From: a virus | Taxonomy: Duplodnaviria > Caudoviricetes | Strand: one strand, 5' to 3' | DNA: 64,000 bases | Virus record (IMG/VR): IMGVR_UViG_3300021431_000075 | Span: 416,001 to 480,000 of that record | Shown here: positions 1 through 64,000 of the stretch, in pieces | Layout of the letters: each line of letters starts with the position of its first letter | How positions within the stretch are numbered: the stretch's first letter is position 1 | Made by a program: the position numbers and the translations under genes | Notes under the pieces: generated by a model | What the model saw: the letters and a program-made list of their open reading frames with translations, nothing else | Told to the model about the DNA's origin: nothing | The model's database searches: none

Positions 1-1
1 T

Positions 2-1525
2 GATAAGTACAATGAACGCTGTGGTGTTGTTAAGAAGATTGAAGAGTTTGAAGGTTTCTTGGCAGAGAACAAGGATAAGTATGAGAAACTTTCGAATACT
101 CCGGTCAGCGAGTTGTCAGAAGATGAAACACATTTCATAAAGGTTTATGAAGCGAAAACTGCCAAGCTGAAGAAGACTAACGAGCGTCTTGGAAAGTATG
201 ATAGAGTTAAGGATGTTGACTTGAATCAACTTAACGGAGAAATCAAGACAATCAAAGACAAAATTACAGAGTTTACGAATGAGCGAGAAGAGATGAAGAA
301 GCCGGCAAAGGAAAAGGTTGGCTACTTCAACAAGTGGGGACGCGTGAAGTTGATTCGTCTGTGCGGTTGCCCGTCTTACGGATACGTGTTTGGTGTGGAC
401 TCTATGCGCTTGTTCTGTCCTGAAATTGACTCTGTCAATCTTGAAGAACTTGTCGATTGTGACTTCGACACAGTGAAAGTCAATGGAGAATCTGTCTGTT
501 TCTGCAAGGCTTATGTTCCAAGAATTGTCGAGAATCAGGGTCGTGGTTCAAGAGGCAAGAAGAAGGTTAAGAAAGAGCCTGAGCGAATGATTCCGAACGA
601 GTTCTGTTTCCATTATGACACGACGCAGTTCCAGAGATGTGTCAGGGATTTCAACAAGGATGATATTGTCGATATTTCTGTCAAGTTGCACGGAACTTCC
701 ATCATCATCGGAAACGTGAAAATCAAGTTCCCTATCGAGTTCAACACTCCTTTTGCCAAGTTGAACAAGATGCTCCAGATAGCATATTATAAGTATGTTC
801 CGAAGCGCTGGCAGAAGTACAAGGTTGGATATTACAATGTGTATTCGTCACGAACGGTTATCAAGAACAAAGAACTGAATCCGGATGTTACTGATGGTTT
901 CTATGATGTTGACTTGTGGGCTGTCTATAATGATTTGCTGAAAGAGTACATTCCTAAGGGAATTACGATATACGGAGAGGTTGTTGGTTATCTTCCAGAT
1001 TCCGGAAAGTCGATTCAGCATTTCAGAAACGGAATGATTTATGATTATGGTTGTCCGGAGGGAGAGTCGAAGCTGATGATTTATAGAATCACGGAAGATG
1101 ATCCGAAAGCGGACCCGAAGAAGGTTGACAAGAAGATTGAGTACACGATTACGGAAGTTGACCAGTGGACCCGTGAACTTGTCCGCAAGCATCCGGAACT
1201 TCACAAGAATATCATGTTCTTGCCTATTCTCTACCACGGAAGGTTCGGGGACTTGTATCCGGAACTTGAAGATAGCACGAGATGGCATGACGATGTTCTT
1301 GAAAAGCTTAAGGCGGAAGAGAGGTTCGGAATGGAGCAGATGGAGCCTCTGTGTGTATTCCATGAGTGTCCGAGAGAGGGAATCGTCATCAGAAAGGAAC
1401 TTGACGGACGAGACCCGCTTGCTAAGGAGGCATACAAGTTGAAGACTGTCAAGTTCGACGAATGCTATCGACAGATGATGGATGACAATGTAATCGGAGA
1501 CCTCGAACTGGCAGAAGGAATGTAG
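2..1525 (+). CDS. RNA ligase (Rnl2/DRB0094-like nucleotidyltransferase), 5'-truncated by window edge
   Basis: Motif I-like VKLHGTS, YGEVVG, EGIVIR, AYKLKT; frame is open upstream of 59 back to position 2. Confidence 0.75.
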   Translation, partial: DKYNERCGVVKKIEEFEGFLAENKDKYEKLSNTPVSELSEDETHFIKVYEAKTAKLKKTNERLGKYDRVKDVDLNQLNGEIKTIKDKITEFTNEREEMKKPAKEKVGYFNKWGRVKLIRLCGCPSYGYVFGVDSMRLFCPEIDSVNLEELVDCDFDTVKVNGESVCFCKAYVPRIVENQGRGSRGKKKVKKEPERMIPNEFCFHYDTTQFQRCVRDFNKDDIVDISVKLHGTSIIIGNVKIKFPIEFNTPFAKLNKMLQIAYYKYVPKRWQKYKVGYYNVYSSRTVIKNKELNPDVTDGFYDVDLWAVYNDLLKEYIPKGITIYGEVVGYLPDSGKSIQHFRNGMIYDYGCPEGESKLMIYRITEDDPKADPKKVDKKIEYTITEVDQWTRELVRKHPELHKNIMFLPILYHGRFGDLYPELEDSTRWHDDVLEKLKAEERFGMEQMEPLCVFHECPREGIVIRKELDGRDPLAKEAYKLKTVKFDECYRQMMDDNVIGDLELAEGM

Positions 1526-1540
1526 AATGCGTAGAAATCG

Positions 1541-1584
1541 AAAAGCAACTCTGGCAAGCATTTGACCGGAGTTGCTTCTTTTTT
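1541..1584. terminator. Bidirectional intrinsic terminator
   Basis: AAGCAACTCTGG...CCGGAGTTGCTT hairpin with A/T tails between convergent genes. Confidence 0.75.
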
Positions 1585-1602
1585 AATGGTTTTTGAAAAA
1601 AG

Positions 1603-3525
1603 TTATGAAAATACCATGAACTTGATTCTGACAGGCAGCGGGTTCGGGTTATATACAAGCACGGAGTTCTGAAGATTCTTTATCTTGCTCTGGTAGTTGT
1701 CCTTTGCTCCGATAATCATGTAAGCCTCTCCGACTCTGAGCCATAGGTCATTCTCGTTCAGATATTGCATGTACCTGTACAGACCTACTGCGTTTTCCTT
1801 GTTGTTCGGTTTCATTCCGTGTCTGTGTCCCGGAACATTTTCCATGAAGTTGTACTTTTCTGGAGTCTTGTATTCGTTCACGTAGTCGCAGCTTGTCTTG
1901 AGTTTGTCATGGTTGCTGTTGTGGTGTTCAGTGTGCGTATGGTGGAACGTGTCGGACCAAGTGCTGTTTGTGTCATGGTAGTTCGGATTTGTTGTCCATT
2001 CGCTGTCTGACGATACTTGCGAGTGCATGTCATAAGTCCAGATTCCCTGCATGCAGGTTGCAAGAGACTCGTTTGATACGACCTTTCTTACTGGACAGAA
2101 GCAGTCGCAAGCCTTGAACACTTCATATTCAGACTGGAGTATCGTGTTGATTTTGACTGTCGAACGGACCTTTCTATATACGTCAACACACTCGTTGCAG
2201 ACAAAGCCTTCAACGTGCATGTTCTTTGGAATCTCAATCTTTTCATCAAGATTGACATAGTCAGAAACATGTGCCACTTTCAGTACAGAGAACTCGTCAG
2301 TAAACTCGGACCAGTCAGGAATGAGCACGAGACCTCTCATCGCTCCGTTCGGATATTTCTGGTTGAGTATTCTCTTGTTGTAGTCTTCGACAAGCATGTA
2401 CGGACCGCTTACATTGCTCTGGTGGACATACTTCGATATTTCAAGAAGAAGCATGAAGATGTCATGGATGTTATATGTGTTGAGAATCGAGTATTCGTTT
2501 CCCCAGTAGTATGCATAGATGTCCGGGTACATCGTGCAGAGAAGACTCCATTTCGTTTCGGTTCCCTCTATGATGTTTCCGAGATGGTCGAAGAACTGCA
2601 GGAACTTCTCAAGGGCATGGACGTTATGGTTGAATGCGGCTGGGTCGTTGATTGCAAGAGGACCGATTGATATGAAGAACTTGTATATGTCGCACGGAAC
2701 ATCCGAGTAGTCGGGGTCTTCATCAGAACCCTTCAATCTCGGCTTCAGTGTCTTGATGAGGTCGATGATGTAGTCGAAGTTGACATTTGCCCCGATGAAT
2801 GGAGTTTCTGTATAGTCAGCCCATGTTCCGTCATGGTTGATATACTCGGCGTCGATTGCGGAAACAAGCACAGAATGGACATAGAATGAATATCCTTCTG
2901 AAGATGACTGGAAAACAAGATAGTCGATTGATTCGGAAACGCAGTTTTCTTGATTGCAGTCGCATACCGGAAGGTTCTGTATGGTCACGTTCACCGGAAT
3001 GCCGAGTTCGTCGAATTTTGCCTGAATAAGTTCACATACGGAACCGGGTTCTGTTCTCAGCAGATATGTGTCTATGTTGATTGCATTGATGTCTTCGCAG
3101 CTCGTGTAGTGTATGTCGAACTTGACGTTGATATACGGCTCGTAGTTTTCAATGGACTGGATTTCCTTTACAATCGGGAAGAATTGTGCCGCATATGTGT
3201 CGCCGGTCACGTTTCCCTGAAGAAGATATGCTGAATATGGCTGGAGAATCTTTGTTTCCGTGTAGTATTCTGTGATGCCGTCAGCATGGATGTCTGTCAT
3301 GTCTATCGATGCAAGCTCGTCGCCGTTGGAGTCTGTGATGACGCCTTCGCCATCAACGATGTCAAACGAAGTGTCTGCTTCGTCGATTGCACTTGAGCAA
3401 GTGAACCCGGATGAAGTTATATCATTCGATGTTGAATATAGTTGGTAGAAAAGATTCGTATTTTTGTTTGTTGGTACAATCTTGCTATTATCGGCTGGTT
3501 TGATAATCTTGTTCATGGAACCCAT
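1603..3525 (-). CDS. Hypothetical late, probably virion, protein with a His-rich segment
   Basis: 640-aa ORF; GATAAATA on - strand at 3548-3555. Confidence 0.6.
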   Translation of the reverse strand: MGSMNKIIKPADNSKIVPTNKNTNLFYQLYSTSNDITSSGFTCSSAIDEADTSFDIVDGEGVITDSNGDELASIDMTDIHADGITEYYTETKILQPYSAYLLQGNVTGDTYAAQFFPIVKEIQSIENYEPYINVKFDIHYTSCEDINAINIDTYLLRTEPGSVCELIQAKFDELGIPVNVTIQNLPVCDCNQENCVSESIDYLVFQSSSEGYSFYVHSVLVSAIDAEYINHDGTWADYTETPFIGANVNFDYIIDLIKTLKPRLKGSDEDPDYSDVPCDIYKFFISIGPLAINDPAAFNHNVHALEKFLQFFDHLGNIIEGTETKWSLLCTMYPDIYAYYWGNEYSILNTYNIHDIFMLLLEISKYVHQSNVSGPYMLVEDYNKRILNQKYPNGAMRGLVLIPDWSEFTDEFSVLKVAHVSDYVNLDEKIEIPKNMHVEGFVCNECVDVYRKVRSTVKINTILQSEYEVFKACDCFCPVRKVVSNESLATCMQGIWTYDMHSQVSSDSEWTTNPNYHDTNSTWSDTFHHTHTEHHNSNHDKLKTSCDYVNEYKTPEKYNFMENVPGHRHGMKPNNKENAVGLYRYMQYLNENDLWLRVGEAYMIIGAKDNYQSKIKNLQNSVLVYNPNPLPVRIKFMVFS

Positions 3526-3623
3526 TATGGCATTTATGTTCTTGTTTTATTTATCTTTAATGGTATTTTTGGCGCATTGTGACAAGATATAAAAGCCATT
3601 AACTTTTTTTAACTCCAAAAATC

Positions 3624-3652
3624 TATACTTTTTTTCATTTTTGTAGTATACA
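3624..3652 (+). promoter_or_regulatory. TAAACT-N16-GTATAC class promoter (variant TATACT)
   Basis: TATACT-16 nt-GTATACA, about 30 nt before ATG 3684. Confidence 0.55.
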
Positions 3653-3683
3653 TAATTGTTGAAACATAATACGCATATAAAAA

Positions 3684-4409
3684 ATGATTATTTGTGCTGA
3701 TATACACGGCAGGACGTTCTGGAAAGACGCCGTTGCCAAAAAGAGAGAAAATGAGAAGATAATATTTCTCGGAGACTATCTGGAGCCGTATCCGCAGGAG
3801 GGAATAACGCATGATATGGCATTTCAGAATTTCCTGAAGATTATCGACTACAAGAAGAGTCATATGGACGACTGTGTCTTGCTTCTCGGGAACCATGACT
3901 TTGCATGTATCGACAAGAGTATGATTTCTTGCAGGCATGACTATATGAATGAAATCAGGAATAAGAAAGAGTTTATTGAGAACATGGATTTGTTCGACCT
4001 GATATATTCTATGGACATAGGAGACCGGAAGTTCGTGTTCTCGCATTCCGGAATTCATAAGCAGTGGTTTGACGAGAGTGTCCAGAAAGATGGCATGGAA
4101 GAAGGAGAGTTGCCTTGGGACTTTTTGAACAGAAAGTTCAAGGAAGACTACAAGTCGCTGCTCGGCTGTCTCGGAATATACTCGAAGTTTCGCGGATGGA
4201 CAGATGTCAAGTACGGTTCTTGCATATGGGCAGACTGTCGGGAATGGAGCATCGAGGAACCCGATTATGAGAATGTATATCAGATATTCGGACATACGAT
4301 GCTGATAGACAAGCCTGTCATATTGAAGCATTGGGCTAATCTTGATTGCAAGAAGCCTTTTAGACTGGATGAAGAAACTGGTGAATTGATAAATTTGGAA
4401 GATATTTAA
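3684..4409 (+). CDS. Calcineurin-like metallophosphoesterase
   Basis: DIHG, GDY, GNHD, HSG, GHT motifs. Confidence 0.85.
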   Translation: MIICADIHGRTFWKDAVAKKRENEKIIFLGDYLEPYPQEGITHDMAFQNFLKIIDYKKSHMDDCVLLLGNHDFACIDKSMISCRHDYMNEIRNKKEFIENMDLFDLIYSMDIGDRKFVFSHSGIHKQWFDESVQKDGMEEGELPWDFLNRKFKEDYKSLLGCLGIYSKFRGWTDVKYGSCIWADCREWSIEEPDYENVYQIFGHTMLIDKPVILKHWANLDCKKPFRLDEETGELINLEDI

Positions 4410-4415
4410 GAAATT

Positions 4416-5903
4416 ATGCAAACAAATTTTTATTTTTTGTCGCTTGAAAAGACAAAGATACTTAAAGAAATCGGTTTAGATTTTGCTACGGTATGCAAAG
4501 AATATGGCTGGTTCTGGAACGAAATCGATGGTAATCTAATTGCTTCCAACCATCGACTTGATGAACTTGATGACGGGAAATACGTTCCCGCGCTTAATTC
4601 CGAACAGCTGCGTGAGTTTCTTCCGCTTGATATTTACACAAAAGAGTGCGGAAAGTGCTCATTGAATTTCGGTTCTGATATTATAAATGACGTGGAAGAG
4701 CAAATCGTGTCTTATGATGAATGTAAAGGTTCATGCTATCCGTATGTTACGTTTTCGGCAGAACATCTTGTTGATGCTATGTTTGACGCTATCGAGTATT
4801 GTCATAAGAATGGATTCTTGCAGCCGGATTCATATGTAGATAAAGAAATGTTAGATAATCAAACTATACAAAATGATAAAGAAATGAGCAATAATGTAGA
4901 AAAAAGTGAATTTAAGTGTTTTGAAAGCAAGTTCTGTATTGTATATCATAAAGAAGATAATGATGGCTTGTTCTCTATGGCATTGATATTCAATTACTTG
5001 ACTGATGAATTGCATATTGATAAGAATGATATTCGTCTTATCGGAGCAGATTATCAGGATATGAAGAAACTTGACATTGATGAATTGTGCCAGAAAAATG
5101 AGGGAATCATAATGACTGACATATCATTCAATGAATTCTCAAAGATAAAGGAGATATACAAGAAGAAGAGAAGCAAATTCTGGTGGTTTGACCATCATGC
5201 TCCTATCATTAAGCAGAGTCTTTTGGAGAAGTGTGAAGACATCAACGGCATTCGCGATACCAGCAGAAGCGCGATTATGAATGTATATAACTATCTTTAC
5301 GATCCGTTCAATGAGAAGTATAATAGCAAGAGTCCGGATATTGAGTTGTTGCGTATTCTATCTGCGTGGGATTCTTTCTCGTTCTTGAGAGAAGGTTATG
5401 ATATTGATTATGTTCGAAATGTGAATGTCGGCGTAAGCAATGATTTTATGCTTGATAAAGATAGAATCATCGAGTTTGTGAGAGAACTTCTTAAGATGAA
5501 TGCCGATGTGCAGAAAGATATTATTATGGATTTCTATGACAGTGGCAAGTCATTCAATAAGGTTATCGAGAGCAAGGATGCAAAGTTGATTGAGGATTTT
5601 GGTCAGGTATATTCTTTGGAAGAAAATGGCGAGCCGGTCATGGTTCTTTATATGCAGGGCGGTAGCAACAGTTTGATGTTCAAGAGCGTTAGCGATAAAT
5701 ACAAGCACGGCGCAGTCATCAAACATTTGAAAGATGGGAACTTCTCCATACATTTGTATAACACAGATACAAAGTATGATTTGGAGATGGACTGTGGTGC
5801 ATATCTGAAGAGCAAGTATGGCGGCGGCGGTCACAAGGGTGCAGCCGGAGCACAGATTTCGGAAGATGTGTTTTTGAAGATAATGAGAACTAAAAAGATT
5901 TGA
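4416..5903 (+). CDS. DHH/DHHA1 phosphoesterase with ~155-aa N-terminal extra domain
   Basis: HKEDNDG, TD, FDHH, GGGGHKGAAG motifs. Confidence 0.85.
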   Translation: MQTNFYFLSLEKTKILKEIGLDFATVCKEYGWFWNEIDGNLIASNHRLDELDDGKYVPALNSEQLREFLPLDIYTKECGKCSLNFGSDIINDVEEQIVSYDECKGSCYPYVTFSAEHLVDAMFDAIEYCHKNGFLQPDSYVDKEMLDNQTIQNDKEMSNNVEKSEFKCFESKFCIVYHKEDNDGLFSMALIFNYLTDELHIDKNDIRLIGADYQDMKKLDIDELCQKNEGIIMTDISFNEFSKIKEIYKKKRSKFWWFDHHAPIIKQSLLEKCEDINGIRDTSRSAIMNVYNYLYDPFNEKYNSKSPDIELLRILSAWDSFSFLREGYDIDYVRNVNVGVSNDFMLDKDRIIEFVRELLKMNADVQKDIIMDFYDSGKSFNKVIESKDAKLIEDFGQVYSLEENGEPVMVLYMQGGSNSLMFKSVSDKYKHGAVIKHLKDGNFSIHLYNTDTKYDLEMDCGAYLKSKYGGGGHKGAAGAQISEDVFLKIMRTKKI

Positions 5904-5909
5904 TTTTTT

Positions 5910-6422
5910 ATGCCAAGGAATGTTGAGATTGATGATACTCTTGCCGATGAGATTTTCAATGAGCGGATGGATAGCGAGTTTGAGAAAATCAAGCAAGAGC
6001 GAGATGACTACAAGAACAAGTACTTATATGCGGTTGCCGATAAGGAAAATGCAATAAAGCGCATAAAGTCGCAGATGAATATTGCTGCTGATGCAGAAAA
6101 GACGAACATCATAAAAGAGTTCCTTGTTATCTGTGATGATTTGAATCTGGCATTGTCGTTTAATGAACATTGTGATGAACCGACTGCATTGAAAGAAGGT
6201 TTCGTGAGTCTCTATAATGAGTTTATGGACGTTCTTGACAAGTTGAATGTCAGGAGGATGAAAGATGTTGTCGGTTCAGAATTCACAACAGACCTGTATG
6301 AAGCGGTTTCTATGAAAGACTGTGGAAATGATATGTCCGGAAAGGTCGTTGAATGTCTGGTAGACGGCTATTTTATCGGTGATGATGTCCTGAGGCATGC
6401 AAAAGTCGTTGTAGGAAAATAA
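5910..6422 (+). CDS. grpE: Nucleotide exchange factor GrpE
   Basis: YLYAVADKEN..KR helix, DDL, F...YEAV, GY..GD.VLRHAKVVV C-terminus. Confidence 0.85.
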   Translation: MPRNVEIDDTLADEIFNERMDSEFEKIKQERDDYKNKYLYAVADKENAIKRIKSQMNIAADAEKTNIIKEFLVICDDLNLALSFNEHCDEPTALKEGFVSLYNEFMDVLDKLNVRRMKDVVGSEFTTDLYEAVSMKDCGNDMSGKVVECLVDGYFIGDDVLRHAKVVVGK

Positions 6423-6646
6423 TGAGCAATGGAAAGAAATATATAATTAAATGCTTGAAGATTTTGTCAAGCGCATTTCTCGGCTTGTTGAGCGCGTTGA
6501 TTGTAATTTGTTTCGTTTATGCAGTCAATCAGATTTTTCTGTTGAGTATTTGTGATTCTTCGATATGGAATTCATATTTGTTTTGGATTGTATTGGTTGC
6601 AATTATTGACGGAATCTTAATCCACAAGGCTCTTTATGACGATTGA
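6422..6646 (+). CDS. Small two-TM membrane protein
   Basis: Two hydrophobic stretches; TAATG overlap with grpE stop. Confidence 0.6.
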   Translation: MSNGKKYIIKCLKILSSAFLGLLSALIVICFVYAVNQIFLLSICDSSIWNSYLFWIVLVAIIDGILIHKALYDD

Positions 6647-6650
6647 TTTG

Positions 6651-6688
6651 AAAAGCGGCAGATGATTTTGTTTATTTGCCGCTTTTTT
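6651..6688 (+). terminator. Intrinsic terminator
   Basis: AAAAGCGGCA...TGCCGCTTTTTT. Confidence 0.75.
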
Positions 6689-6711
6689 GATTTAATTGTG
6701 GTTCAATAGTT

Positions 6712-6740
6712 TAAACTATTGATTGATTATGTGGTATACT
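6712..6740 (+). promoter_or_regulatory. TAAACT-N16-GTATACT promoter
   Basis: Exact motif directly after a terminator, heading the 6.9-12.2 kb operon. Confidence 0.65.
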
Positions 6741-6922
6741 TTTAATAAAAGATATTCATCATTCGAGAACTCTGTTAGTCAGAGCAAGATAGTGAGTGAC
6801 AGTTCTTTCTCCATCTTCAAAAAGAGGATGAAAGATGCTGTTAAAAATAATGAAGAGAATAGAAGAAATGCTTTGGATTCGATTCGAAACATAGTTATTA
6901 CATAAAGAAATAAAGGATTTAC

Positions 6923-7219
6923 ATGTATACGCATCTTAATACGATTGAATGGGACTTTATACTAAAGTCTAAGAAGAACGAGAATCTCAACTATTTTTCT
7001 AACAAGATTTATGGTCAGATTCTTGCAGAACTTAAGTGCAAGGGCGGTTTCGAGTACTACTTGTGTACGATTGTGCAGATGAACAATGATACGGTCGGGA
7101 ACTATATCGGCTGTGTGAAGTCTGATGCCGCAAGCGGAAAGGAAGCTAACATCCTTGTATACGACAGAGACCGCCAGAGAGACCGTGTGTTGTCTCTTAA
7201 TGACGAGAACTATCTTTAA
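6923..7219 (+). CDS. Hypothetical protein
   Basis: 98-aa ATG ORF in co-directional operon. Confidence 0.6.
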   Translation: MYTHLNTIEWDFILKSKKNENLNYFSNKIYGQILAELKCKGGFEYYLCTIVQMNNDTVGNYIGCVKSDAASGKEANILVYDRDRQRDRVLSLNDENYL

Positions 7220-7237
7220 AATCAGTTTTAATATGAG

Positions 7238-8134
7238 TTGGAGATTGTAACAAGACTTGTCCATGACGATCCTGAACGTTCGAGGATTTACAAGTTGCCT
7301 GAATGCAATCTGATGATGCAGATTGTCAGCCGTGATGACTCTGAATACTTGGCAAAGTTCAAGAGTCTGCTGCAGAAGCATTGCCTTTATATTCTGGTAG
7401 GTTCTGAAACATTGTCTGCAAGAAGAAAGATATACATCGGACAGACCGCAGATATGTTAAAGAGGTTTCAGCAGCATGCAAAGAAGAAAGATTTCTGGAC
7501 TGAATGCATGGTTTTCACTTTGATTCGTTCACAGTTCAACCGGTCCCAGATTCAATATCTGGAATACTTGTCGATATTGACAGCGATGGAGTGTGGAGTT
7601 TATGACATGGTCCAGAACTATCAGATTCCGAAGAAGCCGTTCCTTGACGAGACTGATACTGCGTTTGCCGAGAAGGTTTTTGACGATATTCGGTTGCTTT
7701 CTCTGTTTGCCGGTTTCCGGATGTTCAGAAACAAGGTCATAGACTTGAACGATGTCTCGGTGAGTGGTTCCCATACGATGCTGTCAAGAATTGTATATGA
7801 GTACAGCGCGTCGAAGCCTGCTGTTAGTTCGGATTATGTTTCTGAATGTGAGAATGACGAGTCTCTCGTGTCATATGAACTGAAGGGAACAGACTATTAT
7901 GCAAAGGCGGTCTATACGAATGACGGAAGCGTGATGGTGATGCCGTTCGGCTACATATCCCGGAATGTCAAGTTGCCGGATGACTTGTGCCGGTTCTTGC
8001 CGGATGTGAGCGCGTGCATAGATTCTGGTGGCTATATAAAGAGCGGCTTTGTTGTTGACAGTCTTGATGTTGCCGGTGAGATGGTTACTGGCTGTAAAGA
8101 AAATAAGTGGAAAAAAATAGTAACATATATTTAG
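7238..8134 (+). CDS. GIY-YIG nuclease domain protein with DUF4357-like C-terminus
   Basis: LYIL...IYIGQT...RFQQH...YLE; C-terminal GEMVTG...W. Confidence 0.7.
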   Translation: MEIVTRLVHDDPERSRIYKLPECNLMMQIVSRDDSEYLAKFKSLLQKHCLYILVGSETLSARRKIYIGQTADMLKRFQQHAKKKDFWTECMVFTLIRSQFNRSQIQYLEYLSILTAMECGVYDMVQNYQIPKKPFLDETDTAFAEKVFDDIRLLSLFAGFRMFRNKVIDLNDVSVSGSHTMLSRIVYEYSASKPAVSSDYVSECENDESLVSYELKGTDYYAKAVYTNDGSVMVMPFGYISRNVKLPDDLCRFLPDVSACIDSGGYIKSGFVVDSLDVAGEMVTGCKENKWKKIVTYI

Positions 8135-8138
8135 AAAG

Positions 8139-8753
8139 ATGAGATTTTTTTTGGACATTCTGAAAAGTGCCATCCTTGCCGGTTGCGCGATTGGGCTGGG
8201 TGGCTATGTCTATCTTACGGTAGGAGGGCTTGCCGGGGCAGTCTTGTTCTCGTTCGGACTTTTGACTGTTTGCTTCTACCAGTTGCACCTGTTTACAGGA
8301 AAGTCCGGATTCTACACGAAAGAGAACATTCTCTACCTGTTCAGTGCGGTTCTGTTTGGAAATGTAATCGGTTGCTGGTTTGTCAGTCTTGTTGCATCTG
8401 ATGCTGTTGTTGCTGCAAGCGCGACTCTTGTTGCTGGCAGGCTTGCTGCTGGGAACTTGACGAACTTCTTGCTTGCTATTCCGTGCGGATTCATCATGAC
8501 AGCCGCTGTTACTGCAGTGAAGCCGGATAAGAACAATCACAGGAACTACTTCCTTATTCTGTACGGCGTTCCGTTGTTCATCATGTGCGGATTCAGGCAC
8601 AGCATCGCGGATGCTTTCTACTATCTTGCGTCCGGAGTTTATTCAACAGAACTTCTGGTGACATGGGTTTTCATAGTTATTGGAAACTATGTCGGTTGCA
8701 ATTTTTACAGATTGTTTAATGATTTTGACACGAAGCCTGTCAATATCTCATAA
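8139..8753 (+). CDS. Formate/nitrite transporter (FNT) family channel
   Basis: Six hydrophobic helices, LFTG, GN..G, GFRHSIAD, GNYVG. Confidence 0.85.
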   Translation: MRFFLDILKSAILAGCAIGLGGYVYLTVGGLAGAVLFSFGLLTVCFYQLHLFTGKSGFYTKENILYLFSAVLFGNVIGCWFVSLVASDAVVAASATLVAGRLAAGNLTNFLLAIPCGFIMTAAVTAVKPDKNNHRNYFLILYGVPLFIMCGFRHSIADAFYYLASGVYSTELLVTWVFIVIGNYVGCNFYRLFNDFDTKPVNIS

Positions 8754-8766
8754 GACTTTATTGATT

Positions 8767-9567
8767 ATGCAGAAAACTTCATACAATAGCATTAGCGTCT
8801 ATACGTTTGATGATGTGAGCAACGTCATCGTCTGTGGAGACATTCATGGCGAGTTCAACGAAATCGTCAATAAGATATGTGTCCAGAACAAGATACAGGA
8901 TTCTGTGATTATCATTGCAGGCGATTGCGGGTTCGGTTTCAACAAGAGAGAGTATTATACGAATATGTATAACAAGAACTCGCGCAGGCTTGAGGAGTCG
9001 AACAACTACATATTGTGCATCCGTGGAAACCATGACGACCCCGAATACTACAGTTATGGAGGCTTGTTCGAGAAGAAGCGGATGGTGTGCGTTCCCGATT
9101 ATTCTGTGATAGAGGTTGCCGGAAGAACCATATTGTGCATCGGGGGAGCGGTCTCGATAGACAGGAAGTACAGGATTTATGAAGAGATTCGAATGAACAT
9201 GCATTCTGCAACCAAGACGAAGTCTGTGTACTGGTGTTCTGAGATGCCTGTGTTTGACAGTATGAAGCTTTCCGATGTCATTGGACGATTCGTCATAGAC
9301 ACGGTTGTCACGCATACGGCTCCGTCATTCTGCGAGAAGGTTCAAAAGACAGGCATCGAGGAATGGTGCAAGTTCGATGAAAATCTTTCGGACGATTTGG
9401 ATGCAGAAAGAAAGACGATGGATAAGATATATGATTATCTTGTCGAGAAGAAGCAGCCGATAAGAGACTGGGTGTATGGTCATTTCCACTGGTCTTGGAA
9501 TGCACGGATTGATGGAATCAATTTTACAATGCTCAATATCAATGAGTTAAAAACACTTTATTGTTAG
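8767..9567 (+). CDS. Calcineurin-like metallophosphoesterase
   Basis: GDIHG, GDCG, GNHD, GGAVSID, THTAP, GHFH; start moved to ATG 8767 after the FNT stop. Confidence 0.85.
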   Translation: MQKTSYNSISVYTFDDVSNVIVCGDIHGEFNEIVNKICVQNKIQDSVIIIAGDCGFGFNKREYYTNMYNKNSRRLEESNNYILCIRGNHDDPEYYSYGGLFEKKRMVCVPDYSVIEVAGRTILCIGGAVSIDRKYRIYEEIRMNMHSATKTKSVYWCSEMPVFDSMKLSDVIGRFVIDTVVTHTAPSFCEKVQKTGIEEWCKFDENLSDDLDAERKTMDKIYDYLVEKKQPIRDWVYGHFHWSWNARIDGINFTMLNINELKTLYC

Positions 9568-9574
9568 ATTTGTC

Positions 9575-9907
9575 ATGCTATGTTATCTTCCATATACTAA
9601 AGGTGAAGGTTTTGAAGAACTGGTTCGAACTGCACAACATGCTATTGATTCACAAGACAATAACAGAAAGCAAAGACAATGGCTTCAGAAGATTTTGGAT
9701 TTGCTGAAATATGGTAAATATGTGACAATACAAGACAATAAGGGTATGCCGAGAGACGTGATCGGAATTGCAAACGCGCATTCTTTTCTATCTTTCTTTG
9801 ATGTTTGCCATGAGATTTCATGGTTTGATTTGGATGTTGAGCCGATAGAGACCGTTAAATTGGAAGAAACCCATATTTCCTATGGTTTATCTTGCTTGTT
9901 TATTTGA
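9575..9907 (+). CDS. Hypothetical protein
   Basis: 110-aa ORF tightly packed in operon. Confidence 0.6.
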   Translation: MLCYLPYTKGEGFEELVRTAQHAIDSQDNNRKQRQWLQKILDLLKYGKYVTIQDNKGMPRDVIGIANAHSFLSFFDVCHEISWFDLDVEPIETVKLEETHISYGLSCLFI

Positions 9908-9928
9908 TTTTTAATAACTTTGCAGACT

Positions 9929-10639
9929 ATGGTCAAAAAGAAGAATTCAAATGCACTTAAAGATTATGATTTGGCTGACATATATCTTTGGATTGTGCGA
10001 GGGCTTGACTGGAATGAGATACAGAAGTCCTATATTATAATGAATGGAATAGATGCAGATATTAACAACACGGATGATGTTCGTGACTATGATGACATCA
10101 GTGTCGAATTGATGAAAGAATTGTTTTTGTTAATCGTTCAGTCTCTTGAGACATATGACAGCGATGCAGAAAGAGTTCTAATCAATAATTCGAAGAATTT
10201 TGTTGTCATGTTCGATCTCTATGATGATAAAGATGAGATAACTTGCATATATTGTCCTGATGTGTTTCATACCAGAATCAGGATTTCTGTTCCTGATGAT
10301 ACTGTTCCTGATAGGAGAAATAAATTATTCTCTGCTATTAGAAATTCAGAGAAAAATCGTTATGCGTTGAATGTGTATAATATGTACAATGTATGCGATA
10401 AGATGAACTATTGTTATGATTCTCGCGATGATATGATTCATGGTTTGACAGATTGCATGGTCGGTGCGTTCGATGCATCCAAAGAAAGCGAATATGGCGG
10501 TTTTTGCGCAAGTGGAAGATTCATTGTCAGATATGATAAGATTGAGGATATGTTTGATATCATATTCACGATTGAAGAAGAAACGACTCCGTTGACAGTG
10601 TCATCAAGTGCGACTATCAATTTGCAATTATTAAATTAA
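9929..10639 (+). CDS. Hypothetical protein
   Basis: ORF in operon; ATG at 9929 chosen. Confidence 0.6.
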   Translation: MVKKKNSNALKDYDLADIYLWIVRGLDWNEIQKSYIIMNGIDADINNTDDVRDYDDISVELMKELFLLIVQSLETYDSDAERVLINNSKNFVVMFDLYDDKDEITCIYCPDVFHTRIRISVPDDTVPDRRNKLFSAIRNSEKNRYALNVYNMYNVCDKMNYCYDSRDDMIHGLTDCMVGAFDASKESEYGGFCASGRFIVRYDKIEDMFDIIFTIEEETTPLTVSSSATINLQLLN

Positions 10640-10646
10640 GACGAAT

Positions 10647-12224
10647 ATGTTGACAATCCGCACAAGTGTTATAAGAGAGGGTTCATTCAAGGAAAAACTT
10701 CTTAAGATCTTTGGATTTTTCATAAATCCTTCTCATAAGTCAAGTTTGCTAAACAAGCTGAAAGAAAAGAACAAGGAACTTTATAAAAGGTGTGCATATG
10801 GTGCCTTGGATAATGTTTCTTATCTTGACTATAAGTATTGCTATGATTCGGACCCTGATAAGAAGTTGACCAGTTTTCCATATGTTCAAAGCGAGGAAGT
10901 TAATGTTTTGAACAGCAAGGGAGAATTTGTCAAGACGGTAATGGAGTATTTTTTCTATGAGACCGAGTTTGACGAGAGCGACGGCGGCGTACAGGTTCCA
11001 AAGAGCAAGAAATACTATCTTGTTGATCCGGAAGGAATTCATTATCTATATAATTTTCCAAAGAAGTACATGTTCGGCGGCTATAGTTTGAACAGATTTG
11101 TGAAATATGCATATATTCCAGAAATCGGTTTCTGCTATGTAAGAGATAAGCATATTGTAAAGTTATTGATTGGCAACAAGTTCAAATATAAGTTTATGGC
11201 AATCACTAACAAGTGGTTGTATTTCATCTACAGAATCAGGAAGTGTATAGAGAATGCATTGCGTTCCATCATCAATTTCAACTATAAATTCTTGCATACG
11301 ATAGATTCTATCATATTGTGCATAAGGTTTCCGTTCTTGTATCCGAGAAACAGGTTCACCGGACTTCATTATAATAATTGGAAGATGCTTGATAAGATAA
11401 AGGAGTTGAGAAAAGAGAGTGTTGTATCTTTCAATGTATCTGAGACTATAGAGCCTTATGAGATTCAAGGTTATCTGTCCGGCATAGAAGTCCAGAAGAA
11501 ACTCGATGATGAATACGAGAAGATGTTTGACGGCATCAGGCATGATGACCAATATGTGTATTATTTCATTGATGGCGATGGCAATGAAATCCCTGTCATG
11601 AGAACATATAAGAACATCAAGTACAGGTTCAAGATTCTTGACAAGAACGAGCAGCCGAGAATGCTTGTGTGGACTGAAATCAATGGCGGAATATGGATTG
11701 ACATTACGGACGAGAAGCCGTTATTTAAATCAAAAGATGGTGAACCAAAAGAGTCAAGTTATTATAGGGTTGTCATTAACAAGAAACTTTCAAGGAAAGC
11801 GGACAGGATTGAATGGTTCCACAAGTATGTTCTGAACACGATTTTCTCGATTCCGAAGTATAACGAACTTGACGCGATGGAAGAAGGATGGAGACGCAGG
11901 TTCGGAATGGACATGATGAAAGAACTCAGGAAGCAACTCTCCAAAGAGAACTATTTGTACAAGTTCAGGATTACGCAAATCAAGGAGAAGTTCGGCGGAC
12001 TTCGTTTCTATGTGGAATGTGCGTCAAAGGAAGTGTATAGCATTATCGATAAGTACGGGAGCATGTCATTTGGCATATGCATAAATTGTGGAAAAGATGC
12101 GAAGTACAAGACGACCGGTTGGGTTCTACCGTACTGCGAGGAGTGCATAAAAGAACACAATGCCGGTAGTTATGTTCCGATTGATGAAGATGAACCTGAA
12201 TGTGATGAAGAAGATGGCGAATAA
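10647..12224 (+). CDS. Hypothetical phage protein with C-terminal QIKEKFGGLRFY and CxxC..CxxC domain
   Basis: Motif common in uncharacterised phage proteins; Zn-ribbon cysteines. Confidence 0.65.
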   Translation: MLTIRTSVIREGSFKEKLLKIFGFFINPSHKSSLLNKLKEKNKELYKRCAYGALDNVSYLDYKYCYDSDPDKKLTSFPYVQSEEVNVLNSKGEFVKTVMEYFFYETEFDESDGGVQVPKSKKYYLVDPEGIHYLYNFPKKYMFGGYSLNRFVKYAYIPEIGFCYVRDKHIVKLLIGNKFKYKFMAITNKWLYFIYRIRKCIENALRSIINFNYKFLHTIDSIILCIRFPFLYPRNRFTGLHYNNWKMLDKIKELRKESVVSFNVSETIEPYEIQGYLSGIEVQKKLDDEYEKMFDGIRHDDQYVYYFIDGDGNEIPVMRTYKNIKYRFKILDKNEQPRMLVWTEINGGIWIDITDEKPLFKSKDGEPKESSYYRVVINKKLSRKADRIEWFHKYVLNTIFSIPKYNELDAMEEGWRRRFGMDMMKELRKQLSKENYLYKFRITQIKEKFGGLRFYVECASKEVYSIIDKYGSMSFGICINCGKDAKYKTTGWVLPYCEECIKEHNAGSYVPIDEDEPECDEEDGE

Positions 12225-12226
12225 GA

Positions 12227-12264
12227 AAGAGAGCCGTTCTGCAAGGTTGCAGGACGGCTCTCTT
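12227..12264. terminator. Terminator hairpin between convergent genes
   Basis: AAGAGAGCCGTTCTGCAA-GG-TTGCAGGACGGCTCTCTT. Confidence 0.75.
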
Positions 12265-12267
12265 CGT

Positions 12268-14193
12268 CTATATGTATGAGATGATGTTTCCTTTATTGTC
12301 GATTTCGAATGACTGGTTGTCTAATACGACCTCCGCTGTTCCTCTTTCGTTGAACTCATAGCAGTAGTCCATGTCGTTTTTCAGCAGAAAGTTTCCGTCA
12401 ATGTCTATGTAGTTCCATTTCTTGTTGCTTTTTTTCTGTACGTTTATGAAACCGTTCCTTAATATTCCCAAGTTTTGAAACCATTCTTCTGACATCAACG
12501 AACCGTCTGATTTCAAGATATTCGAACTGTTTGATTTGAACACGGATGCGATTCCGTCTTTCGAGAACTCGGAAACGGAGTCGAAGTATTCATTGGAAAT
12601 CAGATTGCCTTGAGTGTCTATGAATGCATATTTATAATATGTTTTTAAATACACTTTCGCAAAACCGTTCACAAAAGGCCAGCAACTGTTGAAATCATTG
12701 TTTAAGCTTTTTGAATCATCTAATGGATACAGGAAAGTGCCATCCTGTTTTATGTAATTGAATGTCCCATTATTAAAACGGACATGCGCGAAACCGCAAC
12801 TGAATGAACTTGCGGTTTGGAACCATTCGTTGTTATCATATAGCAGTTTTCCATCTTTTCCTATGAAGTTGTATCCGTTTGATATGCTATGCCTGTTTGT
12901 TCTGCAAACAAGCCCGAATCCTTCATGGAATGGCTTGCAATCTATCAGTGCCAAGTTGTTATTTATCAAGAAAGTGCCATCTGACTTGATGTACGAGTGA
13001 TACTGGTTCCTGAGCATGACAGATGCTATATCTTCTGAGAAGTCATCAAGTCTATAGATTGTTTCTGGAAGTTGTGTATATTTTCCAGTAGTGTCGATGA
13101 AGCCGATTTCACTGCCATACTTCTTAAACACTGTTGCATAACCGTTCTTGAATTCGAATGCGGAGTTGAAATATTCTGTACATAAGAGTTTTCCGGTTTT
13201 CAGGTTCAGATAGTTTTTCTTATTTTCATCATCTTGGTCTGCCACGACCATGAACCCCTCTGATATTTTATCATGTTCACAAGCAGAGAAAGTTTTTTCT
13301 GTTATAGGTTTTCCGGAAGTGTCTATGACTATATTTCTGTTATATGTGTCTGATATTACAGCGATTCCGTTATTGAAGTATGTAGCGTCTGTGTACCACT
13401 TGTCAAGTAGGTAGTTTCCGCTTGTGTCGATGTAGTTGTATTTTCCCAAGCGTCCGACAAGCGAGTAACCGCTTGACGTGAAGTTTATTAAACCGTTGTT
13501 GAACTTGTCTTTTGTGAGGAAACTTCCGTCTTTCTTGACGATTCTTTCTGTAAACATATTATTGAACTCGTCATCGGAAGTTTCTTTTGAGTACAACGAA
13601 TAAAGCGGTGTGCTCTTGTTCAGGCAGAATAGCAGGTTGTACTTGATGAGGGAATGAAGCATGGATTTGAGAATGTCTTCATTTGAAACCGAATAGTCGT
13701 AGTTGCTGTAGAAATTATAGAATTCATCATTCAGTTCAAGCGAGTGCGACATTTCTTGATGCTTTGCTGTGCGGTGAAGATAGCAGACTATCTTTCCGGT
13801 ATCGTTTGTTATTATAAACTTGGATACTGCTGTCTTTTTAATGATTGCACGGATTGTCTTGACCAGTGTGTCATTCAGATTGTCGATGCCATATGTTGAT
13901 GATGTGAAAGATAATCCGACGCTTTTGCTGTTTTCCGTTACATTGATTTCCGGTTTGACGAATGCTTCTATTCGATTGCATTCTTGCTCGTTCGATAGAA
14001 CCGAGTTGATTTTTTCTGTGATAGATGTCATGATACTCCAGACGCTTACCGTATTCGACGTGAATTCAATCTGTATGTTATACGGATATGAAATTGTGTC
14101 ATCAGTAACTTCGTCCGGGTCTATGGTAGAGAGGATATTGTCACTTTCGTTTATGTATAATTCGTCGTTTATCAACATATTGTATAATGGCAT
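12268..14193 (-). CDS. WG (KWG-like) beta-repeat protein
   Basis: About 10 repeats of F.NG.A.V...(YN/FI)D..G; ATAAATA on - strand at 14210-14216. Confidence 0.8.
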   Translation of the reverse strand: MPLYNMLINDELYINESDNILSTIDPDEVTDDTISYPYNIQIEFTSNTVSVWSIMTSITEKINSVLSNEQECNRIEAFVKPEINVTENSKSVGLSFTSSTYGIDNLNDTLVKTIRAIIKKTAVSKFIITNDTGKIVCYLHRTAKHQEMSHSLELNDEFYNFYSNYDYSVSNEDILKSMLHSLIKYNLLFCLNKSTPLYSLYSKETSDDEFNNMFTERIVKKDGSFLTKDKFNNGLINFTSSGYSLVGRLGKYNYIDTSGNYLLDKWYTDATYFNNGIAVISDTYNRNIVIDTSGKPITEKTFSACEHDKISEGFMVVADQDDENKKNYLNLKTGKLLCTEYFNSAFEFKNGYATVFKKYGSEIGFIDTTGKYTQLPETIYRLDDFSEDIASVMLRNQYHSYIKSDGTFLINNNLALIDCKPFHEGFGLVCRTNRHSISNGYNFIGKDGKLLYDNNEWFQTASSFSCGFAHVRFNNGTFNYIKQDGTFLYPLDDSKSLNNDFNSCWPFVNGFAKVYLKTYYKYAFIDTQGNLISNEYFDSVSEFSKDGIASVFKSNSSNILKSDGSLMSEEWFQNLGILRNGFINVQKKSNKKWNYIDIDGNFLLKNDMDYCYEFNERGTAEVVLDNQSFEIDNKGNIISYI

Positions 14194-14284
14194 ATGAACT
14201 ATTATACGGTATTTATTTTCATCTTTATAAATATATCAAAATGATTTTGCAAAGATAGCAAAATTAAATTATTCATACAAGATA

Positions 14285-14854
14285 ATGAGTCTGAATAGCG
14301 ATTATAAGAAGAAGCACAAGCCGCTGAAAGAAGGTGTCGGAAGATATCACCAGGGTTACTATGTGCCGAAGTTGCATCCGGAGAAATGCGTTACGTTGGG
14401 AGAGAACGTGTATAGAAGCGATTGGGAACGCAGGCTGATGGACTGGTTTGACAGGTCGCCGAGCGTGGTGCGCTGGGGTTCGGAGCCTATTTCGGTGCCG
14501 TACTTGAATCCTATCGCAAATTTCAACTATTGTGTGAGCCACGGTTTGGATCCGAAGAATCCGAGATACTGGAAGAAGATGAATTATAACATCGACTTCT
14601 GGGCAGAGATGATAGACACGAACAATGTAGTGACGAAGTATTTCATAGAAGTGAAGCCGTATGCGCAGACGATAGAGCCGAAGCCGCCAAAGGATGGCGC
14701 GAAAGTTGCTGACTATAAGAAGTACAACGAGCAGATGAAGACGTATCTTGTCAATCAGCAGAAATGGCTTGCTATGGAACAGTTCTGTGAAGAACATGGA
14801 TGCAAGTTTATGAAAGTGACAGAGCATACGTTGAAGAAACTCGGTCTTTTGTAG
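14285..14854 (+). CDS. T4 gp4-like head completion nuclease (TnsA N-terminal fold)
   Basis: YRSDWE, WGSE, DFW, EVKP, KW...F...TE; TATAAATA at 14226-14233. Confidence 0.8.
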   Translation: MSLNSDYKKKHKPLKEGVGRYHQGYYVPKLHPEKCVTLGENVYRSDWERRLMDWFDRSPSVVRWGSEPISVPYLNPIANFNYCVSHGLDPKNPRYWKKMNYNIDFWAEMIDTNNVVTKYFIEVKPYAQTIEPKPPKDGAKVADYKKYNEQMKTYLVNQQKWLAMEQFCEEHGCKFMKVTEHTLKKLGLL

Positions 14855-14892
14855 TTAAAAAAATAAATACAATAAATTACAATTTTGTGTTG

Positions 14893-17568
14893 ATGAAAAT
14901 AGATATAGGTCTCGAAAGAGAAGTAGATTCAATCATAAGAAAGCATATAGATGAATATATGCAGTCAAACAATGATGATATGTTTTTAAATGAAGCCGAT
15001 TTGTTTTTTGACAGAAACGTGCAACTGATGAGTCCTTTCGACCCTGATGGAAGCAGATATTCATGGGGAGGAGGTTCTTCAGCCCGTGGTAGTAAATTTT
15101 ATGAAGAGTTAAGATTAGCAAAAGAAGAACGTGAAGTTGACTTCATATATGGAAAGTATCTTCAGAAGTTCTTCAAAGAGCAGATAACTCATCCGTTTAA
15201 GTGTGACGGTCTCATCAACACAGAAACAGCATCTGGAAAGAAGTTAAAGATCATATTCGAGTACAAGTATGATTTAGATTTTAAGAAGAAGAAAGATATT
15301 GCAGAAGTACTTGTACAAGTTGTTTATTACTTAAAGAAATTCGAGAACAACGGTCAGCCGTTACCTAATATTTGTTTTATTGGTGATATAAACGAGTGCT
15401 TTGTTATGCACACTGATGTGCTTAACAAGTACCTCGATGAACCGGTTGATTGGAATTCTGCCCCATCACATGCAAAGTTCACGAATGGCACGCTTGTTAG
15501 CAAGATTGCAGCAGACAAAGATATCAATCCGTTTGTATTCTGGATTGACGAGAAGTTCAAGTTGTCTGATGTTATTGACTGTGTTTCTGATTTGGCAGAG
15601 AACGTTCAGAGACATATTCATATTACTTCTCACAATATCGGTTCCATTTATGAGTATTTCTGTGATAGAGTTCTTATAGACAAGAACAAGATTTCTACGA
15701 AAGATTCTGTTGCTATTTTTATCGGTGTCTTAACAGACAAGGAAGAGTATTATATGCATCCAAGAAAGAAGAATACTCTTGTTGCGGCTCCGTTGAATAT
15801 GGAAGTTGGTGTCAAGAACGATGCTTTGGATGCATTCTTCAGTTACTTTACAGAGAACTATTCAGTTGCAGAGAGACGAGTATTCAGCGGAATTGCTGAT
15901 AGATTGATTGAAGATGCAGATAGAAGAAAGAGCGGTGATTTCTGGACTCCGACAAAGTGGGTTGACTATGCACATCAGAGAATCAGCGAAGTTGTTGGTG
16001 ATAACTGGAAGAATGAGTTTGTTGTCTGGGATAACTGTGCTGGAACATGTAACTTGACAAGAGACTATAAGTTCAAGGAATTGTATATTTCGACTTTGTT
16101 TGACAGCGAACTGCAGATGGGAAAGAAGTTCAACAGAGAAGCAGTGCATTTCCAGTTTGATTTCTTGAATGACTTTATTCCGATGCCGGGAGAACTTGTC
16201 AAGAGTGATTGCAAGTTGCCTGATGGTTTGCTGGATGCTTTTGAACAGAACAAGAAGATTATGTTCTTGATAAATCCGCCATATGCATCGGGTGTTGATA
16301 GTGCTCGTGGACAAGAAACTAAAACCGGAACAGCAATCAATGCAACAAATAGAAATATGATTGCGGATGGCTATGGAAAATCTGCACAGAATCTTTATAC
16401 ACAGTTTTTATATAGAATTGAAAAGATTAAACAAGAATACGATTTAACAAATTTGTATATTTGTATATTTTGTCCAACGTTGTTTATGACTGGTGGTTCT
16501 TTTGATAAATTTAGAAAATTCTTTTTTAATGATTTTGATTATGTTAGTGGATTTCAGTTTCAAGCCAGTCAATTTGCTGACGTTGCATCAAATTGGGGAA
16601 TTGGTTTTACGATTTGGAAATCTGGAAAAACATTAGATAAAGAGAACTTCGAACTTGATATTTGTGATGTTGATAAAAGTAGTTATACAGGAGATGTTGA
16701 AATAAAAGACCAGAAATGTTTGTATAATCTTGATTATTCACAGACGTTAAGAGAATGGACAATCGAACCAGTGAAGAAATTGAAAACATTTGATATGCCA
16801 AATGTTTCAAGCGGAATAACAGTTAAAGATTCTGTAAATAATCGTGGAAGAAATTTCAAAGGTGCATTTGGTTATTTTCTTTCTAATTCAAATAATATAG
16901 AAAAAAATGCTCAGAGTGTAAGTTTGTTTACTACACCAGTTTCAATGGGTTCTGGTTTTGGCATCAACAAAGACAATTTTGATAGAGTAGTTGTGTCATT
17001 CTCTGCAAGAAGACTTATTATAGCAGATTGGACAAATTGGACTGATGAATATCTTGCTCCGGATGAATCCCATCCGGATTATAAAGAGTTTGTGAATGAT
17101 TCGGTTGTATTCTCATTATTTGAATCCAAGTCAAACCAATCATCTCTCCGTTCTGTCGAATATAAAGACAAGTCTTGGGATATCAAGAACGAATTCTTCT
17201 GGCTTTCTACAAGCGCTATGCAGAAACTTGCAGAGAATTTTGACAATGATGATTGCTATGATGACGCATTGACATCAGATGAAAGATTCGTTTATAAGTA
17301 TCTTCAAAACATAACTCTGTCAAAAGAAGCGCAAGCAGTTCTTGACTATGCAACAAAACTTGTCTATCAGTCGTTCGAGTTCAGACAGATGTTCGATGAT
17401 GACTATCCAGATTATCAAATCAATAACTGGGACTGTGGTTACTATCAACTCAAGGCTCTCTGGAAGGCATATATGCCGGAAGAACTTGCAAAGTTCAGAA
17501 CTTTGTTCAACAATCTTGCAAATAAGATGAGACCTATGGTATATGAACTCGGTTTCTTGAAGAAGTAA
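14893..17568 (+). CDS. Type IIG-like restriction-modification fusion (PD-(D/E)xK nuclease + amino-methyltransferase + TRD)
   Basis: CDGLI...FEYK...QVVYY nuclease motifs; GDFWTP, WDNCAGTCNL (motif I), NPPY (motif IV); start ATG 14893. Confidence 0.75.
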   Translation: MKIDIGLEREVDSIIRKHIDEYMQSNNDDMFLNEADLFFDRNVQLMSPFDPDGSRYSWGGGSSARGSKFYEELRLAKEEREVDFIYGKYLQKFFKEQITHPFKCDGLINTETASGKKLKIIFEYKYDLDFKKKKDIAEVLVQVVYYLKKFENNGQPLPNICFIGDINECFVMHTDVLNKYLDEPVDWNSAPSHAKFTNGTLVSKIAADKDINPFVFWIDEKFKLSDVIDCVSDLAENVQRHIHITSHNIGSIYEYFCDRVLIDKNKISTKDSVAIFIGVLTDKEEYYMHPRKKNTLVAAPLNMEVGVKNDALDAFFSYFTENYSVAERRVFSGIADRLIEDADRRKSGDFWTPTKWVDYAHQRISEVVGDNWKNEFVVWDNCAGTCNLTRDYKFKELYISTLFDSELQMGKKFNREAVHFQFDFLNDFIPMPGELVKSDCKLPDGLLDAFEQNKKIMFLINPPYASGVDSARGQETKTGTAINATNRNMIADGYGKSAQNLYTQFLYRIEKIKQEYDLTNLYICIFCPTLFMTGGSFDKFRKFFFNDFDYVSGFQFQASQFADVASNWGIGFTIWKSGKTLDKENFELDICDVDKSSYTGDVEIKDQKCLYNLDYSQTLREWTIEPVKKLKTFDMPNVSSGITVKDSVNNRGRNFKGAFGYFLSNSNNIEKNAQSVSLFTTPVSMGSGFGINKDNFDRVVVSFSARRLIIADWTNWTDEYLAPDESHPDYKEFVNDSVVFSLFESKSNQSSLRSVEYKDKSWDIKNEFFWLSTSAMQKLAENFDNDDCYDDALTSDERFVYKYLQNITLSKEAQAVLDYATKLVYQSFEFRQMFDDDYPDYQINNWDCGYYQLKALWKAYMPEELAKFRTLFNNLANKMRPMVYELGFLKK

Positions 17569-17589
17569 CAAATACAATCATTTTCAAAT

Positions 17590-17625
17590 AAAATCTACTC
17601 TTTCTGTCAAGAGTAGATTTTTTTT
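17590..17625 (+). terminator. Intrinsic terminator
   Basis: AAAATCTACTCTT...AAGAGTAGATTTTTTTT. Confidence 0.7.
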
Positions 17626-17716
17626 GTTTTTATGTTCATTTGACAAAACAAAGATGATTGATTTAGTCTTTGTTTGTTAAATAATGTTAAAAATGATTAT
17701 TTTTCTTTTTATTTTC

Positions 17717-17747
17717 TTTGCTGTGTATAAAATGTTGTGTATATTTG
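17717..17747 (+). promoter_or_regulatory. Bacteroidota sigmaA promoter (-33 TTTG / -7 TAnnTTTG)
   Basis: TTTG-19 nt-TATATTTG upstream of ATG 17788. Confidence 0.7.
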
Positions 17748-17787
17748 CATCAAACATTCAAAGTCAATAACGTAAAGCAACAAAATT

Positions 17788-18633
17788 ATGGCACAGACAA
17801 TTTTATATGACGCTTCGATGGGTTTCTTCCTATTCTTCAGAGGCGGTTATGACAAAGAAACGAAGAAAGGTCTCGACCCTTATGAGTTTGATGTAGATCC
17901 GATTTCTACATACAAAGGATATGCGCCATCGTATCCAGTAAAGCAGGGTTACATGATTCATGCAAATACATCAGATGAAAGATTTAGAGTTGGCAAGTTC
18001 TTCTTCGGAGAGTCGTTTGAACTTGAATCCCGTCAAGATTATGTTGCATCTGGTGATTATATGTTATGTTTTGACAAGAATCTCAGAACTGTTTTCTATA
18101 AGAAAGGTGATTCTGCACCAGAACGAGTCACGAAATATTGCAAGACGCGCAACAAGTTCTATAAAGAGTGGATCAAACCATTTTGTGAGTATCAGCCGGA
18201 GTTCATTCCTCCATGTGATATAACAGGTTATTCATTCAAGAAAGGACAGCAATATCTTGTATGTTCGGGTTCTTCATTCAATTATTATGAAATATTGCCG
18301 GAGATTGCACGTCTGGAAAGTTTCAAAGAGGTTCAATTCAGGCCGGAAATCAGCGAATATCTTTGGAATCTTGAGCCGATAGACCTGTCGCAATCTTGGG
18401 ACATGTCTGATGAAGAAAAAGCAGAGTTTGAGCGTAAGTTCGCTGCAATAGATGAAGAACGTAGAAAAGCTGCTGAAGAACTTGAAGAAAGAAAAGCAAC
18501 TCCAGGGTTCTGTGATGTTTGCGGAGAACCGGCAGAATATGTAGAAGATCCATACTACTACGAAATGTACGGAAAGCGTTGTATGCGCTGGTTATGCCCG
18601 GCTTGCTATCGTGATTCTTGTAATGACGTTTAA
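17788..18633 (+). CDS. Hypothetical early protein with C-terminal Zn finger
   Basis: CDVCG...LCPAC; own host-type promoter and terminator. Confidence 0.65.
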   Translation: MAQTILYDASMGFFLFFRGGYDKETKKGLDPYEFDVDPISTYKGYAPSYPVKQGYMIHANTSDERFRVGKFFFGESFELESRQDYVASGDYMLCFDKNLRTVFYKKGDSAPERVTKYCKTRNKFYKEWIKPFCEYQPEFIPPCDITGYSFKKGQQYLVCSGSSFNYYEILPEIARLESFKEVQFRPEISEYLWNLEPIDLSQSWDMSDEEKAEFERKFAAIDEERRKAAEELEERKATPGFCDVCGEPAEYVEDPYYYEMYGKRCMRWLCPACYRDSCNDV

Positions 18634-18725
18634 CTAAAAAATATTTTAATAAAATTCTACTCTTTTTTAAACTATTTGTTTAATCGAGAGTAGAATTTTT
18701 TGCATTTAAATATGCACATTCAATA

Positions 18726-18971
18726 ATGAAGACAACTATTCAATTGGACATAGAGATTTCAGATGCATTTCTTGACAAGTGGAATACAGGAATGCTCGGT
18801 TTCTTTATGGACTCTTGCAATAATGATGATGAGGCATTGAAGAAAGTTAAAGAGAACTCATATGAGAATACTCTTGCATCTTGGATAGAAAGACAGATTA
18901 CCGACTATCACCAAAACTCAATAACAAGTTGCAAGGCTTCAATCATTAAAACAGACACTGACAGCGAATGA
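18726..18971 (+). CDS. Hypothetical protein
   Basis: 81-aa ORF; ATGA overlap with next gene. Confidence 0.6.
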   Translation: MKTTIQLDIEISDAFLDKWNTGMLGFFMDSCNNDDEALKKVKENSYENTLASWIERQITDYHQNSITSCKASIIKTDTDSE

Positions 18972-19942
18972 GAACGATAAACTTGGCATTCGAGCATTTG
19001 TATGATGACTTTGATGTTACGAATAACATATTCACAGACTTGTTGAGCAACTATTTCAATATTTGTATTTGTTCATACAAGACAAAGAGTCCTGAAGATA
19101 TAGACTTGCTAATATATTCAAGTTTTTATACATTGGAGAACAGGAATCTCATAGAGGATCATTATGCTGATGTGAAGAAGTTGTTCATATCCGGTGAGAA
19201 CGAGAGTCCGAACTTTAACATTTGTGACTTTGCTATGACTTGCAATGATATAACGTTCGGCAATCGTCATTTCAGGTTGCCTTATTATGCAATGTCATAT
19301 TATAATAAGGAACTACCGGAACGAACATGGGATGACAGCCTGTTTGACAGGAAATTCTGTTCTTTTGTTGTTAGCAATTATAATCTTTCTAACCCGGCAA
19401 GGTTCAACGTGTTCCAGATGCTCAATAATGAGTATAGCAAGGTTGATTCAGGCGGCATGGCTTTCAACAATATCGGAACATCCGGTGTTAAAGACAAGCA
19501 CGAGTTCATTTCCCAGTACAAGTTCAACATAGCAGGAGAGAACTCGTTCGTTGATGACTATGTCACCGAGAAGATAATGGATGCGTTTGCAGCGCGCAGC
19601 ATTCCGATTTATATAGGAACTGATAAGATATTCAGGGATTTCAACAAGGAAGCGTTCATATACTTGGATAACTATGACTATGAGAATCTTCTGAACAAGG
19701 TCCGCAAGGTCAACGAGGATAAGGAACTTTACAAGCATATGATGACAGTTCCGATATTCAACAGGGACGGTGTCATGGACGAGTACATAGATGGATTGTC
19801 GGAGTATCTTTATAACATTGTAGAGAACTGGCATCCTTATGATCACAATGGCGGAAGAATATACGGACAGAGGATGATGTTTAAGTCGCTGTTTGATATT
19901 TTGCTGCAGTTCGAGAAAAGTGATTTGGTTCAATTTTCTTAA
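18968..19942 (+). CDS. Alpha-1,3/4-fucosyltransferase (GT10, Helicobacter FucT-like)
   Basis: SGENESPNFN..DFA, FCSFVVSN, VDSGG, YKFNIAGENS..DYVTEKI.DAF GT10 signature. Confidence 0.85.
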   Translation: MRTINLAFEHLYDDFDVTNNIFTDLLSNYFNICICSYKTKSPEDIDLLIYSSFYTLENRNLIEDHYADVKKLFISGENESPNFNICDFAMTCNDITFGNRHFRLPYYAMSYYNKELPERTWDDSLFDRKFCSFVVSNYNLSNPARFNVFQMLNNEYSKVDSGGMAFNNIGTSGVKDKHEFISQYKFNIAGENSFVDDYVTEKIMDAFAARSIPIYIGTDKIFRDFNKEAFIYLDNYDYENLLNKVRKVNEDKELYKHMMTVPIFNRDGVMDEYIDGLSEYLYNIVENWHPYDHNGGRIYGQRMMFKSLFDILLQFEKSDLVQFS

Positions 19943-20001
19943 TTATTGTTAAACGAATGATTTTTATTATCAGATTTCTTTTTTGGAATCGATAAAATCT
20001 A

Positions 20002-20009
20002 TATCTTTG
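20002..20009 (+). promoter_or_regulatory. Bacteroidota -7 element
   Basis: TATCTTTG(CA) 24 nt before ATG 20033. Confidence 0.55.
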
Positions 20010-20032
20010 CACATAAAATCAATAGATTTATT

Positions 20033-20245
20033 ATGATTATATCTGACGATAACCCCAAATTGTATGAAAACTTTGTTCTCAATAAGGAGAACTATGACAA
20101 GATAGCGGAGCATGTTGACGAGTTCAACAAGGATGCATATGAGAAGTTCGGAATCAAGTACGGCATCGCGATGTTCAAGGACCGCATCATTGTTGACGAT
20201 TTGTGCAAGTTGATGTGGGTTGAATTGATTGACAGTATTTTTTAA
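20033..20245 (+). CDS. Hypothetical protein
   Basis: 70-aa ORF heading the telA operon. Confidence 0.6.
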   Translation: MIISDDNPKLYENFVLNKENYDKIAEHVDEFNKDAYEKFGIKYGIAMFKDRIIVDDLCKLMWVELIDSIF

Positions 20246-20257
20246 AATAATAAAGCA

Positions 20258-21400
20258 ATGAATGAGATAGTTAATGTGAATGATTCAAGCACTGGTGCTA
20301 ATATGCTTGTTCGTTACTCGGAAGAGTTGAATTCTCTTACCGAGAATGACAAGGAGAAATACCGTGCTCTTACAAGTCAGATTGATGTTGACAATCCCCG
20401 TTCGGTGTCTTCGTTCGGATATGATATTAACATGACTCTGGCAAATCAGGCAGATGTTTTGCTGGAAAAGTCGAATGCGAACAAGGCGTCTGAATTCAAC
20501 AAGCTGACAAGCGATTTGTTGATACAAATCAAAGATATTGGCTTGGCAACAGAAGAAGATGAAAAAGACAACAAGTATTTTGATTGGATGAAGTCTCTTC
20601 CTTTTGTCAATCGTTTTGTCAAGGTTGCCACTGATGTTAAAATCAAGAATGCCAGTCCGAAAGAGAACGTGGACGAAGTCAAGAAGAAGATTCAGTCGTT
20701 GTCTGTTCTTGCACAGAAGGAGATTGCGGTTCTTGATGAAATGTACAAAAACATGGTGAGTTATAAGAAAATGAACCGTGAAAGAATCATAGCATTGATG
20801 CTTCTTGAGAAAGAGGCTAAAGAATCTATTGAAAAACTCGAATCAAGCGGAGAGTGGATCGACGCTTATGAGATGCGAAACAAGAAGAAATTCTTGAACG
20901 CGCTGTCTAAACGCATAACGGATATGAGCATGATTGATGTCGAGTTTGATACGACTCTCCATCAGATTGATGCGATTTGCGGCAACTATGATACAATAGT
21001 TTATAATGCGCAAGTCATTGTCGGACAGGTTATCCCGATATGGAAGAATCATATCGTCATCGGCAACGAGCAGAGCACGCAGAAACTTTGCGCTGACATG
21101 GAAGATAAGGTTCGGACGTCTGCAAACGACATGCTTAAGAAGAATGCTGAAATGCTGAAACAGAATAGCATCGAGATTGCCAAGATGAACGAGGCTCCTG
21201 TCTTTGATATTGACACTCTGAAGAAATCGACAGAGACTTTGATTGAGACAATCAAGGAAGTTGATAACATTCACAAAAAGGGTCAGGAATCAAGGGCTGG
21301 CATCGTGAAGGAAGTCGAGAATATCAAGCAGAGACTGTTAACGGCAATAGACGAAAACACTGCAAAAAATCTGATTGGAAGTGATTCCCATTTTATCTAA
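20258..21400 (+). CDS. Toxic anion resistance protein TelA/KlaB family
   Basis: Coiled-coil; SFG, IPIWKN, NDMLKKNAEMLKQNS, DIDTLKK pattern. Confidence 0.75.
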   Translation: MNEIVNVNDSSTGANMLVRYSEELNSLTENDKEKYRALTSQIDVDNPRSVSSFGYDINMTLANQADVLLEKSNANKASEFNKLTSDLLIQIKDIGLATEEDEKDNKYFDWMKSLPFVNRFVKVATDVKIKNASPKENVDEVKKKIQSLSVLAQKEIAVLDEMYKNMVSYKKMNRERIIALMLLEKEAKESIEKLESSGEWIDAYEMRNKKKFLNALSKRITDMSMIDVEFDTTLHQIDAICGNYDTIVYNAQVIVGQVIPIWKNHIVIGNEQSTQKLCADMEDKVRTSANDMLKKNAEMLKQNSIEIAKMNEAPVFDIDTLKKSTETLIETIKEVDNIHKKGQESRAGIVKEVENIKQRLLTAIDENTAKNLIGSDSHFI

Positions 21401-22274
21401 GATAGCAAACAGGTTTCGTTCTCGAACAAAGGATGAAGAGTCTGGAGATGATGTTTCTTACACCATCAAGATTGATGATGTCGGTTATATAACGACAAAC
21501 ACGTCATCAATTCAGATAAAAGACAGCAAGCTCGGGATTGTAAATTATGTTTATGAAGATACTTATGTATATGACTTGTCAGACGAGTCGGACTTGGAAG
21601 ATTTCAAGAAAGAAACTGCAAATGACGGCGTGTCCGATTATAGTATCTGTATCGAAACACTCAACGGCTACATTAGCAAGTATAGGGATTTCTATATAGG
21701 TCACTTCGACGAACATGTCTTGTTGCAATCCGAATTGCGCGGAATATGCATCATCTTGAAGAATTTTCTGTTCTTTCTTGACGAGATGCCGGTTGAAGCG
21801 GTTGCAAGATTGAACATGTTGTCTTCTCTTATATCAGACACTGACAATAACTATGTCATAGAGAGTCGTGCTCATGCGGATGGAAAGATGTATCTGAAGT
21901 TGTTCAAGGATTCGTATGACAAGTTAATTCATGAGCGATTCAACAAGAAGGTTATAGAAACAAAGAGAGCGGCGAAGAATGCCGCGAAGAAGTCATGCAA
22001 GTTCAAGTATTATGTAGGAGACCGATATTTCGTATGGAACGTTGATACGCGGACAAATGAGTTAATCGAGAGTGTGTACGAGGTCAAGAAAACGATATAC
22101 ACGATTGGAGCGAATCAAGTGAATGTCGTTGTTATGAAGTTTATTTCGGGAGTTCGTAGAAACATGAGACCGGTTAGTCCGTTGGACTGCAATGCTTTCC
22201 ATATAAAGTACGAGCCGGACTTGTTCATATTTCCGATGAATGCGAGACTTATCAAGAAGAGCGTTAAATTGTAA
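21375..22274 (+). CDS. Hypothetical protein
   Basis: 299-aa ORF overlapping telA end; start uncertain. Confidence 0.6.
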   Translation: MEVIPILSKIANRFRSRTKDEESGDDVSYTIKIDDVGYITTNTSSIQIKDSKLGIVNYVYEDTYVYDLSDESDLEDFKKETANDGVSDYSICIETLNGYISKYRDFYIGHFDEHVLLQSELRGICIILKNFLFFLDEMPVEAVARLNMLSSLISDTDNNYVIESRAHADGKMYLKLFKDSYDKLIHERFNKKVIETKRAAKNAAKKSCKFKYYVGDRYFVWNVDTRTNELIESVYEVKKTIYTIGANQVNVVVMKFISGVRRNMRPVSPLDCNAFHIKYEPDLFIFPMNARLIKKSVKL

Positions 22275-22298
22275 TAATGATTAAAAGAAAGAAACAAA

Positions 22299-22724
22299 AT
22301 GTATACCAAGATATTAATGCTGCATGATAACACGACGAATGACGTTATCACGGTGAATACAGATTTTCTATGTTATGCGTATACAAATGAATATGGAGTG
22401 ACATCTCTGAAGTTGTCATGTCTTAGCGCAGATGAGAATACGGTTCTTGTCAAGGAAAGTGTTGCGAAGATATATAGTCAGGTAGACGACAAGTTCATTT
22501 GTCTCCATAATTCGGATGATAATAGTCTTGCCATATTTAGCATCAAAGATTTCATATATTCATATTATGACCGGACTAATAATATTGGAGCGGTTGTTAT
22601 GAATATCGACGATGATTATCCATGTTTTGAAGTCAATGAGACTCCACACAAGATATGTCGAAAGATAATCGAAAAGGATAAAAAAGATGAAGAAACGAAC
22701 AATGATGAAATGAAAAAGGAATAG
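22299..22724 (+). CDS. Hypothetical protein with duplicated small domain
   Basis: Two similar halves (LH...VKES..KI / LH...VNET..KI). Confidence 0.6.
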   Translation: MYTKILMLHDNTTNDVITVNTDFLCYAYTNEYGVTSLKLSCLSADENTVLVKESVAKIYSQVDDKFICLHNSDDNSLAIFSIKDFIYSYYDRTNNIGAVVMNIDDDYPCFEVNETPHKICRKIIEKDKKDEETNNDEMKKE

Positions 22725-23050
22725 CGTTAGAAGTTCATCTTTCTAACAGAAAGTTTGGGCGGTATTCCCGATTTTGGTTTATGCAAGTTCTGGATATTTG
22801 TGCCATTATTTACTATTATATTTACATTTCTTGGGCATGAAATTCAGACAAAAAGCACCTTATGGGTTTATACAATTCTATCGCTTTGTGTTACCAGTCC
22901 GACTTGGGTTGCTTTGCAGGACGGAGATTTGCGATTACAGCCGGGAAGTTATACCCGTCACTGACGAATGTCCCTGCTGTCTGGCTGTATGAACATTTTG
23001 AAGACTTGTGAAGTTCATCCAATGTTAATGGGTTGGTAGCACAATTATAC

Positions 23051-23091
23051 AAGAGACCGCTGTCTGTTTGGCTTGGCAGCGGTCTCTTTTT
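23051..23091. terminator. Bidirectional terminator
   Basis: AAGAGACCGCTG...CAGCGGTCTCTTTTT. Confidence 0.75.
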
Positions 23092-23104
23092 CTTATTGAT
23101 GATT

Positions 23105-24250
23105 TTAGTCAAATAATGATTTTTCGCATTCAAACTCAACTCCGTACTTGCTCGGTGTGATTTGTGAGAGCTGGTTGTTTCGTTCATCCACAAGAATGAC
23201 ATTTGCTGTGAACTTCTCTCCATTCACTTGCATCTCGAATGTTCCGAAGAATGGGTCGTTGTTGTCTGCGAAGTCGGAAAGTGTCTCTGTTAGTCCGGGT
23301 TCTGTTCTGATGAACGCGTTGACAACAAGATAGTCTGTGTTCTTGTGCCTTTCTGCTTTTATATCGTTCTTCTTGATGCTTGATATAAAAGCCTGATATA
23401 TGAAGTCAATCATTCTTCCGCTTTCATACGGCATGTTCGGCTGCTTGTTGCATTCCATGAAGATGTTCTTGTATATCAGGTTGATTTCTTCAGATGAATC
23501 ATCTGGCTTGATTTCCCGCTTCTTTGTGTTCGATAGAATGAAGTTGAGGTCGAATTCTTTGAACCTCATTCTTCCGAGCCTGATTGCAATAGATGTTATG
23601 TTTCCTCTGTTCGGTTTTGACGCGAACCTGCTATGAAACTCCGTCGGCGTGTACTTGTTGCTTGTATCGGACTTGTAGATGATGCTGTGCATCTTCTTAA
23701 GCGGAGTTTCGTTGAATATCATCTTTCCGTTGCTTGCCGGCCACAAGTTAAACGAGTCTTCATCAGAGAGGAAAGACAATTTATGGAAGTACATGTCTTG
23801 GAAGTCGCTATTGATGAAATGCATTCTGTAAATCTTGTACATGTCTTTCAAGAACTGGTCATAGTCATAGTTTTCATCAGGAACTATCTTGAACTTTACG
23901 CTGAACATAAGAGTCATCGGAGTCGTTCCGTCCGGCGTTTTCTCCTGCAACTCCTTGTTGATTGTCCTGATGTTGAACGCGTCATAGTTGTCATACATCG
24001 TTGTCTTGTCATAGTTCTTGTGAGCATAGTCATATTTTCTGGTTATGTATATGCATGGCTCGGCATTGTCGGTCATGAAATATAACTTGTTATATAGAGA
24101 GACTATGTATCTGACAATGACTTCAGGCTCTATTTCATCTTCATCGATCATGAACGAGTCAACCAGCTGGTAAAATACTTGTTCATCCGTATTGTCAGTA
24201 ACTTCATCTGTCTCTATCTTTGAGAATAACGACTCGTTTAAATTCAACAT
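23105..24250 (-). CDS. Hypothetical late protein
   Basis: ATG 24250 (MLNLNES); GATAAATA on - strand at 24275-24282. Confidence 0.65.
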   Translation of the reverse strand: MLNLNESLFSKIETDEVTDNTDEQVFYQLVDSFMIDEDEIEPEVIVRYIVSLYNKLYFMTDNAEPCIYITRKYDYAHKNYDKTTMYDNYDAFNIRTINKELQEKTPDGTTPMTLMFSVKFKIVPDENYDYDQFLKDMYKIYRMHFINSDFQDMYFHKLSFLSDEDSFNLWPASNGKMIFNETPLKKMHSIIYKSDTSNKYTPTEFHSRFASKPNRGNITSIAIRLGRMRFKEFDLNFILSNTKKREIKPDDSSEEINLIYKNIFMECNKQPNMPYESGRMIDFIYQAFISSIKKNDIKAERHKNTDYLVVNAFIRTEPGLTETLSDFADNNDPFFGTFEMQVNGEKFTANVILVDERNNQLSQITPSKYGVEFECEKSLFD

Positions 24251-24533
24251 AAAATACAACAATTGCAATTTTTCTATTTATCAAACGTTTGTTTTGATGC
24301 TAATTTCTTGATAATTGTCAAGAAAACAATCATTTTTTGCATTTTTGTGTTGTCAGTTTAAACTTTTTATAGACTTGCTTGTATAAATACATTAGAACGA
24401 TAAATTAGTTGGATTAGCAGACATTTTGTCTGTTTTTATTGTGCTTAAAGACTGTGTGCGCACACAGAGTATCAAAAAAGTTATTTATGTGCTTATTTTT
24501 CACAAAAATCATTATAAAAATAAAGTTTGGATT

Positions 24534-25016
24534 ATGAAAAAGATTATTTTTTCTGTTGTTTTGATGTTGGTAATGTCAAGCAGCGATTTGAACTCAGCGA
24601 ATGTTAATTATAATGATGACAATTTGACTTCAAGAATTGAATTTCTTTCTAATTCGATTTTGAAATCCCAGGATTCTTCTGTGAATCCGTACTCACTGGA
24701 CTTCAATAAGAACTTCGATTTGATTAGAAGTTTTTTAAGACTGGATGAACATCAGTCAAGTTTGTTGCATCAACTTCATATTGACATAAAGAACGAGTTC
24801 GAGAAACTCTACGGAATCAATGATAAGTCTGTCAGGGAGAAGACGTTCAATAACATCATATCGTTCTGGAGAAGAATGTCAAGCATGATGATTGTTGATA
24901 TGACAAACGACGAGACGGAAGAGATTTCAAGAATGATATATCGAGAATATTGGGCGCTTGTAAGCGTGACTGTTAGCAATAGCAAGATCATTGACGAGTT
25001 TGGTCATGTAAATTAA
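24534..25016 (+). CDS. Secreted protein resembling an uncharacterised Prevotella/Bacteroides family
   Basis: Signal peptide MKKIIFSVVLMLV; Y.L....L.L...Q ... YREY..L...T..N pattern recalled from host proteins. Confidence 0.6.
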   Translation: MKKIIFSVVLMLVMSSSDLNSANVNYNDDNLTSRIEFLSNSILKSQDSSVNPYSLDFNKNFDLIRSFLRLDEHQSSLLHQLHIDIKNEFEKLYGINDKSVREKTFNNIISFWRRMSSMMIVDMTNDETEEISRMIYREYWALVSVTVSNSKIIDEFGHVN

Positions 25017-25145
25017 GAGAGAAACAGAAAGAAATTAAATTGAAAAACGTTTAATTATAATTAGACATTCGCTGTGTGAGAAATCCACTGGTTCGGTCAT
25101 TGAGATGAAAATCTCTTTTGACTGGTTTCCAGCGGATAATTTTTT

Positions 25146-25174
25146 TAAACCAAATATGAATAATGTTGTATACT
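25146..25174 (+). promoter_or_regulatory. TAAACC-N16-GTATACT promoter
   Basis: Motif 26 nt before clpP ATG. Confidence 0.65.
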
Positions 25175-25200
25175 TAATTAGGTTTTTTAATTTATAAAGT

Positions 25201-25944
25201 ATGAACGATAGGATTTTTGAAGATTTCAGAAAGTTTGCAACAAACCAGAAGTTTAACGGTCAGTATATGACTGGTGATTTTCTTGATGATTACAGAAAGC
25301 ATGGCATAAGCGATTATATAACTCCGTATGTCATCGAGCATTCAAGAGACAACGGCGTGTCAATAGACATTTTCTCCCGCCTCATCAGGGATAAGATTAT
25401 ATTTTTGGGCGATGAGATTGATGACAATCTTGCGAATGTGATTTCTGCGCAGCTTTTGTTCTTGAAGAATGAGAATAGCGAGTCTGATATTTCTTTGTAT
25501 TGCAATAGTCCGGGCGGTAGCGTATATGCCGGCATGGAAATTGTAGCGACAATGCATTATATTCCTAATAAGATTCAGACAGTTTGTCTTGGACTGTGTG
25601 CGTCAATGGCATCAGTTATTCTTGCATGTGGAGATTACGGCAACAGGTTCATCCAAAACACTGGAACAGTTATGATTCATCAGCCGATTACCGGAGTTCA
25701 GGGACCTGCTGCTGATATACAGATTGTTTCTGATGAAGTTAATCGTCTGAAGAAAGAGTTGTTCAATATATTAGCAGACCGCACAGGACATACATATGAT
25801 GACATCTGTACGATAGCCCAGAGAGACAACTGGATGTCTGCGCAGGATGCTCTTGCTTTCAATATCGTTGATGGTATTCTTCCGACTAATCCAGCAAAGA
25901 TGATTAAGTATGCAGACTGGAAAAAGAGCAAAAATGATGAATAG
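25201..25944 (+). CDS. clpP: ATP-dependent Clp protease proteolytic subunit
   Basis: DIFSRL, NSPGGS, CASMAS, MIHQP, RDNWM. Confidence 0.92.
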   Translation: MNDRIFEDFRKFATNQKFNGQYMTGDFLDDYRKHGISDYITPYVIEHSRDNGVSIDIFSRLIRDKIIFLGDEIDDNLANVISAQLLFLKNENSESDISLYCNSPGGSVYAGMEIVATMHYIPNKIQTVCLGLCASMASVILACGDYGNRFIQNTGTVMIHQPITGVQGPAADIQIVSDEVNRLKKELFNILADRTGHTYDDICTIAQRDNWMSAQDALAFNIVDGILPTNPAKMIKYADWKKSKNDE

Positions 25945-25950
25945 TTGACC

Positions 25951-26532
25951 ATGGGAAAGGTTTATTTCCGCACTGGACCGATGAACTGCGGAAAGTCAAT
26001 GCATCTGATTGCTGCTGTCTATAATTTCAGAGAGCGTGGCATTGAAGTGGTTGTCATCAAGCCGTCAATAGACACGAGAGATGGCGGAGTCATCAAGAGC
26101 AGAGCTCTGAACACGACTCTTGACGTTATATCGTATAAAGCAGAAGACAACATCTATGACGACTTGAAGGATAAGGTTTCTGAAAATACTTGGGTTGTTT
26201 GTGACGAGAGCCAGTTCTTGACTGCTGAACAAGTCAATCAGCTTGCAAGACTTGCAGATGATGTCGGTTTGAATGTGATTTGCTATGGTCTCAAGACAGA
26301 TTTCAATACAAATCTGTTCCCAGGTTCCAAGCGACTTCTTGAAATAGCGGACACGATAGAAGAGTTGAAATCAACTTGCAGTTGCGGAAGAAAGGCGATG
26401 ATTAATGCACGAGTTGATTCATCCGGAAATATTGTAACAGATGGACCTCAGATTGAATGTGGCGGAAATGAGAAATATTTGACTCTATGCAGGAAATGTT
26501 ATTATCAAAAGTTAAAAGAGCAGGAATGTTAA
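25951..26532 (+). CDS. tdk: Thymidine kinase
   Basis: GPMNCGKS P-loop, DESQFL, YGLKTDF, CSCG...Y..LCRKC. Confidence 0.92.
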   Translation: MGKVYFRTGPMNCGKSMHLIAAVYNFRERGIEVVVIKPSIDTRDGGVIKSRALNTTLDVISYKAEDNIYDDLKDKVSENTWVVCDESQFLTAEQVNQLARLADDVGLNVICYGLKTDFNTNLFPGSKRLLEIADTIEELKSTCSCGRKAMINARVDSSGNIVTDGPQIECGGNEKYLTLCRKCYYQKLKEQEC

Positions 26533-26731
26533 CAGGTTCCTGCTCTTTGTTTCAATGAAATAAATAAAAAGTTAGAAGTCAATCTTATTTAATTTTGTAA
26601 TTTTTGTTAGATAAATAGTCAAATATTAAAGAAATTCAACAAAACAGCAGAACAAATGAAAATGACTCACAACATTAAGAAAATGACTATGTCATACTTC
26701 AGATAAATAGAAAAAGGAAGGTTAGATACTA

Positions 26732-26898
26732 CCGGATATGAATGCGGGTGGCTTCGCGGGACGCGTTGGAATGCAGCCGTGCGGCTATACTTGCAAGGGG
26801 ATTCGGAAAGTCTGCCGACTTGAAACCTCTGATTTTCTATTAGGTTAGAAAGTTTCGCTGGGAATTCGTTTCCGGACTTTACAGAAGAGTATTCTGTA
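26732..26898 (+). ncRNA. Candidate structured non-coding RNA, family unknown
   Basis: GC-rich island in AT-rich spacer with nested helices, behind late promoters, followed by a hairpin. Confidence 0.5.
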
Positions 26899-26952
26899 TG
26901 TTACATTTGTCTGCATAGATAATGTATGTACTAAAATATCTTATAATAGAAC

Positions 26953-27639
26953 ATGTCACTATTTGATGAAATAGAGTTCGAAGACGACATTTTAAGTTAT
27001 GAAGAGGAACATTTGCTTTTTGTCGGAGATCTTGTTTTGTACGAGATTCCGACAGACCGCTTTTATATAGCATCATATAGCGCTTTTGCTTATTCACCTT
27101 CTATTGCGCTTGACAACAAGGACAATCAGATAGTTATGGGTGTTTCTTTGACTGAAGCAGACTTGAAAGATGAGATTGTTTATAGTGATGTATTGATGAT
27201 GAACTTCTTGCTTGCAGAGCCTTTGAAACTGCCGTTTATGTATTATGGAAAAGATAAGCGTCCTTATATTCAGGCATATGTCAAGAATCAGTTCAAGATA
27301 TATGTTAATAAGTTCAGGAAGGAATGTCCGGACTATGAGAAGATAAAGACGTTGAAGATATATATGCCGAGAATTGACGACTTGAAGAAGTTCAAGCACA
27401 ATAAAGATTCTTATAGTTGCATAAGCGATTATCTTGGAAATGAGCCTGTTGATAAGTTCAGGGAACGACTTGAAAAGAGCAAGGTCTATGCATTGGACAA
27501 GAATAATAATCTATGCAGATTCATTATGAATTCTGAATGTCCGGAAGAAAAGGAAGTTGAAGAACTTGATTATGACACCTGTGAGTTTTTGTGTGTGTTC
27601 CGTGATGTTGTTGTCCGCAAGCAAGGTGACTTGTATTGA
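26953..27639 (+). CDS. Hypothetical protein
   Basis: 228-aa ATG ORF. Confidence 0.65.
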   Translation: MSLFDEIEFEDDILSYEEEHLLFVGDLVLYEIPTDRFYIASYSAFAYSPSIALDNKDNQIVMGVSLTEADLKDEIVYSDVLMMNFLLAEPLKLPFMYYGKDKRPYIQAYVKNQFKIYVNKFRKECPDYEKIKTLKIYMPRIDDLKKFKHNKDSYSCISDYLGNEPVDKFRERLEKSKVYALDKNNNLCRFIMNSECPEEKEVEELDYDTCEFLCVFRDVVVRKQGDLY

Positions 27640-27714
27640 GCGTTTGCAAGTTCAGCGGCTTGTGATCAATCGCAAGAAAATAAATATAATATATAAAATG
27701 TTTTTGTTGGAAAC

Positions 27715-28263
27715 ATGCAAAACACTAAGAATAAGGATAACTATTATTTCAACTGGAAGAATGTACATGGACTCACTTTCATAGATAGGGACAATGGAAA
27801 TCATCTTGTCAAGTACAAGGGTAAGACATACAGGTACAGAGATATTATCAATGCGTATGAATTGACGGAATCACAGTTCCGGGATGTTGATGGGGTTGAG
27901 CTGAAGTATGTTCTTGAAAACAATTTCATCAAGCCCGTCAAGACAGAGATGCTGAACGAGAGTAGGTATGACTGGAACCATATCGATCCGATAACCGGAA
28001 TGCCGAAGATGAAAACAAGACCTGAGGATGCTATAGAGTTGATGAGCAGAATGCCGGCAAGAAGTTGCTGGATAACTTTGCTTCAGAACAGGGTTAATTT
28101 GAACAGTGTCGGAAACGTAAGGTTCAAGAGGGATGTTTGGTTTGACAGGACTGACCGTACAGTCAGTTCGGACAAGAGCAAGGAAGATGCTGTGTTCTTT
28201 AGAGAAGCAAGGCTGTCCGACGGCTCGTATCCGCACGGATGGATTGCATGCGATAAAAGATAA
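27715..28263 (+). CDS. Hypothetical late protein
   Basis: ATAAATA at 27680-27686. Confidence 0.65.
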   Translation: MQNTKNKDNYYFNWKNVHGLTFIDRDNGNHLVKYKGKTYRYRDIINAYELTESQFRDVDGVELKYVLENNFIKPVKTEMLNESRYDWNHIDPITGMPKMKTRPEDAIELMSRMPARSCWITLLQNRVNLNSVGNVRFKRDVWFDRTDRTVSSDKSKEDAVFFREARLSDGSYPHGWIACDKR

Positions 28264-28345
28264 AGATTGCAATTGGGAAATAAAATTAAAAATGCTCTTT
28301 GAAAATCAATTCAAAGAGCATTTGATTTTATATATGTTGATGTTT

Positions 28346-28744
28346 TTAATAAACAGTTTCGCCCCAGTCAACGAAGATTGTGTCCGCGTTGGCTCCTGTT
28401 CCGATTGACACGTTGTCCGTGTTCTGCTCTTGATCATCAACTGACTTGATGACAAGGGTGTAGTTGCCGTCTGAACCTTCTTCAACGCGTGCAGTATATG
28501 AAACACCGTCGATAACAGTATCCGTGAAGTACATGGTTCCGTTGTTTGCAACCTGAATGAAGCGGTCTCCGATATCCTCGAAGTAAACCCAGCATGGACC
28601 GTCCTTGTCGAATCTGTCTGTTTTTGGAGGATCTACTCTTGAACCGGAGTTGTGTATATATGCGATAAGCGGAAGGTTTGTATCGTCTGTCTGAAGATAA
28701 GCAAGATAAGCATCCCAGTCCGCGAATTTTCTTAGGTATTTCAT
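28346..28744 (-). CDS. Hypothetical late protein, paralog of 28786..28980
   Basis: Shared MKYL..F..W..Y..YL...LP...YI.NSG.RVD...DGPCW. Confidence 0.7.
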   Translation of the reverse strand: MKYLRKFADWDAYLAYLQTDDTNLPLIAYIHNSGSRVDPPKTDRFDKDGPCWVYFEDIGDRFIQVANNGTMYFTDTVIDGVSYTARVEEGSDGNYTLVIKSVDDQEQNTDNVSIGTGANADTIFVDWGETVY

Positions 28745-28785
28745 TCGTTTAAAATGACTCTTTTTATATTATATTTATCTTTCTG

Positions 28786-28980
28786 TTAGTTGATTTCTCT
28801 GTTATCGTTATCAACAGTATAAATCCAGCACGGTCCATCCGGTTTGTACTTGTCTGGACTCGGCGCGTCAACTCTTGCGCCAGAATTCTCTATATATACG
28901 ACTGTTGGAAGCACTTTCGGATTCGTTCCAAGATACTCTTGGTATTTCTGCCAAGTTTCAAATCTCATTAGATATTTCAT
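28786..28980 (-). CDS. Hypothetical late protein, paralog of 28346..28744
   Basis: Same motif; own GATAAATA at 29004-29011. Confidence 0.7.
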   Translation of the reverse strand: MKYLMRFETWQKYQEYLGTNPKVLPTVVYIENSGARVDAPSPDKYKPDGPCWIYTVDNDNREIN

Positions 28981-29023
28981 CTATGATGAATGATGCCTTT
29001 AATTATTTATCAAAAACTTGTTT

Positions 29024-29719
29024 TTAAAGAACCAGTCGGTCGATTCCAGTTACCTTGTATATGAGCTTGAGTATCTCCTGTTTCAAGTCTCCTGTATAGT
29101 TGAGGAACGGGATATACTTGTGCTGCCATACTTCAAGCATCCGGATTTCATGAATAGACTTCGAGTTGTATGTTCTGTATATCATCCCGACATTCTTGAG
29201 ATTGCACTCTTTCTTTATGTGGTTGAAGAATGCGAGTTCAGTTTCCTTGTTCAGAAAGACCTTTGCCACGTTGTTAGATATTGGTGCCTGCTTGCTTGCA
29301 TACATGTCAAGGTTCTTTCTTGTGTAGAATTCCATATCAAGATTATGTAAAGTGTTGATAACCACTGCTCTTAACGCTGTGTTGCACAGATTGAGGTTTA
29401 TTCCACGGACCTGTTCCCGTTCAACATGCGTGACAAGAACAATCGGAAGCGAGTCATAGTACTCGAACTTGATAGTTCCGTCATCGTATACGCTCGGTTT
29501 CTCTGCTCTGTATATGAACGCGTATATTTGACCGGGATACAGCGTGCGGTTTCCGAACAGGCTTTCGCCGTCGTATTCGTCAATCTGCCTTGCCTTGTCT
29601 TTTCCGCGGACTTTCATCAGGAACAGAGTCTTTATAATCGAGTCGAATGATTTCTTCTCTTGCTCTTTCCAGTCTTCCTTTTCATGCTTCCTGCATTCGG
29701 TTATGAAACTGTAGTCCAT
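29024..29719 (-). CDS. T4 gp2-like DNA end protector
   Basis: PGQIY.F.Y, YYDSLPIVL, GINLN, RTY. Confidence 0.6.
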   Translation of the reverse strand: MDYSFITECRKHEKEDWKEQEKKSFDSIIKTLFLMKVRGKDKARQIDEYDGESLFGNRTLYPGQIYAFIYRAEKPSVYDDGTIKFEYYDSLPIVLVTHVEREQVRGINLNLCNTALRAVVINTLHNLDMEFYTRKNLDMYASKQAPISNNVAKVFLNKETELAFFNHIKKECNLKNVGMIYRTYNSKSIHEIRMLEVWQHKYIPFLNYTGDLKQEILKLIYKVTGIDRLVL

Positions 29720-29737
29720 CTTTTTAGTTCTGGTTGT

Positions 29738-32335
29738 TTAGTCTGAATTGAGAGGATCGATGACTTGCTGCGTCTGCTTTGCATTCGGCTTGAATATTCT
29801 CTCTATGTTCTTCTTGATGGTATGGTGGTTTGCCACTTTCTTTGCCTTTATTGCCGCTATGCTGACTTCAAGCTGTTTGTTCTCTCTCCTGAGGCGCTGC
29901 GAGTCGTTCTCGACTGTCTGCATCAGGCTTGACGCAAGTGAGTTTATCGGAAGCTCCATCAGAGCCTCTATCTTTGCATTGACTGTTGCTTGGATTGTCT
30001 TGAGCATGCCAATGAGCGGGGTGGTGATGCTGGCATACTGGTTTGACAGGTTGACGAACAGTACAATCGGCCAGACGTACATTCCGCGGACTGATATTCC
30101 GAACACGATGACGATGTCGAACAGCTTTATATATACGCATCCGATGCAGATGAATATGCACGGGAACGGAACGAGCCACACGAACGGCGGAATATCAAGA
30201 CCGCAGTTCAGGAACGGAATGCTGATGACAGTTGCAAGGGAGAAGTATCGTGCCCAGTACTTGAAGTCCTTGATTGAAGTCTCTCCTTCCTGCGGGTCGT
30301 CTTCCGTCGGTCCCAGGTCTCCGTCTTCCGGTATCGGGAACGTGTCCGGGATTTCCGGCGGCGACACGTCATAGTTCAGGTTTTCCGCATTCTCTTCCGG
30401 AAACTCGTATTCGTAGTCTTCTTCTTTCGGACTCTGGAAGAAGTAGTAGTCGTATGTCACATGACCAATCGTAAGCGGGGTCGATGAAGGCCATTCCGCA
30501 TATGAGTCGAACGAGTCGCTGATGCTTGTGACTTCTTTGATGCAGTCGTCCAGTTGTGTTCTTTCGTATTCTGCTATGGTCTCTTTCCAGAACTGCATGA
30601 TTTCTGCGCACTCTTGTTTGACAAGACCGTATATGTTCTTCTGCTCGTTCGTATATACATATTGCTCCGACTGCTTGTAACTGTAGCAGAACATGTATAT
30701 GTTTGACAGCTGCTGGATTCCGTATTGCGTATAGTCATCCGCCTGTGCCTTGTTCTGGTGTTCTGTTATCCATCCGATGATGTCGCTGTATTCAAGTTCC
30801 TTTGTTCTTGCGACGCCTTTCATCGCGTTGTCTATTTGTCTGAATGGATTTGCAAGCGTTCTGTTCACGATGCTATTGAACTTGCTGTCAAATTCTTTCG
30901 CTATCGTGTCTATGCTGTAATGCTCAAGAGAAATTCTTGTTTCTATAATCTTCTTGATGAGGTTGTAGTACCGCTTCGCGTACTTGTTGTCCGTGTTCAG
31001 ATCCATCTTTGACAGAATAGCCATATAGTAGTTGTTGTAGTCATAGTCTGCTATTCTCGTGTATTTGTTCTCTGTATGCTTGTCCAAGAACTTGATGCTG
31101 TGCTCGTATGCAAGATACTTACAGTCGTCATAGTCAGGATCGTACTCGCAAAGGTCTATTGTGTTTCTGTATTCTTCATATGCATACAATATGTCTTTGT
31201 AGTACTGGTGTCTTCTGTCTATGATGCTGTAACCGAGTTTGTTGACGCTTTCCGTGTTTCCGTTAGTCGCCTTGACGTTCTCTACAGTTCCGATTTTTGA
31301 TATGTCCTCGCTGTATTTCTTTCTGATGCTGTTTACATATTCAAGATATTTTGCAAAGAGTTCCTGACCGTTCGGTCTTTCTTCTCTGATTGGAATAATA
31401 GCGATTGACTTGTACTTGTACTCTGTATGCCTTCTTGTGAGAATCCACGGCAGCAGGGACTCGCACAGGTTGTCTGTTATGAGCTGGTGCAGTTGCGCTT
31501 CCGCCTTGAACTTGTCCTGAATGGCGTTTATCATGTCTATGTCTATGTCGGGCGCGTCGCCGCCGTATGAGAAGTTGTCGATGATGATATGGCGTTTTGC
31601 TCCGGCTTTTGCATAGAGATGCTTGAAGTCTGTTCCTGCATCGTTTGCAAGCACGGTTCCTGCAGAGAATATGGAACGTATCTTCTTCTGGATGCCGTTG
31701 ATTGTTACGGTTCCTATGATGGTGTCTGATGTTATTGATTCGCCGGGCTTGACAAACAGCGTGTAGTCAACGTCTTGCGGATTCTGCAGTGACGGTGTCG
31801 CGAATTCTATGATTGCCTTGTTGGAACCGACAGTGTCGTCATCAAGGATTGCGGTAGTGATATCATCCAGATTCGCGTCGTTCAGAATTACTGAATTGTC
31901 ATACACAGTAGGTTCGGCAGACTCGCTGTCTGTCTTGTCAGTGTCGTCTATGCCGCTTTCAGACGGATCGCCGCCGGGAGATGTTTCGCCTGTCTCCTTA
32001 TCGAACGGTCTGTTGTACGGTCTTTCCGTATCGCTGTTGTTTATGATTGACGTTGATGGAAATTTTCCGCTTTTGTCTATGTCATTGCCGCTTCCATCCT
32101 TCGAGTCTCCGGATGTGTCTGTGTGCGGGAATATGTTCTTGTCGTTGAAGTGGAATCTTCTGTCAATCTCGTCCTGAGGAAGTTCCGGCGGATCGATTTC
32201 ATTATAGTCCGAGCTGCACAGGTTGATGTCGTCGAGACTGATTGCCTGCTGACCTTCCATCTCGTCGTTGTTTACTTTCAACAAGTTGAGAATCATGTTT
32301 TCAAGATATTCTCTCTGTTCTTCAATCGTTGCCAT
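29738..32335 (-). CDS. Large hypothetical virion protein with C-terminal hydrophobic segment
   Basis: 865-aa ORF in late operon. Confidence 0.6.
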   Translation of the reverse strand: MATIEEQREYLENMILNLLKVNNDEMEGQQAISLDDINLCSSDYNEIDPPELPQDEIDRRFHFNDKNIFPHTDTSGDSKDGSGNDIDKSGKFPSTSIINNSDTERPYNRPFDKETGETSPGGDPSESGIDDTDKTDSESAEPTVYDNSVILNDANLDDITTAILDDDTVGSNKAIIEFATPSLQNPQDVDYTLFVKPGESITSDTIIGTVTINGIQKKIRSIFSAGTVLANDAGTDFKHLYAKAGAKRHIIIDNFSYGGDAPDIDIDMINAIQDKFKAEAQLHQLITDNLCESLLPWILTRRHTEYKYKSIAIIPIREERPNGQELFAKYLEYVNSIRKKYSEDISKIGTVENVKATNGNTESVNKLGYSIIDRRHQYYKDILYAYEEYRNTIDLCEYDPDYDDCKYLAYEHSIKFLDKHTENKYTRIADYDYNNYYMAILSKMDLNTDNKYAKRYYNLIKKIIETRISLEHYSIDTIAKEFDSKFNSIVNRTLANPFRQIDNAMKGVARTKELEYSDIIGWITEHQNKAQADDYTQYGIQQLSNIYMFCYSYKQSEQYVYTNEQKNIYGLVKQECAEIMQFWKETIAEYERTQLDDCIKEVTSISDSFDSYAEWPSSTPLTIGHVTYDYYFFQSPKEEDYEYEFPEENAENLNYDVSPPEIPDTFPIPEDGDLGPTEDDPQEGETSIKDFKYWARYFSLATVISIPFLNCGLDIPPFVWLVPFPCIFICIGCVYIKLFDIVIVFGISVRGMYVWPIVLFVNLSNQYASITTPLIGMLKTIQATVNAKIEALMELPINSLASSLMQTVENDSQRLRRENKQLEVSIAAIKAKKVANHHTIKKNIERIFKPNAKQTQQVIDPLNSD

Positions 32336-32340
32336 TTGCC

Positions 32341-34509
32341 CTATTCCTTATAACCGTTGTATTGAGCCATCAGAATCTCACTTCCCATTCTCGGAAGGCG
32401 CGAGTCGCTGTATATGATGGTGTCTCCGAGTATCTCGACATTCGATAGATGGTTGAAAGTTCCGTCATGGTACTTGATGTCGCAGTCGATGAACAAGTCA
32501 ATCATATCTTCGTCTATCAGTTGTGAAAGACTTTTTCGTTTTTCGTTGATGCAGTTCATCTGCTCGTTGATTGACTCATAGTCTATATATAGCGTATTGT
32601 TCTTTGACGTGTCGATATGCAATGATTCTGAATCGTTCTTGTCTATCCATTCGTTTATTAACTCGCATTCTACTGAACTGATGACCCTTGTCACTTCTCC
32701 GTTTCTGATGAGTCTTAATTCATCCGATATGTATTTGAAAAGACGATATGTCCTTACCGGGTACATCGCGTTTCCGGTCGTTCCTGTTTCTTCGTCGAAT
32801 GACGGGCTTATGTCTATGGACTTGTCAAAACCGAGTTTCTCCATGACTTCCCTGTATAGGGCATTGATATTGATTGACGAATGGCTTTTGACAAACGCCT
32901 TGTTTGTTTTGTAGTTGGATATGAGCGTTGCAAGTTCCTTCATCATGGGAACGACTGTCTTCAGCATGGCAAAAGCATTATGCAGAAGCGCGATTGTATT
33001 TCTACGCTTTCTTGCACGCTCCATGTCTATCTGTTCTACAGACTTCGCTTTTTCTTCTATCGTCATCAGAGAGATTGGCGGCGTATCATATTCTTCAGCT
33101 ACGGAAGATGAATGAACTGTGTTGTCATCTGATGACGCCGGACTCTGGATGTTCTTCTTGTCGATATCGATGATGATTCTTATGTTGTACTTTCCTGCTT
33201 TGACAGTTGTTTCACCGGAACCGCTTTCCGTATTGCTGTTGTATGTGCTTGCGATTGTTTGTTGAATCATCTTGCATTCCGATGCGTTGAACAGCGAGTT
33301 TCCGTCTGAATCGGTCACGCCGGAAAGGACCTTGTATATCTTCTTTGATATGGATGACTTTGTCGGATCGTCATAGAACATCAGTGTGAACGTCTTTGAA
33401 TCGGCATCCGTCAATATGTCATATGTTTTCTTTATCTTCACTCCTGCGCTGCTCAAGTAGCTGAATCCGGCAGTTCTTGCCGCGTTTTCTGCAAATGCGG
33501 ACGCTTCAGATTCCATATAGTCCAAGTCGGTGAGGTTCTTCATTGACGTGAGAATCTCGTTGACGTTGAACAGAGGAAGCATGTCAATCGTTATGGCAGT
33601 CGAGTCATCTCCAAGACCAAGGTCGTCAAGAAGCCATATCAGGTCGTCAAGCGAGTTCATATTGTCTGCAAGAGTTGTCAGGTTCACGTCTGTCATGCTC
33701 TTGATTGTCTCGGCGATGTCATTGAGAGCGTCCTTGACTTGCAAAACCATGAATGCGTTGTATATCGAGTCTTTCTGTGCATTGAGCCACTCGCTCATCA
33801 TTCTCCTGAATATTTCCGGGTTCGTGTCGAAGTCGAGCCGGACTCCGAGATTCTTCTGTTTCTTAAGTTCCTTGTACTGGCGGTAAATCCCCATGCCCTT
33901 TCTGCAATAGTATTTTATTTGCGCAAGGGACATTCCGAGATAGTGCTGGCATTGTATGTCTATGAGTTCTTCGATTCTGCTCTTTATCGTGTATATCGCA
34001 TCCCTGAGGATGATTAGCACAGATCCTGGGTCCACGACGAAATCCATGACCATGTTGATGTACTCCTGATACTTCTCCGTGAATTTCTTTAGAAATATGT
34101 CCATGACAGAGATTGTCATCTGGAGACCTGCTGTCATGCATGACATCGGGATGTTCACGATATCAAGGTTTGAGATTTCAAGATAACCGCGAAGAACCGT
34201 GGCTGCTGCAAGGTTGGTCGCGTTTTTTGACAGCGCGATGACGTTTCTTGCAAAGTTGATTGTTTCCTCGTTGATGTTCAGAGACTCGTACAGCTTGTTG
34301 ATGCCGCTTTCTGCAAACTCTCCGACCGTGTTTTCAACCATCTCTATGATTGCCTCGACAGCAGTTCTTGTTTTTTCTGCAGCAAACACCATATGGGAAG
34401 TGGCTATCTGCTCGATGCCGCTTCCTATCGTAAGGTTCGCATATTTCTCGAACTGCTGCTTGATTTTCTCCGTGTTTTCCGGCAGTTCGACGATAAACTG
34501 GTTGCTCAT
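32341..34509 (-). CDS. Large hypothetical, probably virion, protein
   Basis: 722-aa ORF in late operon. Confidence 0.6.
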   Translation of the reverse strand: MSNQFIVELPENTEKIKQQFEKYANLTIGSGIEQIATSHMVFAAEKTRTAVEAIIEMVENTVGEFAESGINKLYESLNINEETINFARNVIALSKNATNLAAATVLRGYLEISNLDIVNIPMSCMTAGLQMTISVMDIFLKKFTEKYQEYINMVMDFVVDPGSVLIILRDAIYTIKSRIEELIDIQCQHYLGMSLAQIKYYCRKGMGIYRQYKELKKQKNLGVRLDFDTNPEIFRRMMSEWLNAQKDSIYNAFMVLQVKDALNDIAETIKSMTDVNLTTLADNMNSLDDLIWLLDDLGLGDDSTAITIDMLPLFNVNEILTSMKNLTDLDYMESEASAFAENAARTAGFSYLSSAGVKIKKTYDILTDADSKTFTLMFYDDPTKSSISKKIYKVLSGVTDSDGNSLFNASECKMIQQTIASTYNSNTESGSGETTVKAGKYNIRIIIDIDKKNIQSPASSDDNTVHSSSVAEEYDTPPISLMTIEEKAKSVEQIDMERARKRRNTIALLHNAFAMLKTVVPMMKELATLISNYKTNKAFVKSHSSININALYREVMEKLGFDKSIDISPSFDEETGTTGNAMYPVRTYRLFKYISDELRLIRNGEVTRVISSVECELINEWIDKNDSESLHIDTSKNNTLYIDYESINEQMNCINEKRKSLSQLIDEDMIDLFIDCDIKYHDGTFNHLSNVEILGDTIIYSDSRLPRMGSEILMAQYNGYKE

Positions 34510-34519
34510 TTCGGTTTTG

Positions 34520-35212
34520 TTATAAAGGCAGTTTTTCGCGAGTTATCATCGTCTTGAATGCCCAGTAAGAATCTACCAAGTCATCGACTCCTTCTATGAA
34601 GTTGACTTTCGACGTGAGGTCTCCGTTGATGATAGCTTTCTTGAACGGGATGTCATAAGGTTCTCTCGTGAACGCATGAATCATGTTCTTCTTGTCATGA
34701 CGGAGTTCCTTTGTCGCGCAGCCTGCTGTCGATTTCAATGTGATTGGAGAGTATGTGAACAGGCGCTTGAGCATATCTCCGTAGTGCTCGTATATCTTTG
34801 CAAGCAAGACGCCCTTGTATGTAGCAAGGTTCAGCGTAGCGTCTCCCATCGAGTTGTACGAGAGACCTTCTGAACATACATACAGGTTGAACGTGTCATA
34901 TCCGAGAGAGTTCTTTATGAGAGAGTCCAAGTCATTGATAATCATGTTTGCAAGGTCGAGTGAGCGGATTGTGTGAATCAGGACTATCTGCGTGTTCTCT
35001 ATGTTGCTTTTCTTGTTTCTGCTCTTTGTCTCTACCGGTCCGAGTTTTCTTGATATTGCGCGGACGTTGCAGTTCTTGTACTTTTCTATCTTTGAAGCCT
35101 GCAGGTTTGCAGCCCACAGGTAGAAATATATTTTCTTGTCGCAGTATATGGTCGCAGCCGGCTTGTTCATCGAGAAGTCGAAACCTACATATATGTTCGG
35201 AATGTTAGCCAT
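34520..35212 (-). CDS. RuvC-like Holliday junction resolvase
   Basis: GFDFSMN.PA, SEG, SP.TLK, DDLVDSY RNase H-fold acidic residues; start ATG 35212. Confidence 0.75.
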   Translation of the reverse strand: MANIPNIYVGFDFSMNKPAATIYCDKKIYFYLWAANLQASKIEKYKNCNVRAISRKLGPVETKSRNKKSNIENTQIVLIHTIRSLDLANMIINDLDSLIKNSLGYDTFNLYVCSEGLSYNSMGDATLNLATYKGVLLAKIYEHYGDMLKRLFTYSPITLKSTAGCATKELRHDKKNMIHAFTREPYDIPFKKAIINGDLTSKVNFIEGVDDLVDSYWAFKTMITREKLPL

Positions 35213-35299
35213 TTCTTGAACGATTTTTGTATTTATTGCTCGGATTGCTTGAATCACATTTTTGCAAATAAATAGTCTATAAATAAATTTTTGTGAATA

Positions 35300-37105
35300 A
35301 TGAAAACAGCAAAAACTATTCAGCTTCTTGATGCAAACAATACCAACATATCTCCTGCGGTTTGTATCGAGTCGTTGTATTTTGAGCAGACGAGCGGTGC
35401 AAACACTTACAGAATATCTCTTAAGAACAGGACTGTGATTGCAAGCAATAATATCATCAACAAGACTCCGTCGATGGCACAGAATGATATTAATAAGTTT
35501 ACGATTCCGTATGTTTATGTGAAGAAGTTAAGTTCTGAAAGTTCATTTAATGTATGCGAGTTGAACACTGGTGAAATCAATATCGGAGAAGCCCTTACCA
35601 GATGCGTAAGCACATGGTGCAATACTAATTTTTACAATAAGCAGAATGCATCTGAAAAATTCATAAGAATGGATGAGAACGATCTGGAATTTCCTTTTGT
35701 CAATAGAACAAACGGTTTCTATTGTGGAACAAGTGATGCATCTTTGCACATATATGATGCAAGCGGTCCGGGTCGATTGAGTTGGAAGAACGGAAGTACA
35801 TATATCGGGGTTGATAAGGTGAATGGTATTGACTCGTTGAATATAACAGCAAATGGTACTAATTCTATCACACTTGATACCGAATCCAATAAGATAGCAT
35901 TTGTGACGGAAAATGTTGATATTTTTGCGCCGACCGGAATGAAAGTCGATGTTGGTGATTCTTCATTGTATTTTTCAAAAGTGGATATCGAATCTGTCGG
36001 TTATGTTAATGTCACATCTGGAATGAATGGCAACATCAATGTGAGTTCCGGAAACGATATAGTGTTACGCAGTACTGGAGACATAAGAATCAACCCGGCA
36101 TATGACGAAGACAATGTGACGAATGTATATCTTTATGATTACAGGCTTGAGAGACCGTCAGTTGATATTGATCCAGAAGAGCACAGGATATACGCTTTGA
36201 CGCTTGGTGCGAACTCAAGTGTTATGACATGGAACAAGTTCCCGAAACTTTATCTTAACTCTTTTGGAAAAAGGGACATGGAAACATTTGATGTTCTTGC
36301 GGATAACATAGAAAATACGAGTCTTTACACAAGAGGTCTTGTTTTCTATTCGGATTATAATGATGCATCCGTTCTTCCGGACGCATCAAGAATCCAGATT
36401 CTGTATAATAACAAGAACGACGGTTCCAACACGATTGGTTTCCGTGGATTCAAGTCCGGTGATGTGAAAAAAACATTGCTTGCCGTTCCCGGAAATGATG
36501 CTACTGTTGATGATTTGGTTGATAACAAGTTCGTCAATTTGTGCACGATTAATAACCGGAGCTTGCTTGGCAAGTCAAACATAGAAGTTCTCACACAGGA
36601 AGACCTCAACGGACACCATAAGATTACGTTTGTGAGAAATCCTATTGAAAACAACACATTCAGTATTGTCGGTTCTTATATGACAGAGTTTGACAAGTTG
36701 AGCAATACGGATGCGTCTGAAAGTGGACGTCTTTTCTATATGAGCAAGATATATTTCAGAACAAATGATTGTGTCTATGCAACCGGTTATTATGCATCTT
36801 CTGATGAAAGGCTTAAGGACAATATCGAAGATGTTCCGTCATATGAGATTGAGAATGTTCCATCAATCAAGCAGTTCAACTGGAAGTCTGATGATAGAAA
36901 GAGTTACGGTTTCATCGCGCAGGAACTTATGGAATCCGGTCATGAAGAACTTGTTTCCGAAGACCCGGATGGTATGTTCAGAGTTGACTATAACGCTGCT
37001 CTTTCTCTTAAGTGCGCGCAACTTGAAGAACAGAACAGGAAACTGTCTGATCGTGTTGAAAGACTCGAATCATTGGTTGAAAAGTTGCTTGATGAAAAAA
37101 AATAA
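35300..37105 (+). CDS. Tail fibre/spike with C-terminal peptidase S74 intramolecular chaperone
   Basis: SSDERLKDNI, F.WK, GFIAQE, VDY, terminal coiled coil; TATAAATA at 35278-35285. Confidence 0.8.
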   Translation: MKTAKTIQLLDANNTNISPAVCIESLYFEQTSGANTYRISLKNRTVIASNNIINKTPSMAQNDINKFTIPYVYVKKLSSESSFNVCELNTGEINIGEALTRCVSTWCNTNFYNKQNASEKFIRMDENDLEFPFVNRTNGFYCGTSDASLHIYDASGPGRLSWKNGSTYIGVDKVNGIDSLNITANGTNSITLDTESNKIAFVTENVDIFAPTGMKVDVGDSSLYFSKVDIESVGYVNVTSGMNGNINVSSGNDIVLRSTGDIRINPAYDEDNVTNVYLYDYRLERPSVDIDPEEHRIYALTLGANSSVMTWNKFPKLYLNSFGKRDMETFDVLADNIENTSLYTRGLVFYSDYNDASVLPDASRIQILYNNKNDGSNTIGFRGFKSGDVKKTLLAVPGNDATVDDLVDNKFVNLCTINNRSLLGKSNIEVLTQEDLNGHHKITFVRNPIENNTFSIVGSYMTEFDKLSNTDASESGRLFYMSKIYFRTNDCVYATGYYASSDERLKDNIEDVPSYEIENVPSIKQFNWKSDDRKSYGFIAQELMESGHEELVSEDPDGMFRVDYNAALSLKCAQLEEQNRKLSDRVERLESLVEKLLDEKK

Positions 37106-37197
37106 TAAGATTTTTAAACTTTTTGTCAAAAATGAAGTAATATTTCCGTACGGAAATGATGATAAATAATTTATAATATAAAAATATTTTTATAGAA

Positions 37198-39096
37198 ATG
37201 AAAGTTAATAAAAAGAGACGCGTTAAACTTGACGAGCGTTATAACAGCATCATGAACGTGCTTGCTCGCAAGGTGAAGCGTATTATCGAAAACTGTGACG
37301 CATGTGATGATGAGTTCGACGAGTGCGACAGGTTTGATGAGTGTGGCGATGAAGAGTTTGATGAGGATACATTTGAATGTAACGAAAACTTCCGTAGAAA
37401 CAGAAGCCGCCGTTATTCAAGACTTTATGAAATGGCAAAGACTGTCATCGACAGAAAGATTCTTGCGAATGTTCGTGACAAGATTTCCCGTAACGGTTGG
37501 GATTCTCCATATGGAATCAACTGGCGTAAGGTAGTTTCGCTCCCAAGAAAATTTACACCGGATGAACTTCTTCAGTATTATGTGGCAGCGTTACTTGTCT
37601 ATGGCGAGGATTGCCCGCAGACAGAGGCTGATATCGATAAAATCGGAGTATTCACTAACTATGCACATAAGTTGATTGACGATTACGGATTCACAATTGA
37701 CGACATCAAGGATTTCTATGGAAAGAACGAGAAGATTCAGTCCAAGTCAAGAAAGGGATCTTCACGCGGTTCAAAGGCATACAGGGCAACCAAGGACAAT
37801 CCGGATCCTAACATGAATTTCGATTCAGAAGAAAGTGATGGAGCAGAAGAACCGACAAGCAACAACGGTTATCTTGATAATATTCCTGATGCTGATATAG
37901 AAAACGACTACACTGACGAGAAGCAGTTTTCGGATGAAATCGACAATGATTATGAAGAGGATGAAGATATTATCGACAATGAACCTGCGGATGTCATTGC
38001 AACTGATGATGGTGAAGGAGGTGAAGAAAAAGACTTCCCATCATATGAGGATGCAGACAAAGAGGATTTTGTAGAAGATGATGATGAACCTGTAGAAGAT
38101 GATGATGACATTCCAGTAGAAGATGACGATGATATTCCGGTAGATGACGATGATGAACCAGTAGAAGATGATGACATTCCAGATTATGATGATGTTCCGT
38201 TAGATGATGAAGATGGTGATGAATATGAAGAAGATGTTGAAAGCACCACATCTAATCGTTCGGATATGAAGAGTAGTAAGCCATATCCTGATTATGATGA
38301 CGTTCCAACCGATGGAGATGATGATGAATATGAAGAAATCGTAGATGATGATGTTTTCAATAAGTCAGAAGATGAACGTGAAGATCTTGAAGATCAAACG
38401 GATTTTGCCGACTATGATGAAAACAAGTCTGATAGAGTTCTTGATATTGAAGATGAGGACAAGAAGCCATCTGAATATACATTCGAAGATATCATCAATC
38501 CTAACTTCAATGAAGTCGTTCATAACTACAATCCAGAGAAGTTCAAGCTGGATGATGACGGAAGAATCGGTTTCGATGTGTTCAAGTATGAGACGATAGA
38601 CGAAGCAAACAAGGACTTCATTCCATCCAATAGAGAAGCATCATTCACTATATGGGGAGAGTGTGTAGCACATGCTCTGCTTAAGGTTCAGTACTTGTGT
38701 GAAGATACTTCGAGGACGTTCGGTCAATGCGACAAACAGGTTGCAAGTTTAATCAAGGTGATTAGACGTTATCAGCCTAAGTTCAACGAGCTTATCAGCA
38801 AGTACTTCGATGTTATCGATCATCTCAAGAAGACAGACACATGGTTCCTTGACAATGAAAACAGAGTATCAAATGGCGACATCAAGGTTGTTGGCAATGA
38901 TTGTCAGATAGTTCTTGACATGTTCGACCATATTGATGAAGTATGTCCGTTTGAAAAGTTGGTCGGCATGAAGGCTCGTGATTTTGATTCAAAGTATGAT
39001 TTCGATGAAATTACGAATATCGATAGCAATGAAGAAGAAATCAAAGAATCTTTTCGTTACGGAAGTAGCAGAAGAATGTCAAGAAGAAGACGCTAA
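37198..39096 (+). CDS. Highly acidic repeat-containing late protein
   Basis: PVEDDDD and YDDVP repeats; GATAAATA at 37161. Confidence 0.7.
   Translation: MKVNKKRRVKLDERYNSIMNVLARKVKRIIENCDACDDEFDECDRFDECGDEEFDEDTFECNENFRRNRSRRYSRLYEMAKTVIDRKILANVRDKISRNGWDSPYGINWRKVVSLPRKFTPDELLQYYVAALLVYGEDCPQTEADIDKIGVFTNYAHKLIDDYGFTIDDIKDFYGKNEKIQSKSRKGSSRGSKAYRATKDNPDPNMNFDSEESDGAEEPTSNNGYLDNIPDADIENDYTDEKQFSDEIDNDYEEDEDIIDNEPADVIATDDGEGGEEKDFPSYEDADKEDFVEDDDEPVEDDDDIPVEDDDDIPVDDDDEPVEDDDIPDYDDVPLDDEDGDEYEEDVESTTSNRSDMKSSKPYPDYDDVPTDGDDDEYEEIVDDDVFNKSEDEREDLEDQTDFADYDENKSDRVLDIEDEDKKPSEYTFEDIINPNFNEVVHNYNPEKFKLDDDGRIGFDVFKYETIDEANKDFIPSNREASFTIWGECVAHALLKVQYLCEDTSRTFGQCDKQVASLIKVIRRYQPKFNELISKYFDVIDHLKKTDTWFLDNENRVSNGDIKVVGNDCQIVLDMFDHIDEVCPFEKLVGMKARDFDSKYDFDEITNIDSNEEEIKESFRYGSSRRMSRRRR
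38068..38215 (+). repeat. Coding tandem repeats (PVEDDD[D/E/I])
   Basis: Imperfect 21-24 nt units such as CCAGTAGAAGATGATGAC. Confidence 0.7.
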
Positions 39097-39120
39097 TCAA
39101 TAAGACAAATCTACATATGA

Positions 39121-39155
39121 AAAATAGTCATCAAGAAATTGATGACTATTTTTTT
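39121..39155. terminator. Bidirectional terminator
   Basis: AAAATAGTCATCAA-GAAA-TTGATGACTATTTT. Confidence 0.75.
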
Positions 39156-39172
39156 AATAACCATTATGACTT

Positions 39173-40501
39173 TTAATCGTCCATCGTTGTCCAGTGCGCA
39201 TGTCTCCTGAGGTCGTCCACATTTGTGCCGGAAGAAGAGTCGATGTACTGATTGATGATGTTTCTTATGTCCTCGTTGTCTTTCTTGATGTCTTCGTTGG
39301 TTTTCTTGACATCCTTGAAACCTTCAACAAGACCACGCACAAGTTTCGCGTTGTATGCGTCGCAATGATGGAAATGGTTTTCAATCGTAAGGAATCTTTT
39401 AGGAACGTTATAGTATTCATCCCAAGATAGCCAGTAGCCGCAATACAATGGAAGCGGAACCGGATGACAGTGTGAGTTGAATCCCCAGTAGTGGTTGTAA
39501 GTCCATCCGGGACAGCAGTGGTTGTGACCTCTGTCTGGTACTCTACTGTTGATGTATTTGGATGCAATCTGTGTATAGCCGTCAATGTCTGTCTCTTCAA
39601 ACGTGTTCTTGTCCTCGTCGTATATGGTTATGTGCGGATAACCCTTTGACTTCATGTACTCGTCGATGTAACTGAGGTCCGGTTCCCCGTCATAAGCCTT
39701 CATGACTGTATGTATATAAAGATAGTCCCTGAATTCTATTCTCCTGTTGAATCCGCATTTCTTGACAATGATGCTCAATTGCTTGTGCCAGTCTTCTTCG
39801 TCTATTTCATAGAACTTTCTCAGGTTCCAGTCCTTGTAGTATTTCGTGTGGTCGAGTCCCTTTCCGATAAGATGCGAGTCAATGATAAAGCCCATCGCAG
39901 TGTCGTCGACGCTCATCTTGTGAACTTTCCACTTCTCGTCGCATTTTACATTGTCCATCTTGATTGCATTGGCGCGATAAGATGCTTTTGTCATGACATC
40001 AATGTAATACTTCTTTGAAATCAGAACAGAGTTTCCCTGCGCATACAGGCAGTATGGATATGGACCGCTGATGTACTTTGATGCAAGAATGGTTCCGCAG
40101 TATATGTTCTCGTCATATGTGTCGAGTCTTTGCACGAATGCGTCAAGAAGCGGCACGTTGATATAAGTCGATGTGTTTGTTCTGAAAATGTAGTCCACAT
40201 CGCAAATCTTCGTATGGAGTGTTTTCAAACACATTAGCGTTTTCTGGTATGTTGAGAAGAAGTCGTCTTTTGTCGGAACATATACAGTGTGGCATTCTTC
40301 GTCTATGATACCAAGATTCTTGTGCTCCGTGTTTCTAAACATTTCATCACTCATTGCAGTGTACGAGTAATATGTTATATTGTCGTACTTGCCGTCGATT
40401 ATATCTTTCGCCCATGTCTGCTCGACAATTTCAACTTCATGGTCAAAGAAGTCGAGATTGCAAGACATGACAAGTATGAGTATTTTCTTCTTTTGTGCCA
40501 T
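39173..40501 (-). CDS. GT-A glycosyltransferase (GT31/Fringe-like) with Cys/His-rich C-terminal extension
   Basis: ILILVMSC, QTW, YQKT, DYIFRTNTSTYIN, Y.QG, DDTAMG. Confidence 0.6.
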   Translation of the reverse strand: MAQKKKILILVMSCNLDFFDHEVEIVEQTWAKDIIDGKYDNITYYSYTAMSDEMFRNTEHKNLGIIDEECHTVYVPTKDDFFSTYQKTLMCLKTLHTKICDVDYIFRTNTSTYINVPLLDAFVQRLDTYDENIYCGTILASKYISGPYPYCLYAQGNSVLISKKYYIDVMTKASYRANAIKMDNVKCDEKWKVHKMSVDDTAMGFIIDSHLIGKGLDHTKYYKDWNLRKFYEIDEEDWHKQLSIIVKKCGFNRRIEFRDYLYIHTVMKAYDGEPDLSYIDEYMKSKGYPHITIYDEDKNTFEETDIDGYTQIASKYINSRVPDRGHNHCCPGWTYNHYWGFNSHCHPVPLPLYCGYWLSWDEYYNVPKRFLTIENHFHHCDAYNAKLVRGLVEGFKDVKKTNEDIKKDNEDIRNIINQYIDSSSGTNVDDLRRHAHWTTMDD

Positions 40502-40623
40502 TTTATATGCGGATAGTGACTTTGTTGTCCTTTATATAAGATATTTATCTTATGGAGCAAAAATCAACTGATGCCACAAAACGCAATAAATAGAACAAGT
40601 ATTTAAAAATGTAACTTTATGTA

Positions 40624-42051
40624 ATGCCGCTTATTAGAAGAGGAAGTAGAAGAAGCGCTCAAGTTGAAGTCAATGACAGCAACAAGAAGTCATCAACAAG
40701 GGACATAACGGATTTTCTTAACACCGATTACAAGGAATATGCAAAGTATGTCATTGCAACAAGATGTTGTCCGGGAATGGACGGTCTTAAGGTCGGTGCA
40801 AGGAAGGTGATGCATGCTGCTTTTAACGGAGCGATGAAGAACGGACAGAAAGTCAAGATGATAAACCTGATTGGGGATGTTTATTCTTATACGATGTTCA
40901 TGCACGGCGATGCAGGTCTTGTATCTTCTATATTCACCAAATCAGCGGAGTTTTCGGATAACTTGAATCCGCTGGAGATTGACGGTCAGCACGGTCATCT
41001 GCGCTCGCCGGATGCGAAGTCGGAACCGCGTTATCTTTCAATCAAGTTGTCTAAATATGCAAAGATTCTGAAGGAAGATATGAATCTTCTTGAATATGTG
41101 TTTGATGAAGGACAGTATCTTGAGCCGACCGTGTATCTTCCGATTATTCCACTGGTTCTTGCAAGCAGCCAAATTGGTATGGCTCCGGGTTACAAGTTCC
41201 AGTGTTCTGTCGGTTACAATCCGCTTGACATCATAGACGCTTGCATCGAGTATTTGAAGAAAGAGAAAATCAAGACAAGGATAAGACCTTATGTTCGGGG
41301 AATCAAGTCTGAAAACTTCACATATTCGGAAGAGTCTGGAAGATGGACTAATAACGGAGAGTACAAGATTGACTTGAAGCATGATATGGTTCTCATAAGC
41401 GACTTGCCATATGATGTCACATATAAGGATTTTGAAGATACACTTAATTCTCTTGTCGAGAACGGAACGATCAAAGACTGGAAGAACTACTCGCATGAGA
41501 ATTTTCTTGACTACCGAATCATATACCAGAAGAACACTCTTTCAAGATTGAGCCAGCCGAGCAATGTTAAGCAGCTTGAGAAGTCATTGAAACTCAATAC
41601 AGTTATTCAGCCGAATATTCTTAATGTCATAGACGAGAATGGAAAAGTCCGTTACTTTGAAGATGAGTACAAGTTGATAGAGCATTATGTTTCATGGCGT
41701 CTTGTGAAGTATCAAGATAGAAAGAATAAGCTTGTTGAAGTCCTTGAAGATAAGTTTAAGCATAACAATAGCATATGTGAGTTCATCAGACTTGTCAATT
41801 CTGGAACCATAAAGATTCAGAACAGGAAGAAAGCGGACATAAAGAAAGAATTGAAAGAATATAATCTTCCTGATTTCGTATTGGGGATAGAGATTTCAAA
41901 ACTGACAGATGAAGAGAAGAAAGAACTTGAAAAGAAGAACGATGAAATCAAGAAAGAACTTGAATACATCAAGAATACAGAAATTAAGGAAATGTACCTT
42001 AATGACTTGAAAACATTGAGAAAAGAACTTGCAGAAGATTTTATAGATTGA
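40624..42051 (+). CDS. DNA topoisomerase II cleavage subunit (T4 gp52/GyrA-like, no CTD)
   Basis: DGLK.GARK, HGD, PRY catalytic Tyr, EP..YLP..P.VL. Confidence 0.9.
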   Translation: MPLIRRGSRRSAQVEVNDSNKKSSTRDITDFLNTDYKEYAKYVIATRCCPGMDGLKVGARKVMHAAFNGAMKNGQKVKMINLIGDVYSYTMFMHGDAGLVSSIFTKSAEFSDNLNPLEIDGQHGHLRSPDAKSEPRYLSIKLSKYAKILKEDMNLLEYVFDEGQYLEPTVYLPIIPLVLASSQIGMAPGYKFQCSVGYNPLDIIDACIEYLKKEKIKTRIRPYVRGIKSENFTYSEESGRWTNNGEYKIDLKHDMVLISDLPYDVTYKDFEDTLNSLVENGTIKDWKNYSHENFLDYRIIYQKNTLSRLSQPSNVKQLEKSLKLNTVIQPNILNVIDENGKVRYFEDEYKLIEHYVSWRLVKYQDRKNKLVEVLEDKFKHNNSICEFIRLVNSGTIKIQNRKKADIKKELKEYNLPDFVLGIEISKLTDEEKKELEKKNDEIKKELEYIKNTEIKEMYLNDLKTLRKELAEDFID

Positions 42052-42068
42052 TGAAGATTTTTCATGAA

Positions 42069-42111
42069 TAAAAAAAAACTGACAGACGTTGCTTCTCAGC
42101 AGTTCTGTCAG
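42069..42111 (-). terminator. Intrinsic terminator on - strand
   Basis: CTGACAGA...TCTGTCAG followed by a long T run on - strand. Confidence 0.75.
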
Positions 42112-42172
42112 CCGTTGGATTATTGCTCGTCTAACAACTAATCTCAACAAAAGTTATTTATGTGCTTATTAC

Positions 42173-42688
42173 TTAATTATTCAAGTCAACGCCGCTCGAC
42201 TTGAATTTCCCTTTGTCATATTGTCGCTCCAAAGATCTTTTTAATCTTCTTCTTGTCTTTCCGTCCATTAGATAATGGTGTTCCGTGAAGAATGCTTCGC
42301 CTTGCAAGTACATCATACGCTCTATGTATTCTTTCTTGCGTGCTTCGTATTCTTCTCTTGAATTTTGCTCTTTCTTGCGCTTGTTCAGTTCGTCTCTTTC
42401 TCTGAGCGCTTTCAGTTTCGCGGTTTTCTCTACAAGGAATTCAAGACCTTCCTCTTTTGAAGAAGATGCCTTGAAGTCAATCTTGTCTCCAATCGGTTTT
42501 CCGGGTTCCAAGTCATATGGAGAACTGTATGCGAATGAAACACTCTCATTCGCACCCTTGGTAATCAGTTCGTCGATTTTCATTTCACCGACTTCTTTGT
42601 TGATGAATTTGACGTCGGTCTCATTGACAACTTCGCCGCAGTCTTTAGCGAGGTCGTCGTATATTTCATTCAATTTTTCTTCTTTCAT
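42173..42688 (-). CDS. Hypothetical protein
   Basis: 171-aa ORF directly downstream of sigma gene. Confidence 0.65.
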   Translation of the reverse strand: MKEEKLNEIYDDLAKDCGEVVNETDVKFINKEVGEMKIDELITKGANESVSFAYSSPYDLEPGKPIGDKIDFKASSSKEEGLEFLVEKTAKLKALRERDELNKRKKEQNSREEYEARKKEYIERMMYLQGEAFFTEHHYLMDGKTRRRLKRSLERQYDKGKFKSSGVDLNN

Positions 42689-42691
42689 ATA

Positions 42692-43081
42692 TTATAAGGA
42701 GTGAACGTTATTGTCAATACTTATCATGTCGCTTGGTTTCATCTTTCCAGAAATCTTATGCCAGCCTTTGTTCAGTCCGTTGACGATGATGCTTGTGAAG
42801 TATGCAAATGGGTTCTTGCCCTTTTCCGGATTAAACCCGCGCCAGTACATCAATATGTCAAGATATGCGCTCTGCCAGCAGTCTTTTCGGTCTTCCGGAT
42901 CGTTGTAGTGCTTCTTTGCAGAAATGTTCTCAATCATCAAGTCGAACATCTTCAATGCTTCTGGCGTCAGTTCGTCTTGTTCTTTTGATTTTATGATTTC
43001 TTGAAGGAGGTATGGATTGCTTACATATTGCTTTCCGTCTTTTTTCGTTTTGATTCCTTCGACATTATCAATTTTATTCAC
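42692..43081 (-). CDS. T4 gp55-like late-transcription sigma factor
   Basis: YVSN..L, FNPEK..NPFAYFTSI..N; abundant ATAAATA late promoters in the window. Confidence 0.75.
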   Translation of the reverse strand: MNKIDNVEGIKTKKDGKQYVSNPYLLQEIIKSKEQDELTPEALKMFDLMIENISAKKHYNDPEDRKDCWQSAYLDILMYWRGFNPEKGKNPFAYFTSIIVNGLNKGWHKISGKMKPSDMISIDNNVHSL

Positions 43082-43143
43082 AAATCATACGATGTGTTTT
43101 TATAAGCTGTATGTCTGTATGTATTAGATTATCAGCTCTGTTA

Positions 43144-43172
43144 ATTATACTTTGGAATATAAAAAAAGTTTA
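43144..43172 (-). promoter_or_regulatory. TAAACT-N16-GTATAAT promoter of sigma gene
   Basis: Motif on - strand upstream of 43081. Confidence 0.6.
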
Positions 43173-43244
43173 AAAATCTTTGATATCTTATATATCTTTG
43201 ATTTTTAAACTTTTTTATCTTATGACTTCTTTTTGCTTAAAAAA

Positions 43245-44378
43245 CTATTCTTTGTTTTTCGGAGTCTTGATTAAGTTCTTTATCTTGGTGAGCAAGTGCA
43301 TTTCTTGTTCAGAGAGTTCGTTTGGAATATCGTATGCAATGTCAAGAATATAGTCTCCGGTTGTTTTGTGACCGTACATGTCTTCTATTGTTATTCCCAT
43401 ATCCCGTATTCTGCATTTCGTTCCCGGTTTCGTGCATGGCTTGATGTTGATGTTCATTTCTTTCTTGTCCGGTAGAACCAGATGATACTTGCATCCAAGC
43501 AGCGCGTCAACATATGGAATCTTGACTTTTTCGACAATCGTATTGTTTATGATTGAATATTTCGTCTTGTCGAAGTCGTATTGCAGAATAACAATAAGAC
43601 TTCCGTTCGGATGATTTGCATTTTTTGCTTCGGAACCTCTGCTTTCATATTGGAACACCTCTCCGTCTCCACGACCAGCCGGAATGTTTATTTCGAATTC
43701 AACTGTTTTCTTCTTGAAACCGGAGCCGTTGCAAGTCGGACATGCTTTCTTTACCGTTCTTCCGCTTCCGCCGCATCTTGAGCACACAGTCTGGATTCTG
43801 CTTATTCCGAATGGTGTTCTTGTAGTCTTGGTTTCGATTCCTGAACCGTTGCATACTGGACATGTTGCAGTTTCTCCGCCTGTTCCGTGGCAGTTCGGAC
43901 ACCTTATGTCGATTTCATATTTGATTTTCTTTTTGAAACCGCAATACACATCTTCCAGAGTTATCGGGATTGTCTTTCTGACATTTTCTCCCGGTATTAT
44001 GTTCTCTCTGCGACTGCGTGTTCTTCCAGATCCGTTTCCGAAAAAGTCTCTGATGTCATCAAACGGATTGAAATCGAATCCGAAATCGCCGAAACCGCTG
44101 AACGGGTCGAACCCGCTTCCTGCTGCAGAACCGTCATATGTTCCGTACAAGTCATATTTCTTCCTCTTTTCAGGATCGTTTAGAACAGAATATGCTTCAT
44201 TGATTTCTTTGCACTTTTCCTCGGCTTCTTTTTTCTCTTTGTCTGTTTTGTCGCTCTGTCTGTCAGGATGATACTTCTTTGATAGTTCCCTATACTTCTT
44301 TTTGAGTATGGACGGGTCATTGTCAACTTGCTCTTTTGTCAAGTCGAGTATCTCGTATAGATTCTTGTTTCCGTTCAT
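43245..44378 (-). CDS. dnaJ: Chaperone DnaJ
   Basis: HPD J-domain, G/F region, four CxxCxGxG repeats. Confidence 0.95.
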   Translation of the reverse strand: MNGNKNLYEILDLTKEQVDNDPSILKKKYRELSKKYHPDRQSDKTDKEKKEAEEKCKEINEAYSVLNDPEKRKKYDLYGTYDGSAAGSGFDPFSGFGDFGFDFNPFDDIRDFFGNGSGRTRSRRENIIPGENVRKTIPITLEDVYCGFKKKIKYEIDIRCPNCHGTGGETATCPVCNGSGIETKTTRTPFGISRIQTVCSRCGGSGRTVKKACPTCNGSGFKKKTVEFEINIPAGRGDGEVFQYESRGSEAKNANHPNGSLIVILQYDFDKTKYSIINNTIVEKVKIPYVDALLGCKYHLVLPDKKEMNINIKPCTKPGTKCRIRDMGITIEDMYGHKTTGDYILDIAYDIPNELSEQEMHLLTKIKNLIKTPKNKE

Positions 44379-44426
44379 AATCGCTATTGATTATCTTTCG
44401 TTTGAAATTTCTTAAAACAAATTAAG

Positions 44427-44460
44427 TCACAGAGTCTTGATTTTCACAAGACTCTGTGGC
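44427..44460. terminator. Hairpin between dnaK and dnaJ
   Basis: GTCACAGAGTCTTG...CAAGACTCTGTGGC. Confidence 0.55.
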
Positions 44461-44496
44461 TATCATTATATATCTTTGTTTTTAAATCTACATGCA

Positions 44497-46425
44497 TTAG
44501 ATTTCCTCGAATTGAGCATCCTCAATATTATCGTTGTTAGCAGTCTCTTGTTCTTGCTGTTGCTCGGAATGTGACGCGTTTGCATCAGTAGTTGTTGATT
44601 GCTGTTGCTGCTGGTACATCTTCATTGCAACAGGACTCCAGAGTTCTTCAAGTTCTTTCTGAAGTTGGTCAAGTTCTTCATACTTCTTGTCCTTTGCTGC
44701 ATTTGACAAAGCATCCGCTTTCTCGTTGATTTTGTCTGCCTCTTCCACAGTCACATGGTCTTTTGCAGACTCATTGAGTGCATTCTTGATGTTGTATGCA
44801 AACTGTTCCGCGCTGTTTGCCTTATCAACATTCTCACGCTCTTTCTTGTCTGCCTCTGCATTTGCTTCCGCTTCAGCCTTCATTCTCTCGATTTCATCTT
44901 TCGACAATCCGGATGAAGCAGTGATTGTAATCTTCTGTTCTTTTCCGGTTGCCTTGTCTTTCGCAGAAACGTTAAGGATGCCGTTTGCGTCGATGTCGAA
45001 TGTTACTTCAATCTGCGGAACTCCTCGCTTGGCAGGCGCGATGCCGTCAAGCATGAATCGACCGATAGACTTCGCGTTTCTTGCCATCTGGACTCCTGCT
45101 GGAGCCTGAAGCACATGGATTCCGACACCCGGCTGATTGTCTTCGGCAGTACTGAACACTTCCTCGTGCTTGAACGGAATCGTCGTGTTTGCTTCAATCA
45201 TCGTGGTCATAACGCCGCCGAGCGTTTCGATGCCGAGACTTAGTGGAGTTACGTCAAGGAGAAGGATGTCTTTTCCTGCTGCGACTGAATCATCACCAGA
45301 CAGCAATGATGCCTGAATCGACGCGCCTGCTGCTACGACTTCATCCGGATTCACGCTCTTGTTTGCCTGCTTTCCGAAATAATCCTCTACTGACTTCTGC
45401 ACGATAGGGATTCTTGTAGAGCCGCCGACAAGGATAATCTCGTCGATTTCCGACTTGTCGAGTTTCGCGCTCTTGAGAACTTCTTCGACAGGAGCCATTG
45501 TTCTGCGCACGATGTCCGAAATCATTTGCTCGAATGTTGCTCTTGACAGAGTCTTGACAAAATGCTTTGGACCTGTTGCGTCTGCTGTGATGTACGGAAG
45601 GTTGATGTCTGTTGAAGAACTTGATGAAAGTTCAATCTTTGCCTTTTCAGCGGCTTCCTTGATGCGCTGCATAGCCATCATGTCCGATGAAACGTCAACG
45701 CCTTGCTCTGACTTGATTGAATCGACAATCCAGTTCACGACAAGATTGTCTATGTCCTTGCCGCCAAGATGACAGTCTCCGGATGTGGCAACGACTTCAA
45801 AGATTCCGTCGCTCAATTCAAGCAATGATACGTCATGTGTGCCGCCACCGAAGTCGAACACGAGAATCTTCTGCTCCTTCTCGATGTTGTTGAGACCGTA
45901 TGCAAGTGCCGCAGCAGTCGGCTCGTTGATGATTCTGAGAACATTGAGACCTGCGATTTCGCCTGCTTCCTTCGTAGCCTGTCTCTGTGCGTCATTGAAG
46001 TATGCAGGAACCGTGATGACAATGTCCTTGACTTCTTCGCCGAGATAATCTTCTGCTGTCTGCTTCATTTTCTGAAGAATCATTGAAGAAATCTCTTGCG
46101 GAGTATATAGTTTTCCGTCGATGTTGACTCTTGGATATCCTGCTACGTCATCGACCTGATATGTTACAGAGTTGATATCGTTCTGGACTTGCTTTGTCTC
46201 GCAGCCCATGAAACGCTTGATTTCATAGACAGTGTTCTTCGGGTTTGTTACTGCTTGACGCTTGGCTCCGTCGCCTACTTTGCGCTCTCCTTCTTTTGTG
46301 AAACCTACGACTGACGGAGTCGTGTTCTTGCCTTCAGAGTTTGGAATAATCTGAGGTTTGCCATTTTCAATGACTGCGACACAACTGTTTGATGTGCCCA
46401 AGTCGCAACCGATTGCTTTTGCCAT
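44497..46425 (-). CDS. dnaK: Chaperone DnaK (Hsp70)
   Basis: [37 protein letters not shown]. Confidence 0.97.
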
Positions 46426-46502
46426 TATACTTAAATATTAAATAATTTTGTCGTTTAATTTTGAATCGATAATCATCGGATTATCTTTCAAGGGCTTGAA
46501 TG

Positions 46503-46519
46503 TGCAAAGCGTGTGCCAA
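46503..46519 (-). promoter_or_regulatory. Sigma54 (-24/-12) promoter of dnaK
   Basis: TTGGCACACGCTTTGCA matches TGGCAC-N5-TTGC. Confidence 0.75.
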
Positions 46520-46574
46520 ATGATGCATTGAAGCATATTTATGACAATGCTGCATTGTTTAATGCTAAAGTGTA

Positions 46575-46587
46575 TGACATAATGTCA
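46575..46587. promoter_or_regulatory. Palindromic enhancer-like site
   Basis: TGACATAATGTCA, with further TGACA half-sites at 46542 and 46605. Confidence 0.6.
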
Positions 46588-46649
46588 GTTTTCTTTCATT
46601 TTTGTGACAATGATAATAAATATCTTATAATGAAAAATAAGAGCAACTT

Positions 46650-47804
46650 ATGCGCAGATACACCATATTGAGAGAGTCGAAGTCAATAAGAAATTATAAT
46701 CTTGATGAAATGATTTCATCAATAGAGAAAGATGTCAGGGAAGAATATGATTATTATGCAAAGACGCATAAGCCGTTCAATATGGACAGGTTCAAGTCAT
46801 ATTTCTGTGATACGATTGGAAAAGAACTCTTCTATGGAGAGACTTTCCATGACTTCGGGACTTTTGATGTTGATTATTTCCATGTTAGAGTCGTTATGTA
46901 CGATGATGTTTCTTCATATGGTTTCACAGTTCCGGAATTGTGCGACAAGAACAAAAGACTTGTTGTTGTCATATTGTCTTCGAAATTCATCCCGGAAATG
47001 TTAAACGGAACAGGAAAGTTGTTTAATACTTTGACACACGAAATCCGGCATGGTGAAGACATTATTAATGACAGGATAGATACGCATTTTGAGATGATGG
47101 GTAAGACCGCTATCAAGTTCTATGGAGAGACTTATAATGTTGAAAAGTTCAGCAACACGGATGATAGTATCAAATATGTGACATATTTCTTGACAAGAAC
47201 AGAACTTAAGGGATATATCCAGTCAGTTGGCGGCATATTGAGAAGATATTTGAATGAGTCGAATCCGAAGTTGTTAAGAGATGCTCTTGTCAGGCTGGCA
47301 CACAAGATGAAGAAACCTCTTAAATTTCGCAGACTTTATGATTTGTTTTCTAAGAATGATGACGGAAAGCGTCTGTTGCTTGAACTATTCATAAACGAGT
47401 CGAACATATTTAGGATTTATTTCAGAGAGTTGAATGAAATCATGGTTGATTATAGTTTTTTCAAGAAATATATCATCGACTCTATTGAATCACACAAGAA
47501 AGATATGCCGGAATATGTCGTCTGGTTGAAGAATATGCTTGATAGTCAGTACTTTCCAAAGGATGATAATAGACGAAAGAAGCACAATGACATGTTCAAT
47601 TCATTGATGAAGAAATATATGGGTTATGGAATGAATCCGATAGAAGCACTTCAAACATATATAGAGAATGACTATTCGAAAATATTATATGACAGGACAC
47701 ATAGAGATTATATGAAGTTCATTGCTGCTGTTGTAAAGAATCTGATAGAAGAAGTTTCAAGATTTGATTCTAACGAAGAAGCAATTGAAAAGTTGAAGAA
47801 ATAA
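46650..47804 (+). CDS. Late protein with HExxH zincin-like motif
   Basis: THEIRHG with downstream Y....TEL; ATAAATA at 46616-46622. Confidence 0.6.
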   Translation: MRRYTILRESKSIRNYNLDEMISSIEKDVREEYDYYAKTHKPFNMDRFKSYFCDTIGKELFYGETFHDFGTFDVDYFHVRVVMYDDVSSYGFTVPELCDKNKRLVVVILSSKFIPEMLNGTGKLFNTLTHEIRHGEDIINDRIDTHFEMMGKTAIKFYGETYNVEKFSNTDDSIKYVTYFLTRTELKGYIQSVGGILRRYLNESNPKLLRDALVRLAHKMKKPLKFRRLYDLFSKNDDGKRLLLELFINESNIFRIYFRELNEIMVDYSFFKKYIIDSIESHKKDMPEYVVWLKNMLDSQYFPKDDNRRKKHNDMFNSLMKKYMGYGMNPIEALQTYIENDYSKILYDRTHRDYMKFIAAVVKNLIEEVSRFDSNEEAIEKLKK

Positions 47805-47866
47805 TTAAAAATCCTAATTTAAATAATTATTGAAGTTTTTTGTGTTGTTGGTTTATAAATAATGTC

Positions 47867-47874
47867 TATATTTG
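47867..47874 (+). promoter_or_regulatory. Bacteroidota -7 element
   Basis: TATATTTG(CA) before ATG 47904. Confidence 0.55.
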
Positions 47875-47903
47875 CAAAAATAATTTGATAAAATAGAAAA
47901 ATT

Positions 47904-48747
47904 ATGATTATAAATGAAGATTTCAATAATGATTTAACAGCAAATATTTTATTCGAATGCGTTAGTTATAATAGAAATGCTGGAACTTTTGTATTCAATT
48001 TTTCTAATGATAATGATGATGAAATTATAAAATTAGAAAAAAAAAGTACATAGAAGTGAAATTTTCAATAATTGCTATTATTTTGCTTATGAATTTGAAT
48101 CAGATGTTGATTCATATATTAGAAGCCTTTTTATAAAGAGCATAAAATTTCCTGACGGTACTATATCAGAAGATGATAAATGTACTTTTATTGGTAACGC
48201 TGTGAGAAGTTTGGATTCTGAAATCAATCTTATAAAATATGATACGTTGATATATCCGCAATCAATGTCTGAATTGACAAGAGAAATGATAAAATATCTT
48301 TCTAAATTTGCATGACCGAAATTTGTTAGTTTTGAGTTGATAAAAGAGTTGCCAGCAAAAATAGAGTTTGATTATGATAAATTTGCTGCTGGTGAATTGA
48401 ATTCCACATTGCGGAATGGAATGCCAAGATATACAAATGCTCAAAAAGATGATGTATTGAAGAAAATAAGGGAAATGATGGACAATGTTCATTCAAGTGA
48501 TTATTTTTCAATAGCAAGAAGTATAAAGAAGACAAAATATAGACCATATATAAAGAACTATTATAATTTTAAAGATAAAAAAGATAAAGAGCTTTTTGAG
48601 CAGATCAATAATAGCAATGTTCTTGTTGTTGATGATATGGCAACAAGCGGAACGACGATATTTCATCTATTGAAAACAATTCGTTCTATTAATGATAGTA
48701 ACAATATTACCGTCTTTAGTCTTCTCGGCAAAAACTTGAAAATCTAA
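47904..48747 (+). pseudogene. Disrupted type I phosphoribosyltransferase
   Basis: VLVVDDMATSGTT PRPP motif; frameshift at A9 run 48037-48045 and in-frame TGA at 48313-48315. Confidence 0.7.
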
Positions 48748-48762
48748 TTTCTGAATCAATTA

Positions 48763-48805
48763 AACAAGAAACCATTGCCAGTTTTAGACAATGGTTTCTT
48801 GTTTT
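48763..48805. terminator. Bidirectional terminator
   Basis: AACAAGAAACCATTG...CAATGGTTTCTTGTT. Confidence 0.7.
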
Positions 48806-48809
48806 GGTT

Positions 48810-49517
48810 TTAGTTGTTGTTGAAGTTCGACCTCACGAAGTCGCTCAACAATGTCCCGTTGTACATACAGTTCGTATCGGATAGTTTTGTAATCGCATTG
48901 TTGATAATCGACTCTACAGACTTTGTGACTCCTTCTGTTGTTGATGACAGGTTGTTTGCGGTCGGAATGCCTGCATCTTCTCCGAAGTACATTCTTCCGT
49001 TTCTTACAGTGACCGCTGTTCTGCCGTCATCTGAAATGTATGGAACTATGTATTCTTTTCTTTGTGTCGTGTCTATGATTCCTGACGGAATCTCTTTCTC
49101 TGCAAGGTTCTTGTATGATGTCTCGTCCGACTTGTACTCCTGATTGACGAACTTGAAGAAGTTTCTTATCTGCGCGATAGTTCCTTCTGTTCGTTCATGC
49201 TTGACTTCATCATCATTGACAGACATCATTCCGACTGCCTGCGAGTTGTTCGGAATCATCAGCACGTCTTCTTTGTCAAGACTGAACGGGTTGCTGATTC
49301 CGGAGAACTTCAGGATGAATTCTGCATATTCGTCGGACTCGTACATCGCTTGCGATACCAAGTCCGGTCTCATCTGGTAGTAGTCTGTCATCTTCAGAAT
49401 CTCGTAGTCCTTGACAATGCCGGCATTTCTGGAGAATATGCTCTTTGCAAGATTGACAATCGTGTTGCCTTTCCTGTCTATTATCTGCTCTTTCTCATCC
49501 AATGTATACTTAAACAT
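48810..49517 (-). CDS. T4 gp53-like baseplate wedge protein
   Basis: RPDLVS...Y, ILK..GISNPF....L.IP. Confidence 0.65.
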   Translation of the reverse strand: MFKYTLDEKEQIIDRKGNTIVNLAKSIFSRNAGIVKDYEILKMTDYYQMRPDLVSQAMYESDEYAEFILKFSGISNPFSLDKEDVLMIPNNSQAVGMMSVNDDEVKHERTEGTIAQIRNFFKFVNQEYKSDETSYKNLAEKEIPSGIIDTTQRKEYIVPYISDDGRTAVTVRNGRMYFGEDAGIPTANNLSSTTEGVTKSVESIINNAITKLSDTNCMYNGTLLSDFVRSNFNNN

Positions 49518-49526
49518 AATGTCAGA

Positions 49527-52178
49527 CTAATTGTTGCTTGATTTTCTTGTAAACAGATTTCCAAGTATGCGGACTCTGTTGCTGCTGTTGCCAAGGAACA
49601 GGTTCGCGCTGGTTGTCGATACGGTCTGGAATGCCTGTTCAGGGTCAACAGGCATGAACTTGGCAATAAGCGTTGTGTCTGCGTTTCCGTGGTTTTGAAG
49701 TTCCTTCCCAGGCGGAATCTTGAACACCTGATAGCCGCGAGCTCCGATCATTTCCATCGCTCTTTTCTGTGTCATGTATTCCGGAGTTACCCATCCGTTC
49801 TCCGTCATCACGTCGCGACCGCCGGTGAACGGATCGACTTTGGTTTCGTAGTTGGAAACCGCCTTGACATAGTCGGGAAGCTTGTATATCTTTCCTGCGC
49901 CGCGGTTGAACATCGACTGTATCGCAGCCTTGTCTCTTGCCATCGCATGCTCAATCGTATATACGACTTTCATTTCCAGCGGGAAGTCATCAGGTCCGAG
50001 TTCATCTCCGAAAGAGACATCCATCTTCTTGCAAATCAGATTTCCGACAACCATCATCGGGTTCAACGGATTTCCGATTGTCAGGTGCCAGTTTCCGGTA
50101 GGCTCTCCGCTCAACAGAGAACGAAGTCCGCTGACATTCGGAAGCACGGTTTCCTGAATGACTTGGTCTTTCCACATGCTATTCAGATTGTTGAACATGT
50201 TACTGAGCGCGTCCCTGCCTTTCTGTGCCGCGTCTTCTCCTGCGATGTTGTTTGCCACATCCCCTGCTTTGTTGAACCACGAGCCGACTGTTGACATGGA
50301 ACCCATCAGAGCAGAACCGATTGACTGAAGCATTCCGCCGATTGCGCCGACTGTCTGGCTCAGGATATTTCCCATTCGCTCAGTCAATATGCTCCATTCG
50401 ATAGAACTTGTAGCCGAGTCTGTGCTGACTTTCTTTCCGAATGACAGGAAACCCTCAAGACCCTTTGCAATCGCTCCGTTCTTTCCGAATATGTTGCCTG
50501 CATATAGAGCATCCATCATGCTTCCGCTTCCGGTACCGCGCTTGAACGGGTACATATGCGGCTTGATGTTGAATCTGTAACCGCCGCCCCAGAACACTGC
50601 ATCTGCAGAAGCAATCTCCATCGCGTTGGAAAGAATATCAAGCATTGCCGCTTTTGTGTTGATGCCGCCGATAGGTCTTGCCACATACTCGCAAGTCAGT
50701 GTGAAAGACTGTGAGAACTCGATGCCGGCATCTCTTGCCTGAACGCTCTGGATACGATTGACAGGACCTACAATCTTGTTTGAGTACAGTGATTCTGTAG
50801 GATCCATATTCGCGCTTGTCAAGTGTTCCCAAGCCGCTTGGTTATGACCATCATAACCGTTTGGCGACAAGAGTCCGACAAACTTACCGAACGATAGATA
50901 CTGCCCGGTCAATCCTCCCATGGCGCCGAGAAAGTTCGTGACGATTCCGGAACCTGATGTGATTCCTGAAAAACCGCCTCCACTTTCAAACATCTTGTCG
51001 ATGACCGCTCTCGGATTGCTGCCGACGTCTCCTTCTATCTTGTGAATGTCCGCGCTGATTTCTTTCCACTTGGTTCCTGACGAGAACTTCAGGAAATCAT
51101 TCAGCTTGTTGGCAGAATCGCCGCCGAAGTATGTCACGACTGTGGCAATAGGAGACGCTATGTTATGAGTCGCTTCGGTTCCTGCATCATTCAGCATATT
51201 GTAGAACTGAAGATTGTCATAAACGGGAACCGCATACTTTCTGAACGTAATCAGGCGGTTGTTCGGAATGATGTTCCAGAACTTGCAGAATACGAAGTCT
51301 TGGAAACTGTACGGGGTTCGTCCCCACTGGTCCTTGTTGCTCCAGTTTATGATATTTGAAGTCGTTGGATTGTTAATGCTCGTGAAGTCATCAGGGTTCA
51401 TGACAATGGAATCACCCTTTACGTTTGCCGTATCATAGAATCGCTTCGTGTCACGGATATCGTACATGTGGACTTCCTTGTTGTCTGAATTGACATTCGT
51501 TATGCCGCCGACAAGCCTTGTCACGCAATACGGGTTTATGAGCGACTGGACACCGTACATGTTGCCGTCTTTCTTGAGCTCTTCGACTTGAGCCTTGTTT
51601 GTCGCTATCTTATCTCCGCCGCTTGAAAGCGTGTTCACTTTCTGGTTTGTCGCTTCCTCATAAGCGGCTTTCTCGATTGTGAACACTTCATCGAAGTATG
51701 CGGAAGCCGCAGTGTCTGACGCGAACGGAACAATTATCTGTCCGGGAGAGTTCTTCTGCGTTGCAAGGAAACCGTCGATTCTGATCAGTCGAGGGTCCCA
51801 AGCCGCAGCATGTCTGGATTCCGGAAGAGTGCTACCTTCGTCCGTAGTCGCGTTCACTATTCCGCTGATGTCGTTTCTGCTCTTTTTGTACAGAGAGTAG
51901 TATTTCGCATCGTCAAGGTTCAGCATAGAGAGCATATCGTCGATATATACTTGGAGCCTGTTGATTTCATCTTCTTCATAGTATTCGTTTATATATGAAG
52001 ATATTTCATATTGCTTGCGCTCGTCAGAATACCCGCTATTGTTCAATATGTTTTCTATGATTGCAGCAAGAGAACCGTCTGCACCGTAGAGACCTTTTGC
52101 GTCATTCGATGCATTATGCTTCTTGTTTTGAATGTACTTTTTCTGATGCTTCTTATCTACGAGATTTAACGTCTTCAC
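49527..52178 (-). CDS. Large tail/baseplate structural protein
   Basis: WHLTIGNPLNP.M.VGNL...DDFP tube-fold-like C-terminus; adjacent to gp53-like gene; GATAAATA at 52237-52244. Confidence 0.55.
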   Translation of the reverse strand: MKTLNLVDKKHQKKYIQNKKHNASNDAKGLYGADGSLAAIIENILNNSGYSDERKQYEISSYINEYYEEDEINRLQVYIDDMLSMLNLDDAKYYSLYKKSRNDISGIVNATTDEGSTLPESRHAAAWDPRLIRIDGFLATQKNSPGQIIVPFASDTAASAYFDEVFTIEKAAYEEATNQKVNTLSSGGDKIATNKAQVEELKKDGNMYGVQSLINPYCVTRLVGGITNVNSDNKEVHMYDIRDTKRFYDTANVKGDSIVMNPDDFTSINNPTTSNIINWSNKDQWGRTPYSFQDFVFCKFWNIIPNNRLITFRKYAVPVYDNLQFYNMLNDAGTEATHNIASPIATVVTYFGGDSANKLNDFLKFSSGTKWKEISADIHKIEGDVGSNPRAVIDKMFESGGGFSGITSGSGIVTNFLGAMGGLTGQYLSFGKFVGLLSPNGYDGHNQAAWEHLTSANMDPTESLYSNKIVGPVNRIQSVQARDAGIEFSQSFTLTCEYVARPIGGINTKAAMLDILSNAMEIASADAVFWGGGYRFNIKPHMYPFKRGTGSGSMMDALYAGNIFGKNGAIAKGLEGFLSFGKKVSTDSATSSIEWSILTERMGNILSQTVGAIGGMLQSIGSALMGSMSTVGSWFNKAGDVANNIAGEDAAQKGRDALSNMFNNLNSMWKDQVIQETVLPNVSGLRSLLSGEPTGNWHLTIGNPLNPMMVVGNLICKKMDVSFGDELGPDDFPLEMKVVYTIEHAMARDKAAIQSMFNRGAGKIYKLPDYVKAVSNYETKVDPFTGGRDVMTENGWVTPEYMTQKRAMEMIGARGYQVFKIPPGKELQNHGNADTTLIAKFMPVDPEQAFQTVSTTSANLFLGNSSNRVRILGNLFTRKSSNN

Positions 52179-52314
52179 GATGACTCGATTATGTTTTCAG
52201 CAAGAATGAAATGTGTGTAATCTTGCTATATTTTTTTATTTATCATTAAATAGGTGATTTTAGCATAATGAAAAATTATAAGATGTTAAAAAAATAAAAA
52301 TATAGTCATGCTGT

Positions 52315-52346
52315 TTTGTTTTAATGAATGAAATCTATTAACTTTG
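52315..52346 (+). promoter_or_regulatory. Bacteroidota sigmaA promoter
   Basis: TTTG-20 nt-TAACTTTG. Confidence 0.7.
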
Positions 52347-52382
52347 CAAGCACAATAAAACATTTATAAACATTATAAAGAT

Positions 52383-53012
52383 ATGAAGAACTTTAGACAT
52401 TTTCTATTTGTTATTAGTGCTCTTGTTTTTGTTTCATGTAGTACTTATGAATATTCATTCAGGCTTGTTGATGTTGAAAGACCTGTTGATGCGAAACAAC
52501 AATTTGGAGAAACTGAATCAGTTGTTGTTAAAAATAATGGTTTGTGCCGTTATGAAGATGAATATATAGATGTTACTTGGCATGTGGATATGGAATCTAT
52601 AAGATTTTCAATTACTAATAAAACAAATCATTCTTTGAAAATTAATTGGAACGATGTTTGTTTTGTTGATGCAAACAACCAAGTGAGACATGTTACTCAT
52701 TCTGGATATAAAGATTTGAATAATTTGCAGCCGATGAGTATGATTCCAAACGGTTCCACATTGACTGATTGTATAATTCCAGAGGTTAGAGTTTATAATT
52801 ATAACCATATTGGAAAGAAAAAGACTTATATATTGCCGAACATATACAAGCAATATAAAGATACAAAAGAACTTGAAAGCACGAAACAGTCTGCAACAAG
52901 TTTTGTTGGTAAAAAAATAACATTGGTTGTGCCCATTATAATCAAGAACGTTCAAAATGATTATATGTTTACGTTTGTTGTTGATAGACTTTTGAATACA
53001 CAAAGTAGATGA
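52383..53012 (+). CDS. Lipoprotein in AT-rich moron
   Basis: Signal peptide with lipobox FVSC. Confidence 0.75.
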   Translation: MKNFRHFLFVISALVFVSCSTYEYSFRLVDVERPVDAKQQFGETESVVVKNNGLCRYEDEYIDVTWHVDMESIRFSITNKTNHSLKINWNDVCFVDANNQVRHVTHSGYKDLNNLQPMSMIPNGSTLTDCIIPEVRVYNYNHIGKKKTYILPNIYKQYKDTKELESTKQSATSFVGKKITLVVPIIIKNVQNDYMFTFVVDRLLNTQSR

Positions 53013-53098
53013 TTTGAAATGCTGGGGATTGTCTAATTTCATCATTAGTGATTTCCGGGGATTTTCAAAATAAATACTTTCAAAACAAACAACCGGCA

Positions 53099-53578
53099 AT
53101 GAATCCAGACGAAATACAGCAGCAACAGACGCAAGAATCAACAGAAAACACTCCGGAAGACAAGGCGACAAAACTCCGTAACTATTGGACAGAGGAAGTC
53201 CAAAAACTGAATGAATATTTGAAAAACCTTCCGTCTGTTGACCATTTGATTAATATTGTTTATACAAAAAGACAAGAGGCTGTTGATAACTATTATGCAA
53301 CGATGTCTGTATACAACAAGCAGTATCGTATATACAAGCAGAACTATGCCCAGATTTACAACAATATCAAAGCAGGTTCCAATGGCATACGATATACAAG
53401 CGACCAAGCAATAGACAAGCAAATTGACGCGCAGTTGATTGCACAGCGAGAAGTCCTTGATGAATTGAATGTTCTGATGAGTTTCTTATGGGAGACTGTC
53501 AAGTCTATCGATGGTATTCAGTATGCTATTGGTAACAAGATTAAGATTCATGAAATGATGAATGGCTTGAAGTTCTAA
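53099..53578 (+). CDS. UvsY-like recombination mediator
   Basis: Helical; ID.QIDA, ETVKSID...YAI.NKI C-terminus; start ATG 53099. Confidence 0.5.
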   Translation: MNPDEIQQQQTQESTENTPEDKATKLRNYWTEEVQKLNEYLKNLPSVDHLINIVYTKRQEAVDNYYATMSVYNKQYRIYKQNYAQIYNNIKAGSNGIRYTSDQAIDKQIDAQLIAQREVLDELNVLMSFLWETVKSIDGIQYAIGNKIKIHEMMNGLKF

Positions 53579-53606
53579 AAATAAATAAATAAAGTCGTTT
53601 TAAGAA

Positions 53607-53978
53607 ATGAGACGAAATAACAAGTTGACCGAGCAGCAAATCAGGCATAGAGTCATGAGAGAAGTCTATGATTTTTTGAATGAGCATTTTCCTGCGGATG
53701 TTATCGAGCAGCAAGCATTGGATAAAGTGAGAAAACTTGGTGAGTTCGATATTATAAAGATTAAGTATGCTCCTGCAAAGTTTAACGGTTATCTTGAAAT
53801 TGAGAACAATATATACAATAACTACTATGTTGTTGGATGGAATTTTAATTATGGATGCCCAAGAAGCACACAAAGATTCAGAAATCCGGAGGAAGTAATT
53901 AAGTTCTTAAAAGATAATGGCATTGATCTTTCGTCTCTCGTTGAAACAGTAAATCCGGATTTGACAAACGGTCTATAA
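53607..53978 (+). CDS. Hypothetical late protein
   Basis: ATAAATA at 53581; KLTE...MREV..FLNE leader. Confidence 0.6.
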   Translation: MRRNNKLTEQQIRHRVMREVYDFLNEHFPADVIEQQALDKVRKLGEFDIIKIKYAPAKFNGYLEIENNIYNNYYVVGWNFNYGCPRSTQRFRNPEEVIKFLKDNGIDLSSLVETVNPDLTNGL

Positions 53979-53995
53979 AAACGTTCTTTATCTTT

Positions 53996-54214
53996 ATGTC
54001 TAAGAAAATAAAGAAAATCAGCAAGAGTAATAATGATTCGTCTGGAATCATAAGAATGGTCGGCGATGCTGGCTATCTTGTAAAAGACACTCCATGTCTG
54101 ATTCCGAAGGAGAACATGCCAATGTTCAATGCCATGAGAAAGACTGCCGGCGTATCTTCTTTTGGAAACTATCCGAATCCGTTCAACATTTTCTGGAAAG
54201 GTGGAGGAAAGTAA
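53996..54214 (+). CDS. Hypothetical protein
   Basis: 72-aa ATG ORF followed by hairpin at 54231-54262. Confidence 0.55.
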   Translation: MSKKIKKISKSNNDSSGIIRMVGDAGYLVKDTPCLIPKENMPMFNAMRKTAGVSSFGNYPNPFNIFWKGGGK

Positions 54215-54323
54215 TTATCAATAGAATAGAAAAATCTCACAACATAGTGCTGTGAGATTTTTTGTCTTTATGATTATGATGTTTTTCTCAAGAATAATCA
54301 GAGCCGAATGTATGAAATCGTTT

Positions 54324-54797
54324 TTACTTTCCGTTCTTGATTCTGTTTCCTACGATGTCCCACATCGTGTTCACGATGAAGCTGTTCTTCACCTTGCGAC
54401 CAACCATGCTCTTGATTTGCTCGTTGATGACATCAACGACTTCAGCGGACTGTCCGATACGGAAGCTCTCTGTAATCTGCTCAAGATTCTTCTTGACCTG
54501 TTTCTGGATGAACATCTTGATGTCTTCAGACGAAGAGTCCTTGCTGAGAACAATCATATTCTCGTTAAGCAACTTGACGCCAGCATCGTTGATACCGGTC
54601 TTTGGAGACCAGTACTCGGAAAGCCTGCGTGCCATCTCAGCTTTTGTCTTGGAATCAAGCTCTGACATTTTGCCTGTAATCATGTAGTTCTCCTTGAGAA
54701 CATTGACAACCGCAACCTTCTGTGCCTCATAAACAGCGCGTCTCTCTTCAAGGACCTTTTTCTTGCTTTGATTATAAACTTGACTATATGATTTCAT
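54324..54797 (-). CDS. Hypothetical late protein
   Basis: 157-aa ORF; GATAAATA at 54893-54900. Confidence 0.65.
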   Translation of the reverse strand: MKSYSQVYNQSKKKVLEERRAVYEAQKVAVVNVLKENYMITGKMSELDSKTKAEMARRLSEYWSPKTGINDAGVKLLNENMIVLSKDSSSEDIKMFIQKQVKKNLEQITESFRIGQSAEVVDVINEQIKSMVGRKVKNSFIVNTMWDIVGNRIKNGK

Positions 54798-54916
54798 TCT
54801 TTTGTAAAAGAATATTTTATTCAGTTTTTGTTGCTTTATTTCTTGTGCGTTTTTTGACTTGCTTGAGCAAATACAATAGCCGCAACTTTTATTATTTATC
54901 TTTAATGTTTGAAAAA

Positions 54917-55375
54917 TTATTTTTCAATGTTCAGGATGAGTCTTGTGTCTTTCGGGACTGTGCATAAAGCGCGTATGATAATGGTTCCGTCATCCGGGTT
55001 CCATTCATAGTCGCAGTTGGGTTCAGGGTGCTTCTTTGATATGATGTCATAGTGCTGGCAGTAACCGAAAGGAATCACGAATGTAGTGTCCGGTTCCACT
55101 TCGAACACCATGTCACGAACATCCTTCGAGTATAGCGCGCTCTTGTCCACCATTCTTGTCGGGCATATCTCGATGATGTCGCCGCGGAAGAATCTGCTGT
55201 TTGAATAGACGGACCGTCCGTCGAACTTCACTTTGCATTGTCTTGCGTTTGTCGGAACAAGGTCGTATTTTTTTATTGCCTTTTTGTCTCGCTTTGTGTC
55301 TCCCCTGAAAAGCCCGTACAGACTTATGCCTTTCAACTGTTCATTGATTCTATGATGCTTGCTGTAGTGTCTCAT
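54917..55375 (-). CDS. Divergent SET-domain-like protein
   Basis: GDIIEICP, FGY...Y...H..PNC, IRAL..VPK. Confidence 0.55.
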   Translation of the reverse strand: MRHYSKHHRINEQLKGISLYGLFRGDTKRDKKAIKKYDLVPTNARQCKVKFDGRSVYSNSRFFRGDIIEICPTRMVDKSALYSKDVRDMVFEVEPDTTFVIPFGYCQHYDIISKKHPEPNCDYEWNPDDGTIIIRALCTVPKDTRLILNIEK

Positions 55376-55381
55376 TTCTTT

Positions 55382-57271
55382 TTAAAAATCACTTTTCTGT
55401 CCGCCGTTGTATGTCTCGACTTTTTGTTTCAGTTCATCTCCGGCATTATCCAATGCTTCGATGCGAGTTGATGCGTCCGTTGTTGTTGCTGTTGATGCAT
55501 CGACAGTTTCTTGGCTATTGTTATCCGCATATTTCGCATAGTTGTTAACATAGTCTTTTACATCCTTGTTTGGCACCAAGTTTTCAATCCTTTGTGCAAG
55601 TTTTCCGAAGTATGCGCTCATGTCCTCGTCTTCATTGATGACATAGTCGTACACGTACATGAACTCTTCAACAACGAGAGATTCAGAGATGTTCAAGTCC
55701 TTGTTGTAAATCACGTTGCAGATCGCGTCATAGTAAGCGTCAAATGCATTTGCAAGCGTGAAGTTCGAGTACTTCTCCGAATAGTCTGTATTCAAGAAGT
55801 CCTTAATCAATTTCAAGAACATCTTTTCTACGTTTATCTTGTCGATGACAGACGTGCTTGATGACTTGAACGAGTCAAGATACGGAAGAAGCGACTTGTA
55901 GTGGTCGTTGTCCGGAGCGGTTATGATGTTCTTGATGATGTCAAGGATGCTGACATTCTTTTTGAACACCGGACGCTTTGTATTGCTTCCGAACGGAGTA
56001 ATCTCATAGTCGTTGTTCTTGAACAGATTGTCTAAAATCTTCTGGCAGGCGTTGTCGATTTTGCCGGCATTCCATTTGTATATGTCGCTGTTTAAGAAAT
56101 CTTTCCATCTCTTGATGTATTCTCTGAGCTTCAGTTTCAAATTCTTGTTATTGATGATGAACTCTTCGTTCAGTGTGTTGTTGTAGTCTTCTATTGCCTG
56201 ATATGTCTTGTTGATGCTGTCGAAATATGTTCCGATGAGGAGTTTTGAAATCGCGTCATCGACTTGCTCAACGATGTCAGATTCGTTCTTTTGGTCTATG
56301 ATTTTGTTCATGATGCGGTTGTCGCTATAATAGTCAACCACATGTTTGATTGCATTCCTCAGGTTGATATTGGGAATCCTTCTTGTTTTGAATTCCTTTG
56401 CAATATCCGGAGCATTCGTATTGAGCCATCTGTTGCTGTCCAATATGCTGTCAAGTCTGTCATATGCAATATCAGAGTTCGGATATACGCCTTGAATCAG
56501 GTCAATCTTCTCGTCATAAGAGTTCTCGTCAGGAATATCCACATAGTTGTTGTTCTTGCTGATGATGTTCTGTATGAATTTCTTGTCGCTTGCATCCGAT
56601 GTGTATTCTCTGATGACTGCATTGTAGAATTCGGTTTTTAGAATATTCTTGTGAGCCTCGACGTCACAAACGGTCTGAATGACTTTAAGGGATATGAAAA
56701 TATCAGGGAATTTTATTTTCGTCTCGTCTGTTATGTTCTCGATATTGATGTTTGTCAAGTTTGAATTGTAGAAGAACGACAGGATGCTTTCAAGGTTCTT
56801 GTCTTCCTTCTTCAAATTGACAAGAGCGTCGAAGAAAGTCTTGAATTCCTTGTCGTCTTCATTGTTTCCGTTTTCATCTTCAAACATGCTCTCGTCTTCG
56901 TCATGAACTTCCCTGTGTGTCTTTATGAAGGTTCCGTCCGATTTTATAATCTGTTTGAACATGTTCCTGTATGTCTCGTAGAGATTGTCTTCGATGTTGA
57001 AATTGTCAACAATCTCATAGAACTTGTTGATTGCATCATGGAGAGATTTGATGTTATTGTTCTGCATGGATGAACCCATTCTTCCTACAGTCTCTCTGTT
57101 CAGAATATGCTCTGATGCAAGATACTGCTTCAGAACATCTATTCTCTCGTCATTCACATCCGCGTTTCCGTGCATAGAGTCGAGCTGCCTTGCCGTGTCT
57201 ATGCAACGCTCCAGTTCATCTGCGCTATGAAACTTCTGTTTTGTTAAGTATAATACGTCTATCCAAGCCAT
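55382..57271 (-). CDS. Hypothetical late/virion protein
   Basis: 629-aa ORF in late operon. Confidence 0.6.
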   Translation of the reverse strand: MAWIDVLYLTKQKFHSADELERCIDTARQLDSMHGNADVNDERIDVLKQYLASEHILNRETVGRMGSSMQNNNIKSLHDAINKFYEIVDNFNIEDNLYETYRNMFKQIIKSDGTFIKTHREVHDEDESMFEDENGNNEDDKEFKTFFDALVNLKKEDKNLESILSFFYNSNLTNINIENITDETKIKFPDIFISLKVIQTVCDVEAHKNILKTEFYNAVIREYTSDASDKKFIQNIISKNNNYVDIPDENSYDEKIDLIQGVYPNSDIAYDRLDSILDSNRWLNTNAPDIAKEFKTRRIPNINLRNAIKHVVDYYSDNRIMNKIIDQKNESDIVEQVDDAISKLLIGTYFDSINKTYQAIEDYNNTLNEEFIINNKNLKLKLREYIKRWKDFLNSDIYKWNAGKIDNACQKILDNLFKNNDYEITPFGSNTKRPVFKKNVSILDIIKNIITAPDNDHYKSLLPYLDSFKSSSTSVIDKINVEKMFLKLIKDFLNTDYSEKYSNFTLANAFDAYYDAICNVIYNKDLNISESLVVEEFMYVYDYVINEDEDMSAYFGKLAQRIENLVPNKDVKDYVNNYAKYADNNSQETVDASTATTTDASTRIEALDNAGDELKQKVETYNGGQKSDF

Positions 57272-57290
57272 CTTTTAAGAGTTATCATTA

Positions 57291-58874
57291 TTAAACTGTC
57301 ATGCCGGATGAACCGGAATTGCTATAAATCACATCATACATGCTGACGACGCGACCAAGCGCGCTATCCATGTCATCCACGAAGTATTTATAACCTGTAT
57401 TGAAGTCATCCACTGTATAGTATGGTATATATCCGTTCTTGTACTCATAAGACAGCTGCTTGAATATGCATCTGTATGTGAGCATCATGGCGATTATTCT
57501 CGGATACGTGACACGCAGGAAATCCTCGACGAATGACGCTGAACCGCTTTCGACGGAACCCTGGCTTCCGGTCAGCTGCGCGATTCTGTTGTCGATTCTC
57601 ATCTGGAGATCCGCGCTGTATCTGTTCCACATGGAAAGAAGACCTTCTGCCTTGAACGGATGGTGTCTGAGACTCTTTTGACCGCCGGTCTTGCAGACTT
57701 GCGCAATCTTGTTCTTGATTTCCTCGTCTGCACGGTCCTTGATGAACTTCATCGCGTTGGAAAGTTCCTTGATACAGGACCAGTCTGCACGCGGACCGAT
57801 GACCTCGCTGATTTCGGAGCTCAGGAAAGTGAACATGTCATGGTATATCGTGTCATAGTCCATCTGTTCATATTCAGAGAGCTTTTTGTCGATTGCCTCG
57901 TCTTCATTCAGAATGTTGCTTTTATCAAATTTTAACGCTTCCTCGATTGTTTTCAGGTTGCTGATTGACTTCGGCTTCATCGACATGTTGTCTTTCGAGA
58001 GGAAACCGTAAAAAGCGGTCCAGTTCGGAAAGTTCGTGAACGTGTTGATGAACCTGTTTAGCGTGTCGTTGTTCTTGATGTTCTCTATGTAGTTGCTGAC
58101 CTTGTTGAGATAAGCGCCCTTGTCGCCCGGAATGCTTGAAATCGCGATGCACTTGAAAACGATGTTCGCGTTCTTCTTCGCATCTATCTCGGTCTTCATG
58201 TCATTCAACTCTGTTCTATATCCCGTGTCCTTTATGCTTCTGAAAACCTCGCTCTTGTCTTCGAGCCATTCCTTTACATTGTTGAACGATGTCTTGTTTG
58301 CTGTTTCGATGGCTTTCTTGAAACCGGATATGCCGGATGAACCGGAAACCATCTGGACAATCGGGCTTATTATCGTGACTGAACGTGAGACATATGTTGT
58401 TATCGCATTGACGACATCTGTCATCATCTTGCTCATTTTCGCATTTCTTGATTTGATATCTTCTGGTTTAATATCAATTCCGTGCATGTCAGTCGTATCT
58501 TCAAATAGCATTCTTGTCATCAAGTTAGCAAGGTCAAGACTTTCGTTATATGCTTCTTGATTGTATGTCATCTTGAAACCGTACAAGTCCGGACTTCCGA
58601 AATTAATGTCGCCGAAACACTGCAGACCGATATCATCCGCGCTGTTCGAGTCTATTTCCATCGGTCTCATGAACAGGCTTCCGTTCGGATTATTCTTTGC
58701 CTTTGCCGGAAAGTTGATGTCTGCCATCAGCATCTGGAAATTGTACGGAAGCGACGGAAACGCGATTGCAGAGAACAGGTCTGTCTGCAGGTTCAGCTTG
58801 AATGCGCGCTTCTGCATCGTCTCGAGATATGCTTTCTGCACATCATCATTTATCAATATAACGTTATGTGCCAT
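57291..58874 (-). CDS. Hypothetical late/virion protein
   Basis: 527-aa ORF in late operon. Confidence 0.6.
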   Translation of the reverse strand: MAHNVILINDDVQKAYLETMQKRAFKLNLQTDLFSAIAFPSLPYNFQMLMADINFPAKAKNNPNGSLFMRPMEIDSNSADDIGLQCFGDINFGSPDLYGFKMTYNQEAYNESLDLANLMTRMLFEDTTDMHGIDIKPEDIKSRNAKMSKMMTDVVNAITTYVSRSVTIISPIVQMVSGSSGISGFKKAIETANKTSFNNVKEWLEDKSEVFRSIKDTGYRTELNDMKTEIDAKKNANIVFKCIAISSIPGDKGAYLNKVSNYIENIKNNDTLNRFINTFTNFPNWTAFYGFLSKDNMSMKPKSISNLKTIEEALKFDKSNILNEDEAIDKKLSEYEQMDYDTIYHDMFTFLSSEISEVIGPRADWSCIKELSNAMKFIKDRADEEIKNKIAQVCKTGGQKSLRHHPFKAEGLLSMWNRYSADLQMRIDNRIAQLTGSQGSVESGSASFVEDFLRVTYPRIIAMMLTYRCIFKQLSYEYKNGYIPYYTVDDFNTGYKYFVDDMDSALGRVVSMYDVIYSNSGSSGMTV

Positions 58875-58876
58875 AG

Positions 58877-59683
58877 TTAATCCTTGTCAATCACTGCTGT
58901 GAGTTTTGATAATACATTCGTGTTGAATGCCTGAAGTCCGCCGCCTTCTTGCGGTGCCGCCGAGTTGGATATGTTCATCATGCTTCCGTTTCCGAAGTAA
59001 CCGAGCTTGTGAGCCGCGCTCATTACCGAGTTTGTCATATTTCTGTCCGCTGTTTCCTGCACTGTGCGGAAGCATGCCATGTTGCGCTCGCCCATGTTCT
59101 GCCTTGCACCTTTTCTAAAGAAGAAGGCATACCACGGCTTCTTCTTGTGGACTCCCTGGTCAATCACTTCGACGAGCCTGTTCATGTAGTACTTCAGCTT
59201 TTCTATTGCAAGCTTGTCTTTTCCTGTGACAATCAGTGTTGCAAGAGCAGTTCCGAGAAAAGCGAGACCGCTCAGTGCAAGTGTTCCGAGTTTGGAGAAA
59301 GAGAGATTCTTGACCCATGCATATGCATCAAGACCTTCGCCGCCTGCTGCCTCGTTCAATATCTCGCTGTCGTCTTCATCATCATAATTCTCGAGATAGT
59401 TAAGCGTAGAGTCTTTCATCTCTATGTAAGAGTCATAGTCAACATCATTTTCAAGAGAGTCTGAATACATCTTGTCAATTTCTTCAGATATGATGTTCTT
59501 AATGAAAGATAAATTATCGAACGGTTGCTCGTCAATAGAATCATCTTCGGAGAAAATCAAATCATTCTCATCTTCTTCGAAAAGATTCCTCTTGTGAGCG
59601 TTATGCTCAGATTCATAAATCTTTCTATCTTCCGGACTCAGCAGAGCGAGTCTTTCTTTTGACAACTTGTGTGGAAATCTCAT
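58877..59683 (-). CDS. Hypothetical late protein with acidic N-terminus and one hydrophobic helix
   Basis: GATAAATA at 59723-59730; LFE and LNE motifs. Confidence 0.6.
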   Translation of the reverse strand: MRFPHKLSKERLALLSPEDRKIYESEHNAHKRNLFEEDENDLIFSEDDSIDEQPFDNLSFIKNIISEEIDKMYSDSLENDVDYDSYIEMKDSTLNYLENYDDEDDSEILNEAAGGEGLDAYAWVKNLSFSKLGTLALSGLAFLGTALATLIVTGKDKLAIEKLKYYMNRLVEVIDQGVHKKKPWYAFFFRKGARQNMGERNMACFRTVQETADRNMTNSVMSAAHKLGYFGNGSMMNISNSAAPQEGGGLQAFNTNVLSKLTAVIDKD

Positions 59684-59887
59684 ACAATCAAATGCAAATG
59701 TACATTCATCTTTATTATAAGATATTTATCTTAATGATTGAAAATGATGCATTTTGATGAAATTAAGAAAATAAAAACCGGGCTTCCTTAAAAAGAAAGC
59801 CCGGAAAATGTTTAATTTAAAAATTTTTGCTGATCTAAAAAACCATTTTGTCGCATTTCACAACGAAACAAAAAGTAGTATAATGTA

Positions 59888-60370
59888 TCAGAACAGGGCA
59901 TCGCCTTGCCCGCTTTCTGTATTTTTTTCTATGATTAAAGTTCTGAATATCTCCTCAAGAACATTCACGACTATGCTGTTTCCTGCAAGTTTCATAAGAT
60001 GATTTTTTGAGATGTCAGAATTCACAAGAAGTTCAGTCTCTTGACTATTGAGTCCCATTAACTTGAAAAGTTCTGTTTCTGTCAATCTTCTCAAAGAGAC
60101 TTTCTTGACTACTTTCTTGTTGTCCACTTCTTCATATTTGATAGAGTCGATGACAAACAGAGATGATGGAGCGCATGTTATTGTCGGACATAGCATTCCG
60201 CCGCCTTGAACACGTCCGCGTCTCAACTTTGAGTTCGGATATGACATATCGAATATGCCGCCAACCGGACAGAAGATATATGCCTGCTTTGTTGACTGGT
60301 GAATGTTTAGCCCATCGCAATCCTTAGAAACAGTCTGAACACATCTTGTTTCATTTACTTCCTCAACCAT
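59888..60370 (-). CDS. C5 cytosine methyltransferase, C-terminal part (TRD and motifs IX-X)
   Basis: RRGRVQ...PTIT, RRLTETE.FKLMG, KLAGNSIVV. Confidence 0.8.
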   Translation of the reverse strand: MVEEVNETRCVQTVSKDCDGLNIHQSTKQAYIFCPVGGIFDMSYPNSKLRRGRVQGGGMLCPTITCAPSSLFVIDSIKYEEVDNKKVVKKVSLRRLTETELFKLMGLNSQETELLVNSDISKNHLMKLAGNSIVVNVLEEIFRTLIIEKNTESGQGDALF

Positions 60371-61260
60371 TAGAATAATGCGTTTTCGTTCTTGACAGGA
60401 ACGTAGCCTATTGTTTCTATAAGTTTTGCCTCGGTGTTTTCTGGTTCTTCAAGTTCTATCGAGTCCTCATCAACACCATACTGGTCTATGTTGTGCTCTT
60501 TTTCCTTGTCCTTGATGAGATGCTTATGCTCAGTGGTCTTTTCGTCAAAGTCTTCGCCTGTGTTGTAAAGCAGGTCAAGGAACTTCGGAATGACATCATC
60601 AGACAGATAGTATTCTTCAGGAACTCTGTCGCACAAGAAGTCCTCAATCTCTCTTTTGCGTTCAATCGGTTTTGGGAAGTAGTATTTAGGAGACTCGTCA
60701 ATCTCGTCTTTTCTGATAGAGACCATGAACACGCGTTCTCTTCCTTGAGGAATATCATAGTCGGCTGCATTCAGAACCTTGATGAAGCTGTTGTAACCGT
60801 AACTGTCTACGATTCGCTTCCAGCTCATCAATAGAGGATAGAACTTCTTGTCTGCATACAGGTTCTTTACGTTTTCAAGCAGACAGAATTTCGGACGCTT
60901 TTCCTCGATTGTTCTCTGGCATTCCCACAGCAATGATGAGCGTGTGCCGGAACCAGCCTCTCCGCCTCTCTGCTTGCCGCATATGCTGAAGTCTTGACAA
61001 GGGCTTGAATACGTGAACAAGTCAAAGTCCGGAACATTTTTCCAGTCAACCTTGCTTATGTCGCCAAGATTCTTGTCTGCTGCTTCTGGAAACACCGCAT
61101 TGTGGCTTGAAATCGCATATTCATCAATCTCGCTCCATCCGACAAGCTCGTAACTGAACCACGGATAGTTCTCGACAAGTCTGTCAAGAGCCATGCACTG
61201 GCTGTCATAGCCGCTGAATGCAGTGAAAACTCTTAAATGCAAATGCTTATTTTCATCCAT
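60370..61260 (-). CDS. C5 cytosine methyltransferase, N-terminal part (motifs I-VIII)
   Basis: FSGYD, GDI, SPCQDFS, ENV, Q.RER.F. Confidence 0.85.
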   Translation of the reverse strand: MDENKHLHLRVFTAFSGYDSQCMALDRLVENYPWFSYELVGWSEIDEYAISSHNAVFPEAADKNLGDISKVDWKNVPDFDLFTYSSPCQDFSICGKQRGGEAGSGTRSSLLWECQRTIEEKRPKFCLLENVKNLYADKKFYPLLMSWKRIVDSYGYNSFIKVLNAADYDIPQGRERVFMVSIRKDEIDESPKYYFPKPIERKREIEDFLCDRVPEEYYLSDDVIPKFLDLLYNTGEDFDEKTTEHKHLIKDKEKEHNIDQYGVDEDSIELEEPENTEAKLIETIGYVPVKNENALF

Positions 61261-61291
61261 TGTCTAAAATCGTTTCTTTCTTAACTGAAAA

Positions 61292-61320
61292 AGTATACTA
61301 TATAAATAACAGAAAGTTTA
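61292..61320 (-). promoter_or_regulatory. TAAACT-N16-GTATACT promoter
   Basis: Exact motif 31 nt before ATG 61260. Confidence 0.65.
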
Positions 61321-61382
61321 AAAAATGAGAGAATTTAGTTGAAAACAAACTCTCTCATCATCTCTAATTTGGACGCTTTCAA

Positions 61383-62261
61383 TTATTTTTTCAGAAGTTT
61401 GCGCTTCATAATTGCAAAGTTGACAACTTGGCTTAATATGTTCGAGTTGAACGCAAAGTTCTCTTTGTAAACTCTATAGTTCTTTCCGTTTACTGCATCT
61501 GGACCTTTTAATAGATTGCAGATGCATACAGAGATGTTTTCCGGCTTGTCTGTAATGTGATATGTGTTCAGCAAGTCGTTCTTGTAAGTGTGTACTTGGA
61601 ACGTGTACTTGCTCATGTCGCAGTCTTCCCAGTGGAATGCAGGTCCTTTCAACGTTTTGCCTCGGAATGACGAGCATTTGATTTCATCGGTCGTTTTCCA
61701 GTCCACAATCAGGAACTTGTCTGCGTTTCTGTTTTTCCAGAGGCAGTCAAGCCTGCCGACCACGATGTTCGCTTCTTCCATTCCGTCATCGAACGGCATC
61801 TGACTTTCTGAAAAGCTTTCGCCGTACAGTGTTAGTTCTCTTCCGATGAATTCGAAGTTGTATTTTGTTATATCTTCATAGAACTGGTCGAAACCGAGAC
61901 AAATGTTATATAGACGGCTGTCTGACTGGAAGTTGTTGTCAAGTTTCCAGATTTCCAGTTCATTGGTCCGGTTGTTCAAACGGAAGTCTGTATATTCATC
62001 AAGAAGCTTCCCGTATCTTTTCGATTCTTCCGCCTTTGCATTCCATTGCTGCAGAATCTCTTCCGCTGTCATGCCGGCATACTTGTATTTCGGGTCGTCC
62101 ATGCCTTTCTTTGCACATGCTTCTGCTTGCTGCTGTGCATTGAACGGCTCTGATATGTACTCTTCAATCTTTGATACAGAGATTATGTTTCTGTTTTCAA
62201 GATTCGAAAATTTTGCTTTGTTGATTTCATCAATCGTTCTGATGATTTCTTCTCTATTCAT
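61383..62261 (-). CDS. PD-(D/E)xK exonuclease (RecB/Cas4-like)
   Basis: RE, GRLDCL, IVDWKT, Y.FQ...Y. Confidence 0.75.
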   Translation of the reverse strand: MNREEIIRTIDEINKAKFSNLENRNIISVSKIEEYISEPFNAQQQAEACAKKGMDDPKYKYAGMTAEEILQQWNAKAEESKRYGKLLDEYTDFRLNNRTNELEIWKLDNNFQSDSRLYNICLGFDQFYEDITKYNFEFIGRELTLYGESFSESQMPFDDGMEEANIVVGRLDCLWKNRNADKFLIVDWKTTDEIKCSSFRGKTLKGPAFHWEDCDMSKYTFQVHTYKNDLLNTYHITDKPENISVCICNLLKGPDAVNGKNYRVYKENFAFNSNILSQVVNFAIMKRKLLKK

Positions 62262-62273
62262 TTCTATAATGGT

Positions 62274-63872
62274 TTAAGATGATAAATTAGCTCCTGCTTC
62301 TCTTTCTTCAAGAATCTTCTCATAGAAAGCAAGTTCAGTATCGACATCTTTTCTGTCGTTCTTTGCCTGTTTTCTTAAGTTATAATAATGTGTGAGGATG
62401 TTCGGAAGAATTGCCGGACCTTTCTTATAGACTGCTCCGCTTTTCATCTTGATTTCATCTTCTTTCGGAACATAGTCTCCGACTACGGTCTTGTCAGTTC
62501 CATCCGGGTTCTTGCCAATGACTTTCGTATCCTTGAACAAGAATTTTTCAGGAGAGACGCCGAACTGTCTGATGATTGACGGGTACAGGCTGGCAAAGTC
62601 AAGTCCGCCGATATATCTTACGATGCTCTTGTTCACCGGGAGAACCCAAGCACCTGCATATGACTCTTGAACTTCCGGAACCTCGTGCTTCATGCTCGGG
62701 ATGACCTTGTAGTCTTCATATATGAAGTTCGATATGACAGTTTCAACAGGATTGATTGTAGAGAAAGCATCATAAGCATTGATTCTCAATATACTGGCAA
62801 GCATGAACCATATCTTTGCAGTGTTCAGTTCTTTGTCTATCTGCTCCAGAATGATGCTGTCTATGCACTGGTAGAACACATAGTCCGCAAAGAAATCCCG
62901 ATAGCCGTCCTTGAATCCCCAAGAGTGCGCTTTCTTTCCGATGCCGAGAACTCTTTTTGCGATATAGTCGAGTTTGTAATTCTCACAATGTTCGACTGTC
63001 TGGTCCCAAGTCTTGAAAACAAGAAGATAGTCATATATCAACTTGTGCAAAGGAAGTTTCAGGTTGATGGTTGCTCCGCCGCTTCTCGGAGTTATTCTGA
63101 AAGTTGTCGTGTTGTGTGTCGGACTCAGTTTCTCAAAGTCGAGATTGTTCTGCAAGCACCTGTTTCGTATGTAGAGCATATCGAAGTTCAGAAAGTTCCA
63201 ACCTGCAATTGCAGCAACATCTTTGGAGAAGTCAAGAAAGTTGTCAAGCATTGAACGTTCGTCAGGAAAGTATCTGAACTGGAATTTGTATCCTTTCGTG
63301 ATGTCGCGCTTTGTCTCGTCTGTGCATAAGTCAGGGTCTTGAGAGTAGTTCTCTATCTGATCTTGTATCCAGTTCTTTTCACGTTCAGACAAGTCTTTTC
63401 TTGACCATACGATGACATCCGGAAACTTTGACATCGCAATCGTGTTAATCGGAGTCCTTGCTTCTTCCGGTTCAGGGAAGTCATCAACGACATCGACCTC
63501 AATATCGCAGAACCAAGTGTCCGGAACGTTCATCACGAACAAAGGATCTATGTAAGAGCCGAACGAACACAGAAGTTCATTGAGCCTGTTTTCCGGAAGA
63601 ACCTTGCATGGTTTTCTTGCAACCGGCTTGTCGTCATAGCTTTTCCATTGTACTTGCTTCTGTTTTCCGTCCTTATCGATTACCATGAACGGAGGATCAG
63701 CATATTTTGGCTTTGTGTATTTCCACTCGAACATTTGTTCTGGCGGAATCGTGTAGTTCAAGAAACCGATTTTCCCCTTGTCATTGACATAGCTGACGAT
63801 GAGTTTCTTTCCGGGTTGTCCGTTCGGTAGGGTTATGTCGATTTGTTCTTTGTGTATAATCATTTTTTTCAA
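62274..63872 (-). CDS. Family B DNA polymerase, N-terminal subunit (3'-5' exo and motif A)
   Basis: DIE, GWN..FD, Y...D exo motifs; YAGAWV; DFASLYPS; ends after RKQAK without motifs B and C. Confidence 0.85.
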   Translation of the reverse strand: MKKMIIHKEQIDITLPNGQPGKKLIVSYVNDKGKIGFLNYTIPPEQMFEWKYTKPKYADPPFMVIDKDGKQKQVQWKSYDDKPVARKPCKVLPENRLNELLCSFGSYIDPLFVMNVPDTWFCDIEVDVVDDFPEPEEARTPINTIAMSKFPDVIVWSRKDLSEREKNWIQDQIENYSQDPDLCTDETKRDITKGYKFQFRYFPDERSMLDNFLDFSKDVAAIAGWNFLNFDMLYIRNRCLQNNLDFEKLSPTHNTTTFRITPRSGGATINLKLPLHKLIYDYLLVFKTWDQTVEHCENYKLDYIAKRVLGIGKKAHSWGFKDGYRDFFADYVFYQCIDSIILEQIDKELNTAKIWFMLASILRINAYDAFSTINPVETVISNFIYEDYKVIPSMKHEVPEVQESYAGAWVLPVNKSIVRYIGGLDFASLYPSIIRQFGVSPEKFLFKDTKVIGKNPDGTDKTVVGDYVPKEDEIKMKSGAVYKKGPAILPNILTHYYNLRKQAKNDRKDVDTELAFYEKILEEREAGANLSS

Positions 63873-63900
63873 CCATTAGAAGATGAAAATCTTCATTTCA

Positions 63901-63929
63901 AGTATACATCCTAATCAGTATATAGTTTA
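63901..63929 (-). promoter_or_regulatory. TAAACT-N16-GTATACT promoter
   Basis: Exact motif 28 nt before polymerase start. Confidence 0.65.
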
Positions 63930-64000
63930 AATAAAAGCTATTGGTTTTGTTAAAATCAATAGCCTTTTTAAACTATTCAGATGGCGGCGTTTACGGTGTG

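Follow-up and report, generated by a model that had tools for sequence, protein, structure and literature searches.

The question raised by this locus is what is encoded by a GC-rich block (26715-26884) that lies behind three ATAAATA boxes in an intergenic part of a large phage genome. The window, that is, the whole stretch of 64,000 nucleotides that was analysed, comprises bases 416001-480000 of a virus record of 673,114 bp with direct terminal repeats and 40.6% G+C. A sequence-only reading had described the block as a multi-helix RNA behind three tandem promoters, outside the known RNA families, and had suggested either a decoy, tRNA-like or packaging-associated phage RNA or a cis-regulator of the gene at 26953. 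The explanation that we consider very likely is that the region from about 26715 to 26948 is the guide-RNA (omega RNA/reRNA) scaffold gene of an IS607 transposon that has, as its second gene product, a TnpB/Cas12f-like protein lacking the zinc finger, the copy in the window being a deletion derivative (Table 1). This explanation is carried by the repeat structure, the gene neighbourhood, the fold of the protein, the covariation of the RNA and a right boundary common to the copies.

Table 1. Features of the window copy and of its two relatives in the same genome (window positions unless marked genome)
Feature	Position	Strand	Remark
Copy A (window copy)	26554-26948 (395 bp)	+	left end, last 23 tnpB codons and whole RNA
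Copy B, left end	genome 77284-77208	-	97% identical to window 26554-26629
Copy B, RNA part	genome 75154-74833	-	91% identical to window 26631-26948
Copy C	genome 614768-615008		73% identical from 26701 onward; orphan
ATAAATA box 1	26560-26566	+	left junction; homology of all copies starts here
IS607-like left end	26567-26629	+	region upstream of tnpA
ATAAATA box 2	26611-26617	+	inside the IS607-like left end
tnpB-like 3' remnant	26631-26706	+	last 23 codons and stop
ATAAATA box 3	26703-26709	+	overlaps the tnpB stop codon; putative RNA promoter
P1 (long-range)	26715-22 with 26814-21	+	97% of cells paired; double changes in 4 of 6 pairs
P2	26732-35 with 26802-05	+	double changes in every pair
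P3	26744-48 with 26790-94	+	double changes in every pair
P4	26755-64 with 26773-81	+	RNAalifold helix
P5 hairpin, GAAAC...GUUUC	26822-35 with 26842-56	+	99.4% of cells paired; 5 pairs double-changed
P6 hairpin, CUGGGAA/UUUCCGG	26859-63 with 26870-74	+	double changes in 4 of 5 pairs
Conserved single strand ACUUUACAG	26876-26884	+	UUUACAG columns invariant
3' domain	26880-26930	+	hairpins H8 (26880-26898) and H9 (about 26895-26930), overlapping by a few bases
Right terminus CTAAAATATCTTATAATA	26931-26948	+	identical in A, B, L119, L130, L085, L115 and L126
Predicted guide GAACATGTCACTATTTGATG	26949-26968	+	alternatively 26939-26958 if the element ends at 26938

The ATAAATA heptamer was found 34 times in the window against 13.1 expected, a number reached in 0 of 100 shuffles, and 56% of its 262 copies genome-wide fall within the 10% of the DNA that lies outside ORFs of at least 100 aa. 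This enrichment and concentration outside long ORFs make the heptamer a credible promoter core, and the three boxes are all exactly where the sequence-only reading had placed them. Together with TCTTATAATA the heptamer forms a 17-mer, ATAAATATCTTATAATA, which has 23 exact copies in the genome and probably represents a phage promoter class consisting of an ATAAATA box and a TATAAT -10 element. Two of the copies are at window positions 46616-46632 (+) and 59713-59729 (-), and about 20 more are spread over the genome. Of these 17-mers, 78% are situated outside long ORFs, usually 9-40 nt before an ATG, and the last 12 nt of the 17-mer have 48 genome copies at one mismatch or fewer.

Matches to known RNA families were sought with several programs. 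ARAGORN reported no tRNA or tmRNA, and Rfam 15, run on the whole 64-kb window, gave zero matches at gathering score and only chance-level matches at E <= 10, the best of which inside the RNA was SAM-Chlorobi at 16.8 bits against a threshold of 35. No Rfam score at the gathering threshold was obtained for the RNA against RAGATH-18, HEARO, group I introns or riboswitches, and an IStron or group I intron was ruled out, the Rfam intron match being absent. BLAST of phage records in near and distant modes found no match. A pattern scan of IMG/VR for the conserved loop returned 23 matches, 0 of which were confirmed by nhmmer, and a scan of the same kind in metagenomes returned 11, of which four were real. 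The earlier statement that the RNA falls outside the known families is thus upheld by Rfam as regards the family; its kind, the TnpB omega RNA or reRNA, is already known.

The block is part of a repeat unit that is present in three copies in the 673-kb genome (A in the window, B and C elsewhere), the repetition being limited to the intergenic unit. The two parts of copy B that are homologous to copy A are separated by about 2.05 kb, and the left-end stretch stops 5 bp before the start of tnpA. Copy B is the intact element, of about 2.45 kb (genome 74.8-77.3 kb), in which an ATAAATA box is followed by tnpA, the tnpB-like gene (479 aa), an ATAAATA box that overlaps its stop codon, an RNA scaffold of about 235 nt and the right end. 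Both ORFs lie on the same strand as the RNA, which is directly 3' of the tnpB-like gene product's ORF, P0001. The upstream ORF encodes a serine transposase of 210 aa with a resolvase domain at residues 62-187, identified as an IS607 transposase by NCBIfam NF033518 (E 1e-51, 175 bits against a cutoff of 110).

In the window copy the transposase gene is missing. A remnant of the second gene was detected by tblastn, in which residues 455-477 of P0001 aligned at 83% identity with genome 442632-442700, a match to the end of the 479-aa ORF of copy B. The content of the copy B gap together with this remnant shows copy A to be a 395-bp deletion derivative, and the deletion runs from just before the tnpA start to tnpB codon 454. 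The 16-codon ORF (26656-26706) that had been pointed out ahead of the block does exist, but it is part of the last 23 codons of the deleted tnpB-like gene and not a leader peptide. Similarly, the boxes described as three tandem promoters are promoter-like, but two of them are part of the left end of the transposon, upstream of the tnpA gene that was lost.

The surroundings of the other two copies are unlike those in the window. Around copy B four ORFs of 680-706 aa are arrayed in tandem (L004:645-4826 and 7392-11511; genome 70.6-81.5 kb), two of which have WG beta-repeat Pfam matches, one below the Pfam threshold. Copy C (L005:4771-5007) has about 400 nt without a long ORF downstream, and a tyrosine recombinase gene with weak Pfam phage-integrase matches (L005:3596-4588, minus strand) is divergent from it at a distance of 180 nt; associations between TnpB and tyrosine recombinases have been reported (PMC10691335).

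The relationship of P0001 to known nucleases was studied at the level of sequence profiles and of predicted structure. P0001 (479 aa) and 46 members of its family gave no Pfam or NCBIfam match, OrfB_IS605 and OrfB_Zn_ribbon included, and P0001 has no Cys4 zinc finger and no CxxC pairs. Branches of TnpB without the C4 zinc finger are known, for example the virus-associated RIIIr-4 (PNAS 2023, PMC10691335), so that the missing Pfam match and the missing Cys4 motif do not exclude membership of the TnpB/Cas12 superfamily. A structure model built on the 46 family members (pLDDT 89.2, pTM 0.83) was compared with the PDB using Foldseek, and the best matches were all Cas12f, Cas12k, TnpB (ISFba1 and ISDra2) or Fanzor2, each with a probability of 1.00 over 415-500 columns, that is, over the full length; Cas12f and Cas12k were the best of these (E 4e-9, TM 0.42-0.50). 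The family profile also found PDB Cas12f sequences at E 2e-4. As modelled, P0001 has the bilobed fold, the split RuvC and the three acidic catalytic residues of the TnpB/Cas12 superfamily, D230 and D379 being invariant in the family and position 313 always acidic. Position 313, in RuvC-II, is Glu in 45 of the 46 members; P0001 and the four lineages closest to it have Asp. This Asp, standing in place of the family's catalytic Glu, makes the nuclease activity of the P0001 subclade uncertain. RIIIr-4 differs in turn at RuvC-III, where it has His and the P0001 family its invariant Asp (D379).

The P0001 family, with 615 cluster representatives, is frequent and multi-copy in large phage contigs. 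The same phage genome has three more TnpB-like paralogs, 30-33% identical (genome 327861-326593, 164443-163172 and 284502-283465, all on the minus strand), and four further IS607-type transposase genes, and none of these is accompanied by a homolog of the RNA.

Close relatives of P0001 (48-93% protein identity) were drawn from ENA, Logan and JGI contigs, and homologs of the RNA were located by nhmmer and a covariance model. Ten further metagenome homologs were obtained, giving a set of 13; loci with an RNA homolog are L085, L086, L115, L119, L125-L131, L112 and L114. At L085, L086, L115, L119 and L125-L131 the RNA starts 0-155 nt past the stop codon of a TnpB-like gene on the same strand, and an IS607 tnpA is located upstream at each locus except L119, whose contig begins inside tnpB. 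The RNA is directly 3' of a TnpB/Cas12f-like gene in nine of the 12 other copies, eight of them with the IS607 transposase and the ninth being L119. The independent metagenome contig L112 is identical to copy A, its flanks included. In L114 (NFZD01014556.1), from a distant phage, the region 5758-8176 has the ClpP-TK gene pair found at window 25201-26532, with proteins 43-61% identical to those of the window, and also, about 870 nt further downstream than TK, an orphan RNA; a TnpB-like gene is absent within 8 kb. Between this orphan and the RNA of L115, a full element, the identity is 93%. Together, the position and the sequence of the orphan suggest either retention with concerted evolution or a hot spot.

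These neighbourhoods bear directly on the suggestion that the block is an autonomous late phage RNA, such as a decoy, a tRNA-like or a packaging RNA, with no need of a transposon protein. Such an RNA would fit the promoter-like boxes upstream, the stable and conserved fold, and the orphans C and L114, which are hardly more than box plus RNA. However, the position directly 3' of the TnpB-like gene in nine of 12 copies speaks against it, as do the transposon-type boundary between unrelated flanks, the unrelated gene neighbourhoods and the absent tRNA, tmRNA and Rfam features. The constant linkage to the TnpB-like gene makes a free-standing phage RNA unlikely, and we regard this alternative, the one put forward by the sequence-only reading, as very improbable.

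Among more distant relatives of P0001, represented by 79 IMG/VR loci, nhmmer and covariance model R1 found no RNA homolog, and the RNA family thus appears restricted to the subclade with an identity of at least about 48%. An IS607 tnpA is directly upstream in 16 of these 79 loci. In distant members (L013, L020, L024, L043, L060 and others) the homology between paralogs stops 20-45 nt after the stop codon, and in them the guide RNA may be presumed to overlap the ORF, as it does for classical TnpB. With the right end so much nearer to the ORF in the distant members, the long external RNA of the present subclade looks derived.

The folding of the RNA was examined on both strands. The block at 26715-26884 folds better than shuffles on the plus strand only: the block after 26716 has a minimum free energy of -60.7 kcal/mol and z = -3.27 on the plus strand, equalled by 0 of 200 shuffles, against z = -1.72 on the minus strand. 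Both the G-U pairs and the fold z-scores indicate the plus strand, that is, the sense strand of tnpB. For covariation, 13 distinct sequences were aligned with MAFFT, and the RNAalifold consensus consists of six helices. The consensus pairs are formed in 92.6% of cells over the 13 sequences, compared with 29-48% when the partners are slid by 1-3 columns, and double-sided, compensatory changes occur in 23 pairs, compared with 4-11 in the slid controls; shuffles never reach the observed values. A set of eight sequences gave a picture that agrees with this one. The claim of a multi-helix RNA is thereby strongly supported, with a changed arrangement of the helices.

In the 5' domain (26715-26821, plus strand) P1 encloses P2, P3 and P4. 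The P5 loop CUAUUAGG is invariant, with loop insertions in L127 and L125, and P6 takes the form CUGCAG/CUGCGG in L085 and an AU-rich stem of 12 bp in L086. The two hairpins that follow ACUUUACAG vary in sequence among the homologs and are in turn followed by the tail CTAAAATATCTTATAATA; a hairpin of the H9 type is present, with differing sequence, in the minimum free energy folds of eight of eight homologs, and an alifold of the three copies shows compensatory pairs in the 3' domain. Covariation gives no support to two stems of the fold first drawn by eye: the 3' half of its closing stem (26732-43 with 26864-75) belongs to the local hairpin CUGGGAA/UUUCCGG, and in its inner stem GCGGGAC/GTTTCGC the partner of GUUUC is in fact GAAAC. 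Its AGGGGATTC/GAAACCTCT branch finds no support among the 13 homologs, while its stems GCGT/ATGC and TACAGAA/TTCTGTA are compatible with the data. An alternative pairing of AAAGTCTG with CGGACTTT, as a possible switch, had also been proposed from the letters of the window. An ORF of 36 aa (26738-26848) was rejected as a gene: it falls within the RNA helices, and in copy C a 1-nt deletion directly follows its ATG.

Between copies A and B there are six substitutions in paired columns, and pairing is kept in six of six cases; at five of the six differing pairs copy A has the weaker G-U, where copy B has G-C or A-U. Across the alignment of homologs, the compensatory changes pass through G-U intermediates on one strand, which indicates selection on an RNA fold and not on duplex DNA sites. 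This is relevant to the view that the block works at the level of DNA or mRNA, either as right-end sites for the serine transposase or as a 3'-UTR that stabilizes tnpB mRNA. The ends of IS607 elements do have subterminal transposase-binding repeats (PMC6188088), and the block does lie between the tnpB stop and the right end, but in A, C and L114, where tnpB is missing, the RNA is still present together with its own ATAAATA box, and we hold a role of this sort to be most unlikely.

The RNA is putatively transcribed from box 3, going by its position and conservation. This box is invariant in eight of eight homologs aligned over it, with helix P1 beginning 6-12 nt downstream, and it is retained in C and L114, both orphans, as well as in L086, in which about 155 nt separate it from the end of the ORF. 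The H8 hairpin at 26880-26898 was considered as a terminator and rejected, as it has no T-run and a terminator scan found none, so that transcription can continue to the right end of the element.

The ends of the element were located by comparing copies in different flanks. On the right, homology between copies ends at ...CTTATAATA (...TATAATA), position 26948, beyond which the flanks differ in about 10 contexts. On the left, homology starts exactly at ATAAATA (26560), and the sequence before it differs in A, B, L130, L115, L126, L127, L086 and L085. If ATAAATA is counted as flank, it is present at eight of eight left junctions; if it is counted as element, the flanks have no common motif. Of two readings of box 1, namely as the first bases of the left end or as the left half of a captured phage promoter that would serve as a TAM-like target motif, the second is the more likely.

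Because ATAAATA plus TCTTATAATA makes up the genome 17-mer ATAAATATCTTATAATA, the data are most simply read as an insertion of the element into such a promoter. In that case its true ends would lie at about 26567 and 26938, TCTTATAATA would be the right half of the promoter, and the guide would run from 26939. Alternatively, both boxes would belong to the element and the guide would run from 26949. The last 10-17 nt of the nominal scaffold resemble the promoter of the phage itself; instead of RNA scaffold, they may be flank or promoter sequence. Insertion into a promoter is favoured by a filled and empty pair of sites for a second, unrelated IS607 element in the same genome (TnpA 39% identical), which occupies 307926-309905 and has an empty paralogous site at 302603-302640. 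The uninterrupted site is TTCTCAATAAATAT joined to CAATATAAACCATGCTG, the insertion being immediately after the AATAAATAT box, and the ATAAATAT box is outside the element. No empty site for copies A, B or C was found among paralogous sites of the genome, nor were relatives of ORF 26953, sought as an empty site, found in IMG/VR. A relative in which TK is followed directly by ...ATAAATATCTTATAATAGAACATG... would represent the empty site of copy A.

By the rule known from TnpB, the guide would be the right flank of the element. As predicted, it overlaps the start of ORF 26953-27639, and the predicted guides of the copies have no second match in the genome. The same arrangement allows another interpretation, in which the RNA is a cis-acting leader, riboswitch or antiterminator for the gene at 26953, as had earlier been suggested. 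It is placed between a promoter box and a gene start, and the right terminus, resembling the phage promoter consensus, may feed transcription into the next gene. However, the genes downstream of the copies are unrelated (an ORF of 228 aa of unknown function, a WG-repeat protein, a lysozyme and an acetyltransferase), L086 has a convergent gene next to the RNA, about 400 nt without a long ORF follow copy C, and no terminator-like site comes after the RNA. With downstream genes that differ from copy to copy and may even face the RNA, there is only a slight chance that cis-regulation accounts for it.

On the reading as guide-RNA scaffold, the following course of events is envisaged. The RNA would be transcribed from the ATAAATA box at 26703, and the transcript would pass the right end into the flank, which would provide a guide of 16-20 nt. 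The RNA of the orphan would be loaded in trans by the TnpB-like protein encoded at 75 kb, and the complex would cut the genomes of co-infecting relatives that have the same site but lack the element, after which recombinational repair would copy the element in (homing). In the intact element the captured box of the ATAAATA-TCTTATAATA promoter would both drive tnpA and act as the TAM-like motif. Function of the orphan in trans is a plausible proposal.

It is possible, though we think it doubtful, that the RNA family is that of a TnpB guide while the window copy is a decaying, functionless IS607 fragment that survives because it is young. IS remnants are common, both protein genes are deleted in this copy, its predicted guide has no second genomic match, and the weaker G-U pairs noted above are those of copy A. 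On the other hand, none of the six pairs changed between A and B is broken, neither the ATAAATA box nor either of the ends is damaged, the independent contig L112 has an identical copy between identical flanks, and an orphan is also found less than 1 kb from TK in the distant relative L114.

A further step would be that the orphans have been domesticated. The genome has three guide-RNA genes for one cognate TnpB-like gene, and one orphan lies just downstream of ClpP-TK both in the window phage and in L114. The orphans might be guide-only loci that act in trans, directing the single nuclease to the matching promoter-proximal sites of competing phages, or repressing or protecting these sites, a proposal that we rate as a long shot. 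If it were true, guide-only loci would be a natural step on the way from the guide of a transposon to a CRISPR-like arrangement with several guides, with insertion into the promoter consensus of the phage itself as its basis.

Returning to the scaffold reading, IS607 elements whose TnpB reRNA lies wholly downstream of the ORF are documented (PMC11061315), and the system described here resembles in layout that of ISFba1, with its RAGATH-18-derived reRNA (PMC11061315, PDB 8iaz). Both are IS607 elements with a serine transposase followed by TnpB, both have a scaffold of about 190-240 nt wholly downstream of the ORF with several stem-loops that ends at the right end, the guide being taken from the flank (as predicted for the present element), and the TnpB of ISFba1 is among the structural matches of P0001. 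In contrast to ISFba1, the RNA here has no RAGATH-18 or other Rfam match and is directly preceded by a promoter-like ATAAATA box, and P0001 has 479 aa compared with 387, no Pfam OrfB match, no Cys4 zinc finger and Asp at RuvC-II. With ATAAATA at the left junction, AGGAG is improbable as the TAM.

The omega RNA system of ISDra2 and other IS200/IS605 TnpB proteins (PMC8612924; PDB 8exa, 8h1j) shares the protein fold superfamily and, on the proposed reading, the logic of an internal scaffold, a guide beyond the right end, a TAM in the left flank and homing by the cutting of empty sites. It has a Y1 transposase. The present element differs in having a serine recombinase, an RNA that does not overlap the tnpB ORF, and ends without subterminal palindromes. 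The sgRNA (tracrRNA:crRNA) of Cas12f is also a large multi-stem scaffold with a 3' guide, but no CRISPR array or repeat is present here and the guide would be set by the insertion site. The closest analogue of the window copy is provided by PATE-like derivatives, non-autonomous elements that keep the ends and the guide RNA and have no protein gene; protein-less IS200/IS605 elements carrying omega RNAs for use in trans are documented (bioRxiv 10.1101/2023.03.14.532601). TnpB, and TnpA for mobility, are presumably supplied in trans to such copies. The PATE-like elements are of IS200/IS605 type in a bacterium, whereas the present ones are of IS607 type in a 673-kb phage, and here two of the three RNA copies, C and the related L114, have no recognisable left end.

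The RNA family is therefore new and the protein clade poorly annotated, and both belong to a kind of system that is already known. A mysterious-looking phage RNA becomes a testable RNA-guided system made of a non-Rfam scaffold and a Pfam-invisible TnpB-like family, with a secondary structure backed by covariation, candidate positions for TAM and guide, and natural guide-only copies that are putatively served in trans. The data suggest that the ATAAATA promoters of this megaphage are themselves the insertion sites of its IS607 elements. This is relevant to the persistence of selfish elements in the genomes of phages and to marker exclusion when phages co-infect. As to annotation, structured RNAs of this sort that stand beside "hypothetical" genes of 450-480 aa in jumbo phages should be read as TnpB guide RNAs.

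Two minor observations were made on the metagenome loci. L129:4444-4533 and L130:4444-4617 carry the same element, but in L129, a 265-kb scaffold, about 84 nt are missing from within the RNA scaffold; the covariance-model match in L129 spans 90 nt only, and either natural truncation or a difference in assembly may account for this. The TnpB-like gene at L125:348-1775 equals its database protein only when TAG is read as Q, and in L085, L086, L127 and L128 the TnpB-like gene was called as two ORFs; some host phages of the element probably use a recoded TAG.
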